Source: Mytilus edulis (taxonomy: Eukaryota). Taken from it: a stretch of DNA of 64,000 nucleotides. Position 1 is the first letter of the stretch. The number at the start of each line of letters is the position of its first letter. The stretch spans positions 26,660,001 to 26,724,000 of the forward strand of contig NC_092357.1 in assembly GCF_963676685.1 (NCBI RefSeq), written 5' to 3'. The notes under the pieces are model-generated. The model did no database searches and was not told the DNA's origin. It was given only the letters and a program-made list of their open reading frames with translations. Of the stretch, positions 1 to 64,000 are shown in pieces. The position numbers and the translations under genes were made by a program.

Positions 1-2432
1 TTTGGTTAAGACCAACCACGTACAGTTGATTGTTTTACGACAAACAATTCAAATAGAATTTTAAATTATCTCAAAGGAAATATTACAGTTTCTTTATACA
101 TTTCATATTCTGATTTCTTGAGGGAACACATAAAAGCACAATTAAAAGCGAAGTGTAATGAATGTTATGGTTTGGTTTTTGTATGCACAACCCTGTAAAT
201 AGAATTTAAGTGTTCGACGCAAACACGAATCAATCGCAAGGTTAATAGCCTTACGAAATATAAACTATTGTCCGTTCGAACATTTACTACTTCCAGCTGT
301 GTGGTCATTATAGTTTCTAGCACGAACACAAACTCCGAAATTAGCCAATCAAAATATTTTATTTGGTGGTTCAAGCACAACTAAGTAAAACTTTACGAAG
401 TGAACCCAAGTATTCACATGAGTTATGAACATATTTATACGTAGAGTGGTAGTATAGATCGAAGTAGTTTACAGATATTAAATGGCATTAACCCTTTAGA
501 AAGATATATATTATGGTTAAATTCGAATTTAAAAACTAGGGAAGAAACGCAAATGAAATATTTTTGCACCAATGAAAATATCGCTGACGTGTTTTGTATG
601 TATGCATCTATGATTATGTTTTATTTTGGGACGGCAACTATTAAAAATATTAAACGAAAATAATGTATACTTTACTCTTATTTTTCATTGGGTTATAATT
701 AGATGAAACATGCATTGACAAGTACATTTTGATGTCAGGAAGTGTGGTTGATTGTATGGGATAATATGAAAAGAAACTGGAAATAATCTATTGAAAGAAA
801 ACACGTATCTTTCAGTCATTCGACAAGATTTTCAATATCTAGAAAAAAACTCTGTTTATTAAAATAATATTACCACCCGTATTGTCATTGTTAATAAGTT
901 AACAATATAATAAACATTGTTGGGATACATATCCTTCAGAAACAAATCATATACAGGACGTAAATTAATTTGTTAGGGATGTATATCGTTGAAAAATGGT
1001 TAGTACAAATTGTATTTATTTGACAAAAGTGCAGGTATTTTTATATGTATTTGCTTCTGGATGATTTTGCATTAAACTATATATTACATGTAACATGTGT
1101 AATTATGTTCGCAATCTTAAAAATTCAACAAAACGTTAGAATTGTACAATTGTGATGTCGTTATTTTGATCGGTCTATATATTTTAAAAGTAATATTGTA
1201 TTAAGGTATCACATAACACAGATTTTTCCCACAAACGATATACAATGCAAAAATTTACACACAACATACCAGATTAAGAATTTCAACTGTGGTGTGTTGT
1301 CTGTAATAATTGAATATTTCATCAAATGTAAGGGTTGTAAAAACGTTCAGCATTTACGTATGCTTTAGTTTAGAGCACTAAGCAGTTTACGACATCAATG
1401 AAACCAACATGAAATCTGAGTCAACAAGCAATTTTACATTTGAAAAGCATATTCATCTTACACATTGACGGAAATGATAATCATGAGTGATATCACATCA
1501 GTCGAATAACTTCTCATAAACGATACAAAATGTTGCAAACAAGGTTCATGTTGTCTATTTGTGATAATATCAGGTATAACAAATTATTTAAAATGATCCG
1601 AAACTTCAGACATTATGGTTTATTTCTGATTGACTGTTGATACCGTTATCTCTATCAAAATCACCTGTCATAGATTATTCCAAAAATTACTTTGATTTGT
1701 TAAAAAACAAAAATATAGTATCATATTTGTAGTTAAAACAATAACGATTCATTTTATGAATGATATATTTTTTCGTGGAGAGATCAATTAGAGGTTTCTA
1801 AAAAAAAAGGGAAGTTATAAAAATACCAAACTCAAGACTAAATTAAAAAAACACAAAACAACTGACATGTTCCTGACTTGCAACATGCATTTTTTCTTAT
1901 GTATGAAATGGTTCATTAAATCTCGTCTGAAAGCTAGCTTATCCTCTCATCTTGTATAAAAGTCGCATACAATTCCGTTATATTGACAACCGTGAGTGAA
2001 TAGAACGAACAAACAGGCATAATACGTACACAGAGGCAACAGTAGGATACCGCAGTTATAAAGTCATAAATAGATTGAGAGAAAACAAATCAGGGTTACA
2101 AAATAAACCGAGATAAACCAATCAACTATAAGAGGAAAACAACGAAACAACAGAAACACTGATAATGCAAAACACATAAAAAAGAACTATAAGATAACAA
2201 CTGTCATTTTTTCCTGACTTGGTACATAACATTTAAAAAAAAAATAGTGAGTTGAACCTGGTTTAGAGGCTAGCCAAAACATCATGCTTTTACGACAATG
2301 CTAAATATAACATTAACATAACAACATGTCATAACAGGAATACCGTATAAATTAATGCAAGAACACTCAGAACAGAGAAATACATAAATAATGTAATACT
2401 ATATTTCGACATGCCTCAGTCTTTTTATCTGA

Positions 2433-2476
2433 ACGTCACTGATGAGTCTTATGTAGACCAAACGCGTGTCTGACGT
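2433..2476 (+). ncRNA. Degenerate minimal type I hammerhead ribozyme motif (repeat-borne)
   Basis: acgtca-CTGATGA-gtc ttatgta gac-CAAA-cgcgt-GTC-tgacgt. Stems I and II pair, but the conserved GAAA reads CAAA. Confidence 0.7.
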
Positions 2477-4841
2477 TTTAAATTACAAGCCTGTTACCTT
2501 TAATAACTACAACGAATTAAAACAAATACCTTAAATTAATTGAGGAAAGTATCAAAAAACAGCATAATATCATAACGAACTATGCGCAACAAGAATGCAT
2601 TTTTGAGGGTACAACTTCTATACGAGAATCGTCTTTTTGCATCGTCTATTGAAAGTCCAATACTGTATACATGATTTAGAACCCTTGTAAGAATTTTGCC
2701 AGGATCTCGAGTATGTAACCTATTTTGAATCAAAATTTTAGCACCTTTTCAACGTAAATACATAAATGGATTTCATTTTAGAATATCATAACTTTAACAT
2801 GTTCATAACTTGGAATATCTATTACCTGTCGTTTTTTTTAATCAGTTGAAGGTCGTATGTTGCATAATTATCTTTCAGTCTGGTGGATGTTCATTTGTAA
2901 TCACAAACCAATGTAATTTTAATTGTTTACTTTTTGACTGACAAAGATAAATTGTCTAATAAATACCAACCAACAGCTAACAACATGAACATACAATCAT
3001 TGAACTATACATACTTTCAAGTAAATAGAGTAAGCATTTTATTTTTTATTTTAATCAGAAATATGATTTGTCTATTTCCCTGCCGAAAAGATCAAGATCA
3101 TTTTCACTAAGGAGTATATTAACTGGAAGCGTAGGCGATAAATGATTAAGACCATGTACAATGCAATTCATTAAGTTACGGCTGAACAAGCTACATCAAA
3201 TTACATTTTATCTCGGAGGAAATATTACCGTTTTTTTCATACTTGTGATAATCGGATTTCTTGCGGGGATGAATGATCGTGGTCTATCCCTTGCATTAGT
3301 ATGGAAACTTCGAGAGGTATGAGACAAGTTGTACAACTTCTTATAAGCGTTATTAATATATAATACGCGTAAAATGTAGGAAAACGTTTCGTCTTATCTT
3401 TTTGCGATAATATCAGATATTAAACTTTATTTTGAAAGATCAGTAACGTAAAACTTCAAGAGGTATTCCTGATTGAATGCTGATGCAGTTATCTCTTATC
3501 TAAACCACCTGTCATGAATTATTCAGCAGATCACTTTGATTTGTTGAAAATAAAAATATTATAAAAATTTAGTTAAAAATATCACAAGTCTTGTCTATAA
3601 ATTATATAAAACAAAGTAAAATCTTAAAATTGTCCCTGTTGGAATCTATGTCAATGTATGTAGAGGTTCTTGATTATGGAATGATGTCCTTGATTAATCT
3701 ATATGTAAATAAAGAACTACAAAACCTACTTTACTACCGCTAATTGTCTATGTATAACATGTATGTATACTGCAAAGGAACATGGTACCTTATTTAGATC
3801 GTATGTAAACATGAACAAGTCTGACCAGGCAAATACGATTTTCTATCAATTTTACTGAAACGTTGTTAATGCTTTCAATTGTACACAAAGAGTGTTGTTA
3901 GACCAAAAACACGAACATTCACATTTACAAACGAACAAGCAAAAACATAAATGTTAGGGTCAACCGCATCTGTATTGGTTTCGTGTTAAAGGTCAAAATC
4001 TGTAATTGTTAGAATTTCTTGATGTTTCCGAAATGTTAAAGATTATTGAAGATATTTTCTGTAAAGCACGCACCAACTTATTGTTTTGTGATAGCGTACT
4101 AACGTGTTAGATAGAATTTGAAAGGATTGGAAAATTATTATAGAGTCCATCCTAATTCTGGTCAAGGATGTTCTTGTAAAAATCTGTACATTCAAATATG
4201 CCAAATATTGACACAGTTGCAATTGTCATCAATCTTTAGATAATAACAATTTTTACCAGTTAAAAAATTTAAAAAATCACTAGCAATTTATTTCCACTCT
4301 TACATGTCTTAGACTAAAAACTTGACTTGAAATACTGTTTTGAGATTGACGGACCTTTATTTAAAAAAATATCAACAGCGGTTAGGTGAAAAACTCAACA
4401 TTTTCACATATAAAGAGTAACCTACTTCTTTGTAAATATTCAACTTTATCTTTTTGAAAATGTCATCTATAATGATTGTTCTAGTTTTAATAAAAAAAAA
4501 AATTCTCAAAAAATATACAATGTTATCGTCTTCTTTACGTATTTCTTCTCAGTTTTATAAAGTCGTCATGAACATCATCTGATATATCTTGATTCTTGTC
4601 TCAGCCGATATGCAATAAGTTACATAATCTGGGCTCATTGATGTATAAAAGTGCAACGCAACTGTTACTTTAATATACGAAGACTTGATAATTATCGGAA
4701 ACAAGAACATTAATGTATACATTACGATTCATCAGAGGTTTAAACTTCTGTGCTTCTAATTACAATTGTTTCTACATTACATAATTGTTTTTGCAAATTT
4801 GTTTCTTTTTCATTTATAGGCTCACTTGAATCAAGGAATGA

Positions 4842-4928
4842 ATGGCGTTTTTAAGTAACATGACAATTCAAATTAATAGGAGTAACGCTGGGAGTGAAAC
4901 AGCGACAACGGACACACTCGAATCTCAG
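4842..4928 (+). CDS. GPCR coding exon 1 (extracellular N-terminus MAFLSNMTIQINRSNAGSETATTDTLESQ)
   Basis: Acceptor tttatag at 4813-4819, ATG at 4842, donor CAG|GTAATC at 4929. Phase 0 fits exon 2; two N-glycosylation sequons. Confidence 0.75.
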
Positions 4929-7900
4929 GTAATCCATTATATTTATATTTGAGCAAGTAATTGTTAGCCTCATGCAACTAATACAATAAGTCATAATTTT
5001 CATTCATCATAGTCTGTAATTCAGCGGTTTTCATTTGTAACTGTTTAAAGACCAAACAGCCTATTGTTTATGCGCATCAGCTAACGCAACTTGGTAGTGA
5101 CATAAAAGCTCTATGACGTTGTTTCTAGCAATGAAAAAACGTCAAATTATAACGTCCAATTTCGCGTTTTTCACGGATTCTAACATGGTGTACGCTACGT
5201 ACAAAATGTAGGTACGCTACGTCTCCCAAGAAAAGAGGAACTATTATGCGTCGCGCTACTTTAACATCCTGTGTGTACCGGTAAGGTAAAAGGTTTTTTT
5301 TGCCCGATTTATGGGCATTATGTTTTCTGGTCTGTGCGTCCGTTCGTTCGTCCGTCCGTCTGTCCCGCTTCAGGTTAAAGTTTTTGGTTGCAGTTTTTTG
5401 TCAAGGTAGTTTTTGACGAAGTTGAAGTCATATCAACTTAAAACTTAGTAAACATGTTCCTTATGCAATGATCCTTTTAATTTTAGTGTCAATTTTTCAA
5501 AAATTAAAAAAAATGAGTATTCACAAGGTTAGGCCCATAATCAAATATTCCTAAAAGTTTTGACATACTGGCAACATGTGCATGTAACTGATGTCTGGAT
5601 GATTCTCGTAAAATAATATCCGATCTTGCAATGAAGTTAAAATTTATTTATACTGCTTATTTGACAAAATCTTATAGTAAAAATAAAATAAAATGATAAC
5701 AAAGGGTCATTTTTGTTTGTCATTTGTTTCATTTCAAATTGTCTTAAGGAGAAATGATAAACATATTGTCTAATCTCACTGAAGATTACAGCTAATTTTC
5801 TAATGTATGTAGATCAACACTTTGGTTTCCTGCTTGCTTTGTTTGTATATTCTGTATAATTATATTTTGATAACGTCCAATTCAATTAAATAGCATGTAT
5901 ACAGGTTTACATACCTATATATAAAGATGTCAATCTTAATAACAGAGCTTGAGTAAACATTTATTAAGGAAGCCAACCAAAGTTTCACCCTACATGCACT
6001 AGGAATTTAGCTGTAAGGCAAAAAGTATTAATAAAACTAATACTCAGCGAATGTGAATGTGAATTAAAATCAAAATTTTCGGTGTTTAAAACTAAATTGT
6101 TGTAAGTTTAACTTATGACAAAAACAATTGCTCCAAGAATAATATCTTAAATAAAATCGCTCCCTTTCATTTAGCTACAACTGTGACCGGAAAGATTGAA
6201 AACAAATTTCGATTTTCAATGCCGGCAACAACCTTTTCTTTGTTTTAATTTCCAAAATGAGCAATTCAGATTTATTATATTTTATCCTGTTGGAGAAATC
6301 TTACTTTGTAGTTTTCAACGGAAAATTATTTCTAAATTAATTTTTGAATCAAAAACTTTTTGTAATTTATATTTACTGTCTCGTTTATTGAAAATACATG
6401 AGGTAGTAATAAAAGGATTGTATTTTAAGATAGATGTATAACGTTTTGGAATCAAAAATGTCATTCATATATTATACCTATAATTTTTATTTCCTAATAT
6501 CTTAATTATTCTAAAATAATAAATTCACAAACTCGATGCAATAATTTCTAAACGTTCGTCCTAGGTCGGCAAAAATAATGGTAAAAAGAACTCCGTCCAT
6601 GCTATTGGATGTCCGTCTTTCAACAGTACCGAATGAGTTCGTTACGGCAATCTTCTGAAATTGACGCGAAAAAGAAACAAGCACATCTAGTCTGGTATAG
6701 TCAAATACTCTGTAAGTTAACCAGTGCCATCTTTCATTTCTTTTTTTATTTTCAATCATTTTGCTTATGTAGGACAGAGGACAAAGACATGCTTTCCTAA
6801 CAAATTAAGCGGCGTGAAAGGTTATTTTAAACAATTTTCCATTCCGACGGATGGTGTTTCTGAAGGTTAATATTGTGCGGCAACATCGTAAGATCTGATA
6901 CTGACACATGCATTTAATCTCTTGTATTACCGGATAATAAAGTAGGTGAATATAGTTGTCATTCTTGGAAATTTAAATGTAGGTTTTAAACGTCCAATTA
7001 ATTGCGATTTTTTTTCTTCAAATAGTGCGCCAGCAAGGAAAGTTTGTACTATGACGTCAGATGCAATGTTCTGAAGAAAGACAACTCTTTACTTCAAAAT
7101 GAACGAGAAAAAAACATGAAAATTACTTATAACTTTTTTGAAAGGTCGGTGACATACGCTTTTTATTGCTTTATTTTGAAGAGTACACATGGCACTTTCC
7201 TTCTTGAAATTATTATGAAGAAATCACTGGTAGATATTTTTTAATACTGGAAACGTTTTTCATTTTTACGTTTTATTTTTGGCGGGAATGAAATAAATCA
7301 TATTTTTAAAGATCAAAACAATACGAGTCTAAAACTCTTGAACCTGTATTTGATAGATACAAATCTACTGTTTAACGTGAAACAAGAATTATGCTTGTAG
7401 GCTTGATATAAAGTATTTTTTGGAGAGTTTATATAACAAGCACATATTATGTTAATATTCGGGAAAACACGAAACTGAGGTTGCTATAGCGACAAAACTA
7501 AGTCGGTGACCCCCGATTTTTTTCATCATATTTTGTTCCTCAAATCATGAAATACCTTCACACAAAATTTTAAGGAAAAAATCACTGGTAGAAATGAATA
7601 GGCTGTTTGGTCTTTAATATATTTTTTCGTTCACATTTTTGTACATTATTTAGACCGTTAATATCCTTGTTTGAATTGATTTATATATTTCATTCAGGCG
7701 CCTTTTAAAGCTGGAAATGCGGTTTGGCTTTGATCATCGTTAAACTTCGTACGGTGAATTAAACATGCTAGACTTGTAAAATACTGTGTCATTTGATCTA
7801 TTGTGAAGAGTTGTCCAATTGGCAATCTTACCGCGTCTTTTTTTATATTTCCAGTTATTCATAGCAATATATTTGTTAAGCCTGTATATTGGATACTTAT

Positions 7901-10900
7901 CTCTCATATTCCAGTTTTTTTATTATAATTTCATTGATAGAGTCTTGATGTTCTAATGGAAGTTGTTTGACCATTTCTGAATATTTGTTTCCCATACGAC
8001 GACGACCGATATGAAATGATATGACTGTAATAGTTTTATGTCTATGAAGAAATAATATACAAAAATGTGTTTGTGCACACTGAATAACCCGCGGTGCGGG
8101 TTATTTTAAAGTGAGCATCACAATTTTTTTTCTAATATTTCGAATTCCATTTTAAGACAGAGAAAATAAAAAAAAAACGTTGGCGACGTCACGGTCGCTT
8201 TACACAATTATGTCTTTGAACTGATGGACAAAACACTGTCAGCCAATCAGAAGACGTGTTACATCTAAAGTGAAATTATGTTCCAATTGTATAAACCACA
8301 TTTCCGTGTTCTGCTTTCTACATGTAAAGCCAATATATAAGAGTCATTTCCGGGTTTCCATTGAATTGTCTGTTTGTTTTCAACATTTGAGATTGTATGT
8401 TTACTTCTCTTATACAAAAATTGACATTATTTATATTGCAATCTTTGGGAAATCTTAAGAAAGTTTTCTTAATAAAGGAATCAAAAGAGCGAAACAAATA
8501 TATAGGTAAATGTGCTTGTTTTCGAGATATTAGCATTGACATTTTTGCTGGAAAATACTCTCTTTTGACTTTTTATAGCTTTATCATTGACAAGTTGAAA
8601 ATTCAAAAACTTTTAAATAATATTGAAAATTTGATAAGACTTTAACAGATGGCTTATCATTATACATGTCAAAAATTTATAAAAATAAAAAAAGGGGTCA
8701 ATAGGCAATTTATTTTTAATGCATTCAAAAGGATAAAACCAAATGCTTTCGAAAATCTGACAAAAATCCAAAAAACTTGACAAGCAAACTTCCTTAAAAT
8801 AATGAAAATCGTGTAATGACTCAGTCAGTTAAACAATATTTATTATTGTCAATTAATTTATTACAGGGTCTCAAATGGATTTCCTTGGTCATTCTCCTTG
8901 GAATAATATTGTTTAATCTTTTGGTTGTGGTTCTACTGATTTTAAGAAATTCTAAATCAAGAATGCGATTTTTCGTAACAAACCTAGCTATAGCAGGTAA
9001 GACTAATATAGATCTAAAATGTAACAATTCAGAACCGATACACTTAACATGAAAACATCATTCAGAGACATGTTTGGCTTTTATGGAATGATCCCACTGT
9101 TTTCTATGATGAGTCGTTGTAAAGCCACCAGCTCGAAACCACTGTTGCTAAACGAAATCGAGATGATATATCCAATTTGTAAGTCAGGACTTTAATATTG
9201 ATATGAAACATATTAAGTGTAGACAGTCCTATTTAATTGATTATTTATTCTACGTAAAAACTATCCTAAACACTAATTTTCACATTTAAGCCTATATATT
9301 ATAATAACTATTTACACCACTGGGTCAATTCCACTGCTTGTGGACGTTTCGTCCCCGAGGGTATCACCAGCCCAGTAGTCAACATTTCGGTGTTGATATG
9401 AATAGCAATAATGTGGTCATTTTTATAAATTTCCTGTTTTACAAAAGTTTGAATTTTTCGAAAAACTAAGGATTTTCTTATCCCAGGCATAGATTACCTT
9501 AGCCGTATTTGGCACCACATTTGGACTTTAGGATCTTCAATACTCTTCAACTTTGTACTTGTTTGGTTTTATAAATATTTTGATATGAGTGTCACTGGTG
9601 AGTCTTATGGAGACGCAAGACGGGCCTGGTGTACTAAATCATAATCCTGGTAGCTTTGATAACTGATTAGATCTAGAACAACTCTGTATTTGGCAAAGCT
9701 TTTAACCTGTCTTGATTTGATAGACTAAAAATGCGTACCTACATATAAGCATTATTATTATCTTTCAAGAGTGTTGAATAAGCCGGAAGAATATTTTCAA
9801 ATTTGTTCATTACGCTCAAATAACAATCACAAATCCTTCCAACAATTTAGTTTAGATTTTTATTTTTATAAATCTAAGTATTTGCTCATCCAAGATATAT
9901 CAAAACCTATTTGGTTTGACTTTTTTATCCAGAAGAAAGAAAGAAATAATAGATTACTATTATGGTTAAGTCATAAATGAAATATTTCATCTCAGAAAAT
10001 TTGGATAGTGTATACAACAGATTTCTTAAGTGCAAATACGATGTCAATTGATTAATATATGATGGCCTTTTATCATTTCTGCCAAGAAATACATTCATTG
10101 AATACTGAGGTGATTATGGCAAGTATGCAATACGAAAAATCATTGAGAACTATTTAAAAATATAAATGTTGAAGAATTAGATCTGGTGTTTACCTCATGC
10201 TTAGAAAGTAGCTATGATATACCTATATAATATCTTAAAGATGATATTGCAAGAATTTGCCAAACAAGTGTTTGTTTTGGATAGTGAAATGTCGAGAGGT
10301 TACAGAAACACGTGGTTCCATAGCGTAAAAAAGCTGCTGGACAATGCAATATTTAACATCTAACTGACAACGACTCCGGTATCTCAACAAGATTCATCCA
10401 AGACTCTGTGAAAAGTAAACTTGTAGCAGACTTCAAAGAAAAGTGTTTTAACGAAATAAACAATATGCCAAATTTGAGGACATATACACATTAAAAAACC
10501 GAATGTTTTATCTAGCCGTAAGTACAGAAGCATTTATCAAGGACACAAAGATATGCAATCGCTAGTTTTCACTGTGATGCTTTCCACACTAGAAGTCGAA
10601 CGAGGACGCTATAGAAACAATCCAATCGCACAACGAGAAGGTAAAATGTGCAATTTTGTGTATATTGAAGATGAGCAACACTTCATCTCATTATGTGATC
10701 GTTACTCGGTTTTAAGAAACAAACTATTTATTGCAATACCACCAGTCAGATTCTGCTTATCCTCTACGCACACACGAACTTCCCCCATATGCTGCATTAA
10801 ATGAACTATTATAGAACACCAACAAATGTATATGGTATATATAGTGAAGATGATGTTTCCTGTTGGCCTGATGCACCACGTTTAGGAAGTTTTTTTTTCA

Positions 10901-13900
10901 AATTGCTTAAGGGTTCATATGATTTTTTCCAAAGTAATATACTATCTAAATGCAGATAGCTCAAGTGATGTAAGCAATAATTCTTCCTCTGAAACAAAGC
11001 TAGGACTGACAATGTTTGTTAGAATAAACAATCTACTTTATCGCGCTGTTTGGTATGTACTAGATGATTTACTATACTGAGAGACGGAACGATTCGTCGT
11101 TATCGATTTTTAAATTGCAAATTGAAATTTCCTTAAAACTATATAAAAAAAGAAGATGTGGTATGATTGCTAACGAGACAACTATCCACAAAAGACCAAA
11201 ATGACACAGACATTAACAACTATAGGTCACCGTACGTCCTTCAACATGAGCAAAGCCCATACCGCGTAGTCAACTATAAAATGCCCCGATAAGACATTGT
11301 AAAACAATTCAAACGAAAAAAATAACGGTCGTATTTATGTAAAAAAAAACAATGAACGAAAAACAAATATGTAACACATAAACAAACGACAACCACTGAA
11401 TTATAGGCTCCTGACTTGGGACAGGCACATACATAAATAATGTGGCGGGGGTTAAACATGTTACCGGGATCCCAACACTGGGACAGTGGTATAACTGTAC
11501 AACATAAGAACGAACTATAAAAATCAGTTGAAAAAGGCTTAACTCATCAGATGGACAAAAGACAAGTGGACGTGGCCCGGTATGTCATGTTTCTAACAAT
11601 ATTATTGTCATATGAAAAACAACAAACGGGATATTGAATGACTCAAAGACCCTGAGTATCGTCTTCAAATAGTTGGTGCAATTTAAAATACATTTTCTCT
11701 TATATCATTGAATAAAAAGTAAAATCACAAAAATACTGAACTCCGAGGAAAATTAAAAAAGGAAAGTACAAAAGCATTTATCAAGGACACACATATCTGC
11801 AATTCACTGTGATGCTTTCCACACTAGAAGTCGAACGAGGACGCTATAGACACAATTGAATCGCACAACGAGGAGGTAAAATGTGCAATTCTATGTCTAT
11901 TGAAGATGAGCAACACGTCATCTTATTATGTGATCGTTACTCGGTTTTAAGAAATAAACTATTTATTGCAATACCACCAGTCAGATTCTGCTTATCCCTT
12001 ACGCACACACGAACTTTCCCAATATGCTGCATTAAACGAATTGTTATATAATAACAACAAATGTATAGCGGACTTTGTCTTGGATTGTGATCGTATCCGA
12101 AGAAAATTCTAAAACGATTTTATTTAAACTGTTGAATTTTCTAATTATTCAGACATTTGTCCAAAACTATTTGTTATCTTTTTTTCAAACTTTTCAGTTT
12201 CAGAAGTTAACTGTGGTCGAAGTTCACTTTGGCACAAGCAGTCCTACACACAATTAAACTGATGAACAGGTCTGCAATCAAAATTCAAATCAGACCTGTA
12301 CTTATAAAAGTTAACTTTGCTTTGGTCTATAATGAAGTAAATATGATCCAAAGTTAACTTCGATCTGCATTGCTCATCTAAGATCAATTTAACTTGATCC
12401 CAAGTGAACTTTGATATGGTATGTTCCTCAAACATAAAGTGAACACGATCCATAGTTGACTTGTAAACAGGACTGCTGTGATTGATGAATGTCATATGAG
12501 TATCTATTTCAGATTAGTGAAAATTATACAATATTTGTCTTTTTTTATGTGAAAACAAATATCAACTTACATTGTACCACCAGTAAAATCTGTAAAATAA
12601 CACATTTGTCCCAAGTTCTTGTCATGTCAAGCATACCTGTTCACAGGTCTAGTCTGGTCAAGTAGATTGCCCAAAGGTCTAGTCTGGTCCGGTCAATCAG
12701 GCCTGTTCACAGGTCTGTTCTGGTCAAGTAGACCTGTACACAGGTCTAGTTTGGTCAAGCTGACCTGTTCGGAGGTCTGCTCTGGTTAATCTGACCTTTT
12801 CGCAGGTCTGGTCTGGTCAAACTTGTCCTCAGGCCTGATCTGCAGCAGTCCATAAAAAGCAGACCTGAGGTCTGGTCTGCTATGGGTAAGGTTAACCGAC
12901 AGTTCTGCTAAAATGTTTCCAAGTTAACTTGTAGAGTTGTCCTAAGGACTGCTTTAAGTGAACGTATGTACATGTAAGGACTGCTCATATCTGTAGTAAG
13001 AACAAAACAATTGACAGAAGACACGAAAGAATAAATAAAATATAATTAACCTCATATAAAACCAGATTGTAACGAAAGGGTACACTGTAATTGAAATTAA
13101 TAAAATGATTGAATTCGAACCTGTAAACATTAATACAGTCACAAAATATCAACCAACAACAATATATGTATATCAAAATTTGTTACAAGAAAACACAACT
13201 GAATGACAGAAAACCAATTCACAAAAAGAAAAAAAGTTGCACACTAAGACACACTAGACAAATTTTAATACTTTTTTATATTTTTCTTTTTCAGATTTAT
13301 GTGTAGGGGTATTTTTTGTACTACCTGAAACTTTATTCAATTGGTTTGATGTTCCATGGAATCCCTTTGTGTGCTATATCTACTATGTGTATTTCTCAAT
13401 GGTTCCTTTTTATGTGTCAACATATGCAATTGTTGTTTTGTCACTTGACCGTGCATATGTTGTTGTTAAACCTTTGGCAACTGCTTCTAAAGGGAAGCTA
13501 TACAGATATGGACTGACGTTGTCAGCATGGGTTATTGGATGTGTCCTTGTAATTCCATACGGAGTGTTTGGTACATACAGCGAAGAAGTTGTTACCTGCT
13601 GGCATGATGCGCCAAGATTAGTAAGGTTTTTTTCTAAATTGCTAAAGGCTGGATACGATTTTTTCCGAAGTAATATACTATCTAAATATAGATAGTTGAG
13701 GAGATGAACGATACAATTTTACCTCTCAAAACAAAGTTAGGACTGACAATGTGTTTGAGGATAACATATCTGCTTTTGCGCCTTCTCTTGTATGTAATAT
13801 TTGATTTACTATATTGAAAGACGGAATTATCTGTCTTTACCGTTTTTTAAATTGTCAATTGAAATTTCCTTACAATTATCATGTTATGTTTCTAACAGTA

Positions 13901-16900
13901 TTACTGTCATAAGAAAAAAAAAAACAAACGGGATATTGAATGAATCGAAAACCCTGGTTAGCGTTTTTAGTTGATGACATTTAAATACAATGTTTCGTGT
14001 ATTATAGAATCGGAGTGGTAAGGACGACAGAGGGACATGCAACATATCTCACTTTGAGCCATAGGAGTAAATTTTAACCTTTGTAAAAAACAATTCAAAT
14101 ATCAACATCTTGTAGTAAAGCGTGATTGTAAATTATATAGATGACGAAAGGCAAATTGTTAAAAATGGGGCAACCAAGAAGTTCATGTATGGCTATGTAA
14201 CCAACTATGTGTAACTGTTTGGCCTTATGTATGAACACATCCGACAACTGCGTTTATAAATATAAGGAGATGTGGTATGCATGAGACGACTCCATTCAAG
14301 TCATCAATGTACTTAAGTAAACCATTATAGGTCAAAGTGCAGTTTTCAATACGTTTCCTTGGCTCACAACAGCAAGCTATACAAGCTCCAAACATTACGA
14401 GTGTAAAAGCATTCAAACGGGAAAACCAACGGTCTAATTTATATGAAAAAAGAGAAATTGTTTATTTCATATGATTTCGCTTCTCTTCCTCATACTGTCA
14501 TATTACGGAAACTCCAATACCATCCTTTCCTTACCTCATTCCTATTAAAACAAATAGAAAATGCTGAGAACAGTATGTGTCTCTGTTGTAAATACCATAC
14601 CTGCGTAACTTTCGAAATTTTAGATAATACAAGGACGGTTCATTTCTTTTTTAATTTGTGTAACTTTTAAAACTGTTTAATGTTATACAAGAAAAAAAAT
14701 GATAAGGATAATTTAAAATCAAGCTGGTAAATGATATTACGTTATCTGTAATATATATAAACACTTGTGTGTCATGTAAGAAATGTCCTTGATGTAATAT
14801 AATTGCGGTTTGGTATTTTTTTTAGTGGTATATATGAATTTTATTTTAGAAATATTTGTTTCTCAAAACAAGACAGCTCCATTGCAAGAAATACATTAAC
14901 TTATGTTTACAAAAAAATACGTATATGTGGTATAAGTGCCATTAAGACAACTCTTCATGCAAGTCACATTATGGAAATAGTAGACAGTTATCAAGATTAT
15001 AGGTAAAAGTACGACCTTCAACACGGAACCATACTTCATACTAAACGGTAAGCTCTGACGGGTCTAACAATTACTAATGTTAATCAATTCAAACAGGGAA
15101 ACCAAATGTATATTCTATAGAAAAAATAACACAAAAACAAGAAACGCATATTAACCATACCAAGAAACGACAGCCAATAAACAACTGGTTTGTGATTTAG
15201 AATAAGTGCAACCAAATGCAACAGGTTTAAACCTTTCAGCAGGTGTAGATATTTGCCAACTGAGAACAGTAGTGTTACATCACATTTTATATAGAAAGAC
15301 ACATTATTAAATATCAATCAAAATGGCCTTACTTTATTAAACAAATTGCAACAAGTTGTTTACGTACACTGAACGAATCAACATTATCTATAATACAATA
15401 TTAATGCATTGTATAATATCAATTAAACAGGAATGCAAAAAATATCAAAACATATCAACGCTACAATTGTAACCTAAAACAAAATAACTTACATCATAGA
15501 ATTGTACACAGGTAGGTTTAAATAGTATCATTATTGTGTTGGTAGGAGTATGGAAATATGTTTACACAATAAATATAGTGGGAGAAGTAATAACACTAAC
15601 TAATTTAAATTTTGATGTAACGCGTTTTCTGATTGGCTAACGTTATTTTGTTCTGAGGCCATAGACATAATTTAGTCATGTGACCGTGACGTCATCAACG
15701 TTTTTTCGTGGTTTCTACGGTTTAAAATGGAATTTTGAATTAAATTATTAGAAATGACCGTAATATTTTTTCTGTCTATTCGGAATAACATACAAAATTG
15801 GTGCACACTGTCAAATAACCCGCTACGCGCGTTATTCAGCGTGCACCAAATTTTTTATGTTATTTTTCATTCCTTAAATAATTTGACCTATAATAACTGA
15901 AATGCATTTCATGTCGTAACAACAACTCAAACTAACACAACAGCAAGATTTGAAAAATAATGTAGTTAAAAACGAAACACAGTTGATAATAAAGAAGCAT
16001 GCATCAAATTTGATTTTTTGTTGTAGGTGTTCCTATACTCAGATCTTACCACTATCATTATACTACCAATCGTAATCATAACAGTATGCTACATCGTCAT
16101 CATTTTTACTATACGTGGTCGGGAAAGACATGGATTATTACGGGGTGAAACCAATGACAAAGGTAAATAGTTTTAATCTACAATATAGTCTTTTTTTAAT
16201 TGGATTTGATAGACTATGGTTTAAGTCTCTGTTTTAAATCATCACATGCATAGTTAACTAGAAAACAAAACACGATCATTACTTTAAAATTTTACCTTCG
16301 AAATCGATTAATAAAAGACAACTACTTTATTTTAATTATGTTGTACCCATCCTTGAAAGTTTGCACCATGATTTCGACCAAAACAGTAACGGATACCATA
16401 CTACTGTAAAATACTATATTTGCGTCTTTTGATTTTGACATTTGAATTGGGACTTTCCGTTTTGAATTTTCCACGGTGTTCAGTATTTTTTGTGATTTAA
16501 CTTTTTACACATTGTTGATTTTTTTTCTGCAATACCTTTAACGGGGTTTCAACTCGTTCATGGAACAAATGTTGTTTACCTTGATATCAGTATTGCTGTC
16601 TTAGCATTATGATCGCATGGAGTATGTTAGAATTAAAAAAAAACAGGAAATATTTACTCGGGCAAAATGACCTTAACAATCGCTGACAATCGGGAAACAT
16701 ATAGTTGCGCAATATCATTAATAAAAACTGCTAACATACATACCTTTCAAGAATGCATACTAGAATGAAGTCGCTCACACACAGCATATTATACTTTGCA
16801 TTCGAAATCCGTCATTTTTCAAAGTGTTCAATCAACGAATTGAATAATATATTATCAACATTTCTTATAAATGCAAAAAGGAAATCACATCTTTAATTTG

Positions 16901-17896
16901 TATGCAGCGTTTTTCAAATTTACAAATTAAATAAAAAATGTTAGCAGTTGTTTTAGATAAGATTGCATGCTAACCTTGGGAATAGGGAAGCGCAAAAAAA
17001 GACAGAAGTGTTTTAAAAACATGTGATCATTCATTACAGATAATGGTTCTGATACAAATGTGAGAAATAGAAGCATTTCAAAGGCAAAGATCAGGACCAT
17101 CAAACTGTTATGCGTTGTTGTGTGTGGTAAGAATGATACTGCTTCAGTATACTCTTTTAATTACATACTGCATAGATCTAGGTGGCAACTCATAAACTAA
17201 TAAAGAAGGTACATCATTTATATCCATTGCAATACTGAGTGTCGCCTAAAAATTATGTATGTTGATGACTGAAGTATTGATAACGGAAGTGTCCGTTTTG
17301 AGAAGTGGTTATCTAAAGTATGATTACCATGATGTCTCTCATAAACATACAGATTGTTTTAAGTATTCATGTTTTTGTTTCAAAAATTTACATCATTAGA
17401 GTTTTTCTTTTCAGATTTTTTCGTACAATAGTCACGATATATTGAAATATTATTGTTATTTAAGAACATGTGATTTATACTTAATGGGACACAAACCATC
17501 TATCTTTTGCAACCAATCTTAATATTAACCAACCATATGTTATCCTGAGCGTTATTCATATCTTTTACAATTTTGCAAATGGTACTGGTTACTATAAAAG
17601 GGTAATGCCTATATCATGCATATGTTAATGAACAACATCTACTTGAATACAAGTTCAATTAATAATGATACTAAATCACACATATATGTTTTACAGCATA
17701 CGTTGTTTGCTGGGCTCCAATTACAATAGGACCTGTTTTAATGCACCATGAAATAGCAGAATATGGGCTTTGGTTTCAGATTCTTTATTTATTTGCTCCA
17801 GTAAACAGCCTGGGTAATCCTTTAGTGTTTCTAATTTTCAACCAGAAGATGTTTCGTTCTAAGACGATAAAGACCAAGAAAAGAGTATTAAGGTAG
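4842..17896 (+). CDS. Spliced class A (rhodopsin-like) neuropeptide-type GPCR, CCAP/NPS/vasopressin-receptor-like; join(4842..4928,8867..8996,13295..13620,16027..16162,17040..17126,17697..17896), 321 aa
   Basis: All five introns are GT-AG and phases match (0,1,0,1,1); 966 nt including TAG. Translation gives an N-terminus with NMT/NRS sequons, TM1, KSRMRFFVTNLAIADLCVG (TM2), SLDRA (TM3), TM4 Trp, ECL2 Cys, TM5 LP..I..CY, ISKAKIRTIKL + CWAP (TM6) and APVNSLGNPLVF (TM7). Family assignment is from remembered motifs. Confidence 0.9.
5049..7613. mobile_element. Non-autonomous Kolobok-type DNA transposon in GPCR intron 1
   Basis: Perfect 17-bp TIR agaccaaacagcctatt (5049-5065) / aataggctgtttggtct (7597-7613); TTAA on both sides (5045-5048, 7614-7617); RR..YY termini; no intact ORF. 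Confidence 0.8.
5295..5490 (+). mobile_element. Helentron/DINE-1-like (HINE) 5' fragment
   Basis: T-run + gccc start followed by a cgtccgttcgttcgtccgtccgtctgtcc microsatellite, typical of HINE left ends; boundaries approximate. Confidence 0.5.
8050..8278 (+). repeat. Short interspersed hairpin-containing element, copy 1
   Basis: gtgcacactgaataacccgcggtgcgggttatt ... agccaatcagaagacgtgttacatc; a reverse-complement homolog lies at about 15600-15870. Confidence 0.6.
8867..8996 (+). CDS. GPCR exon 2 (TM1-ICL1-start of TM2)
   Basis: ttacag|GGT ... GCAG|gtaag; GLKWISLVILLGIILFNLLVVVLLILRNSKSRMRFFVTNLAIA. Confidence 0.9.
9304..9664 (+). repeat. About 355-bp retrozyme-like repeat monomer with degenerate hammerhead motifs
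   Basis: Unit bounded by a direct ataact repeat. It contains gtca-CTGGTGA-gtcttatggagac-gcaa (9591-9630). Partial copies of the same family lie at about 22790-22995 and 2430-2510. Confidence 0.6.
10080..10828 (+). mobile_element. Decayed 3' end of a non-LTR retrotransposon ORF2
   Basis: Frameshifted remnants KFCKQV, W..SVK.LL, LRTY and the C-terminal motif TLEVERGRYRN.P..QR...C..IEDEQHF..LCDRYSVLR. Confidence 0.7.
10831..11135 (+). pseudogene. Diverged duplicate of the 3' part of GPCR exon 3 plus the start of intron 3
   Basis: Encodes YGIYSEDDVSCWPDAPRL versus FGTYSEEVVTCWHDAPRL at 13567-13620. The donor GTAAG is changed to GGAAG. Downstream sequence aligns with 13621-13875 and, after a repeat, 11582-11700 aligns with 13880-13990. 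Confidence 0.8.
11143..11580 (-). repeat. Abundant interspersed SINE-like repeat
   Basis: aagaagatgtggtatgattgc..gagacaact..ccac..aagaccaaaatgacacaga..ggctcctgacttgggacaggc; related copies near 7700-7845, 14260-14450, 14920-15300, 18960-19070 and 37020-37560. Confidence 0.65.
11765..12066 (+). repeat. Second copy of the LINE 3'-end fragment (duplicate of about 10520-10830)
   Basis: aagcatttatcaaggacaca...cactagaagtcgaacgaggacgctataga...caacaaatgtata is near-identical to 10528-10830. Confidence 0.85.
12227..12990. repeat. Repeat element with internal, roughly 30-bp palindromic tandem units
   Basis: Units like cctgttcacaggtctagtctggtcaagtagac repeat at 12636-12830; inverted aagcagtcct / aggactgctt near the ends. 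Confidence 0.5.
13295..13620 (+). CDS. GPCR exon 3 (TM2-TM4, ECL2)
   Basis: Polypyrimidine tract + tcag|AT completes the LAIAD Asp; DLCVGVFFVLPE...SLDRAYVVVKPL...AWVIG...CWHDAPRL|gtaag. Confidence 0.92.
15600..15870 (-). repeat. Short interspersed hairpin-containing element, copy 2 (inverted relative to 8050-8278)
   Basis: gatgtaacgcgttttctgattggct ... ggtgcacactgtcaaataacccgctacgcgcgttattcagcgtgcacc. Confidence 0.6.
16027..16162 (+). CDS. GPCR exon 4 (TM5-ICL3)
   Basis: ttgtag|GTG ... AAAG|gtaaat; VFLYSDLTTIIILPIVIITVCYIVIIFTIRGRERHG. Confidence 0.88.
17040..17126 (+). CDS. GPCR exon 5 (ICL3-TM6)
   Basis: ttacag|AT ... TGTG|gtaag; NRSISKAKIRTIKLLCVVVC. Confidence 0.88.
17697..17896 (+). 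CDS. GPCR exon 6 (TM6-TM7-short C-tail)
   Basis: ttacag|CA; AYVVCWAPITIG...LFAPVNSLGNPLVFLIFNQKMF...KKRVLR-TAG. Confidence 0.88.
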
Positions 17897-19201
17897 AGAA
17901 GGACACTGAAGACCAAAAAAATCTAGCCAATGAACTTTCTTAAATTTCCCATATATTGTTCATTGGGGTGTACCTAACAAAATATCAAAATTTGAGAATA
18001 GGTTTCCAGGCTATTTTTAGAAATATTCTTTGAAAAAGTTACCTCCCTTTGCAGTCCTAAAAATGTCATTTTTTGGCCTGTTTAAGCTATAAAGGTACCT
18101 GCCAAAACAGGCATATATAATTTTTTTTTAACTTTTTCTCAGAACATTATGATAAATGAATATTTTGAAATATTTTAGACAGAATTTTTTTTTTTTTTTT
18201 TTTTTTCAAAATGGCTTCCCTTTTTTGCAATATGCCTGTAACCGGTTTGTGTACAATTTTGCCAAAAAAATATTGTAAAAGTAAAAAAAAAAAAAATTGT
18301 GTCAATGAACTTTTTTTTAAATTTGTATATAAAATACTTTATATCCATGCTACAAGTTATAAAAAAATAAAGATATGCTTCCAGGGAAAATAAAAAGTTA
18401 CGGGGGTAGAATGACACCCTGTCACACACCCTTTTATGCAGATTTCATGAAAAATGTTAAAATTTTCACTATTTTTTTTAAATATCGTAACTTAAGGTGG
18501 GATTGTTTCTTTAATGAGCATAGCTTTTGCAGCTTCCATGTCTTTGTAATACTTTTTTATCCTTTCATTTAACCTTCTTTATGCTGAGAGGAGGTTGCAT
18601 CAGTTTTGAATATTCAGGAAGTTGACAGTTGACCTATGAGCATAATCATCATTTTGATGGTTAATAATCCTTGATGAAAAAACTAATCTTTCATTAAATA
18701 AGTATTCATAACTATTCATCATACCTTGGTTTTTTTTTTCCTCATGTGAAAAGGATTGTCCTACTAATTTATATATATCATTACAGTGTATTATGTGTTT
18801 CGTGATGTTTTAATTTTAAATTGTATGATTTTGATGTTCTCATGCTCTTGTTTAGTAGTTTTGTTGAGTGGTCACTGCTTGGAAATACTAAGATCTTTTA
18901 ATTGACTGTTGATGTTTATTTTTTAAATACACCTAAACATATAGACTATTTTGTTTGGACTTTGCTCATTGTTGAAGGCCATACAGTGACTTATAGTTGT
19001 TAATTTCTGTGTCATTTTGGTCTCTCGTGGAGAGTTGACTCATTGGTAATCATACATCTTTCTTTTTTTATATGAATAGTGTAATGTTTGATCTGAATGA
19101 TTGCTGTGAAAGTCTTGGAAGTGTAAAAATCAACATACTCATAAATCACTGTTCATGATTTTAATGATGTAGAAAAAAAGAAAATATATATATATATATA
19201 T

Positions 19202-19361
19202 ATATAATTTAAAAGTAAAAAACACAAAAAATCACATCATAAATCGAACATTGTTTCTGTTAGCGCTTTCACCGCATCTCCAGCGGTTCATCAGACAGAA
19301 TTGTTATATGAATGTTCGATTTATGATGTGATTTTTTGTGTTTTTTACTTTTAAATTATAT
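19202..19361. repeat. Perfect 51-bp inverted repeat enclosing the hammerhead, lying between (TA)n tracts
   Basis: 19202-19252 atataatttaaaag...aaatcgaacatt is the reverse complement of 19311-19361; (TA)n at about 19184-19205 and 19393-19414. Confidence 0.9.
19255..19300 (-). ncRNA. Minimal type I hammerhead ribozyme with intact catalytic core
   Basis: Minus strand reads UUCUGU-CUGAUGA-ACCGC uggagau GCGGU-GAAA-GCGC-UA^-ACAGAA: 6-bp stem I, 5-bp stem II, palindromic AGCGCU stem III and a CUA cleavage triplet. Confidence 0.85.
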
Positions 19362-21078
19362 TTTCTGTACCAAGGACTTTTTATTTATCAAAATATATAT
19401 ATATATATATATATGCAAAATAAATTTTATTTCACATCATATTTTTTAATGTAATTGCAGACATTTTACAGACAACAATTGATTTTTATCTAGATGGACC
19501 ATGTTTCAATAATATAAAACAAACCACTGTATTAATTATCAAAATATTATGATAATATAACATCAATTTCCAATACATATCCAGGATGAGAATGTGGATG
19601 ACACTTGTAAAAAAGTATACTCTCAAAAACAAAAAATAAATATGGAGCAGATTCAGTTTCCAAGGGACTCACTAGAACGTTTGTCCAATTTCATGAAAAC
19701 TGCATTCTCTGAAAATATATTTGTGAGTGACTTGGTCCAGTTTATTAACCAATAAATTCCTCTAAAAAAGCGTTTAATCCTTATTCTTTAATTTTGGCCA
19801 AAAATAATAATTTTCCACACTCGTTATCACCATCATAGCATAATACATGTAGTATATTTGTGTCATTGAATTGGCCAGGCACATGAATTTATTTGTTGGT
19901 TCACACAAAAATATGTACTCCTTGTTACTAAAAGTCTTATTATGATCATCAAAGGAATTTTTTGTGTTTGTATTCAATTTAAAGATTAACGCCATGTGCA
20001 AATAAATAGTTTTAACATTGAGTCAGATTGTGTTACATGTAATATCGCCTCATTGATTACAAAAAGAAGACTTAGTTTGGTCAACGTCCTCTATCGAGAA
20101 ATAAACAACTTCATGAACAACTACTGGAGGTCCTCTCGACCAATTATATAAAAGTATTCTCTAATATGCAAATCATATAAGAAGTATGATAATATAATAT
20201 CAATTTACAATACATATATATATCCATGTCAATGAGAATGTGGATTAAACTTGCAAAGGTGTTTAGTCTCAAAAATAAATATGGGGCAGATTCAGTTTCC
20301 AAGGGACTCACTGAAACGTTTGTCCAATTTCATGAAAACTGCAATCTTTAAAAAACATATTCATTAAAACTTCATATAAAACAATTGTTTTGCCCTAAGA
20401 TCGGAATGCTACAACACATCTTTTAAAAAAATGTGGAAAAAGGGTGCGGTGGTAATGGGGCAAGATGGTAAAGCATTGGAACTGATACATTACAATATTG
20501 TTACTTTTATACAACCTTATGAGTCCCCCTCATGTCTGATTTATGGCCTAGCCTAATGCTTATTATGTTGGTTTATGTAGATAAATTAAAGTTATCTCCC
20601 CTTTATTAAGATTCAGTTGACTTATATTGTTACAATAGCACCTACTTTTGTATAAAAGTTCATAATAATCTGTTGAAAAATTTGTCAATCAAAATAAAAA
20701 TCTATATGAGAAATAATCCTTCAGGCTTCAGGAAGTTATCCACCAATATTGACGAAAATGGAAAATATTTATTCAGTAAAATACTATACTTGTTGTGTAT
20801 CAATTTTTTTCACTCTGTCGAGGCAAACTTGATTTACAGACAGAGAAATTATTAAACGATGCTGCAATTTTATAACAAATCCCTAATTCTTATATATATT
20901 TTAAGTGTAAGTACTCTTTGGTTACTCAAAATTTAGTAAAAACTTCAATTTATTCATTATCGACTATTATCAAGGATTGTTTCAAAGGATTAGATTTTTA
21001 GATAGGCATAACCAGTTTTTCTACAGAATTATAGCATATAAATATGAAATTTTCTCAGTCTTTAACCACATTTACAGT

Positions 21079-22345
21079 CTATTCCTCTTTTTCAGAAAAA
21101 AACTTCTTGAACACATTTGCCGTTTTCCCTTTCAAACCATGTTCCTGCATGATGGATTTTACGCCATCGTCATTGTTTCTTTTGTAAGCAAGTTCCAGGT
21201 GATGAAGGCTGAGACCTGTACAGGAAAGTTTCCTTGCAGTGTCTTTAGAAATAACCTTTTTAACAATGACACCAGAAAAACCCTCTACAATTGACAAATA
21301 ATTAAATGGAAATAAATCCTTTCCAGAACATGTCTGTTTCAGCTTCAGATGGAACAGTTTGTATAAACTTCTAACATCCTCCTCAGAATTATGAGCATCA
21401 TAAACAATCTCCAGAAACTTTTGAACTAATGTTTGCTGCTTATAATTTTGAACATCAGCTTTTGGTATTTCACGTTTTGCAATTTTCAAAGTGTCAATGC
21501 ATCCATAAATTAGGTTATCAAAAGAACTCAGCAGATTAAACTCGCGCAACAAATTTCTCAGTACAGGGACATCATATGAATGGATGTTATGACCAACAAG
21601 AACAGGACGAGATTTTTTCTGTATCATTTCAATTAGTTGAAGTAAGGCTGTTCTTATACAAACACTTTCAACTGGAACACCATGGCAATACATTTGGTTT
21701 CTCTCAAAAGAGAAAGTAATACCGGTAACATCACTGGCCTTTGATGAAATAGATTGTCGTGGAGACACATAATGATTTAGCATGTTCATCCCATCATATG
21801 CTGATATTTGTGTTATATCAGAGGTTCTTGATAACCCAGTTGTTTCTAAATCAAACACAACATAATTGTCTATGCCTTCCAAAGAATATTTAGTTGGAAT
21901 TGTTTCAATTCTTGAACTGAATTTTAATGTGCGTATTGTTATTGTTTTACTTTTCTACATTGGCTAGAGGTATAGGGGGAGGGTTGAGATCTCATAAACA
22001 TGTTTAACCCCGCCGCAATTTTGCGCCTGTCCCAAGTCAGGAGCCTCTGGCCTTTGTTAGTCTTGTATGATTTTAAATTTTAGTTTCTTGTGTATAATTC
22101 GGAGTTTAGTATGACGTCCATTATCACTGTACCATTATGCATATTTTAGGGGCCAGCTGAAGGACACCTACGGGTGCGGGAATTCTCGCTACATTGAAGA
22201 CCCATTGGTTGCCTTCGGCTGTTGTTTGCTCTATGGTCGGGTGGTTGTCGCTTTGACATATTCACCATTTCCTTTCTCAATTTTATTTCAATGTCTCTTA
22301 CCGACACATTTTCTTCAATTTGTGGTTGATATGTTTCTCCTTCTA
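21079..22345 (-). pseudogene. DEDDh 3'-5' exonuclease (DnaQ/TREX1/PML-exonuclease-like), probably transposon-borne, interrupted by a retroposon
   Basis: ORF 21079-21882 has FDLETTG (ExoI), GHNIHSYD (ExoII), CIDTL and AHNSEED (ExoIII), plus a helical C-terminal region. The frame continues upstream as EGETYQPQIEENVSVRDIETIP once the insertion at 21910-22292 is removed. Confidence 0.8.
21910..22285 (+). mobile_element. Truncated retroposon/SINE-like insertion with 7-bp target-site duplication
   Basis: tttcaat at 21903-21909 and 22286-22292; same family as 45629-45989, 55035-55537 and 55597-55975 (ends ...tctcaattttat). Confidence 0.85.
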
Positions 22346-22918
22346 GAACTGCTGCTTTAACTTGTTAAAAGGTTTTCTTATGCTAGAAAAAGACAAAAAG
22401 AAAATATTAAGAAAAATCTTTTGTTTATACCTGGTTGTATTGTTACAAATAAATGGAATATAACTCTTAATAACCATATCACTCTTTTGAAATGTCATCA
22501 TCTTGTTTTCTATTTTTTGGTCAAGTTGCAATTTATATTGTCTTTGGCAATTTATATTATAGTTTACCCATTTTACAATTTAACAAAATTCATGTAAGTT
22601 TCACCATGTCCCTGTGTTTATATTTTTAAAGTTATGGTGTTATTATTATTGAGATAACTTCTCTTATATATGCCACATCATGCTTTCAATTGTATGACAG
22701 TTGATATACTAAATTTTAAATAAGACATTTGTGTTGACATCAATTTTTATAAATTTCTCTTTTTCAAAACTATGTGTTTTTTTTTTAATACTAAGGGTTT
22801 TTGTATCAACGGCAAATATTACCCTACCTGTGTTTGGATATTTTTTTTTAATTGTGGGTCCTCAATTCTCTTCAACTTTGTACATGTTGTACTTGTTTGA
22901 TTTTACAACTATTTTATG

Positions 22919-22962
22919 GCGTCACTGGTGAGTCTTATGTAGACGAAACGCGCGTCCGGCGT
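22919..22962 (+). ncRNA. Degenerate minimal hammerhead ribozyme motif
   Basis: gcgtca-CTGGTGA-gtc ttatgta gac-GAAA-cgcgc-GTC-cggcgt; CUGAUGA is changed to CUGGUGA. Confidence 0.7.
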
Positions 22963-25900
22963 AATACCTCATAATCATGGTATCTTTGATAAGAAATTTT
23001 TAAGAGAGGATGCCACACAAAGATGACAATGTAATAACATACATGTACCTTTCAGTGTACCATATGGATTGAATACTAGTTACTGGAATGATACATTATA
23101 AATTCTGGTAAACTATATGTATAAGTAAATGAATTGGAAATGAAAGATCTACCAACATTAACGTTTGATGAATTTGTATCAATACTTTATATGCATTCTT
23201 TTATTGCACAAGGTAAGACTTCGATGTTTCCATTGAAAGATAAACAACATCGATCCAGGTTGTAAGATATGTCAAGAAATAATCCAATTAATAATCCGAT
23301 AATCCGAAGATATAATCAAATTTCAGAGGTAACTTATTGTATTGGTAAAATTGTCTCATTTTTTTGTATCACATTTTGTTTAAACAATCCTCTCATAAAT
23401 TGTTTATCATCGATACAGATCACTTCACAGTTGATTGAATAACAAACAGACATGACCGATAGTTGCATACAGTTTCGAGGAACGACTGTTTCTAGATTGT
23501 TTTTTTTTAGGTCAAATGCGATAGTTGCTACATTTAACAAAGACCCTAAAGACCTTTTAAAATGATTACGTTGATTATAGAATGGAACTGGATCTTCCCA
23601 GGTGTTTCATAATTTATTATGTCGTTAAATATCAGTTTTAGAGGTTGTATTTAATAAAATGTGATTATTTACACATTTTAGATGCACTCTGCATAATTTG
23701 CAATACAATATCAATTATTGATATTAAATAAAATATTAAACGTGTTAGTGTATTGGATTTGATAAAAGCTTTTAGACAAGAAGAATCCATACAACATACT
23801 TACTTTTATAAGTAGGAATCACTATTAAATTCCGTTATAAGTATAGAATGTAGAACCAGCAACAAAGGCCCTTCAACTTAGTTTTAGTTTATTGTAAACT
23901 GTAACGCTATCTTTAACTTAGTTCCACGGCATAAATAAAAATAGCTAAATTGAAATAAATTGGGTGAGTTATCTAGTGAATCAGAGAGTTATTGATCTTG
24001 AATTTCACTTATATCATAATAAGTATTAACACGATGTTCATATTGGATTAAACATAACAACAGAGGTCCTACAACGTAATGTTAATATTAACGTTATGTT
24101 TAACGTAGTTACACCCCATATTTAAAATCCGTCAGCTTTAAATGTCCAATTTGAAATAAATTGGGTGAGTAAAGCAGTGAATCAGATGGTTAATGTAAAA
24201 TAATTATCTTGAATTACACTTATTTCATAATAGGTTAATAATTCGTCAATCACAATGTTCATAATTTTTCTCAAATGTTCCTTGCTTTCAGATTTTCTCA
24301 AGATGATTATACATAAAATGATGCATATAAATTGAAATACTGCTTCGCTATTTCTGATTTATATTGCGTTGGAAATGATGATGTCATGTGTTTGTGTTAT
24401 CGGGAACTGTTATCTCGAAAAATTAATGAAACAAACAAAAGATCAAAACACAAATATAGCAACATAGAGTATTAACAAGCTAAATTACATAAACATAAGT
24501 GATGGAAACAGCAGTTCATCAATGTGTTTATCTCATCAATAGATTAAGAGTGCGCATAAATATAGCATACAAGACTAAGAAATCAAATGATCATTTAAAA
24601 CGGCAGCCGAGCGTTTCATAGTGTCTTAGCTTCATCTGATATTTGAGTAATTTCCCAAATGAACATGTAACCATCGATAACAAGTTATGTCAGTCAAATA
24701 ACAGATAAGGCGACAACTCTGTGTCTTAGATCCAAATTGCTTTAATATGTCACTTGTGAGATGAAAAACATACTTGTTATATCGGTCAACTGTTATAATA
24801 GATATGTTTTAATGTTACACTTAGGTTAACTTGAGAACATCAATAATTTAGAATTGATATTACATATAAGACAGAAGTGAAACAGTTAAGGATCAAAATA
24901 GGCAGAAATATTGATAGGCTATTTCGCTCCTTTTCGAAAAGTTAAGTTTTAAATTAATTACGGGCAACAGCTGGCCTTGACTGTTACCTTCTATTTGCAT
25001 TGGTATTAGTTTGGGTCGTTCATCTTTGGAATATTAATAAAGGATCTGAAAGAAATCAATCAAAGTGACATCTTGTCAATACAAATATATAGATAAGGTA
25101 ATACCAGTGTGTTTTTTTTTGTTTTTTTTTAGGGGGCTTCAAATACATATTCTAGTTAAAAGCTTATTTAAATTATTAAACAACTCACAAAACATATTTA
25201 AAAAAAGTATTTTGTGGTCCCTACATGCTGCATTCGTCATACGTTTTGATATACACATACAGACTCAAATACTTATAAATGCATTGAAAATTACGTATAA
25301 GCCAAACTATTTTTTCATTAAGTTGACTTTGTGTAAATATATTCAGAATAAGTAAATCTGTTAGTAATGAACAAAATAAATAGCACTTTACGTTATTGTC
25401 AATAAATTTGATGGTTTCAAGTGTGCATTATAATTATTCTATTACTTGACAGTGATGCTGTTACAAATCATGCATTTGTTACAGTATACAGTAGATATAA
25501 TGTTCACAAAGTGCTAGTTATTACTAAACAAATCATAACGTGCTTTGAACAATAAGCATTAAGTGATAGACATAATAGTTAGTGGCTACCGAATTCTAAG
25601 GAAAATTAAAACGAAAAGTACTGTCATCCATTGTAAAATCAAAAGCTCAATCATACCCAACTTCATTGGAACTAAATGCAATAGTCATATAGAAGGAAAT
25701 ATATATTGATGTCAGTTTATTGTCCAAAACTACATGCCGGCCTTTTTTTCAGAATTTTAATTATTTAAACATTATACCAAATATAAATCATAAATACTTA
25801 GTTTTGTTTTTCCCTATAACAACGTTTACCATGTCAATTGGCAAAAGTAACAATGATTTATTTTATCACAGAAAAAAAAAATGATCAACGTTTATAGATG

Positions 25901-27224
25901 TATCGTATAAAGACACATATGTCGAACTTTCAGACATAGTGTTTTTTTTTCCTCCTTATTCAAGTGTTGAATGTAATTATAAATGAAAATATAAACGTGC
26001 AAAACGATATGCAATACCGTAATGCATTACTTAAGAAAACACCATCAGAATTACACAATGTTAAACACGCTTTGTAAACCGAATACTATTTGTGAAATGC
26101 AATTTAAGTTATTCCAAATGAGCATTGGTATATAAACATTTTGATTAAACTGAAAGACTTCTGTAGCCTTTTCAATATAACGGAATTTGTTGAAAATGTC
26201 GTACAAGTGAAAGGTTTATCGATATAAAAACAGGTTCAATCAAACATTTTCTACATTTTGCCTGTACCAAGTCAGAAATTTGACAGTTGATGTCCATTCG
26301 TTTGTTATGTATTTTCTCATTTGATTTTGCCATGTGATAAGGGACTTTCCCAATAAATTTTCCTCCGAATTCAGTTTTTTTTGTGATTTTATTTTTCTCT
26401 AGGAAATCGCACAATACATACCGTTAAATTTCACCAAGATTAAATTTTTATTTTAATTTATTGATTATTCGTTTGTTCGCTAAACATAATATCCGAAGAT
26501 TGTTAATTTAAAATTCAATTTAATAAGTAAATGAGGAATAAATAACAGAATATAGTTTTTTTTCTCTATTATACTTAATGATAACAATATTGACTCTTTT
26601 GATGAAAACTAGTTAAACTCTTTCTGGATGTTGTAATTAATTAATAGCGTCAAGTGATTCATAAACATATGTACGTTTGTAAACTATAAAATGCAGTTAA
26701 ACAGCAGAAATGCTTTGATGTTTTGAAAAGATAAATCTGCAAATTTTGGAAGGAACAGTTGTTGATGTTATGTAAAATAATCTTCAACACAAATTAAGAG
26801 AAGGATACAATACATTTCTATTGAATATAAATCATCAACAAGCTATTATCATATACATTTAGAGTCTATTTTAACTGACACAAATACACAACGAGTATAT
26901 TTGAAGGAACATGTTGCCAATGACAATTGCATGTGTTGTGACACGTCTTATTAACAAAAGTTTGCTATGGTATTGAAGCGTATAAATCGATGGTAGTTTA
27001 ACTCCGGTAAAAAATGTTCTCATCACAATTATACTATCATCTTTGTATATCTGAAGTTTACGGCATTTGAATCAAGAGTCCAACAGTGACAATTGTTGAC
27101 AGCGATGTATATTGTCATGTGACACGTCACTATTACAGATCAGTCATGTTTACAAATGTATAACTGTAAAACAATAATTCTAGCGTAGAACATCTATACT
27201 ATCAAAGAGAAGACCTCATTTTGT

Positions 27225-28450
27225 GTGGCGTGAATCAGATGTGGGCACTTAAAGATTCTAAAGATCTTTTAGAGTACATACAATCTAACTCTCCTTCATC
27301 TTGTAATAGAATAACACAAGTTTTCCACATTCCAAACTAAAAGACAAATTGAAAGAGTTGGTATTGCTTTGCTTCATAAAAAAATATGGTCCACGTAAAT
27401 ACAAGTATCTTGTCTTAGGGAATGATAAATCATACTTTGTGAAGGATCACTCTGATCCTAACAACAAATGAAACTGACATTATCAAGACGCTTGGTTTCT
27501 TGATTGACAACATATGTGTTACGTTTGGAGGACGTGTTTTTCAACAGACTGTCGGCATTCCAATGGGAACAAATTGTGCACCTCTTCATGCCGACTGGTT
27601 TTTTATCATTATGAGGCTGACTTCATACAGGAACTTCTAGGAAAGAACGATAAGAAGTTAGCATTATCCTTTCACTCTACTTTCCGCTATATATATGATG
27701 TTCTATCGCTAAATAATTCAAAATTTGGTGACTGTGTTGAACGCATCTATCCCATTGAACTATATATAAAGGTTACAACAGATACAGTGAAGTCAGCCTG
27801 ATATCTTGACTTACATATAGAAATTGACAATGATAGTCGATTGAAAACAAAACTTTACGACAAAAGAGATGATTTCAGCTTTCAAATTGTGAACTTTCCA
27901 TTTCTAAGTAGCAACATTTCAGCAGCACCTGCATACGGTGTATAAATCTCCCAATTGATACGATATTCACGTCCTTGTATTTCCTATCATGATTTTCTTG
28001 ATAGAGGGTTGTTGGTCATAAGAAAGCTATTAAATCAAGAGTTCCAAATGGTGAGGTTGAAATCATCACATCAAAAATATTACGGAATCCATCACAAGTT
28101 GGTTGACCGTTATGAAATAACCGTTCCACAAATGATATCGGATATATTCCCTCCGTCGTAACTACAATCCCCTTCCCTTTCATGACTTTGACCTACCGAA
28201 TAAGACTATTTAACGGATTTGTTATAACATAAGCAACACGACATGTGCCACATGTGGAGCAGGATTTGTTAACCCTTCAAGAGCACCTGCGATCACCCCT
28301 GGTTTTTGATGGGGTTCGTGTTGCTTATTTTTAAGTTTTCTATGTTGTGTCACGTGTACTATTGTTTCTATTTTTCATTTTATCCATGGTCTTGTCAGTA
28401 TATTTTCGATTTATGAGTTTGACTGTCCATCTGGTATCTTTCGTCCCTCT
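27225..28450 (+). mobile_element. Decayed Penelope-like retroelement reverse-transcriptase fragment with 3' tail
   Basis: Frameshifted motifs GVNQMW..K.SKDLL, FQQTVGIPMGTNCAP, FRYIYDVLSLNN (YIDD position), IYPIEL, YLDL, KLYDKRDDF and SQLIRYSR. Confidence 0.85.
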
Positions 28451-30266
28451 TTTTTCTCTTATTTCCACAATACATTAATCATCATGTCTTTGTGTCCGAT
28501 AGATACCATGCACAGTCGCATTTGTCATTCTCACTTATGATTATTTGTTTTTTTGTTATATTTGGAGAAAAACGAAAATAAAGGCGTCAAGATATTGTTT
28601 CCATCATGGGATGGAATTTTAAGTCAAAGACAAGACTTCTGTTTAGGACTGTTTTAAAATTACACATATCTTTTAAAAGTACTTTGCATTTTTCTGTATA
28701 CTTTGATCATACATCAACTATAAAATATACTATGAAATCCAAAATTACTACCCACAGTGGTCACTGATATATATAACAAATATGTCCTACAACAATTTAC
28801 ATAATTTCAACCACTCTCTAATTGTCCGTAATTTCTCGGGTGTGTTCTAGTAAGAATTATATTATGATGTAACATATGTGCACTGTTTAGAAAAATTGTA
28901 ATTGATATTATCCCATTACAGAAAAATGAAGAATGGAAACGAGTAAATTAGCTTGGTATGACAACAATTCGGTTTAACAACCGCAGCAATACCCTAATCA
29001 CATATTTTGAAGTTTGCGACTATTACCGGTAATTCCATTTGCTGGAACGGAAGTAGAATCAAATGTCTTATAACATGATTATGTAAGCAAAAGATTCATT
29101 TACATTAATAATACATGCATTGGCATCGATTTTCAAGATTCGTTAGTTAACGGAATGTAACTTAAAAGTTTAAAGTAAAAAAAAACAAACTCTAAGGTTA
29201 ATTGAAAAATAATAAGTACATAAACAGTGGAAAAAATATAACGTTTCTAAAAAATAGAACGAGTATAAACAAATGTCTGATTCTTGATATTGCACAGACA
29301 TTTGCTGGAGAAAATGGTAGATTGAAACTAGATAAGCAAGAGCAATGCAGTTCATCGTTCTTTTTCATACAAACGTCGAGTAATGATGAGAAGTTGTTAG
29401 TAGCACATCAGAGAGTTGTTTAAAACTATGTTTCATAAAACGAACAATAAAGTTTTTAGATATGGCACCCTCTTTAGATCTTTTTTTTTATGTTAGTCAC
29501 TTTGCTCATTCTTTTTTTCGGTGTTATAATTTATCGACAACTGTTTTTTTTTTCTTTTGCATATTTTAGTTTTTCCATCATTTGTATCATGGAGATGTCA
29601 GTTTATTTTCGACTTTTGAATGTATTGCCCCTTAGATGAGATTGTAGCAAGACGATCACATGAGTTTGATAGGGAATATAGCCAATAAAAAAAGCAAACC
29701 TCAATTCTTCAGTCCTTAAAATGTGCAAAATATGTATACCACAGGTGACGACTACTTTTTTCCAATTATTGCTAATACACCTTTTTCGTCAAATTTGCCG
29801 ATCGAAATTAACTTATTTATATGCACAGCAATAAGAAAAACAAACGAAGAGTATGAACCCTATAATTTTTGAGATTTTTCAATTAAATGTTTGTTAATAA
29901 TTGGGTTGTAGCATTATTGCTACAGAGAGGTGAATATACATGACAATAATATATATCCGAGATTACAGGTCTTATCTTAACATACAAAAAAGTTGATATG
30001 GGTTTCCTTATTAAAAGTCAATGAGTAATTGTCATCTATATGATAATGGTAATGTATTGCATATACATACCACGTATGAACATAAACAGTCACCGTTTAC
30101 AAATCTTGAAATAACTATAATCAATTGTAATCATGTTACAACTAGATCTTGCAAGTATTTTTCGAAAAGTAATTTCAACTTATTACATTAATTAATATGT
30201 ACTAATATATTCTTACACTTACCTTTTGATGTGTTATGTTGATGTATTTTATTTGTATATGTATAT

Positions 30267-30870
30267 TGTTACGGCCAGAAATCGCCTTTAAATTGTAGCC
30301 AACAAAAGACACGAATCAATACTAAAATTTAACAATATTTATTATACAAAAGTTTACAAGAAGTATTTTACAAATATTACTGATAACTTAACTGTCAAAA
30401 TATGAGTCCACTCTTTTATCTTTATCTGTATCCGGAAATCTTTCGGAATCCAATCTGAATATTATGTTCACTACTAAGGTCACAATCCAGTATGATGTTG
30501 TTTGTAGAATAAAAGTGTCAATCCAAATGCCGTGAATACTAATGTCTATCAATGTCTAAGTCCAAGTTTAATTATTGGAATTTAACTTTAGTGTCTGTAT
30601 ATATAGTGTTGTCATGGAAAATTCTAGAACACTCTATAATGGAACATTGTGGAAAATCCTGGAAAGTTACAACGGAAGTTTCTGGAATAACGTAGAAGTT
30701 TAAATTACGCATCTTTTATAAGGATCATTCTAGAAAGTTCCAATCATTCTGTGATTGTTCCAGTGATTCCTAAACTGCACAGTTATAAGATTATTTGGTA
30801 AACAACTATCAGGCCATACAACACAAATTAGGCCAACATAAATAAACATAATAATTACAATATCATAACA
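30267..30870 (-). repeat. 3' LTR (604 bp)
   Basis: tgttacggcc...tatcataaca; direct repeat of 34668-35267; adjoined by a polypurine tract (cctcccccctt at 30871-30881 on +). Confidence 0.95.
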
Positions 30871-30954
30871 CCTCCCCCCTTAAAAGAAGTTTTAGTGTAA
30901 CAAAAACTTATCATAAATAATATGAACAAAAATACATAATATATACAAAGTGAT

Positions 30955-33549
30955 TTAATAAGCTCTAGATAAAGCATCAGCTATTACATTATCTTCACCC
31001 TTAATATGTTTTACAATTACATCATATTCCTGTAACAATAAACTCCACCTAGTCAACCTCTGATTCTTGTTTCTCATTTTATGCATGAAGGTGAGAGGAT
31101 TATGATCAGTATAAACAAGAATAGGATATACAGTGGGATTCAAATATACATCAAAATGTTGAAGTGCTGACAACATTGCAAAACACTCTTTTTCAATAGT
31201 TGAATAATTTTTCTGATGTTTATCTAATTTCTTAGAAAAATATGATATAGGTTTTTCAACATTATCATCTGTCTCTTCCATAGTTTTACAACTAAAAGTT
31301 GGTTCAATAACATCTGGTTTGTCATGATTGTTCTCAAATTTAACCATGCCTAAAGTGGCAACTGGTTTACTATCACATAGTACATTAGTACGCTCAAAAT
31401 ATGGTTTTAACATATTAATATGACACACTCTATTTTGTTTGCGCCGACCAGGAGTTTTTACAATATAATTCAAATCATTAATTTTACTCTCTATTGTATA
31501 AGGACCACAATATTTAGCCTGTAAAGGATGTCCAGGGACAGGCAGAAATACAAGTACCTTATCACCAGGCTCAAAAACTCTGTCCCTGGCATCTTTATCA
31601 TACCATATTTTCATCTTGTTATGTACATTTTTTAAGTTTTTCTGAGCAATTTGACAAGCAGTATACAATTTTTCTTTAAATCTAGATACATAGTCTAAAA
31701 GATTCAAGTCAGTATGTTCAGTAAGCCACTTTTCCTTAATCAATTTTAACGGTCCCCTTACAGTATGACCAAATACCAACTCAAAGGGACTAAATCCAAG
31801 GGATTCTTGAACAGCCTCTCGGACTGCAAAAAGTAGAAAGTGAACTCCATCATCCCAGTCTCTGTCAAATTGAAGACAAAAAGTTCTAATCATGTTCTTC
31901 AATGTTTGATGAAAACGTTCTAAGGCACCTTGAGATTCTGGATGATAAGCACTTGATCTGTACTGAGCAATCCCTAACAGGTATACGACTTGCTGAAATA
32001 AACCTGACATGAAATTTGATCCCTGGTCGGACTGTATAGACTTAGGAAGTCCTACTAATGTGAAAAATTTGATCAAAGCTTTGACGATAGTAGGTGTCTT
32101 GATATTTCTGAGCGGAATAGCTTCAGGAAAGCGGGTAGATGTACACATGATTGTCAATAAATATGCATTTCCAGTCTTGGTCTTTGGTAAAGGTCCAACA
32201 CAGTCAATTAGAACTCTGCTGAAAGGTTCGTCAAAGGCTGGAATAGGCAGAAGTGGTGCTGGTGGTATTTTCTGGTTAGGTTTACCAACAACCTGGCATG
32301 TATGACATGATTTGCAGTATTCTGCAACATCATTTCTAAGTTTAGGCCAGTAAAAATGCTGCAAGATCTTAAGGCAAGTCTTCCTTATACCTAAGTGTCC
32401 AGCCAAGGGGGTGTCATGGGCAAGACCAATAATTTCTTGTCTATAAACTTTAGGCACCACCACTCTCCATTCCTCCTCTGGGGTAGCATCAGGAGGCCTC
32501 CACTTCCTCATTAAAATGCCGTCCTGATGGTAATAGCATTCGGCCACTTTGTCTGCTTCTTCCTGTGGTTGAGCTCTCTGGCTGAGCTGAAGAACCTCAG
32601 GGTCTTTATGTTGTTCTTCAGATAAATTCTTTCGGTCTAATGAATGGCTGTTTACATCTGGCCATGGCATAATAACATTTTTGTTAACACTAGGTGGTTT
32701 TATAATTGCCTTTTCTGAGTTACCAGGACCTTCAATGTCAGCTATGAAAGTGTCAGAAAGGTCCATGTAATCAAACTTGTCTGTTTGCAAATTCTCATCT
32801 TGTTGTTTTCTAGCCATCGCCCTAGTAACAACACAAGCTGGATATAATTCAGCATCATCTTCAGGTGATTTAACATCCACCACCGGTTCACTGGTAACAA
32901 TTGGTTCAGCAACCACTTTGTTCCTAGCCTGATCATTTCCTAGCAATAAGGTAACACCCTCAACAGGGAGATTAGGACGAACACCTACAACAACTGGTCC
33001 AGTTATTAAATCTGACTTCAGATAAATACGATGGAGAGGAACATCTATACAACCCAACTCTACACCTTGTAACAAAACGGAGGCACCAACAGAAGTCTTC
33101 TCGGACAAAGGCAACACACCTTCTAACAATAAAGACTGAGAAGCTCCAGTGTCCCGTAAAATTTTAATAGGCTGAAGAGTGGTATCATCAACAATAGCAA
33201 CAAACCCATCAGACATAAAGGGTTTATATTCCTCCATATAATCACAAAAACTGGACTTAAAAGCCTGACTCGCAGGACATTCCAATGTACTGGTAATATA
33301 AGGTGTCGTACAAGCACTGGTCTTCGGCTTATTATCTCGTTCATTCTTCTTCTGGAGTCTAAAACAATCAGCCATCAGGTGACCAATCTTCTTACAATAA
33401 GCACAAGTCAGTGACTTCTTCTCAAAAGTATCAAATTTTGGACTAGACATATTATAACTGGACTGACTCTTATTCTGTGGAACAGGCTTACTATTAGTAC
33501 GCTCAGTGCTTTGATTTTTGTAATTTCCACTGCATGGAAGTATTAACAT
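30955..33549 (-). CDS. pol: Gag C-terminus/Pol: CCHC knuckle, aspartic protease, integrase, partial RNase H; RT missing
   Basis: CAYCKKIGHLMADC; LRDTGASQSLL; H..GHLG..C..C; IDCVGP/SDQG/ESQGALERF; then directly KPISYFSKKL, YSTIEKE, YTDHNPL, NVIADALSR. No YxDD motif. Confidence 0.92.
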   Translation of the reverse strand: MLILPCSGNYKNQSTERTNSKPVPQNKSQSSYNMSSPKFDTFEKKSLTCAYCKKIGHLMADCFRLQKKNERDNKPKTSACTTPYITSTLECPASQAFKSSFCDYMEEYKPFMSDGFVAIVDDTTLQPIKILRDTGASQSLLLEGVLPLSEKTSVGASVLLQGVELGCIDVPLHRIYLKSDLITGPVVVGVRPNLPVEGVTLLLGNDQARNKVVAEPIVTSEPVVDVKSPEDDAELYPACVVTRAMARKQQDENLQTDKFDYMDLSDTFIADIEGPGNSEKAIIKPPSVNKNVIMPWPDVNSHSLDRKNLSEEQHKDPEVLQLSQRAQPQEEADKVAECYYHQDGILMRKWRPPDATPEEEWRVVVPKVYRQEIIGLAHDTPLAGHLGIRKTCLKILQHFYWPKLRNDVAEYCKSCHTCQVVGKPNQKIPPAPLLPIPAFDEPFSRVLIDCVGPLPKTKTGNAYLLTIMCTSTRFPEAIPLRNIKTPTIVKALIKFFTLVGLPKSIQSDQGSNFMSGLFQQVVYLLGIAQYRSSAYHPESQGALERFHQTLKNMIRTFCLQFDRDWDDGVHFLLFAVREAVQESLGFSPFELVFGHTVRGPLKLIKEKWLTEHTDLNLLDYVSRFKEKLYTACQIAQKNLKNVHNKMKIWYDKDARDRVFEPGDKVLVFLPVPGHPLQAKYCGPYTIESKINDLNYIVKTPGRRKQNRVCHINMLKPYFERTNVLCDSKPVATLGMVKFENNHDKPDVIEPTFSCKTMEETDDNVEKPISYFSKKLDKHQKNYSTIEKECFAMLSALQHFDVYLNPTVYPILVYTDHNPLTFMHKMRNKNQRLTRWSLLLQEYDVIVKHIKGEDNVIADALSRAY

Positions 33550-34577
33550 TTTGACTCTTGAAACTTCTTTTATGTGAAAGAGTATAATTATCTGAAATTA
33601 CAGCCGCATCATATATTGACTCAACAGTTTTGTCGTCTAAATGTGTTTTTAATTCTGAATGAACACATTGTTTAAACTCTTCCAATAACATCAATTGTCT
33701 TAGTTGATCAAAATTGTTTTTTGTTTTCTTTGAAGTAAGCCATTTATCACATAGATCTTCTTTTTCCCGAGCAAATTCCACATAGGTTTGCGAATCAAAC
33801 TTTTTATAAGATCTAAATTTCTGTCTATATGCTTCTGGTACTACATGTAGCTCATAGGCTTTCAAAATTTCCTGTTTCACAGTGTCATAATCAGAACTTT
33901 TTTCTGATGGAAGTGTGGAGTATATTTCAGCTGCCTTACCCTCAAAAACACTTTGCAGCATCGTAGTCCAATACGGCATTGGCCATTTCAAATTATTAGC
34001 AATTTTCTCAAACTGTGGAAAATATTTATCAACTGTTTTTTTCACAAAATTTCGGAACCAAACGTATATTTTTTGCTGCATCAAAATAATCTGATTTCGA
34101 CTGGACTTTAGTGTTGCTTTCTTCTTTGACCATTTCAATTTTCAGTTTTTCCATCTCTAGCCTTTCTCTCATTTCAAGTTCTTTTAATTTAAATTCATCT
34201 TCTTTTTCTTTTTTCTCCATTTCTAATCTTTCCTTCATTTCCAGTTCTGCCTGTTTTAATTTAAATTCATCTTCTTTTCTTTTCTCCATCTCCTTCAAAT
34301 TCATTTCCAGTTCTTTTAGTTTGAGTTCATGTTCTAATTCAAGCTGTTTTAATTTAAAGGCGTCAATATTTTCGACCTTAAGTTCAAGAGCCTCTTCACC
34401 TAAAATTTCTGCGTCAACTAATTTGTCTATAACCAAATTTTTTATAATTTGTTTTCTCATAGATACTTTAAAAACTAATTTCAGTTCTTTAGCAAGCAAC
34501 ACTAATTCCTCTTTCTTTAAATTATCAAAACTCTCCAGGTCTGGCGTTTTCAAAAATTTACCAGCATCAAATGCCAT
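33503..34577 (-). pseudogene. gag: Gag (coiled-coil N-terminus + SCAN-like capsid), frameshifted
   Basis: ORFs 34029-34577 and 33503-34138 are joined by a +1 A-run frameshift (LVPKFCEK/TVDKYF..FEKIA..W); motifs AYEL.VPEAYRQKFR and LLEEFK. Confidence 0.88.
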
Positions 34578-34644
34578 TTTGTAGAATTTTGTTGGCTAGT
34601 TATAATACAAATACTAAACAAATTTTGAATAAAATATTTTTAAG

Positions 34645-34662
34645 ATCCCGGACGAGCCCCCA
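34645..34662 (-). promoter_or_regulatory. Primer-binding site, tRNA-Pro
   Basis: Minus strand TGGGGGCTCGTCCGGGAT, 5 nt inside the 5' LTR; matches the known 18-nt tRNA-Pro PBS. Confidence 0.9.
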
Positions 34663-34667
34663 ATTTC

Positions 34668-35267
34668 TGTTACGGCCAGAAATCGCCTTTAAATTGTAGC
34701 CAACAAAAGACACGAATCAATACTAAAATTTAACAATATTTATTATACAAAAGTTTACAAGAAGTATTTTACAAATATTACTGATAACTTAACTGTCAAA
34801 ATATGAGTCCACTCTTTTATCTTTATCTGTATCCGGAAATCTTTCGGAATCCAATCTGAATATTATGTTCACTACTAAGGTCACAATCCAGTATGATGTT
34901 GTTTGTAGAATAAAAGTGTCAATCCAAATGCCGTGAATACTAATGTCTATCAATGTCTAAGTCCAAGTTTAATTATTGGAATTTAACTTTAGTGTCTGTA
35001 TATATAGTGTTGTCATGGAAAATTCTAGAACACTCTATAATGGAACATTGTGGAAAATCTTGGAAAGTTACAACGGAAGTTTCTGGAATAACGTAGAAGT
35101 TTAAATTACAGATTATAAGGATCATTCTAGAAAGTTCCAATCATTCTGTGATTGTTCCAGTGATTCCTAAACTGCACAGTTATAAGATTATTTGGTAAAC
35201 AACTATCAGGCCATACAACACAAATTAGGCCAACATAAATAAACATAATAATTACAATATCATAACA
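34668..35267 (-). repeat. 5' LTR (600 bp)
   Basis: Direct repeat of 30267-30870; by eye it differs by one substitution and one small complex indel. Confidence 0.95.
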
Positions 35268-35270
35268 ATA

Positions 35271-36271
35271 TGTTCCGGACCATATGAGTATTTGGACCAT
35301 ACGCGTATGGTCATGACCATATGCGTATACTCATATGGTCCGACCGTACGCGTATGGTCGGACCATATGAGTATGATACTCGTTTGGTTATTAACGGGCC
35401 CGACCATATGTGTATTTTGACCATATAGGTATTTGTTTTTCATAATATGCATTAGAAAACTTTATATAAAACAATGATTTCTACATGCAATTGTATTATT
35501 TACAATTCAAATAGCATTACATAGTTATGCCAAAGCTGCTTTTCATCGCTAATGGTATTCTTGCTTGTATGCGTAGGGTGACATTTACTTCCATACGGTA
35601 CCATAGCTTTCCTTGGGTCCTTGGTCATTCCAATTTGTCTACGATGTTTTTTAAAAAGCTCTAGATCTCCAACATATAACAAAGCTTAAGTGCATCATAT
35701 CACCAGACAACTTAGAAAATTAAACTCGGGTCCTTGCCGGTTACATCATTCATTTTTAACAACCAAGCACGTATTAATATAAAAATTCGGAATATTGCAC
35801 TGCTAAATACATGCTAATTATATAAAGTTTCAAAAAAAGCAAATTATTAGACTCTTTATCCTGTCGACTTTTTTGTCAGTTTATAGTAAAACAATTGATT
35901 TCTTGTGTATCAGAGTTCATTAAGATATTTTTGGAAGTCATCTTCCCAGGTTGACGTTTTGCCATTCACTCGTAATAACATATCGAAAAATGAAAAAAAA
36001 AAATGTTTTTACTGTAGTTTTGACTAGTGATGAAATTTACTGTGGGAAACTGCTTATTTCATTTTGTTAATCTTGTGTTTTCTATAGATCTATAATAAAG
36101 TTACCTTTGGTAGTGTCTTTTTAATGACGCGACAACTAGAAGTAAACCTGTTAATTACCCCGACCATACGCGTACGGTTGGACCATACGCGTATGGTCGG
36201 ACCATAAGAGTATATACCCATATGGTCATGACCATACGCGTATGGTCCAAATACTCATATGGTCCGGAACA
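35271..36271. mobile_element. MITE with roughly 110-bp TIRs built from palindromic gaccatacgcgtatggtc units, in TA-repeat context
   Basis: tgttccggaccatatgagtatttggaccatacgcgtatggtc... / ...gaccatacgcgtatggtccaaatactcatatggtccggaaca. Confidence 0.9.
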
Positions 36272-39200
36272 TATATACATCAGATTCCTTTCATTCTACC
36301 GTGTTACAATGCTATTAATCCTTAAACCTAATGTGTAGTTTTTGTTACATTTGTAAAAACAATCGATGATTTGATGTTAAAAGATCAACTGTGGCTTACA
36401 GTTAGATGTATATTCAATTGTTTTGCTAAAAGATGTTAGATGTTGCCTTTAGCCAAACGTAACATACACCAGGTGTACTTATATACATATATTTATAGGT
36501 CGGATAAATTTTATAATTACTTAAGTGATTAACAATACAGCTAAAGTAAAAAAATACAGTTTTACAAATAGCGTAAGGTAACAAATTTATCAAATAAATA
36601 AATAAAAAAAATGCCTGACTTCTTCTTTCATTGCTTTATGATACCGTTTGTCTTTGATCGAAGTAATGCACGTTAATCTTTTCACAAATATGGAGGAAAT
36701 ATAAAATGCACCTTAAGAAAGGTAAGCATATGATGTTTTTGGAATCTACTTTTATTAACTAAACACTGTTAACTAAACTGAATGTTAACACAAATATTTA
36801 AATGAAATATATACAACAAACAGACTCAATAGGTAGAACAAAATATTTTAAAGAAAAGAGTTGCAATTCGTTGTTTCATGCATTTCACGTCATTGAACAT
36901 GTGAACAGATATGCACTTCAAAGCCTTCTTTTTTAACGTTTACAGTAAACATGCTGATATACCCTACAGTAATAGAAGTGTGATGCGATCATTAATATAG
37001 ATGTATACTTTTTTAGAAAAATAAGATGCCTAATGATTGCAAAAGAGCAAACTCCTCACAAGATACAAAATGACACAGACATAACACATCTATATATCAC
37101 CGTACGACCAATAAGAATTGTATACCATATAATTACATAGCTTTGAAAGGCTCCGAATCTACAAATGAAAACAATTCAAACGTCTTAATTTATGAAGATA
37201 ATATCGAGCAAAACACAAATATCTTACCAACAAACAGACAACAAGCACTGAACTCACTGACGGAAAAGAGGAGGGGCTTAATATGTATTCCGCGCCAATT
37301 CCTTTCTTAATTTCGAGACAGTGGTGCAACAAAAACAATACAATAACAGTACAAAATAACGCATTTTATCAACAACAACCGCCAACAACCATCCATACAA
37401 TTACAGGCTCCTGACTTCCGACAGGCACATATAGAATAGGTGATAGGTAATATAGAGAGGGTGGATATGTAAACGGATTTCAAACCCTACATGTAATATT
37501 GGTCAATGGTGGCACAGTACAAACAATAACAAACCATGAAAATCAGTTTGAAAATTCCTCACATATCAGATGGATACGAACAAATTCACCTAACATGCCT
37601 AACAAAAAACCATAGTGGAATTGACTGTGTACTTGTACATCCCCAAAGCAAAAGGACACTATCTTCAGATCAAAGAGTACACACAGCTCCTGACAGCTAA
37701 TTCAAAGCCAATTACAACACATGCAAGAAAGCCTGCATCAAATACAAATGTCTATAGATAACATCGGAAGATGTATACAATGTGCCAAAGAAGCCACATC
37801 ATATCTAAGTCATAATTCATAAATGTAAACCAATACAGGTTAAAGAACGGTCTTTATATGTAAGTGTCGGTAATAAAGTCCACAAATAACAAGAACCCCA
37901 CTACAAAATACAGAAGGCGGAAGTGTCATATCTAGTTATCAGGTTTTACAGAAAAAAAAACCACTTAAATATTTTTAAATAAACAGTATAACTTTGGATT
38001 CGGGAAATCAATCAATAAGTGTTGATATTTTCAGCCAAAAAATAAATACATATGTCTTGTCAGTGATTAAGACTCACTGTAAATCGAGAAAGATAACAGT
38101 GTTAAGATTCAGATAAAACAAAAACAGAATAAAATCATACAGATAATTGACCATAAACAAAACTGAAAATCACCGTCTGTTTCTAATTTCTTTTTTGTTT
38201 TTGAAACAAACGTTATTCACAAGATGATAATTTAAAAATTTTAATCTCATGCACTTTTTTTTTTTTTTTGGCATTTACTTTTATGATTAAAACAAACTGT
38301 ATGATGACTGCTCATGTTAAGAGCCAATCCGCCAGAAAACCATGCAATATTCAGAAAATCGTCCAAATCGACAATCACAACTTGACAAATTTTTATATAT
38401 CATCTCAATCCTTCACATAAAATAAAAAAAAATGGCTACTTAATTTTAGCCAGAATCATATCTATTTATAGTAACAGCCTCATTTGCATAATTATGTAAA
38501 TTCATTCGAAAACCAAGGAAAAATCCAACTTTTAATGCCTTTTAAGAACTACCCAGAAGCATATTAAATGGGGGAGTTGAGTTTTGTCAGCTGGAACCCA
38601 TTCATTTTACTATGTTCTGGTCGATACAAATGAAAATTTAAACTATTTGGCACATTGCCAGGAGCACGGACGCAAAGGCTAGATTTTTCATACATGAATT
38701 TACATGACTTTTACTTGCTTCTAACTTGCAAGACCCATTCCATATATGTTTGCAACTTATATTAGTTTTAATTATGGTGTATTTTTTATAATAGATTAAA
38801 ATATTAAGCTTGGCAAATGACTATTACATGTTAATTTTTGCCTTGGAAGAATGGTGATTTTAGTCCCAAATTGGCACATTTTGATTTTGATTTTAATTTA
38901 ATTCTTAATACAATTGTAATAAAATAGCTAATAAAATCATTTAAAAAAGTAAAATAAATGTGTCTAAAAATTTAAATAAGACGTTTTTGTACTGCAAGTG
39001 CAAAAATCAATAAATTGGCTGAAACCAGGGAGTACATCTTTTATGCTCTTCCATTGACTTATCTCCCTTGGGCAACATGTCAGCTCCCAGTGATGGACTT
39101 GGCAGACAAAGTTTACAGCGAAGTTTGCAACTTTAATAATCTAGGAGGACTATTTGGGCTATCCCAGCATTATGCATCTACATATTACAAACTATTTAAG

Positions 39201-39771
39201 ATATCTGAATGCACTAAAGAACAAAAGAATAATTACTACCAATGCAAGAATCTGCCAATCATGACAATAATTTACCAGACAATAATCATAACTTAGTGAA
39301 TAAACATGATGCAAACTATGGTGTAGAATTTCCAACAGGAGTCCTTGTTTTATATAAGACGAGGAGTGGTTTATTTTCCTATGGTTGTTATATCATCTCG
39401 TCTTAGACATGTTAGAATATGCTTGAAGTACAGGGACTTTTATGGAATTCATTGACATCATAGTCAAGCAAGATGTCAACATCACGTCCAACCGTCTTCC
39501 AGCAAAGCCAATTTGAAAGCTGACCAAGGATCTTCATCATTTCCTGACAGGGTGTATACAGGACGAGTCATTCCACTAGGATCAGGTACATTGTACAACT
39601 CTTAACAATCAATTTTCATAAGTAGTAGTACAACTTCTTAACAATCAATTGTTAGTTCTTTATACATGTATAAAGGCCGTTTAAGGGGATCTCATTGGGG
39701 GGTGTGGGGGGGTGGGGGGGGGGTGTGGTTCTGATCCCGGAACACCGCTTATACTATGCACCTAAGGGAGC

Positions 39772-40030
39772 TTCCATTTGATTTTTATGGGGGGGGGGGG
39801 GGCTAGGATGAAAATTTTTGTCCTGCATCTTTTTTTAGCTGTAATTTCTGTGCTGCCTTTTTATTTTTCACTCTGTTTGGTCCTGCCTTCTTTTTTTTTT
39901 AGTTTATCTTGACTTTTTTTACCTAAATTGTCGTCCTGACTTATTTTTTTGCAAGTGTCTCATCCTGCCTTTTTTTTTACTCAAACTCCTGTCCTGCCTA
40001 TTTTTTTCAAATTTCATCCTAGCCCCCTAA
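39772..40030. repeat. Small MITE-like repeat with gtcctgcc(t)n internal units
   Basis: ggggctaggatgaaa / tttcatcctagcccc inverted pair, with repeated gtcctgccttttt motifs between. Confidence 0.6.
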
Positions 40031-42269
40031 TGAGACCCACTATATAGTCAATCTGAAATTAGGGGACCAACATTTGATACAATAGCCAGATGAAAAAAGA
40101 ACAGAGGGAGTTGAAAGGGCATGTGAATATTCTTTTACACCTGACCTGTTCTAGGACATCTTATCTATTTCCCATTGCCAAGTGCAAACAAATAATATAC
40201 TGTAAATTGAGAAATTATTGTAATGTTTTTATTATAGCTAGAATGTGAAAGGGTAATCATGTAAAACATTTTTTTTTTGTAATTACAATTTAATTAAAAC
40301 TCACATTTTGAGTATTTTTTATATGAATCAAACAGGATATTTCTGAATATCTCAAAATTTAAATCACATTTCAGTCTTGAATTATAAAATCGCATTAATA
40401 AACCCATGCAACAGTTATATATTAAATGTATATATGGCGTGAGTCTTGGGACCATTTAATTACCAAAAAGAAAGGGGGAGGATTAAAATGGTCAAAATAT
40501 CCTTGTCAGCTAAGGACAGAATTTAAATTGTTAAGCTATTAACCAGGGTACAATATACATCATGTACATGTATATTAATTTTTTGCTTAAAAAAACAATT
40601 TATAGACCATAAGCATGATAAGCATGATAGTAATCAAAATTTATTTCAACATGTTCAACATTAAGTTTTTTTTCTCTTACCCTAAGTTTAATTTTAAGTT
40701 TTTAATGGAAGTTGTACATGTTCAGGTCTTTGTTTATTAAAAAAGCTTCTACCTGGTGGTAAAGCCTCATTCCAAAACATGTTTTACATACAACATTCTG
40801 TACATGAAACACTAGATAACTTTATCTAAAGAATAATCTTGTTTAATTATCTATTATACAATGTCAATGAATGTAGGCCATGGCGACTAAAATATCAAAA
40901 GCATTGCAAACTTTTATAAAGTTCAATTTTGGGACCTTACATGTACATTGATGTACATGTATGTATAAATGTATGAATTATATTTATAGAGCCCTTTTTA
41001 AAAGAAAAAAAAAAACATGCACAGTGATGCTACACTACCCTACAATTCCTGTGATACAAAATTGAAGAATTATTTTATAGTTTAACACTTTTCATTTGTA
41101 GGACTATTATCATGATAATAGATGCAGGCAATGCTGATGATTTTTGTGAATGTGACAATAGCCAGGTCAAACTAAATACATGTAAAGAACAAGATACTGG
41201 TAAGATATTATTAACCTATATATTAATTTAACTGTTTGGAAAATATGGTTATAATGACATACAAAGTATATACGTCATCACCTTTATAATAATTATACAT
41301 CAGTTTTATTGAACATGTCTTTGTTAACTTGGTTTTCCCATTGAAAAATCACTTTTATACTAATTCAATTTGTAGTAGGAATACATGTAGTACATTCGTA
41401 CATATATAGGGCGGTCCTATGTTTTGCATTCAACAACTATTACATTTTCAAGATGGCCACTAAGGATGGCAAAAAAAAAATCATCATCTTTATTTCCTGT
41501 CAGTGGTAAACATGTAAATGAAAAATATGAAAAAAAGTTGTATGATTGCCAATTAGAATAGATGACATACAACTTATATGTAAGCTACATTTATAAGTCT
41601 TCATATGCCATATGGCCTTCAACAATGCACAAGACCAATACTGCATATCTATTCAGCCATAAAAGGCCAAAAAATTAGAAAATGAAAAAATATGAAAGCT
41701 AACAGCCTGATCTATATATGTACATTTATGTTTTGTGATTTTCAGATCTAGACTCACAACTAACTGAACTTTACAGCAGTCAACATCAGATTGGAAGACT
41801 GATAATGCTTCTGACAGAAACAATTTCAATCACCAAACAAGTAACAGAAACTTTGCATCTTTAAAACACTACTTACATCTTCCATGGGATGATGTTCCAA
41901 AAAATAACAGTTCATCATTAATGAAGATTTTTATGTTATGGATTTTATTTTACAAGAAAGTTAATGTACACTTGTTTTTATAGTAAAACCTTGCTGTTCA
42001 AGTATCGAAAAAACATTTAACTTTATTGAAATTTGAAGATTCATATGACTTGTTTTAATTTTGTTATTTCTCAGGATGTCATGTAGAGGTACAGTCATGA
42101 CAGTAATCTAAACAGTTATTCAATTTCATTCAAAATTCTTTGAAAATTTGGCACTAGTAAATATAAACTGAAGTAATTTGTTTTTCGTCTAGTTATGGGA
42201 TTTTTATGGCCAGTAACAAAGTAGTCGGTGCCTTAAGTTTTACCCTTGTACTAAAATACCGATTTTCCG

Positions 42270-42927
42270 TAATTCCATAATTCAGTCATTCCGAAACAAA
42301 CCATTATACAGTGTTTTTTTCTAAACGCCATAGATATTGGCCTGATTTTTGGTATGTAAGTTGACTATGATGAGTTACAGATCAAGTATAAGTTTTGTTC
42401 CACTCCCCTAATTTCTGTTGAAATTACCCGCTATGGACTTTGATAAATTGTTGAAAATCACAGTTATATGCACTTTTTTCCTAAAGCTTTCAGATATTGG
42501 GCTGATTTTTGGTATGTGAGTTACAGATCAAGTTAAAGTTTCGTCATGCTACCCTAACATTTGCTGTAATTTCGGGCTTTGGACTTTGAAAAATTTTGGA
42601 AAATCAAAGTTACATGGACCTTTCTTCTATTAAAATGCTTTCAGATATTGGGCTGATTTTTGGTATGTGAGCTAACCATGATGAGTTACGTATCAAATTT
42701 AAGTTTCGTTCCGCTGTGTAATTTTTTCCAGAATTAAGGGTTTTAAACTTTGAAAATTGTTCAAAATTCACATTTATATGGTCATTTTTGTATATGCCTC
42801 CAGATTTAGAGCTGATTTTTTTATATGTGAGACAACCATCATGTTTGCATCCACATGTGTTATTGAAATTGCAGATTTTCAAATTTTTGAGACGTAGCCT
42901 TTCGTGTTGCTTTCACACATCTAGTTT
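42270..42927 (+). repeat. Helentron-associated tandem array (4 units of about 140-160 bp) with 3' end ...cacatctagtt
   Basis: cagatattgggctgatttttggtatgtgag recurs near 42330, 42490, 42641 and 42800. Confidence 0.7.
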
Positions 42928-43185
42928 AAGATACATTTATGATTATCATTTTTGTATTGACTACATTACAGTAGATGCATTTATGATTTTCATGTTTTTA
43001 TTGACCACATTGCAGCAACGTAGATATATAGGCACCTGGCAAATATTACCTTGTTAGAATACTAGGCTCAAAGGGCCATAAAAAAGTCCATCTCTTAGTG
43101 TCTGTTAAAATCATCTCTATATTGCAACTGTTTACAGTTTTCTTTTTTAAACCATTATTTTAATAACTTTAGAAGAAGTATCATA

Positions 43186-43187
43186 CA

Positions 43188-43246
<59 letters not shown>

Positions 43247-43379
43247 CTATATATATACAACTCGTCTTAACATCAACCCAACAATGTTAGATTTGGTTCT
43301 TCCCTCGCCGGGATTCGAACCAATGCTACTGTGATATCGTGACACCAAATCGCCTGCACTGCAGCATATATATATATAT
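43186..43379 (-). repeat. (TA)n microsatellite containing a tRNA-derived SINE fragment
   Basis: Long TA tract at 43186-43255; the minus strand has a B-box-like ggttcgaatcccggcgagggaa at about 43299-43322; TA tract resumes at 43367. Confidence 0.6.
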
Positions 43380-43474
43380 TGTAAAACTATCAAAATGTCA
43401 AGATCTTTTACTACCCAAAATTTTTCTGTAAAATTGGGACGTTACATCTATGAGCTATTGTCCCTGAAGTGTGT

Positions 43475-44057
43475 AAAGGAGTAGGTCCGGTAAGACCCCT
43501 TTTTGGCCCCAAAATATCACAGTTTTACAAAATTGTTAAAATGTAAACTTTAAGTTATTTATTGGACAGTTGAATGCTTCTGCTACATAAAAATGGGCTG
43601 TTTTTGACAATACAATTGACATATATCGGGTTGTAGCACCATTATGTCATGCTAAATTACTGAAATCTTCAATATTCTATCATTTTAGTTAAATTTTAGA
43701 CGGTTTCCGTGTTAAACGAAAGTGGCCACATTCGTGTTCATTCTTAATATTGAAATGTAAGTTGTATTTTATGATAATACATAACATATATAAAGGTTGT
43801 GGATGAACACAGATGCGACCACTTTCATTTTTGACAAAAACCATCTAAAAAGTGACGTTTTTGGCATATTTGAGAGATTTTGCATATTTGAGCATGAATC
43901 TGATTGTCTTAAATGACTAAATCAGTTAAAATATTTCACATTTACTAATTGAATCAAGTGAAATAGACACTTAAGTGTTTAAAAAGTGGTCAAAATCTTT
44001 CGTCAGATGAAACTGAAATGTGAGGCCAAAATGAGTCCTTACCGGACCTTCTCCTTT
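43475..44057. mobile_element. MITE of about 580 bp nested in the 6.66-kb element
   Basis: aaaggagtaggtccggtaag / cttaccggaccttctccttt inverted termini. Confidence 0.8.
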
Positions 44058-45628
44058 ACAAATTTTCAGAGTTTTCTGCTAATATCTGACAGCTATATCA
44101 ATATGATATAAGAAAATATTGCAAAAGTGGTCAGAAAAACTTATTTTTACAGTCTGAACTTATTCTGAATTGTTTTAAATTTATTGCTAATGAATTATGT
44201 GTTTTTTATCGTTTTGAGGTGCACAATTTGTCAATTTAAGCTATTTCGGCTCCTGGGAGCCTCTAGATTTGTAATGAATAATTTGTATTTGTATATGATT
44301 TTTTTCTTAATGTATTAAATGAAACATTAATTAATCTTTTCCTTTTGTTGTTATACTTATTTATAAATCCAGATCTTATAATATGTCAGATTTTAAAAAT
44401 TAGACGGCAAAATTGAGAACATTTGAATATGCAGGCTACCCCATTTTGTTGTGGCATATACTAGACACCAACATAATTTGCTGAGCTTAATATTTTTTTT
44501 TGATTGAGTATATATAGTTATACTTTGCAAGTAGATATGTTGTTTTACAATAATAAACGGGTCTTGGAGTATTTTGGCTCTTAAAGATGACCAAAATCAG
44601 CCATTTTGGAATTGAAGCTAAATAGAACATATTGAAACGGTTAGATTATACATACACTTTATAGACAGCATTGTTATTTCTATGCATTCTTACACTTAAA
44701 GTGATGTATTACTAGGAACAACTATCAAAAAATTATAAATGTTGCCATGTTTTTTTTATTTTAACCATCAAAATATGCCAAAAAGGCTTATTTTTGACGT
44801 TTTCAAGCAATTTCAGCTGTTTAAAGATGGCGCCTAAAAAAAATCAAGATCGGTTCAAAATTTCCAAAAAAAAATTTGTGTGGTTAATTACATCAATAAG
44901 GTGCACCAATGTGCCAAGTATGAACTCATTTGGCAAAATTGGCATTCGGACGGTTTTGCATGGTTTTCTGGCAGATTGGCTCTTAACATAAGTACTAAAA
45001 TGAAATATTTATAAGAGTCAGAAAAAATGCGCGAAGGCCAATATTTTAAGAAAAACCTTACGTTTATGATTAAAACAAACTGTAAGAGGATTACTAAGTT
45101 TTACAAAAGTATTAAAATGAAATATTTGTAAAAAAACCAGAAAAAATGCACGAAGGGCAATATATTAAAGATAAAACCCACAAGTCTTCGGGTTATTCAA
45201 TTACATATTTTGAAAACAAATTATCAGATGTGCACCTATATAAAGTCAGTGTCATTTTTTATATTATTGTAGAAAATCACTCATTGTTGAAAAGACATAT
45301 TATCCCAAGATAAACATTAAGATTTACAATGATACAACAAATATAATCCAAGCGTGTAAGGCTATCTTTTAAAGATACAACTATGTTTATATGCACTTCT
45401 AGCGATAACACTCAGCGTGGTGGAAGAAAATAAACGTTGGTTAACTTAAAATGAAATAAAACAAAACAAAAATAGAACCGAAGCATGCTGATATATCCAT
45501 TACAGAACAAATCTTACTATTAATGGAGAAAACCGATCAGCAGAAATAGAGGACGATTTTATGAAAGCAATTACAATGAAATAGAACCTTAGCGTGCAGG
45601 GATATCGTTCATAGATAAATTGTGTCTG

Positions 45629-45989
45629 ATAAAATTGAGAATGGAAATGGGGAATGTGTCAAAGAGACAACAACCCGACCAAATAAAAAACAACAGCAGA
45701 AGGTCACCAACAGGTCTTCAATGTAGCGAGAAATTCCCGCACCCGGAGGCGTCCTTCAGCTGGCCCCTAAACAAATATATACTAGTTCAGTGATAATGAA
45801 CGCCATACTAATTTCCAAATTGTACACAAGAAACTAAAATTAAAATAATACAAGACTAACAAAGGCCAGAGGCTCCTGACTTGGGACAGGCGCAAAAATG
45901 CGGCGGGGTTAAACATGTTTGTGAGATCTCAACCCTCCCCCTATACCTCTAACCAATGTAGAAAAGTAAACGCATAACAATACGCACAT
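45629..45989 (-). repeat. Copy of the abundant retroposon-like repeat
   Basis: Reverse complement of the 21910-22285 family (ataaaattgagaatggaaatggggaatgtgtc...). Confidence 0.85.
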
Positions 45990-48900
45990 ATAGACGTTTT
46001 ATAGAAAATACAAATGAAAATGTACATTTGCATTGCTGACATACTTATTTTCAAACATTTCAATCTATTTTAACAGAAACAATATACTTATAAACGAATA
46101 CTTTTTAAATTATGTTTGGGGAAATCGTCGAGCTATCCACAGTTAGTCTGAAATATATTTAATTGTGACCGTCCTTCTGTAACATATGCACACCCTAAAC
46201 TCACTTCTGGTGGTAGTATAGTATTGTTAATATATTTTAAGATATTTACGGTTTATCTAATTTCATATTTAAATTGTTTTTCCTTGGTGATTAATGATTT
46301 GAAACATTCAGATTTAAACATGTCAAATTGTAAACAAAATAAGATTTTTATGAATATTAAACACTTCTAAAAAAGGTGAGTGTTGTGAAATATTTGATTT
46401 TTCAAAGTGTAACCCACATTTTGATTGTCATTATGATTAGATTAGAGTATTAAGCATATTTGATTACAAAACCAAGTATAAAGATATGTAATGAAATCAA
46501 GGTTGTCTTTTTGTTAATATGTATTTCTCATATCGTCAAGCAAATCTAGTTCGCAATATAATTTTAAGTTTTAAAAACAAACACCTGTGGATTAATTTTT
46601 TTTCACTTTGAGTATAGCTTATTGGGAATTGCTTGGATATTTTATTTCATTTAATGGTTTTGCAAATAGATTTTAAAAAATTGACCATTCGTTGAAAATT
46701 TTAATTCGTGGTATGCCTATTACCATCAAAGCCATTGCATTTGAAATTCTTTTAACATTTATGAACCACAGTATATTTCATTTCACATTGTGATAGCCTT
46801 ATGATTATCTAATGTAACCCGAAATGACAGTAACCCCTAGTGTTTCGTACTGCAAAATATATTTTTCAAAACCATAATTTGTATAAACAAACAGAGAATA
46901 ATAGTTGTTATGTAAATCTATGGATATCCTAAAACTACATTACTAAGTTATAACGATTTAATTTCATTACTGCATCTGTTATCTGCGTATCGGATGGATG
47001 TTACTTATACATGATTTATATCAGGGTGTCAGATTTTATCTTCAATCATTTACCAGATATTTCTGTCTAGGTGAATGACATTAAAGGTGTTTTTAATGAT
47101 TTTCTGTTTATCCATCTTCAAAAGTAAAAGTTAAAACGTAAAACTGTATTGAAAACTTAGATTCTTAAACGCCCTTGACGAATACACTTTTAAGTATGCA
47201 ATGGTATAAGTTCTGAATTATCATTATCTTCCTTGTAAGTTAAGCAAATCCACACAACTTTAATTTGCAACTTTTGTGTATTTGTGTTTTTCCAATAATT
47301 ATGATATGGAAAAAGAGTTGCTCAAACAAAACCAGAAAACACACCAAACAAACATTTCCAATGATTTTTTTTTCAACATTTGAATTTTTGAACAAAACGT
47401 GACAATTGGTACAGTCAGCATACATTCTGGTTTTTATATGATAACAAACATATATGATTAAATAAATTCTGAAGTGAAATGGAATGTATTTAGTTTTTTG
47501 TGATCCTAAGATATACAGTTTTGATTCTACTTGATAACTCAGACATGTTGTAAGCAATCTGAATAATTATAAAAATGTTATCAAATATTTCTTAAACTTT
47601 AAATCAGATGATAATTGTATTGATAATTGTATTTCATTAAACACGAGAAGATTTTTAAAATGATACTAACTGCTGTTTACATGAAAACCATTAACCTCCG
47701 TATTAAGCATGATAAGTAGAAATTTTACATAGCCACATGCTATACATAAAATCCCTCAGCTATACATTCTAAATTAAAAAAAAATTGGGCGATTTCATAC
47801 AGTGACTCAAAAAGTAAATGTTAAATAATTATCTTTAATTCCACTTTTTTTTTATTATAGGAGTATACTGCATCAATCATTATGTGCATTTTGAATGTGT
47901 TATGAAATAGTATATACACATGTGCATGTTTAGAGAAATTGTTTTAAACAAAATGTCATTCACAATAATAAAACATTTCTTGCGTAAGTCTCCTATTTTT
48001 CTATTTTGTTCTTTTTCAATTTAACACTATTGTACACTTTTATTGCGTAAATAAGACATTTTATACGAATATTGAATTTCATTTATGTTGTGTAGTTGTG
48101 AAACATATTATTTGAAATCATGGACCGCTATTTTCGAGTTATAACGCAACAGAATATGAGGTAACTGATATAAATTAAAATCAGGTCCCACTATTTCCGA
48201 ACTCTTTTGCAATAATATTCAGTGTTTATATTGTAACAGTTTTTTTTAAAATTATAAGTTAATGACCAGGTATACATTTTGTTTGTTCCTTCACATAACT
48301 GTAACACATGTTGTTACATAGAACATTCTTGGTACAATTATTTTGTGTATAAGATGCTACATCTTCTACCCTTCACCCATAAGTAAGCTTTTCTCTTTTA
48401 CCCGAACATTGCCTACCAAATTAAATAAGACATACCAACTTTGTTTTTTTTTCTACATTGTAATTGCGTTTTCAATTTATTTTCGACTTATGACCGTGTT
48501 TCTACCTGAAGTAATTCTTTGCCCCACTTCCAGGCCTAGTGCATTTGAGAATTTTGTAGTATTCCTCAGCCTGATACGACTTAATAATTACATAGAGGTT
48601 AGATACCGCGTCCAACACTTTATTGCATTTAAAAAGAACGGCTACATATTAGAATTGCAGCTACTTATTAATCATTTGTATAAACAACTGTTAAAAAGGT
48701 TTTCCGTATAGATCGCCAGACAGATTACAGAGTTAACTTTTTTTTTAAATTCAAACGATTTATGAAGGTATATAACTTTTGAATATACGATTATCGGACC
48801 AACAATACCTAGTGGATTTAATTTTACAAGCAGATGCTACAATGATACGATAGAAATTCTATTTTATTCAATAGTCATTACAATTAATCCATTTGCCAAT

Positions 48901-51900
48901 ATTGCTTATATACATTCACCTACCTTTGGTGTTTTTGTGATGATGACGGTATTTTATTTGTATATTTGTATATACGTCCTGTTCATCTATATCACAATAG
49001 TGTTTATCATTATTTCGTATGACAATTTTATTTGTTTTTAACCACTTAATCGTGTTGAAAAATATATGTCGTACATTTCTTAATACAATCTGCCGCCTTA
49101 TGTTATAAGATCAACTGCATCTTTCCTTGAAATGTACCTCCAATTTTCCGGTTGAAAGATTACATAGGTTGCCTTCATCTAAACAAAATACACAGGTGTA
49201 CGTCTAGTTCAGGTCAATTTGACAACATTTACATATCAACGAGGCAGTTAAAGGTATGAAGACAGTTTTTTTTCAGCAACACATTAAGCATCCTACTATA
49301 TACATTTTTTATCAGATACATAAATCAACGTAATGCGTGACTTGTCACAATATTTCAAACTAAAAAAGTATAAAAAAAATCGAGAATGGAAATAGGTAAT
49401 GTGTCAAAAAAACAATAATCCGATCAAAGACAACACGTAGTCAACGGCCATTCATGGGTATACAACACAACGAGAAAATGAACGTCTCACTCAACGCTGA
49501 AACATATGAATAATTCACAAATATAAAAAATCATCTTTTTATTATTCTTCATTTTGACAGTATTTTTTTTCCGATATGAAGATCAAGGGAAAGGCAGCGT
49601 TTAATGTGAGTATTACTGTTAGTTAAAGTAAGTTCAGCAGGATATATCTCTTCATCGAAATATATATAAAAAAAAATATTTTTACGATCGACACAACCAT
49701 CACTGAATTTCTGTAAAATACAGTTTAATAGCCATTGAGACAACTATGTATAACGTAAATGTTGATATCAAATTAATTAGATTTCTTCGCCCTAAAACTG
49801 AATGATGTCTGATACCAAACGGACATTCAAACTCATCATTTGAAAATAAACCGACAACGCAAGGGATAAAAAAGAAACAGACAAACAGACAAATGAAAAT
49901 GGCCATTGTTATATTATAGTTCGTTTCTGTGTGTGTTATATTTGAATGGTGTGTTTCTGTTGTGTCGTAGTTCTCCTCTTTTATTTGATGTGTTCCCCTC
50001 GGTTTTATTTTGTAACCTGGATTTGTTTTATTGTCAATCGAATTATGAATTTCGAACAGCGGTATACTACGGCTGCCTTTACTAGAAAACAAAAATTAAA
50101 ACCACAGACTCAGCAACACAAAGCTGATAACAATATGTGGTTGATATCAAGTGATCAAGAAGGGCAAGCAGATAGAACGTACATATCATTAATGATTGAA
50201 ACTGAATCTTTATATACAAATAAATAAAGATGAAGGAAAGGCCAAATGTGAACAATAGTAAAAGAGAAAAATGATTGTTTTATAAAACAACGCACATGTT
50301 AGAGAACGACACACATATGCGTGCGACATTTTCATTATTACTTAAATTAAAGGTCAACCGGTTGTGAATTTGTACAACATGATTGAACAGAACACAACAC
50401 GAAAATATGCTATCAAAATGTCAATAATCATATAAAATAAAGGAAATTTTTATTTATATAGTTGAACAATGATATGGTTTTCCCATTTGATTGGTGTTTT
50501 ATTGCGAGTATCTACACTTCACTTCTACACAATCGTATATATAAAGAATAGTTGTTTCAAAATATATGATTGGATATTTCATGCAAAAATATGGGTTTTT
50601 TCAGTAATGAAAACAATAAACATGCTGATACACAATTATGTAATCTAAGTGTGATGAGATCATAAATAAGGATCAACATTTTCTTTGTGACAACATTTAT
50701 GTTCGTTTCAGTAACAAAATCTTCACGCACAAAAAAAAAAGGAAATAAAACAAGGTGGAGGCGCCTTTCGTTCTCAAGTTGTACAGAATAAACCCTTAAG
50801 CGAGATTTAAATAACAGAAACAATCGGTTTTCAAAATCAACCAATACGATATTTTCAGACAATACATACAAAAAAGTATCAATATGTTCTATTAGCTATT
50901 AATGATTGAAACTTTTAGATATCGAGGAAAACATGAATGAGCTTACATGAAATAAATCAATAATAGACTTAAAGCATGCAAGACCATTTCCTATCAGTAT
51001 AAACAAAAATTTGTTTGTACAATGATAAAACAGAGGAGACACCTTACAAATACAAAATAAATATAACGAAGGGGAGGGGGTAGTAGTGGTTGGGAGGTTG
51101 CATGTTTTATTTTTCTTTGAACGACTATGTTCAGGGTAAACTTTTAACCCAAAAAAATCAACGCATTAAACACAATTTGATAAAAATGTTTAGATTCGAT
51201 TTATTTACGAAATTATGCGAAGAAAAGTAATTGAATTTAAATCTTTAACTATTATATTTTTTTACTATTAATACAGAAAACTGCTCAATTTAAAAAAAAA
51301 ATAAAGACGACATTTAGATAAAAACTGAAATAAAATGGTTACAGAAATAGATTCCATTTGTGACTAGCTATCTCTGAAAGATAAAATCGTTTTTCACTTT
51401 TAGTGATTGAAACTGGATGCGGATAAAGAAAAACATTTTTTTTTTCAATTGAAATGCAATAAAATAAAAAGGAAATAGTAGCAAAGCATGACGATATATC
51501 CATTACAGAAAAATACTTACCATTAAAGCAGACAACAACCGATAAAAAAACAGATGATTTAAGATAGATATTGATATAAAATTAAAACATAAATAGAATC
51601 CTAGCATGAACAGATATTCTTTATAGAAAAACGCTGTCTGATTGACTTCAAATAAAATTGTATCTGCATGTCTATCATCCTTTATATTTTATAAAATATT
51701 TCACACTCTTGTCACGGAAACAAAATACTTATAGTGTTATACTTTTATAATTAGGTTTGACGATATCACACATTACAATGTGTGCACAGTCAAAATACAA
51801 ATTATTATTTTTATTGTAAAAATTATACTTTTTTACAAAATTATTATTTGTACACAACATGTATATATAACTATCCAACACGTTATTTAACATGATCATG

Positions 51901-53104
51901 CACAGTAGAATATTTAATAAAAAAAACTGTATTCATTCATTTTAATAACGGTTGTTTATGCATTATAACGTAAATGTTAAGCAATAGAATAACAATGCAC
52001 ACTCGAAACCTGCAATATTAGTGAAGTGTTATTAGATTCCTTTCTACTATTGACGTCTTTATATTTACACAAATTAGACGTACTTCTCAACCATTAATCT
52101 TTATTTTGCATTTGCATATCATAACATATTAGGATCATCATTTTTGGTTAAGTTGATACAATCAATTAAATTGGTTACACTGTACTTTAAAAGTAAACAG
52201 TCTTCTTTTCAAGCTGACAAACAAATTCGTATGCAAGTGAGACTTGGTCTTTATAGTGAGTGTCTATCTCATAAATGCTTTAATCTTTAAAGAGGGTGTC
52301 CATGGAAAAACCAGGCAGTGGATGGCATATGACATATTTTGTTTTTTCATCTATTTCATATCACAAATACATTCTTTCTCAAAGTTAAATTGTGTTTTTA
52401 TATTAACTGAAACAAATAAAGAGAAAAAAATACATAGAAAGCATTGAAAATAAACGTGTGAGGTCACTGATTGCATTTAGTTTCTAATAAGAGATGTTAA
52501 AAACATTAAAAAATACGGAATGATTTCCGTTAAAAAAAATGCGTAGTTATGGGAGATCTATTGATATAATCGTCATGTTTATACATTGTACTTGTTTATG
52601 AATATAACACAAACAACTAAATGTGAAGTAGCAACAACTGTTTGTAATAAGAATTAATAATTGTATCCAGATATTCATTATTAATGTTATTTATACTTAA
52701 TTTTACCAAATAATCTCCCACAATATTAAGTGGTAAATTAAACAGGGATACCTGATGAAATGATGTACACCAAATTTAATTGTTTAACAGTAATATGTGC
52801 AAAAAGAATAGAAAACAAAATGAATGTGCTATTGGCAACGAGACAACTCCAAATACATGCAGCAATCGTAATATGATTCTAAAATTGCAGGACGGCTATC
52901 ACAGGGAACATGTCATTAACACTGCAAAAACATCGAAAAGTAAAACATAATTTATTTTGATAATGTTTACCCTGTTTCGTATGGGAAAAGGTACATATGT
53001 CATTGTGTTGGTGGTAGAATTGAATTGACGGATCACAATTGGCCCATCATCGTAAGGCGCGTTCTGGCATTTTTATAATTGGAAGGATTAAGTGCAACCG
53101 ATTG

Positions 53105-54966
53105 TTAGAATGCCTGTGTTGCGGATATCTTATCACCTACTAACTGAAAAGCAATGTCAAGAAGGGTGTTGGCTTCTAGTGTGTTATACTGATTTGTTTT
53201 TAGATAATTTTCTTCTATTACCAGTTGTAAACTTAGGATAGAATCCTGGCATTCTCTGATATCCTTGAGATGAAAATGACAGAGGAATGTCAGGAAATAA
53301 GCATACGCTGTAGATTCATAAGTTCGTGATGTAATCGCTATGTCCATTTTAAGTTCGTCTGGTATCAAGCCAGAATTCTTCTTAAACATGACCGCTCTTA
53401 CCAACAGTATTCTCAGCAGATCCACAACACACTTCTCCTTCAATGATTTCAATTTTAGCAACTGGTAATGGATATATGACATATTCATGCCAAGAAACAG
53501 CTTTTCGGGAGTGCATTTAGCTAAAGTATACTTGGTGATGAGAAGAGCTTGTTGGTATTGTTTTGTCTTATAGAAAAACGATGCTACCATAAGCCATCCA
53601 GATGCAGCGTCATGATATACATTCTGTAGCAGAGTACTAAGACAGGATCTATACTGTTCGTATTGGTATTTATTACCATTATATGTACTGTCTACCGATA
53701 TTTCCTGGGCATGCAAGTGGCACGTGTGTGACAAGGAGTATTTGTATACGTGATATATTGAAAAGTTATCACACGAATTAAAAACTATCTTACTTAATGT
53801 TTTATTGAATTCATCCGATTTATTTACAGGAAATCGATACAACATTTTTGATTTCAATGTCTTTTCCACTTCTTTTACATATATTGTATGTGGTTCGATT
53901 CGAAAAATCCTTTTTGATATATCAAAGTTAGACATTTGATCTGAAAATAATATGCATCTCCAGCCATAGCTTTGCAACGTATAAAGTTTCTCTAAAAGGA
54001 TTTCTCGATCAAGGCCCACAATTTTGTCGAACAAATTGTTTTCTGGAATGAAGTAATGCAGGCAAACAGAGTTCTCAACAGAATAAATCAGCCTGTTAAG
54101 ACATCGTACAAAACAAGGTATCATATTATCAGGTTTCCACACAGATTGAGGCATTTCTTCGGATATCCAGAATACTATTGTTTTTAGAAAATATGAACAA
54201 AGTATATCTTTACATTTTGAGTACATGGATATGATATCTTTCAAAATAATTTTTAAGAGAGCATAACACAGTAACTGTGTGTGCGTAAAAGTGTTTATCA
54301 GAAGTCGTTCACCAACTGAAAAGGATATTCGCCATTCTAAATCTTCTTTTGGCGATCCCTTGACTCCGATCGGTACAAAAATTACTCCGTGTTTAATTAT
54401 ACTTTGTTTGACATTATTACCAGGCCATGAGTTAGTTGATCTAGATAGCCACTGTGCTGCAGATGATATCCATATTGGACAATGAAAACAAATGGCACTG
54501 TCAAATTTTCCATCTTTGTCAGAAATACACGGGCCATGAATTGTAAATTGACCCAACAAGAAACGTTGTTTAAATAATGAACTAGACATATAATATTTAC
54601 TGTTCTGTTCTACACAACACTTGGAAATGAGTTGATATCTGTTATACTCTAATCTCAATTGAGAATAACCAGCTTTTACATCGTCTCCTTCTACTAAAAA
54701 ATATGTAATCTTTGGATCGATGTGGGGTGTCAAATTTTCCAAAACCTCGATATGTTTATCTACATGCATGATGTCTAAATCACTGCCTCGCATCTCAAGA
54801 CCTTCCCCAAAACTTCCACTTGTAATATATTCCGAACCTGTGTTACTTAAAATATTGTCTCTGACAGCATTGAATGTTCTAATACGTTGAACATAATCTT
54901 CTGTTCCAACTATATTTTGACACATATATTCATACAGTGCTATTGATATGCTCGGTGTTAAAGTGT
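53105..54966 (-). CDS. Mab-21/cGAS-like receptor (cGLR) nucleotidyltransferase with C-terminal TPR-like helical region; large exon, first exon not located
   Basis: SGSFGEGLEMRGSDLDIM (GS..DxD), IHGP, KFDSA (third Asp), EWRISFSVGE, CYALLK, SYFLKTIVFW, CLHYFIPENNLF. Splice acceptor ttttttacag at 54967-54976; the ORF-track N-terminal MNTNSFVENYILFYFFT is intronic. Confidence 0.9.
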
Positions 54967-55034
54967 CTGTAAAAAAATAAAACAAAATGTAATTTTCTAC
55001 AAATGAGTTTGTATTCATATGATGAAGACATAAT

Positions 55035-55975
55035 CTTTCAATCAGTTTGATTGAGGTCTGGAGCTGGCATGTCAGTTAACTGCTAGTAGTCTGTTATTAT
55101 TTATGTATTATTGTCATTTTATTTATTTTCTTTTGTTACATCTTTTGACATCGGACTCGGACTTCTCTTGAACGGAATTTAAATGTGCGTATTGTTATGC
55201 GTTTATTTTTCTACATTGGGTAGAGGTATAGGGGGAGGGTTGGGATCTCATAAACATGTTAAACATCGCCGCAATTTTGCGCCTGTCCCAAGTCATAAGC
55301 CTCTGGCCTTTGTTCGTCTTGTATAATTTTAGTTTCTTGTGCATAATTCGGAGTTTAGTATGACGTCCATTATCACTGTACTAGTATACATATTTTTAGG
55401 GACCAGCTGAAGGACACCTACGGGTGCGGGAATTCTCGCTACATTGAAGACCCATTGGTGGCCTTCGGCTGTTGTCTGCTCTATGGTAGGGTTGTTGTCG
55501 CTGTGACACATTGCCCATTTCCTTTCTCAATTTTATTGTATATACATGTTACTTCGAATTTAAGATACTAATTGAAAATGCATAAGTTGTACATTAAATA
55601 AAATTGAGAATGGAAATGGGTATTGTGTCAAAGAGACAAAAACCCGACCATAGAGCAGATAACAACCGAAGGCAATCAAAGGGTCTTCAATGCAGTGAAA
55701 AACTCCCGCACTAGGAGGAGTCCTTCATCTGGCCCCCAAAGAGATATGTTACTAGTTCAGTGATAATGAACGTCATAGAAAACTCCAAATTATACACAAG
55801 AAACTAAAATTAAGAATCATATAAGACTAGCAAAAGCCAGAGGCTCCTGACTTTGGACAGGTGCACAAATGCGGTGGGGTTAAACATATTATTTGATATC
55901 TCAACCCTTCCCCTATATGACTTGCCAATGTAGAAAATACGAACTCACATCAGTACGCATAGTAAAACTCCGTTT
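55035..55975. repeat. Two tail-to-tail copies of the retroposon-like repeat (55035-55537 +, 55597-55975 -)
   Basis: ...cctttctcaattttatt, a spacer of about 60 bp, then aataaaattgagaatggaaatggg...; the arms are homologous but diverged. Confidence 0.85.
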
Positions 55976-56545
55976 AAACCAGCAACCTGAGTATAAAAGG
56001 GTTGTATCCCTTGAATTCTTAACATCTGTAAATAATTGAAAAGGTTCAAATCAGAGAGACAATGTTTTATGAATAACTTGTATTATCACTTGTAATTTAT
56101 TAAGATTTTTGTTACATGTATTCTTTCAAGAATTTTCAACATATTATATGAATAAAAAAAAATCTTTTTATCTTTTAAATATTACATTTTTAAATATCTA
56201 AAGTGAAAATATTTTTTAGGTAAAATTTGAATTTTGAAGGCGAAGCCTGACAACAGCTGATTCTGTTTGTAAACAAATGCACATGGTAAACAATGTTCAT
56301 GCATAATAAAGACAGCACCTACCTAATTTGCAGAAATATCCAATGTTTAAATCCCTTTGAAATATTACATTAACTTTCCTTCCAGAAAACATATTTTGTT
56401 AATTAATCCAATAAGTTAAATTGTATATCATTGAGTGCAAACTAATAAAACAAGGTAAATTTTTTTTATAATTTTAGTCACTACGGTTGAAATAAAATAA
56501 GTATATAATGAATTAGTACAATTTATGTCCCAAGTAGGGTTTAGA

Positions 56546-57073
56546 TTAAGGGTTTGGGTACAATTCCCTCACCAGATTCGAAACACAATCGGCAATAACC
56601 TCCCTCCTGACGATCACAACAGTTTCATCGACCCCATCCTTATTTAAAAGCCTGCATTTCTTCGCGATATGTTGAGGTCTGCTCCATGCTTCTCTATCCT
56701 GCATCATTCTCAAGAATAAATTATATTTCAGTTTTCTTATTTCACTATTTCGTGCATGTGCTCTCTGTCCTACACCTAACCAACTTTGTCTATTTTGTGT
56801 CACATGTACACAAGGATTACAAAAGCAATCCTGACACATATCTTCATCATTGGTATCATTTCCAGCACTTTGTTGATCTGACCCACTTTGACCAGTTCCA
56901 TGAGTTGCAATAATATTGTTTTCTGCATTATCTTCTAAATGAAGATTAGATGTACTTGATGATGCTATCTTATTAAAATCCCAATCATTGTGGCTAAAAA
57001 ATGCCTGAATTGCAAGTGTTTGTTCTTCAGTTACAGTTAAAGAAAGAACATTTTGATTATTTTGGTTTTCCAT
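56546..57073 (-). CDS. KolX-like / P2RX7-ballast-like Cys-rich accessory protein of a Kolobok transposon (probably decayed)
   Basis: CQDCFCNPCV...W...N..IRK.KY..F...W...RREVIADCV..LVRE.YPNP; divergent from the adjacent transposase. Family call is from motif memory. Confidence 0.65.
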   Translation of the reverse strand: MENQNNQNVLSLTVTEEQTLAIQAFFSHNDWDFNKIASSSTSNLHLEDNAENNIIATHGTGQSGSDQQSAGNDTNDEDMCQDCFCNPCVHVTQNRQSWLGVGQRAHARNSEIRKLKYNLFLRMMQDREAWSRPQHIAKKCRLLNKDGVDETVVIVRREVIADCVSNLVRELYPNP

Positions 57074-57547
57074 TTTACTACAGATTTCAAATATGTCATG
57101 TGTAACAGTTTAGGTGTGCCAGTATTTCTTTGCACACTTTTGACGAGGGTTTGGGGATTGTTTAAAATTTTAATGCCCAATTAAGTGGTTTTTTTTTATC
57201 TTTACACGAAACACATAAGTGTTATGTACTGTGATTTATATACCTAAGATAAATGTAAAAGCTGCTGAATTGACACTATATTTGATCACATTTCTATACT
57301 CTGCTTGTGTTACCCAAGTTCACCCCAGATCAACAGTGAGATCTAGCATTTTGACAGTGTGGGAAACCCACATTTAATTTATTTTTGATGAGAAGTTTCC
57401 AATAATTGCATTACAAATACAAGTGAAATCTAAAAAAAATATTGAATAATATCTCCCAAAAACACTTGAGAAAAAGTATAAAAACAAATATCTGTTTTTA
57501 AAATAAAACGTAATTTTCATTCACCCCTGCTTTGAGTGAAAATTGAA

Positions 57548-59312
57548 ATGTCCAACATCAGTCATGTCATTAGCTATCAAATTTTGGAGGGAAATTTAGA
57601 AATAGAAATTTTCATAATCAGGGAAGCACTTGCCGTAAGTATGAATGAAAAAAGAAAATATTTAAAAGATAAAGTTGAGAGTGTTAAAATAAGGAATGAC
57701 ATGAGGAAAGAAAACCCAAACCTGTTGAAGGAAAAGGGAATTTTTCTTCTGGATCTATTGATGAGAAAAATTTGATATATGAAATGACCAATGACATTAC
57801 ACAGGCAATGGGTGGTGGGACCCCAAACAGGACTACAAATAAAGACATGTTATTTGAAGTAATGACATTCTACATTAAAAACAACATAACACAACTAGAT
57901 GAAGATTAACATATGGCTGAGGAAAACAATATACCATTTTTGGACTGTTCTTTTACATCATGTAATGATGAAACATCAACAAAGAAACTGTTTGTCACTG
58001 CCGAAACATCAATCGAGAACCTTATTAAAAGAGTGATAAACCATGGACAAGTTTGTAACAGTCAGTTGCAGCTTAACTCAACTGATATTAAGGGCCATGT
58101 TGGAGTATGCAAACTTAAATGTGAGGAAAAACATGAACTACTCTGGTCAAGCGCACCGTATATGGGAGACAAATATCTATGAAGAAGGTATCGATATTGT
58201 AACTGATGCAAGACATGGTACCAGAAAAAAAACTATATGTACATAGACGTCATTTGCCTTGGTGCCAGAACACACAAAGTTTTACGTGTTGAAACAATTT
58301 CAAAAGTGAATTGTACAAGTGCACAAAAACATGAACTCATAGGAACAGAGAGGATTTGCGAGTATTTTAAAAATCTCAGAGATGAGTACGAGGTGAAAAT
58401 TTGTGTTCACTGTCATGACATAAATACCAGTGATAACAAATTTACCCGCATTAATGGAATTGACACAGACTCGACAAATGATACCTGGCATGCCACTACA
58501 AACATAGCCAAAGAAATCAAGACCATTTGTTCTGGAGCAAGATACAAGGAAGGACAAACGTGGCACCATGAGTTATCTGACAAAGCACCAAGTATAAAAA
58601 CTCATCTGTATTTGGCAATGAAAAATGCAATAAGGATCCAGTGAACCTTAAACTAAGTCTATTGAATATAGTTGAACATTATAAGAACATGCCACTACAA
58701 ACATAGTTAAAGAAATCAAGACCATTTGTTCTGGAGCAAGATACAAGGAAGGACAAACGTGGCACCATGAGTTATCTGACAAAGCACCAAGTATAAAAAC
58801 TCATCTGTACTTGGCAATGAAAAATGCAATAAGGATCCAGTGAACCTTAAACTAAGTCTATTGAATATAGTTGAACATTATAAGAACAATCATGAACATT
58901 GTAGTCAATTATCAAGGTGTAAAACTGATTCGAATTATGAACCAACTAAATATTTAATCAAGGATTCCGAAGCAGAGATGTTATTAGGTCGGGCTCTAAT
59001 GATCCCCCAGGTATATAAATCGTCAAGTGATTATGTTCATTGTATGGACAGTTAATATGTGGAAAGTTTCAATAATGCCATTCTTCAATATCATGACAAG
59101 AGAATTAACTTTTCCAAACAAATTTATATTTTTCGGACAAACCTAGCTGTATTGGATTGAAATGAACATGTAAATAGGCAAACCAGATCATCAAAAACTG
59201 TTCAAGATGCAAAAAACCCACGAAGACAAGTAAAAGTGAAAATTTTGAAAAGGAAATCTTATAACATGTGGTCTGAAATCTGGGATCAGTTAGTTCAAAT
59301 TTCTTGGATTAT
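57548..59312 (+). pseudogene. Kolobok-type DDE transposase, frameshifted, with internal deletion and a 199-bp tandem duplication
   Basis: Fragments IVTDARHG.RK, SAQKHE..GT, HCHD, NDTWH, NIVEHYKN.H..C...SRC, VESFNNAILQYHDKRI and LAVLD*NEHVNR; candidate right end ...acgttccc|TTAA at 59800. Confidence 0.8.
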
Positions 59313-60378
59313 GATATTTGATCTCATATTTTAAGTCAATTCATTTAAACATAATTATAAGTAAATATTTGTTTTCTTTATTTTTGTAATTATATCTACT
59401 TCAAACCATAACTATTTTCACCATAGTGGATAAGATAATTAAATCGTCTGCTACGAATTCGCCAAGCATGTGCATTTGTTTTGTTTACATTGATTAGCTG
59501 CTGTTTATATACATCTTGTACCTCCTACATCACCTTATCAGTCAAATGTTAATTGCGCATGTCTTATCGATCAGGTTGATCGGATGTTGCTTGTTTAAGA
59601 GAGGTCCTAGTCCAATGTCAGAATGGGAAACAAAATAAACTTAAAAAACATGATGTTTAGGACAAAGCGGCCGAATTTCAGTCAAGAAAAAGTAATTACA
59701 ATTATAAATCGGCCTCAATATTAATAGCAACCAATATTTTATTAAGTGTTGCAAGATCTTCTTTATTCAGCAGGATCTTTTTCGGAAACAATACGTTCCC
59801 TTAAATTAAAAAAATAATTGAGATTAGTTAAAACACTGTCCTTATCAAAAAACATCTACATGTGTATGTAGTATTTTTTTAGAGAAATCTTAGCAGATAA
59901 CTGTTTTTCGGTTGCAAAAGTTACTTTCAATTATAAATCCAAGAAGTAATGATCTTCTAGAAGATGTAATGATATAAAATATTTAGGAATAAAAGAACTG
60001 TTCTTGTAAGGATTTTGTTTGTTTGCTAGACAAAACAAGATTACAATTGAATAAAACGTCAATGTTACGTTCAATTTACTATTTGATTTGTTAATAATTT
60101 GAATTCAACATCAATCATGATATAATCTCTTGGCAAAGAAAATGAACACATTCATTCTTTGTTTTCTGTAGAATGCGATTCAAGGACAAACACACACATG
60201 TGTTTTACTACGATTTACTTTTGATCAAATGAATCAGAATCTAATAACATTTCGGTTTTATTTTATAAAGTTGTTTTTTTACGGGAAAGATTTATAAACT
60301 AAATGTCGATATTTATTTTAGGGAAACTAAACACTGCGGGTTTTCCAAATCTGATGAAATGTAATACGCTCGTATATA

Positions 60379-61107
60379 TGTAGGACTCTAAAGTGCCATG
60401 GGGACGCTAAAGTACGATAGTTACGCTAAAGTGCGATGATGTACGCTAAAGTGCGATGCTTCAAACCGCTGTTTTTTTATGCTGGAAAAAGGACTTGTAT
60501 CCTGTAGTCGATCATTTTACTATTTAGATACAAAATAGTATTCGCATAAATAACCTGTATCTTGCTTTTTTTTTTGGAAGCGAACGAATACATTAAAAAT
60601 CATTGTTTGTGTTGCAGTATACTGCGGTCCCCGTTAAAATATTGGAAAGTAACGTCGGTTAAATAAAAGTACATTTGTTCAAGCGTAATATGAATTGTGA
60701 ACTAAAACATCAGTTTGTTCATTGTAGGAAATTATAACATGTATTTGTTCTCGCTAGAAAAAAAAGAGGTAAAGCTTGGCGAACACCGCCGTTTCTCGCA
60801 CTTAAATTAAAGTTTAAAAAATTACATAATTTTACTTTATTACGTGTTCAAACCTCTAAATTTAGATACATTACGTATCGATAAATCATAAAGCCTATCA
60901 CATCATATGTTATACCTTAGCAAACTAGCTTTTGCAAAACTACTTGTTTTTAACATCGTTGTACTCTAATGTTTTAGCCTTTAAACACTACCCTATTGTT
61001 CCATCGCACTTGAGCGTGCTATACCATCGTACATTACCAAAAAACAACCATCACACTTTAGCGTGACCATCGCACTTTAGAGTACCATCGCACTTTAGAG
61101 TCCTACA
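60379..61107. mobile_element. MITE in TA-repeat with TIR and subterminal ctaaagtgcgatg repeats
   Basis: tatata|tgtaggactctaaagtgc ... gcactttagagtcctaca|tatata. Confidence 0.88.
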
Positions 61108-62073
61108 TATATAAATATATATAAGAATTTGAAATCAATTTACTTATTTCCGTTTTGAAATTCCAAATAAGGTGCAATAAAGGTAATTTAAAAAACCAAG
61201 TTCAAATATGAATGTAGTCAATTGGATTTCACAACTAAATTTGAAGCCCTTTAAACAAAGATACATCATGAATCAATCGTGATAAAAGTGTAACATTGTG
61301 TGTCCTTGCACACATTGTGAATAGAAAAGTTAAGAAAGGGTAATACTGAGCTGTTGGTCAAGGTAATTTATTGCCTTTTCAATCAATAGCTCAGCTTGTA
61401 CATGTATCTAAATCGGTAGCCTACAAACAACACTGCTATACTTTGAAAGCAGCATTAAAAAACGTTTCACAACCATTTGTTTTGAAATTTTCTAGTTTTG
61501 AGCAGAACAACATTTCATTCAATCGCAAAATATATTAAAGTTGTCCAGAACTTTTATATCGTTAAAGAGAAATAGAAACAGAGTGCAAATTAACTTTCTG
61601 TCAATCTCTTCAATATTCAGTTATGCGTGGTTTTTTTTCAAAAATATTTACGGTCGGCTGTTTTGTGTAACGCAGAGTTTTGAAATATCGTTACTTGAAA
61701 GTTGCTGGTAGTTATGATTTTACTTTTAAAAGAAGACACTATTTCTGTAGATTGAGATAAAAGAGGAGCGAAATATACTTAAGGAAAAGTCAAAGTCATA
61801 GATAAAAAAAAAACGCCATGGCTAAAAAAACGTATACATAAAAGCACACAAGACACAAAATAGAAAACTAAGCAACACGAATTCCACCAAATAGTCTTAG
61901 TTCACTGATTTATATCGGTAGTCTGTTAGTATATATTGTTTGTAGAGTTGGTGATTTATGTAACAAAGACGAGTTCAGTGTTGGAATTCATTATATATTT
62001 GTTTGCACGTTCTTCAATGGTGAATAATAGAATTGGAAATTTGTTATTTTGTATGAACTAGTTAATTACTGAA

Positions 62074-62644
62074 TGTAATGTTACCGGAACGGATTTCTGA
62101 TTTGTTTCCTCTATTAGTATTTTTGTAATGTCAGACACATTTCCTGTCAAAATTGTTCTGCTTTCAAAACTTATATTTGCTGGTTATAAGCGCCATAGAG
62201 TAAGTTCTTTACCTTTATTTATCTTAAAACTATTGTTAGATAAAGTTTACATAAGTATTTTTACTGATTATAAAGTATACGCTTTGAATTATGTCACACA
62301 TAAATCACGTTGTTCAAATCACTGTATGAAAAGTGCGAATTGTCAAATGAGTTGATCACATGGGTCATGTCAGATTTTTTAATTTTTACTGTATGGACCG
62401 GGTGAATCGTAATAAAGTTTTTTTTTTTTTATTTTCAAGATTTTACTTTCGGCGTTATTCATCCAATATTTTTATGTTTGATATTGATTGTATGTTATAA
62501 ATGACTTATGATTGATACATGTATGTTTGCTTGTTATTTACATTGTGATATTTTCTTTTGTGTAGTCTTTTACCCTCAGTAGAAGGAGAAATAAACATAT
62601 CCAAATTTATAGTGTTCTTTGATTTTGGTTCATGTAACATCACA
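62074..62644 (+). repeat. Putative 5' LTR of BEL/Pao element
   Basis: tgtaatgtt ... aacatcaca imperfect terminal inverted repeat; AATAAA near 62589; immediately upstream of gag. The partner LTR is outside the window. Confidence 0.65.
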
Positions 62645-62673
62645 GTAAAAGATCTCATACAGCAGCAGCAAAG

Positions 62674-64000
62674 ATGAGTCAAGCTGAAGGACATGCGTTT
62701 TCAGACAAATTACAGTCATTTTGTGAAAGTAGAGATGATTACGATAAATCATTGGACAAAAACATTCAATTGGTTAAACAACTACTTTTAGACTTTGATG
62801 AATGCTTTGATGAAGTTCATGCTAGTAATAAGCCATCTCAACAAAGACGTTCATCTGTGCAAGCGTCTCCTGATAGAAGTCTACCTGTGCAACAATCTTT
62901 TTGCATAGGTTCTCCTGTGCCACAACAACCATCTGTGAGTACAGATTCTGTAACATTAGCTAGTTCAGCTACCCAACAAAGACAATCAAAAGATCTTGAA
63001 GCCAAACGTATTAGATTAAAGTGTTTAGAAACTGAGATTGAGATTCGGAAGCAAACAGCAGCGTTAGAGGCACTGTTAGAGTTGAAAAGTGCTCAAAGTG
63101 ACTATCTGTTAAGTTTAGATGATCATGATCAGACTTTAGTTAAACGAATAGATTCTGATGAACGATTTCGTAGTGACACAAGGACAGATTCTAATAACAA
63201 CAACCATGTGACTTTTTCATCTAGTACTCCACATGGCCAGGCTAGCCAAAAGTTCACAAGTGATAATTATGAACAACCAAGTCATATTGAACCAGTGTCA
63301 ACGCTAAATGCATCTGCTTCCACATTTAAACCAAAAACAATAGATGATTCAACCTTACAATCTGCCACTGGACTAAGTCGTTTTTTGATTAAGAAAGATC
63401 TCATCTTAAATCGCCTATCGAAATTTGACGATAATCCCATGCTATATGTTTCATGGAAAATAAGTTTTAAGGGCATCATGCTAGAATTAGACACTTCTTC
63501 TACAGAGTAACTCGATTTATTAGTACGTTGGCTGGGGCCTGAGTCATCAAAACAGGCGTCAACCATTCGTGCATGTAATGCGATAAATCCAGGTTTAGCA
63601 GTTGAGAAAATTTGGGAACGACTAGAACAAAGGTTCGGTTCGCCAGTAGTCATAGAGACATGCTTAAAAAGAAGAATTTCGTCATTCAAGGTCATCGACA
63701 AACAAGACCCAAAACGCTTATATGAGTTAGCAGACCTTGCTTCTGAAATAGCTTCAATAAAATGTCAACCTCAGTATAACATTCTGTTTTCGTATTTTGA
63801 CTCCTCGACAGGAGTTAATCTCCTCATTTCCAAACTGCCATGGAATCTCCGTGAGAAATGTACAACAGATGCAACAAGATACAAGGAACGAGAACAATGT
63901 GTCTATCCCCCGTTTACATTTTTCGAACAATTCATACAGAGAATCGCTAAAATGAAGAATGACCCAAGTTTTCAACTTACCGGTACTCATGAGAAAACAA
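62674..64000 (+). pseudogene. gag: BEL/Pao LTR retrotransposon gag (DUF1759-like) with one in-frame stop; runs off the window
   Basis: RFLIKKDL..RLSKFDDNP..Y.SWK.SF; TAA at 63508-63510, then the same frame continues LDLLVRWLGPES..IWERLEQRFGSP..LYELADL..KLPW..YPPF..F..FI..NDPSF. Confidence 0.88.

What the first reader, a model, noticed from the sequence alone, without database searches (positions are those of the whole stretch)
19184..19414. Intact hammerhead ribozyme in the loop of a perfect 51-bp hairpin, between TA microsatellites
Seen: the 58-nt spacer of a perfect inverted repeat (19202-19252 / 19311-19361) is almost entirely a minus-strand type I hammerhead. It has unmutated CUGAUGA and GAAA boxes, paired stems I and II, and a palindromic AGCGCU stem III; predicted cleavage is between 19261 and 19260. 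Known: minimal hammerheads with palindromic stem III occur in Penelope-like element termini and retrozymes and can act as dimers, and Penelope insertions often carry inverted terminal segments. Inference: either a very short, young Penelope-type insertion targeted to (TA)n, or a 160-bp ribozyme-carrying mini-element. Its sequence differs from the other hammerhead family in this window, and it lies antisense about 1.3 kb downstream of the GPCR stop.
Basis: partly seen in the sequence, partly recalled or inferred. Interest (0 to 1): 0.8.

Follow-up and report, generated by a model that had tools for sequence, protein, structure and literature searches.

The report
Truncated double Penelope-like retroelement insertion
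The hairpin with a hammerhead ribozyme in its loop is the scar of a failed insertion of a young Penelope-like retrotransposon into a (TA)n microsatellite: two truncated copies of the element's 3' end joined head-to-head, a layout already described for these elements.

Summary
There is a perfect 51-nt inverted repeat (19202-19252 / 19311-19361). Its 58-nt spacer holds a minus-strand minimal type I hammerhead with an unmutated core, cutting between 19261 and 19260, and (TA)n lies on both sides.

It is not a 160-bp mini-element. The unit runs from 19202 to 19392 and consists of two 5'-truncated copies of the 3' end of one young retrotransposon, joined head-to-head. [quoted passage not shown]

- **Left copy:** antisense, 106 nt, contains the hammerhead, lacks the 31-nt "tail".
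- **Right copy:** sense, 82 nt, begins 8 nt after the ribozyme cut site and carries the tail.

I examined 61 insertions of this family. All lie in (TA)n. Forty-three are head-to-head pairs with locus-specific junctions, and every pair has exactly one tailed end. Published work already describes inverted truncated copies, a one-sided tail, (TA)n preference and priming from both target strands.

One point may be new. Copy 5' ends cluster at the ribozyme cut site, a possible footprint of self-cleavage in vivo. The scan has noted similar head-to-head Penelope-like insertions elsewhere in this genome.

The parts
19184..19201 (.). Left part of the target (TA)n microsatellite. The boundary with the element is ambiguous by about 4 nt, because the element's tail-less 3' end itself reads ...TTATAT.
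   Evidence: Sequence. Every insertion of the family examined is flanked by (TA)n.
19202..19307 (-). Copy A: an antisense, 5'-truncated, tail-less copy of the 3' end of the Penelope-like element. It corresponds to reference L040 positions 7001-7106 and contains the whole hammerhead.
   Evidence: BLAST to L040 gives 100% identity over 106 nt. The same 106 nt occur at 100% identity in at least 40 other places.
19255..19300 (-). Minimal type I hammerhead. Stem I is 19300-19295 with 19260-19255. CUGAUGA is 19294-19288. Stem II with its loop is 19287-19271. GAAA is 19270-19267. The palindrome AGCGCU (helix III, formed only in a dimer) is 19267-19262. The predicted cut is between 19261 and 19260.
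   Evidence: A covariance model built from the motif finds 149 matches in the genome, from 91.6 down to about 26 bits. One stem II pair changes from C-G to U-A in 7 diverged copies.
19308..19310 (.). Three filler bases (ATG) at the head-to-head junction. They match neither copy.
   Evidence: Long copies continue ...ATTGTTATCGTTAAT here. Junctions differ from locus to locus.
19311..19361 (+). Copy B, first part: a sense, 5'-truncated copy (reference 7056-7106). It starts 8 nt downstream of the hammerhead cut site and forms the right arm of the hairpin.
   Evidence: BLAST to L040 gives 100% identity over 82 nt including the tail.
19362..19392 (+). Copy B, second part: the 31-nt tail (reference 7107-7137), present at this end only.
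   Evidence: The same 31 nt follow the arm at exactly one end of all 43 two-copy insertions. A 30-40-bp tail at one end is described for Penelope-like elements (PMC8557442).
19393..19414 (.). Right part of the target (TA)n microsatellite.
   Evidence: Sequence.

Best explanation
Window 19202-19392 is a dead-on-arrival insertion of a young Neptune-like Penelope-like retroelement (PLE) into a (TA)n microsatellite.

**Shown**
- The unit is two 5'-truncated copies of the element's 3' end, with their 3' ends facing outward.
- Copy A (antisense, 106 nt) stops 7 nt upstream of hammerhead stem I and ends at the tail-less 3' end.
- Copy B (sense, 82 nt) starts 8 nt after the ribozyme cut site and ends with the 31-nt tail.
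- The 51 nt that both copies share form the perfect hairpin. The extra 55 nt of copy A, plus three filler bases, form the loop, and that is the only reason the hammerhead sits there.

**Inferred origin**
- The element's GIY-YIG endonuclease cut both strands of the (TA)n target.
- Each free 3' end primed reverse transcription of element RNA. One started at the outer start site (after the tail) and one at the inner start site (before it).
- Both cDNAs stopped early, in or next to the hammerhead.
- They were joined by a template jump that added three bases.

The locus encodes nothing and has no second hammerhead in cis, so I predict no function for it. The hammerhead is the family's normal 3'-UTR ribozyme and is intact only because the insertion is recent.
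For: **Parent element**
[quoted passage not shown] These are the marks of the Neptune and Nematis clades in PMC8557442.
- On the sense strand the order is ORF, hammerhead, 59 nt, 31-nt tail, (TA)n.

**Census of 61 loci**
- 43 loci are head-to-head pairs and 18 are single copies.
- All 43 pairs have exactly one tailed end. The chance of this if the ends were independent is about 7e-14.
- Junction positions differ from locus to locus.

**Independence of similar loci**
- L002 and L004 have the same general layout but different flanks and junctions.

**Literature**
- Inverted 5'-truncated copies, a one-sided 30-40-bp tail, hammerheads in the repeats and (TA)n bias are described in PMC8557442.
- A purified PLE protein cleaves and extends both target strands and starts reverse transcription at two adjacent internal sites that delimit the tail (PMC11167929).
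- Dual minimal hammerheads 100-700 bp apart on opposite strands, and solitary ones, were attributed to truncated PLEs (PMC4209133).
Against: - Priming from both target strands is inferred from the layout and from in-vitro work on a different PLE (Anolis Poseidon). It has not been observed for this family.
- That study saw no difference in start site between the two strands, whereas this family shows a strict one-of-each rule.
- No tandem pseudo-LTR was found in the longest copy, so the classical PLE tandem layout is not seen here.
- The RT was assigned with the general Pfam RVT_1 model and the domain combination. It was not placed in a PLE phylogeny.
- Seven of the 43 pairs have symmetric junctions. 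These would fit a snap-back of a single cDNA as well as twin priming.
Confidence: 0.9

Rival explanations
1. The 160-190-bp hairpin plus ribozyme is a non-autonomous mini-element that is copied as a unit, comparable to a retrozyme or a SINE that borrows the PLE machinery.
For: Three loci (the window, L002, L004) have a similar overall size and layout. The region downstream of the hammerhead cut is the minimal template for PLE insertion in vitro in another PLE.
Against: The three loci have different junctions: ATG filler, CGTC, and a join inside stem II. The window's junction occurs only once in the genome. Arm lengths across the 43 pairs range from 11 nt to over 2 kb, as expected for independent truncations. 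There is no tandem direct repeat of the kind that defines retrozymes.
Confidence: 0.03
2. It is a fold-back or MITE-type DNA transposon with terminal inverted repeats that happens to carry a hammerhead.
For: It has a perfect inverted repeat and AT-rich flanks. Pairs of 100%-identical inverted matches 250-2500 bp apart look like terminal inverted repeats at first sight.
Against: The 'repeat' length differs at every locus (49 to 804 nt). The two ends are not equivalent, since one always carries a 31-nt tail. The internal sequence is always the collinear 3' part of an RT-endonuclease ORF on one or both strands. No transposase gene is present.
Confidence: 0.02
3. The locus has been taken over by the host as a structured RNA gene: a long hairpin RNA or small-RNA source, or a regulated self-cleaving 3'-flank element lying between the GPCR-like exon and the exonuclease gene.
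For: If transcribed, either strand folds into a 51-bp perfect stem (-90.8 kcal/mol with flanks, z = -13.7). The only Rfam hits are long-hairpin miRNA models far below threshold.
Against: Both copies are 100% identical to the active family, so there has been no time for selection. The same layout arises at 43 loci as an insertion by-product. The four raw-read RNA runs laid on the family gave 23 reads in all, none of them locus-specific. A single minimal hammerhead with a two-base helix III loop is not expected to cleave as a monomer (PMC4209133).
Confidence: 0.03
4. The palindrome is an assembly artefact, a chimeric fold-back read.
For: PLE tandem and inverted structures are reported to cause assembly problems (PMC8557442).
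Against: Unique, non-palindromic flanks lie on both sides. The ends are asymmetric (tail on one side only) and there are three filler bases. Forty-two other loci on 14 chromosome-scale sequences follow the same rule.
Confidence: 0.02

Closest known systems
Neptune-clade (C-terminal endonuclease) Penelope-like elements, as described by Arkhipova 2006 and Craig et al. 2021 (PMC8557442)
   Same: A single ORF with RT plus C-terminal GIY-YIG, a CX2-5CxxC linker and internal cysteines. The hammerhead sits in the terminal region. Copies show heavy 5' truncation, adjacent inverted truncated copies, a 30-40-bp tail at one end, and insertion into (TA)n.
   Different: No tandem pseudo-LTR was seen in the longest copy. 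The clade was assigned from motifs only, not from a tree, so Nematis is not formally excluded.
Poseidon PLE of Anolis carolinensis (PAc), characterised in vitro by Frangieh et al. 2024 (PMC11167929)
   Same: Both target strands are cut and extended. Two adjacent reverse-transcription start sites delimit the tail. The start sites lie about 85-92 nt downstream of the hammerhead cut in PAc, and 59 and 90 nt downstream here. The RNA just downstream of the cut is sufficient as a template.
   Different: PAc belongs to a different clade and has no linker zinc finger. Its start sites showed no strand preference and no homology to the target. Here every pair uses one of each start site, and both sites abut AU repeats that could pair with a (TA)n target. 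That last point is my inference.
Minimal PLE hammerheads (Cervera and de la Pena 2014, PMC4209133)
   Same: Type I topology, an intact CUGAUGA / GAAA / UH core, and a two-pair helix III with a palindromic loop that implies action as a dimer. They occur singly or as two copies on opposite strands 100-700 bp apart.
   Different: Stem II is 5 bp here, against 7-8 bp in many of those. The pair next to the core is A-U, not the usual G-C. There is no bulged base between A9 and stem II.
Non-LTR retrozymes of metazoans, including mussels (Cervera and de la Pena 2020, PMC7229834; Li et al. 2026 preprint, 10.64898/2026.07.22.740005)
   Same: They have a type I hammerhead with a short palindromic helix III, and are proposed to derive from PLE repeats.
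   Different: Retrozymes are tandem direct repeats that give circular RNAs. This locus has one hammerhead, no direct repeat, and an inverted layout.
Twin priming of human L1 (inversion/deletion insertions).
   Same: Both ends of a staggered break prime cDNA synthesis, and the two cDNAs are joined at microhomology or with filler bases.
   Different: In L1 the second primer anneals internally, so the result is an inversion of a single copy. Here both primers start near the RNA's 3' end, so the result is an inverted duplication.

Membership tests
Penelope-like element (endonuclease-positive, C-terminal type) | Reverse transcriptase and GIY-YIG endonuclease in one ORF, with the endonuclease C-terminal | tested here: met
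   In the 770-aa ORF of L041, RVT_1 covers residues 257-446 (32.8 bits, cutoff 29.6) and GIY-YIG covers 683-767 (27.2 bits, cutoff 22.6). The window copy is 100% identical to the 3' end of such copies.
Penelope-like element (endonuclease-positive, C-terminal type) | RT belongs to the PLE/telomerase-related clade | not tested
   No phylogeny was run. A PDB sequence search gave no informative hit.
Penelope-like element (endonuclease-positive, C-terminal type) | Insertions are 5'-truncated, often with an adjacent inverted truncated copy, and carry a 30-40-bp tail at one end only | tested here: met
   Of 61 loci, 43 are head-to-head pairs. All 43 have exactly one 31-nt tail.
Penelope-like element (endonuclease-positive, C-terminal type) | Partial tandem copies forming pseudo-LTRs | tested here: not met
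   There is no direct repeat of 30 nt or more in the 8.1-kb locus of the longest copy, L040. No tandem pair was seen among the loci sampled. This layout is frequent in PLEs but is not obligatory.
Neptune clade of PLEs | CX2-5CxxC zinc-finger-like linker upstream of GIY-YIG, plus the CCHH motif inside the endonuclease core | tested here: met
   The ORF reads ...KCGDPRCGTCEML... and then ...VIYCATCPTCNKNYIGQT...H...H. The criterion comes from PMC8557442. Nematis shares a reduced form of the linker, so the clade call is tentative.
Neptune clade of PLEs | Insertion bias for (TA)n | tested here: met
   All the insertions inspected abut (TA)n on their outer sides.
Hammerhead ribozyme, type I, minimal PLE form | Conserved core: CUGANGA, GAAA, and a cleavage triplet N-U-H | tested here: met
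   CUGAUGA, GAAA and C-U-A are present, with the cut 3' of A at 19261.
Hammerhead ribozyme, type I, minimal PLE form | Helices I and II formed, with open ends on helix I | tested here: met
   Stem I has 6 bp and stem II has 5 bp in the MFE fold. In 41 related copies 87.5% of cells are paired, against 31-54% when the partner columns are slid. One pair shows a C-G to U-A change in 7 copies. Covariation support is weak.
Hammerhead ribozyme, type I, minimal PLE form | Score above the curated threshold of an Rfam hammerhead model | tested here: not met
   There was no hit at gathering score. The best hit is Hammerhead_3 at 14.9 bits against 48.5. This is expected for minimal helix III variants, which were originally found with a dedicated descriptor (PMC4209133).
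Hammerhead ribozyme, type I, minimal PLE form | Self-cleavage | not testable with these tools
   The RNA runs gave 23 reads on the family and no read ends at the cut site. The only support is indirect: copy 5' ends cluster at the cut site.
Non-LTR retrozyme | Tandem direct repeats, each with a hammerhead, giving unit-length circular RNA | tested here: not met
   There is one hammerhead, an inverted rather than direct layout, and no tandem repeat.
MITE / fold-back DNA transposon | Terminal inverted repeats of fixed length, equivalent ends, and a target-site duplication | tested here: not met
   Arm length varies from locus to locus and the ends are not equivalent, since the tail is on one side only. 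A target-site duplication cannot be read within (TA)n.

The most novel reading that the evidence does not exclude
The pile-up of copy 5' ends and internal-deletion boundaries at the hammerhead cut site (reference 7047|7048) is a genomic footprint of self-cleavage in vivo. On this reading, the roughly 90-nt 3' cleavage product (ACAGAAAC + 51 nt + tail) is itself a sufficient template for target-primed reverse transcription, and it accounts for many of the mini-insertions, including the window's right arm. Together with the strict rule of one tailed and one tail-less end, it would also suggest that a single RNA bridges both (TA)n ends through two AU-repeat start sites. This would be the first in-vivo evidence of what the PLE hammerhead does to transposition templates.
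Probability: 0.3. Interest if true: 0.55.

Novelty: new member of a known kind. Interest (0 to 1): 0.3.

Why it matters
The locus itself is ordinary. It shows that a striking "ribozyme in a perfect hairpin" can be a by-product of how Penelope-like elements integrate, and it should not be annotated as an RNA gene or as a new element class.

The family behind it is more useful. It is very young, with copies 99-100% identical, and low in copy number (about 70 loci), so insertion junctions can be read to the base.

Two regularities bear on open questions about PLE transposition:
- **The one-tail rule.** Every two-sided insertion has exactly one tailed end. This constrains models of how the two reverse-transcription start sites seen in vitro are used in vivo.
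- **The cut-site cluster.** Truncation points cluster at the hammerhead cut site. This offers a way to ask whether PLE hammerheads cleave in vivo, for which RNA-seq evidence was reported as lacking (PMC11167929).

Tried and rejected
- **Rfam, whole window.** Nothing at gathering thresholds. With E-value thresholds, only a weak Hammerhead_3 hit and long-hairpin miRNA models that merely reflect the 51-bp stem.
- **DNA transposon with terminal inverted repeats.** This was my first impression from the 100%-identical inverted matches. I rejected it once the repeats proved to differ in length at each locus and to flank an RT-endonuclease ORF.
- **RNA evidence.** Four raw-read RNA runs of a related organism gave only 9, 9, 5 and 0 reads at 95-99% identity, with no ends at the cut site. 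This tests neither expression nor cleavage.
- **Covariation in the hammerhead.** Copies of the young family are almost identical. Forty older relatives found with a covariance model mostly show neutral decay. There is one compensatory pair in 7 copies, and 29 of 500 shuffles do as well. This is weak.
- **Do both arms of a pair come from the same RNA?** Two locus-private substitutions are shared by both arms (L056, L062), but the arms of L032 differ by a 26-nt repeat unit. Inconclusive.
- **Tail versus stem I pairing.** The tail start UUUCUGU could pair with ACAGAA in place of stem I. It does so in the MFE fold, but the fold is no better than shuffled sequence.
- **PDB sequence search with the ORF.** Nothing informative.
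- **What I did not do.** I only describe where the ORF of the longest copy is broken.
Full report
**1. The observation**

A repeat search finds arms 19202-19252 and 19311-19361, each 51 nt and 100% complementary, with 58 nt between them.

Read on the minus strand, the spacer contains:
- UUCUGU (19300-19295)
- CUGAUGA (19294-19288)
- a 5-bp stem II with a 7-nt loop (19287-19271)
- GAAA (19270-19267)
- GCGCUA (19266-19261)
- ACAGAA (19260-19255)

The cleavage site 3' of A17 therefore falls between 19261 and 19260. The minimum-free-energy fold of the spacer forms stems I and II. AGCGCU leaves only two base pairs and a two-base loop for helix III, so an active fold needs a second molecule. This is what is described for metazoan and Penelope-type hammerheads (PMC4209133).

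No Rfam model reaches its threshold. That is a limit of the models for this minimal variant, not evidence against the motif.

**2.

Searching the window's own genome (1.37 Gb, 14 chromosome-scale sequences) with the 160-bp unit gave only one full-length 100% match, the window itself. It also gave at least 40 places that match positions 1-106 at 100%, many of them as convergent pairs 250-2500 bp apart.

- Long members carry a perfect inverted repeat of up to 470 nt or more around an ORF.
- One end of each pair carries an extra 31 nt (TTTCTGTACC...ATCAAA) before the flanking (TA)n. The other end does not.
- In the window the same 31 nt follow the right arm, at 19362-19392.

**3. The parent element**

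[quoted passage not shown] That combination defines endonuclease-positive Penelope-like elements (PLEs).

[quoted passage not shown] Craig et al. list these as marks of the Neptune and Nematis clades, and suggest the linker guides insertion into (TA)n (PMC8557442).
- The longest copy is L040, about 3.7 kb between two (TA)n runs. Its ORF is broken by one frame change and one stop, and it has no direct pseudo-LTR.
- On the sense strand the order is: ORF stop, about 120 nt, hammerhead (reference 7008-7053, cut 7047|7048), 59 nt to the tail-less end (7106), 31-nt tail (7107-7137), (TA)n.

**4. What the window locus is**

Against that reference:
- 19202-19307 is an antisense copy of 7001-7106.
- 19311-19392 is a sense copy of 7056-7137.
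- Both are 100% identical to the reference, and three unmatched bases (ATG) lie between them.

The perfect hairpin is simply the 51 nt that two head-to-head, 5'-truncated copies have in common. The hammerhead is in the loop because the longer copy happens to stop 7 nt upstream of it, and the shorter one starts 8 nt downstream of its cut site.

**5. Census**

A 31-mer from the arm occurs 111 times in the genome and 0 times in the reversed control. I read 61 distinct insertion loci, holding 104 copies.

- All the insertions inspected lie in (TA)n.
- 43 loci are head-to-head pairs and 18 are single copies.
- Junction positions differ from locus to locus. Shared arm lengths run from 42 to 804 nt, and a few partner copies are as short as 11-16 nt of the tail.
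- The two loci most like the window (L002, L004) have unrelated flanks and different junctions. The 160-bp layout therefore arose independently and is not a mobile unit.
- In all 43 pairs exactly one end carries the tail. Among singles, 8 are tailed and 10 are tail-less. If the ends were independent, the chance of 43 out of 43 is about 7e-14.

**6. Mechanism**

Published descriptions match this closely.
- PLE insertions are heavily 5'-truncated. [quoted passage not shown]
- A purified PLE protein cuts and extends both strands of the target. It starts reverse transcription at two adjacent internal sites, and the interval between them is the tail (PMC11167929).

From this I infer that both 3' ends of the cut (TA)n primed cDNA synthesis, one from each start site. 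Both cDNAs aborted early and were joined by a template jump with three added bases. This step is inference; no tool here can show it.

Both start sites in this family abut AU repeats: AUAU at 7103-7106, and the (UA)n that would follow the tail in a read-through transcript. Pairing with the (TA)n primer may therefore select them. That too is inference, and it differs from the non-homologous initiation reported for the Anolis element.

**7. A possible footprint of ribozyme cleavage**

Copy 5' ends are not spread evenly.
- 20 of 104 lie in 7040-7059.
- Among the 97 copies ascertained through the probe, 18 lie in 7044-7059, against 7, 7 and 8 in the next three 16-nt bins. This gives P = 6e-4, or 0.018 if each locus is counted once.
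- Two independent internal deletions (L052, L076) and one single copy (L068) begin at 7048, within 1-3 nt of microhomology. L063 ends at 7047.

There are two explanations:
- The templates had been cut by the hammerhead.
- The reverse transcriptase stalls at the base of stem I, which would fit the ends at 7055-7059, including the window's right copy at 7056.

The palindrome AGCGCU also gives microhomology for joining two cDNAs, which explains L042 and L054. The effect here is moderate in size, and I treat it as a lead.

**8. Is the hammerhead functional?**

- **Within the family:** the copies are almost identical, so they carry no information.
- **Older relatives:** a covariance model built from the motif finds 149 scored matches, from 91.6 bits downward. 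In 41 aligned relatives 87.5% of cells pair, against 31-54% when the partner columns are shifted. One stem II pair changes from C-G to U-A in 7 copies. The shuffle control is not impressive, with 29 of 500 shuffles doing as well.
- **RNA data:** uninformative. Four raw-read runs from a related organism gave 23 reads in all.

Activity rests on the intact core and on what is known for the class: low activity, as dimers or with protein help (PMC4209133, PMC11167929). The window locus has one hammerhead and no partner in cis, so I expect no cleavage from a transcript of this locus alone.

**9. Context**

The insertion lies between two converging features.
- On the + strand is a terminal-exon-like ORF ending at 17896, with an NSLGNPLVF motif that fits the seventh helix of a rhodopsin-type receptor. 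This is read from the sequence only.
- On the - strand is an exonuclease-like gene at 21079-21882.

Nothing suggests that the insertion affects either.

**10. Verdict**

- The locus is a new member of a known kind: an aborted, two-sided insertion of a young Neptune-like PLE.
- Interest is low for the locus. It is moderate for the family-level regularities, namely the strict one-tail rule and the junction cluster at the cut site.
- Earlier notes of this scan (s1-838803, s1-830507) describe head-to-head PLE insertions elsewhere in the same genome and call it a mussel (Mytilus). I did not verify the species.

Noticed in passing
window 22919-22962 (+): A sub-threshold Rfam Hammerhead_1 match (25.1 bits against a gathering score of 34). 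Its core reads CUGGUGA instead of CUGAUGA. No repeat surrounds it.
   Followed up: partly
window 55461-55675: An imperfect hairpin of about 215 nt that attracts only sub-threshold plant-miRNA models (best 70.5 bits against 195). It looks like a MITE-type inverted repeat.
   Followed up: no
window 21079-21882 (-): A 267-aa ORF with an RNase_T-type exonuclease domain and a PML C-terminal domain. It converges on the insertion from the right.
   Followed up: partly
window 17741-17896 (+): A 51-aa terminal ORF with NSLGNPLVF, resembling the seventh helix of a rhodopsin-type receptor. Pfam gave no hit on this fragment.
   Followed up: partly
L040 7048-7113 (and window 19362-19368): The tail begins UUUCUGU, the same letters as the 5' strand of hammerhead stem I. 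In the natural 3' end the MFE fold pairs ACAGAA with the tail rather than with stem I, which could switch the ribozyme off. The fold is no better than shuffled sequence.
   Followed up: partly
L040 6935-6960; L032, L037, L050: A 26-nt direct repeat unit just upstream of the hammerhead varies in number between copies. In L032 the two arms of one insertion differ by one unit.
   Followed up: partly
L040 3438-7137 (G000:C8): This is the longest copy of the family, about 3.7 kb between two (TA)n runs. It has a 348-aa N-terminal ORF part with no Pfam match. The ORF is broken by one frame change near 4600 and one stop at 5316.
   Followed up: partly
L070 3839-5703: About 1.86 kb of foreign sequence is inserted inside a copy of the element at reference 6791-6796.
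   Followed up: no
L066 1-110: A tRNA-like head (…GGTTCGAATCCC…) lies immediately left of a (TA)n run that received one of the insertions.
   Followed up: no
L040 3600-7137, public runs: Small runs of 36-284 million letters from three coded organisms hold 59-75% of the sampled words of the 3.5-kb element. That is more than low-coverage DNA would be expected to give, so the element may be transcribed in some samples. The run type is only a guess in the index.
   Followed up: no
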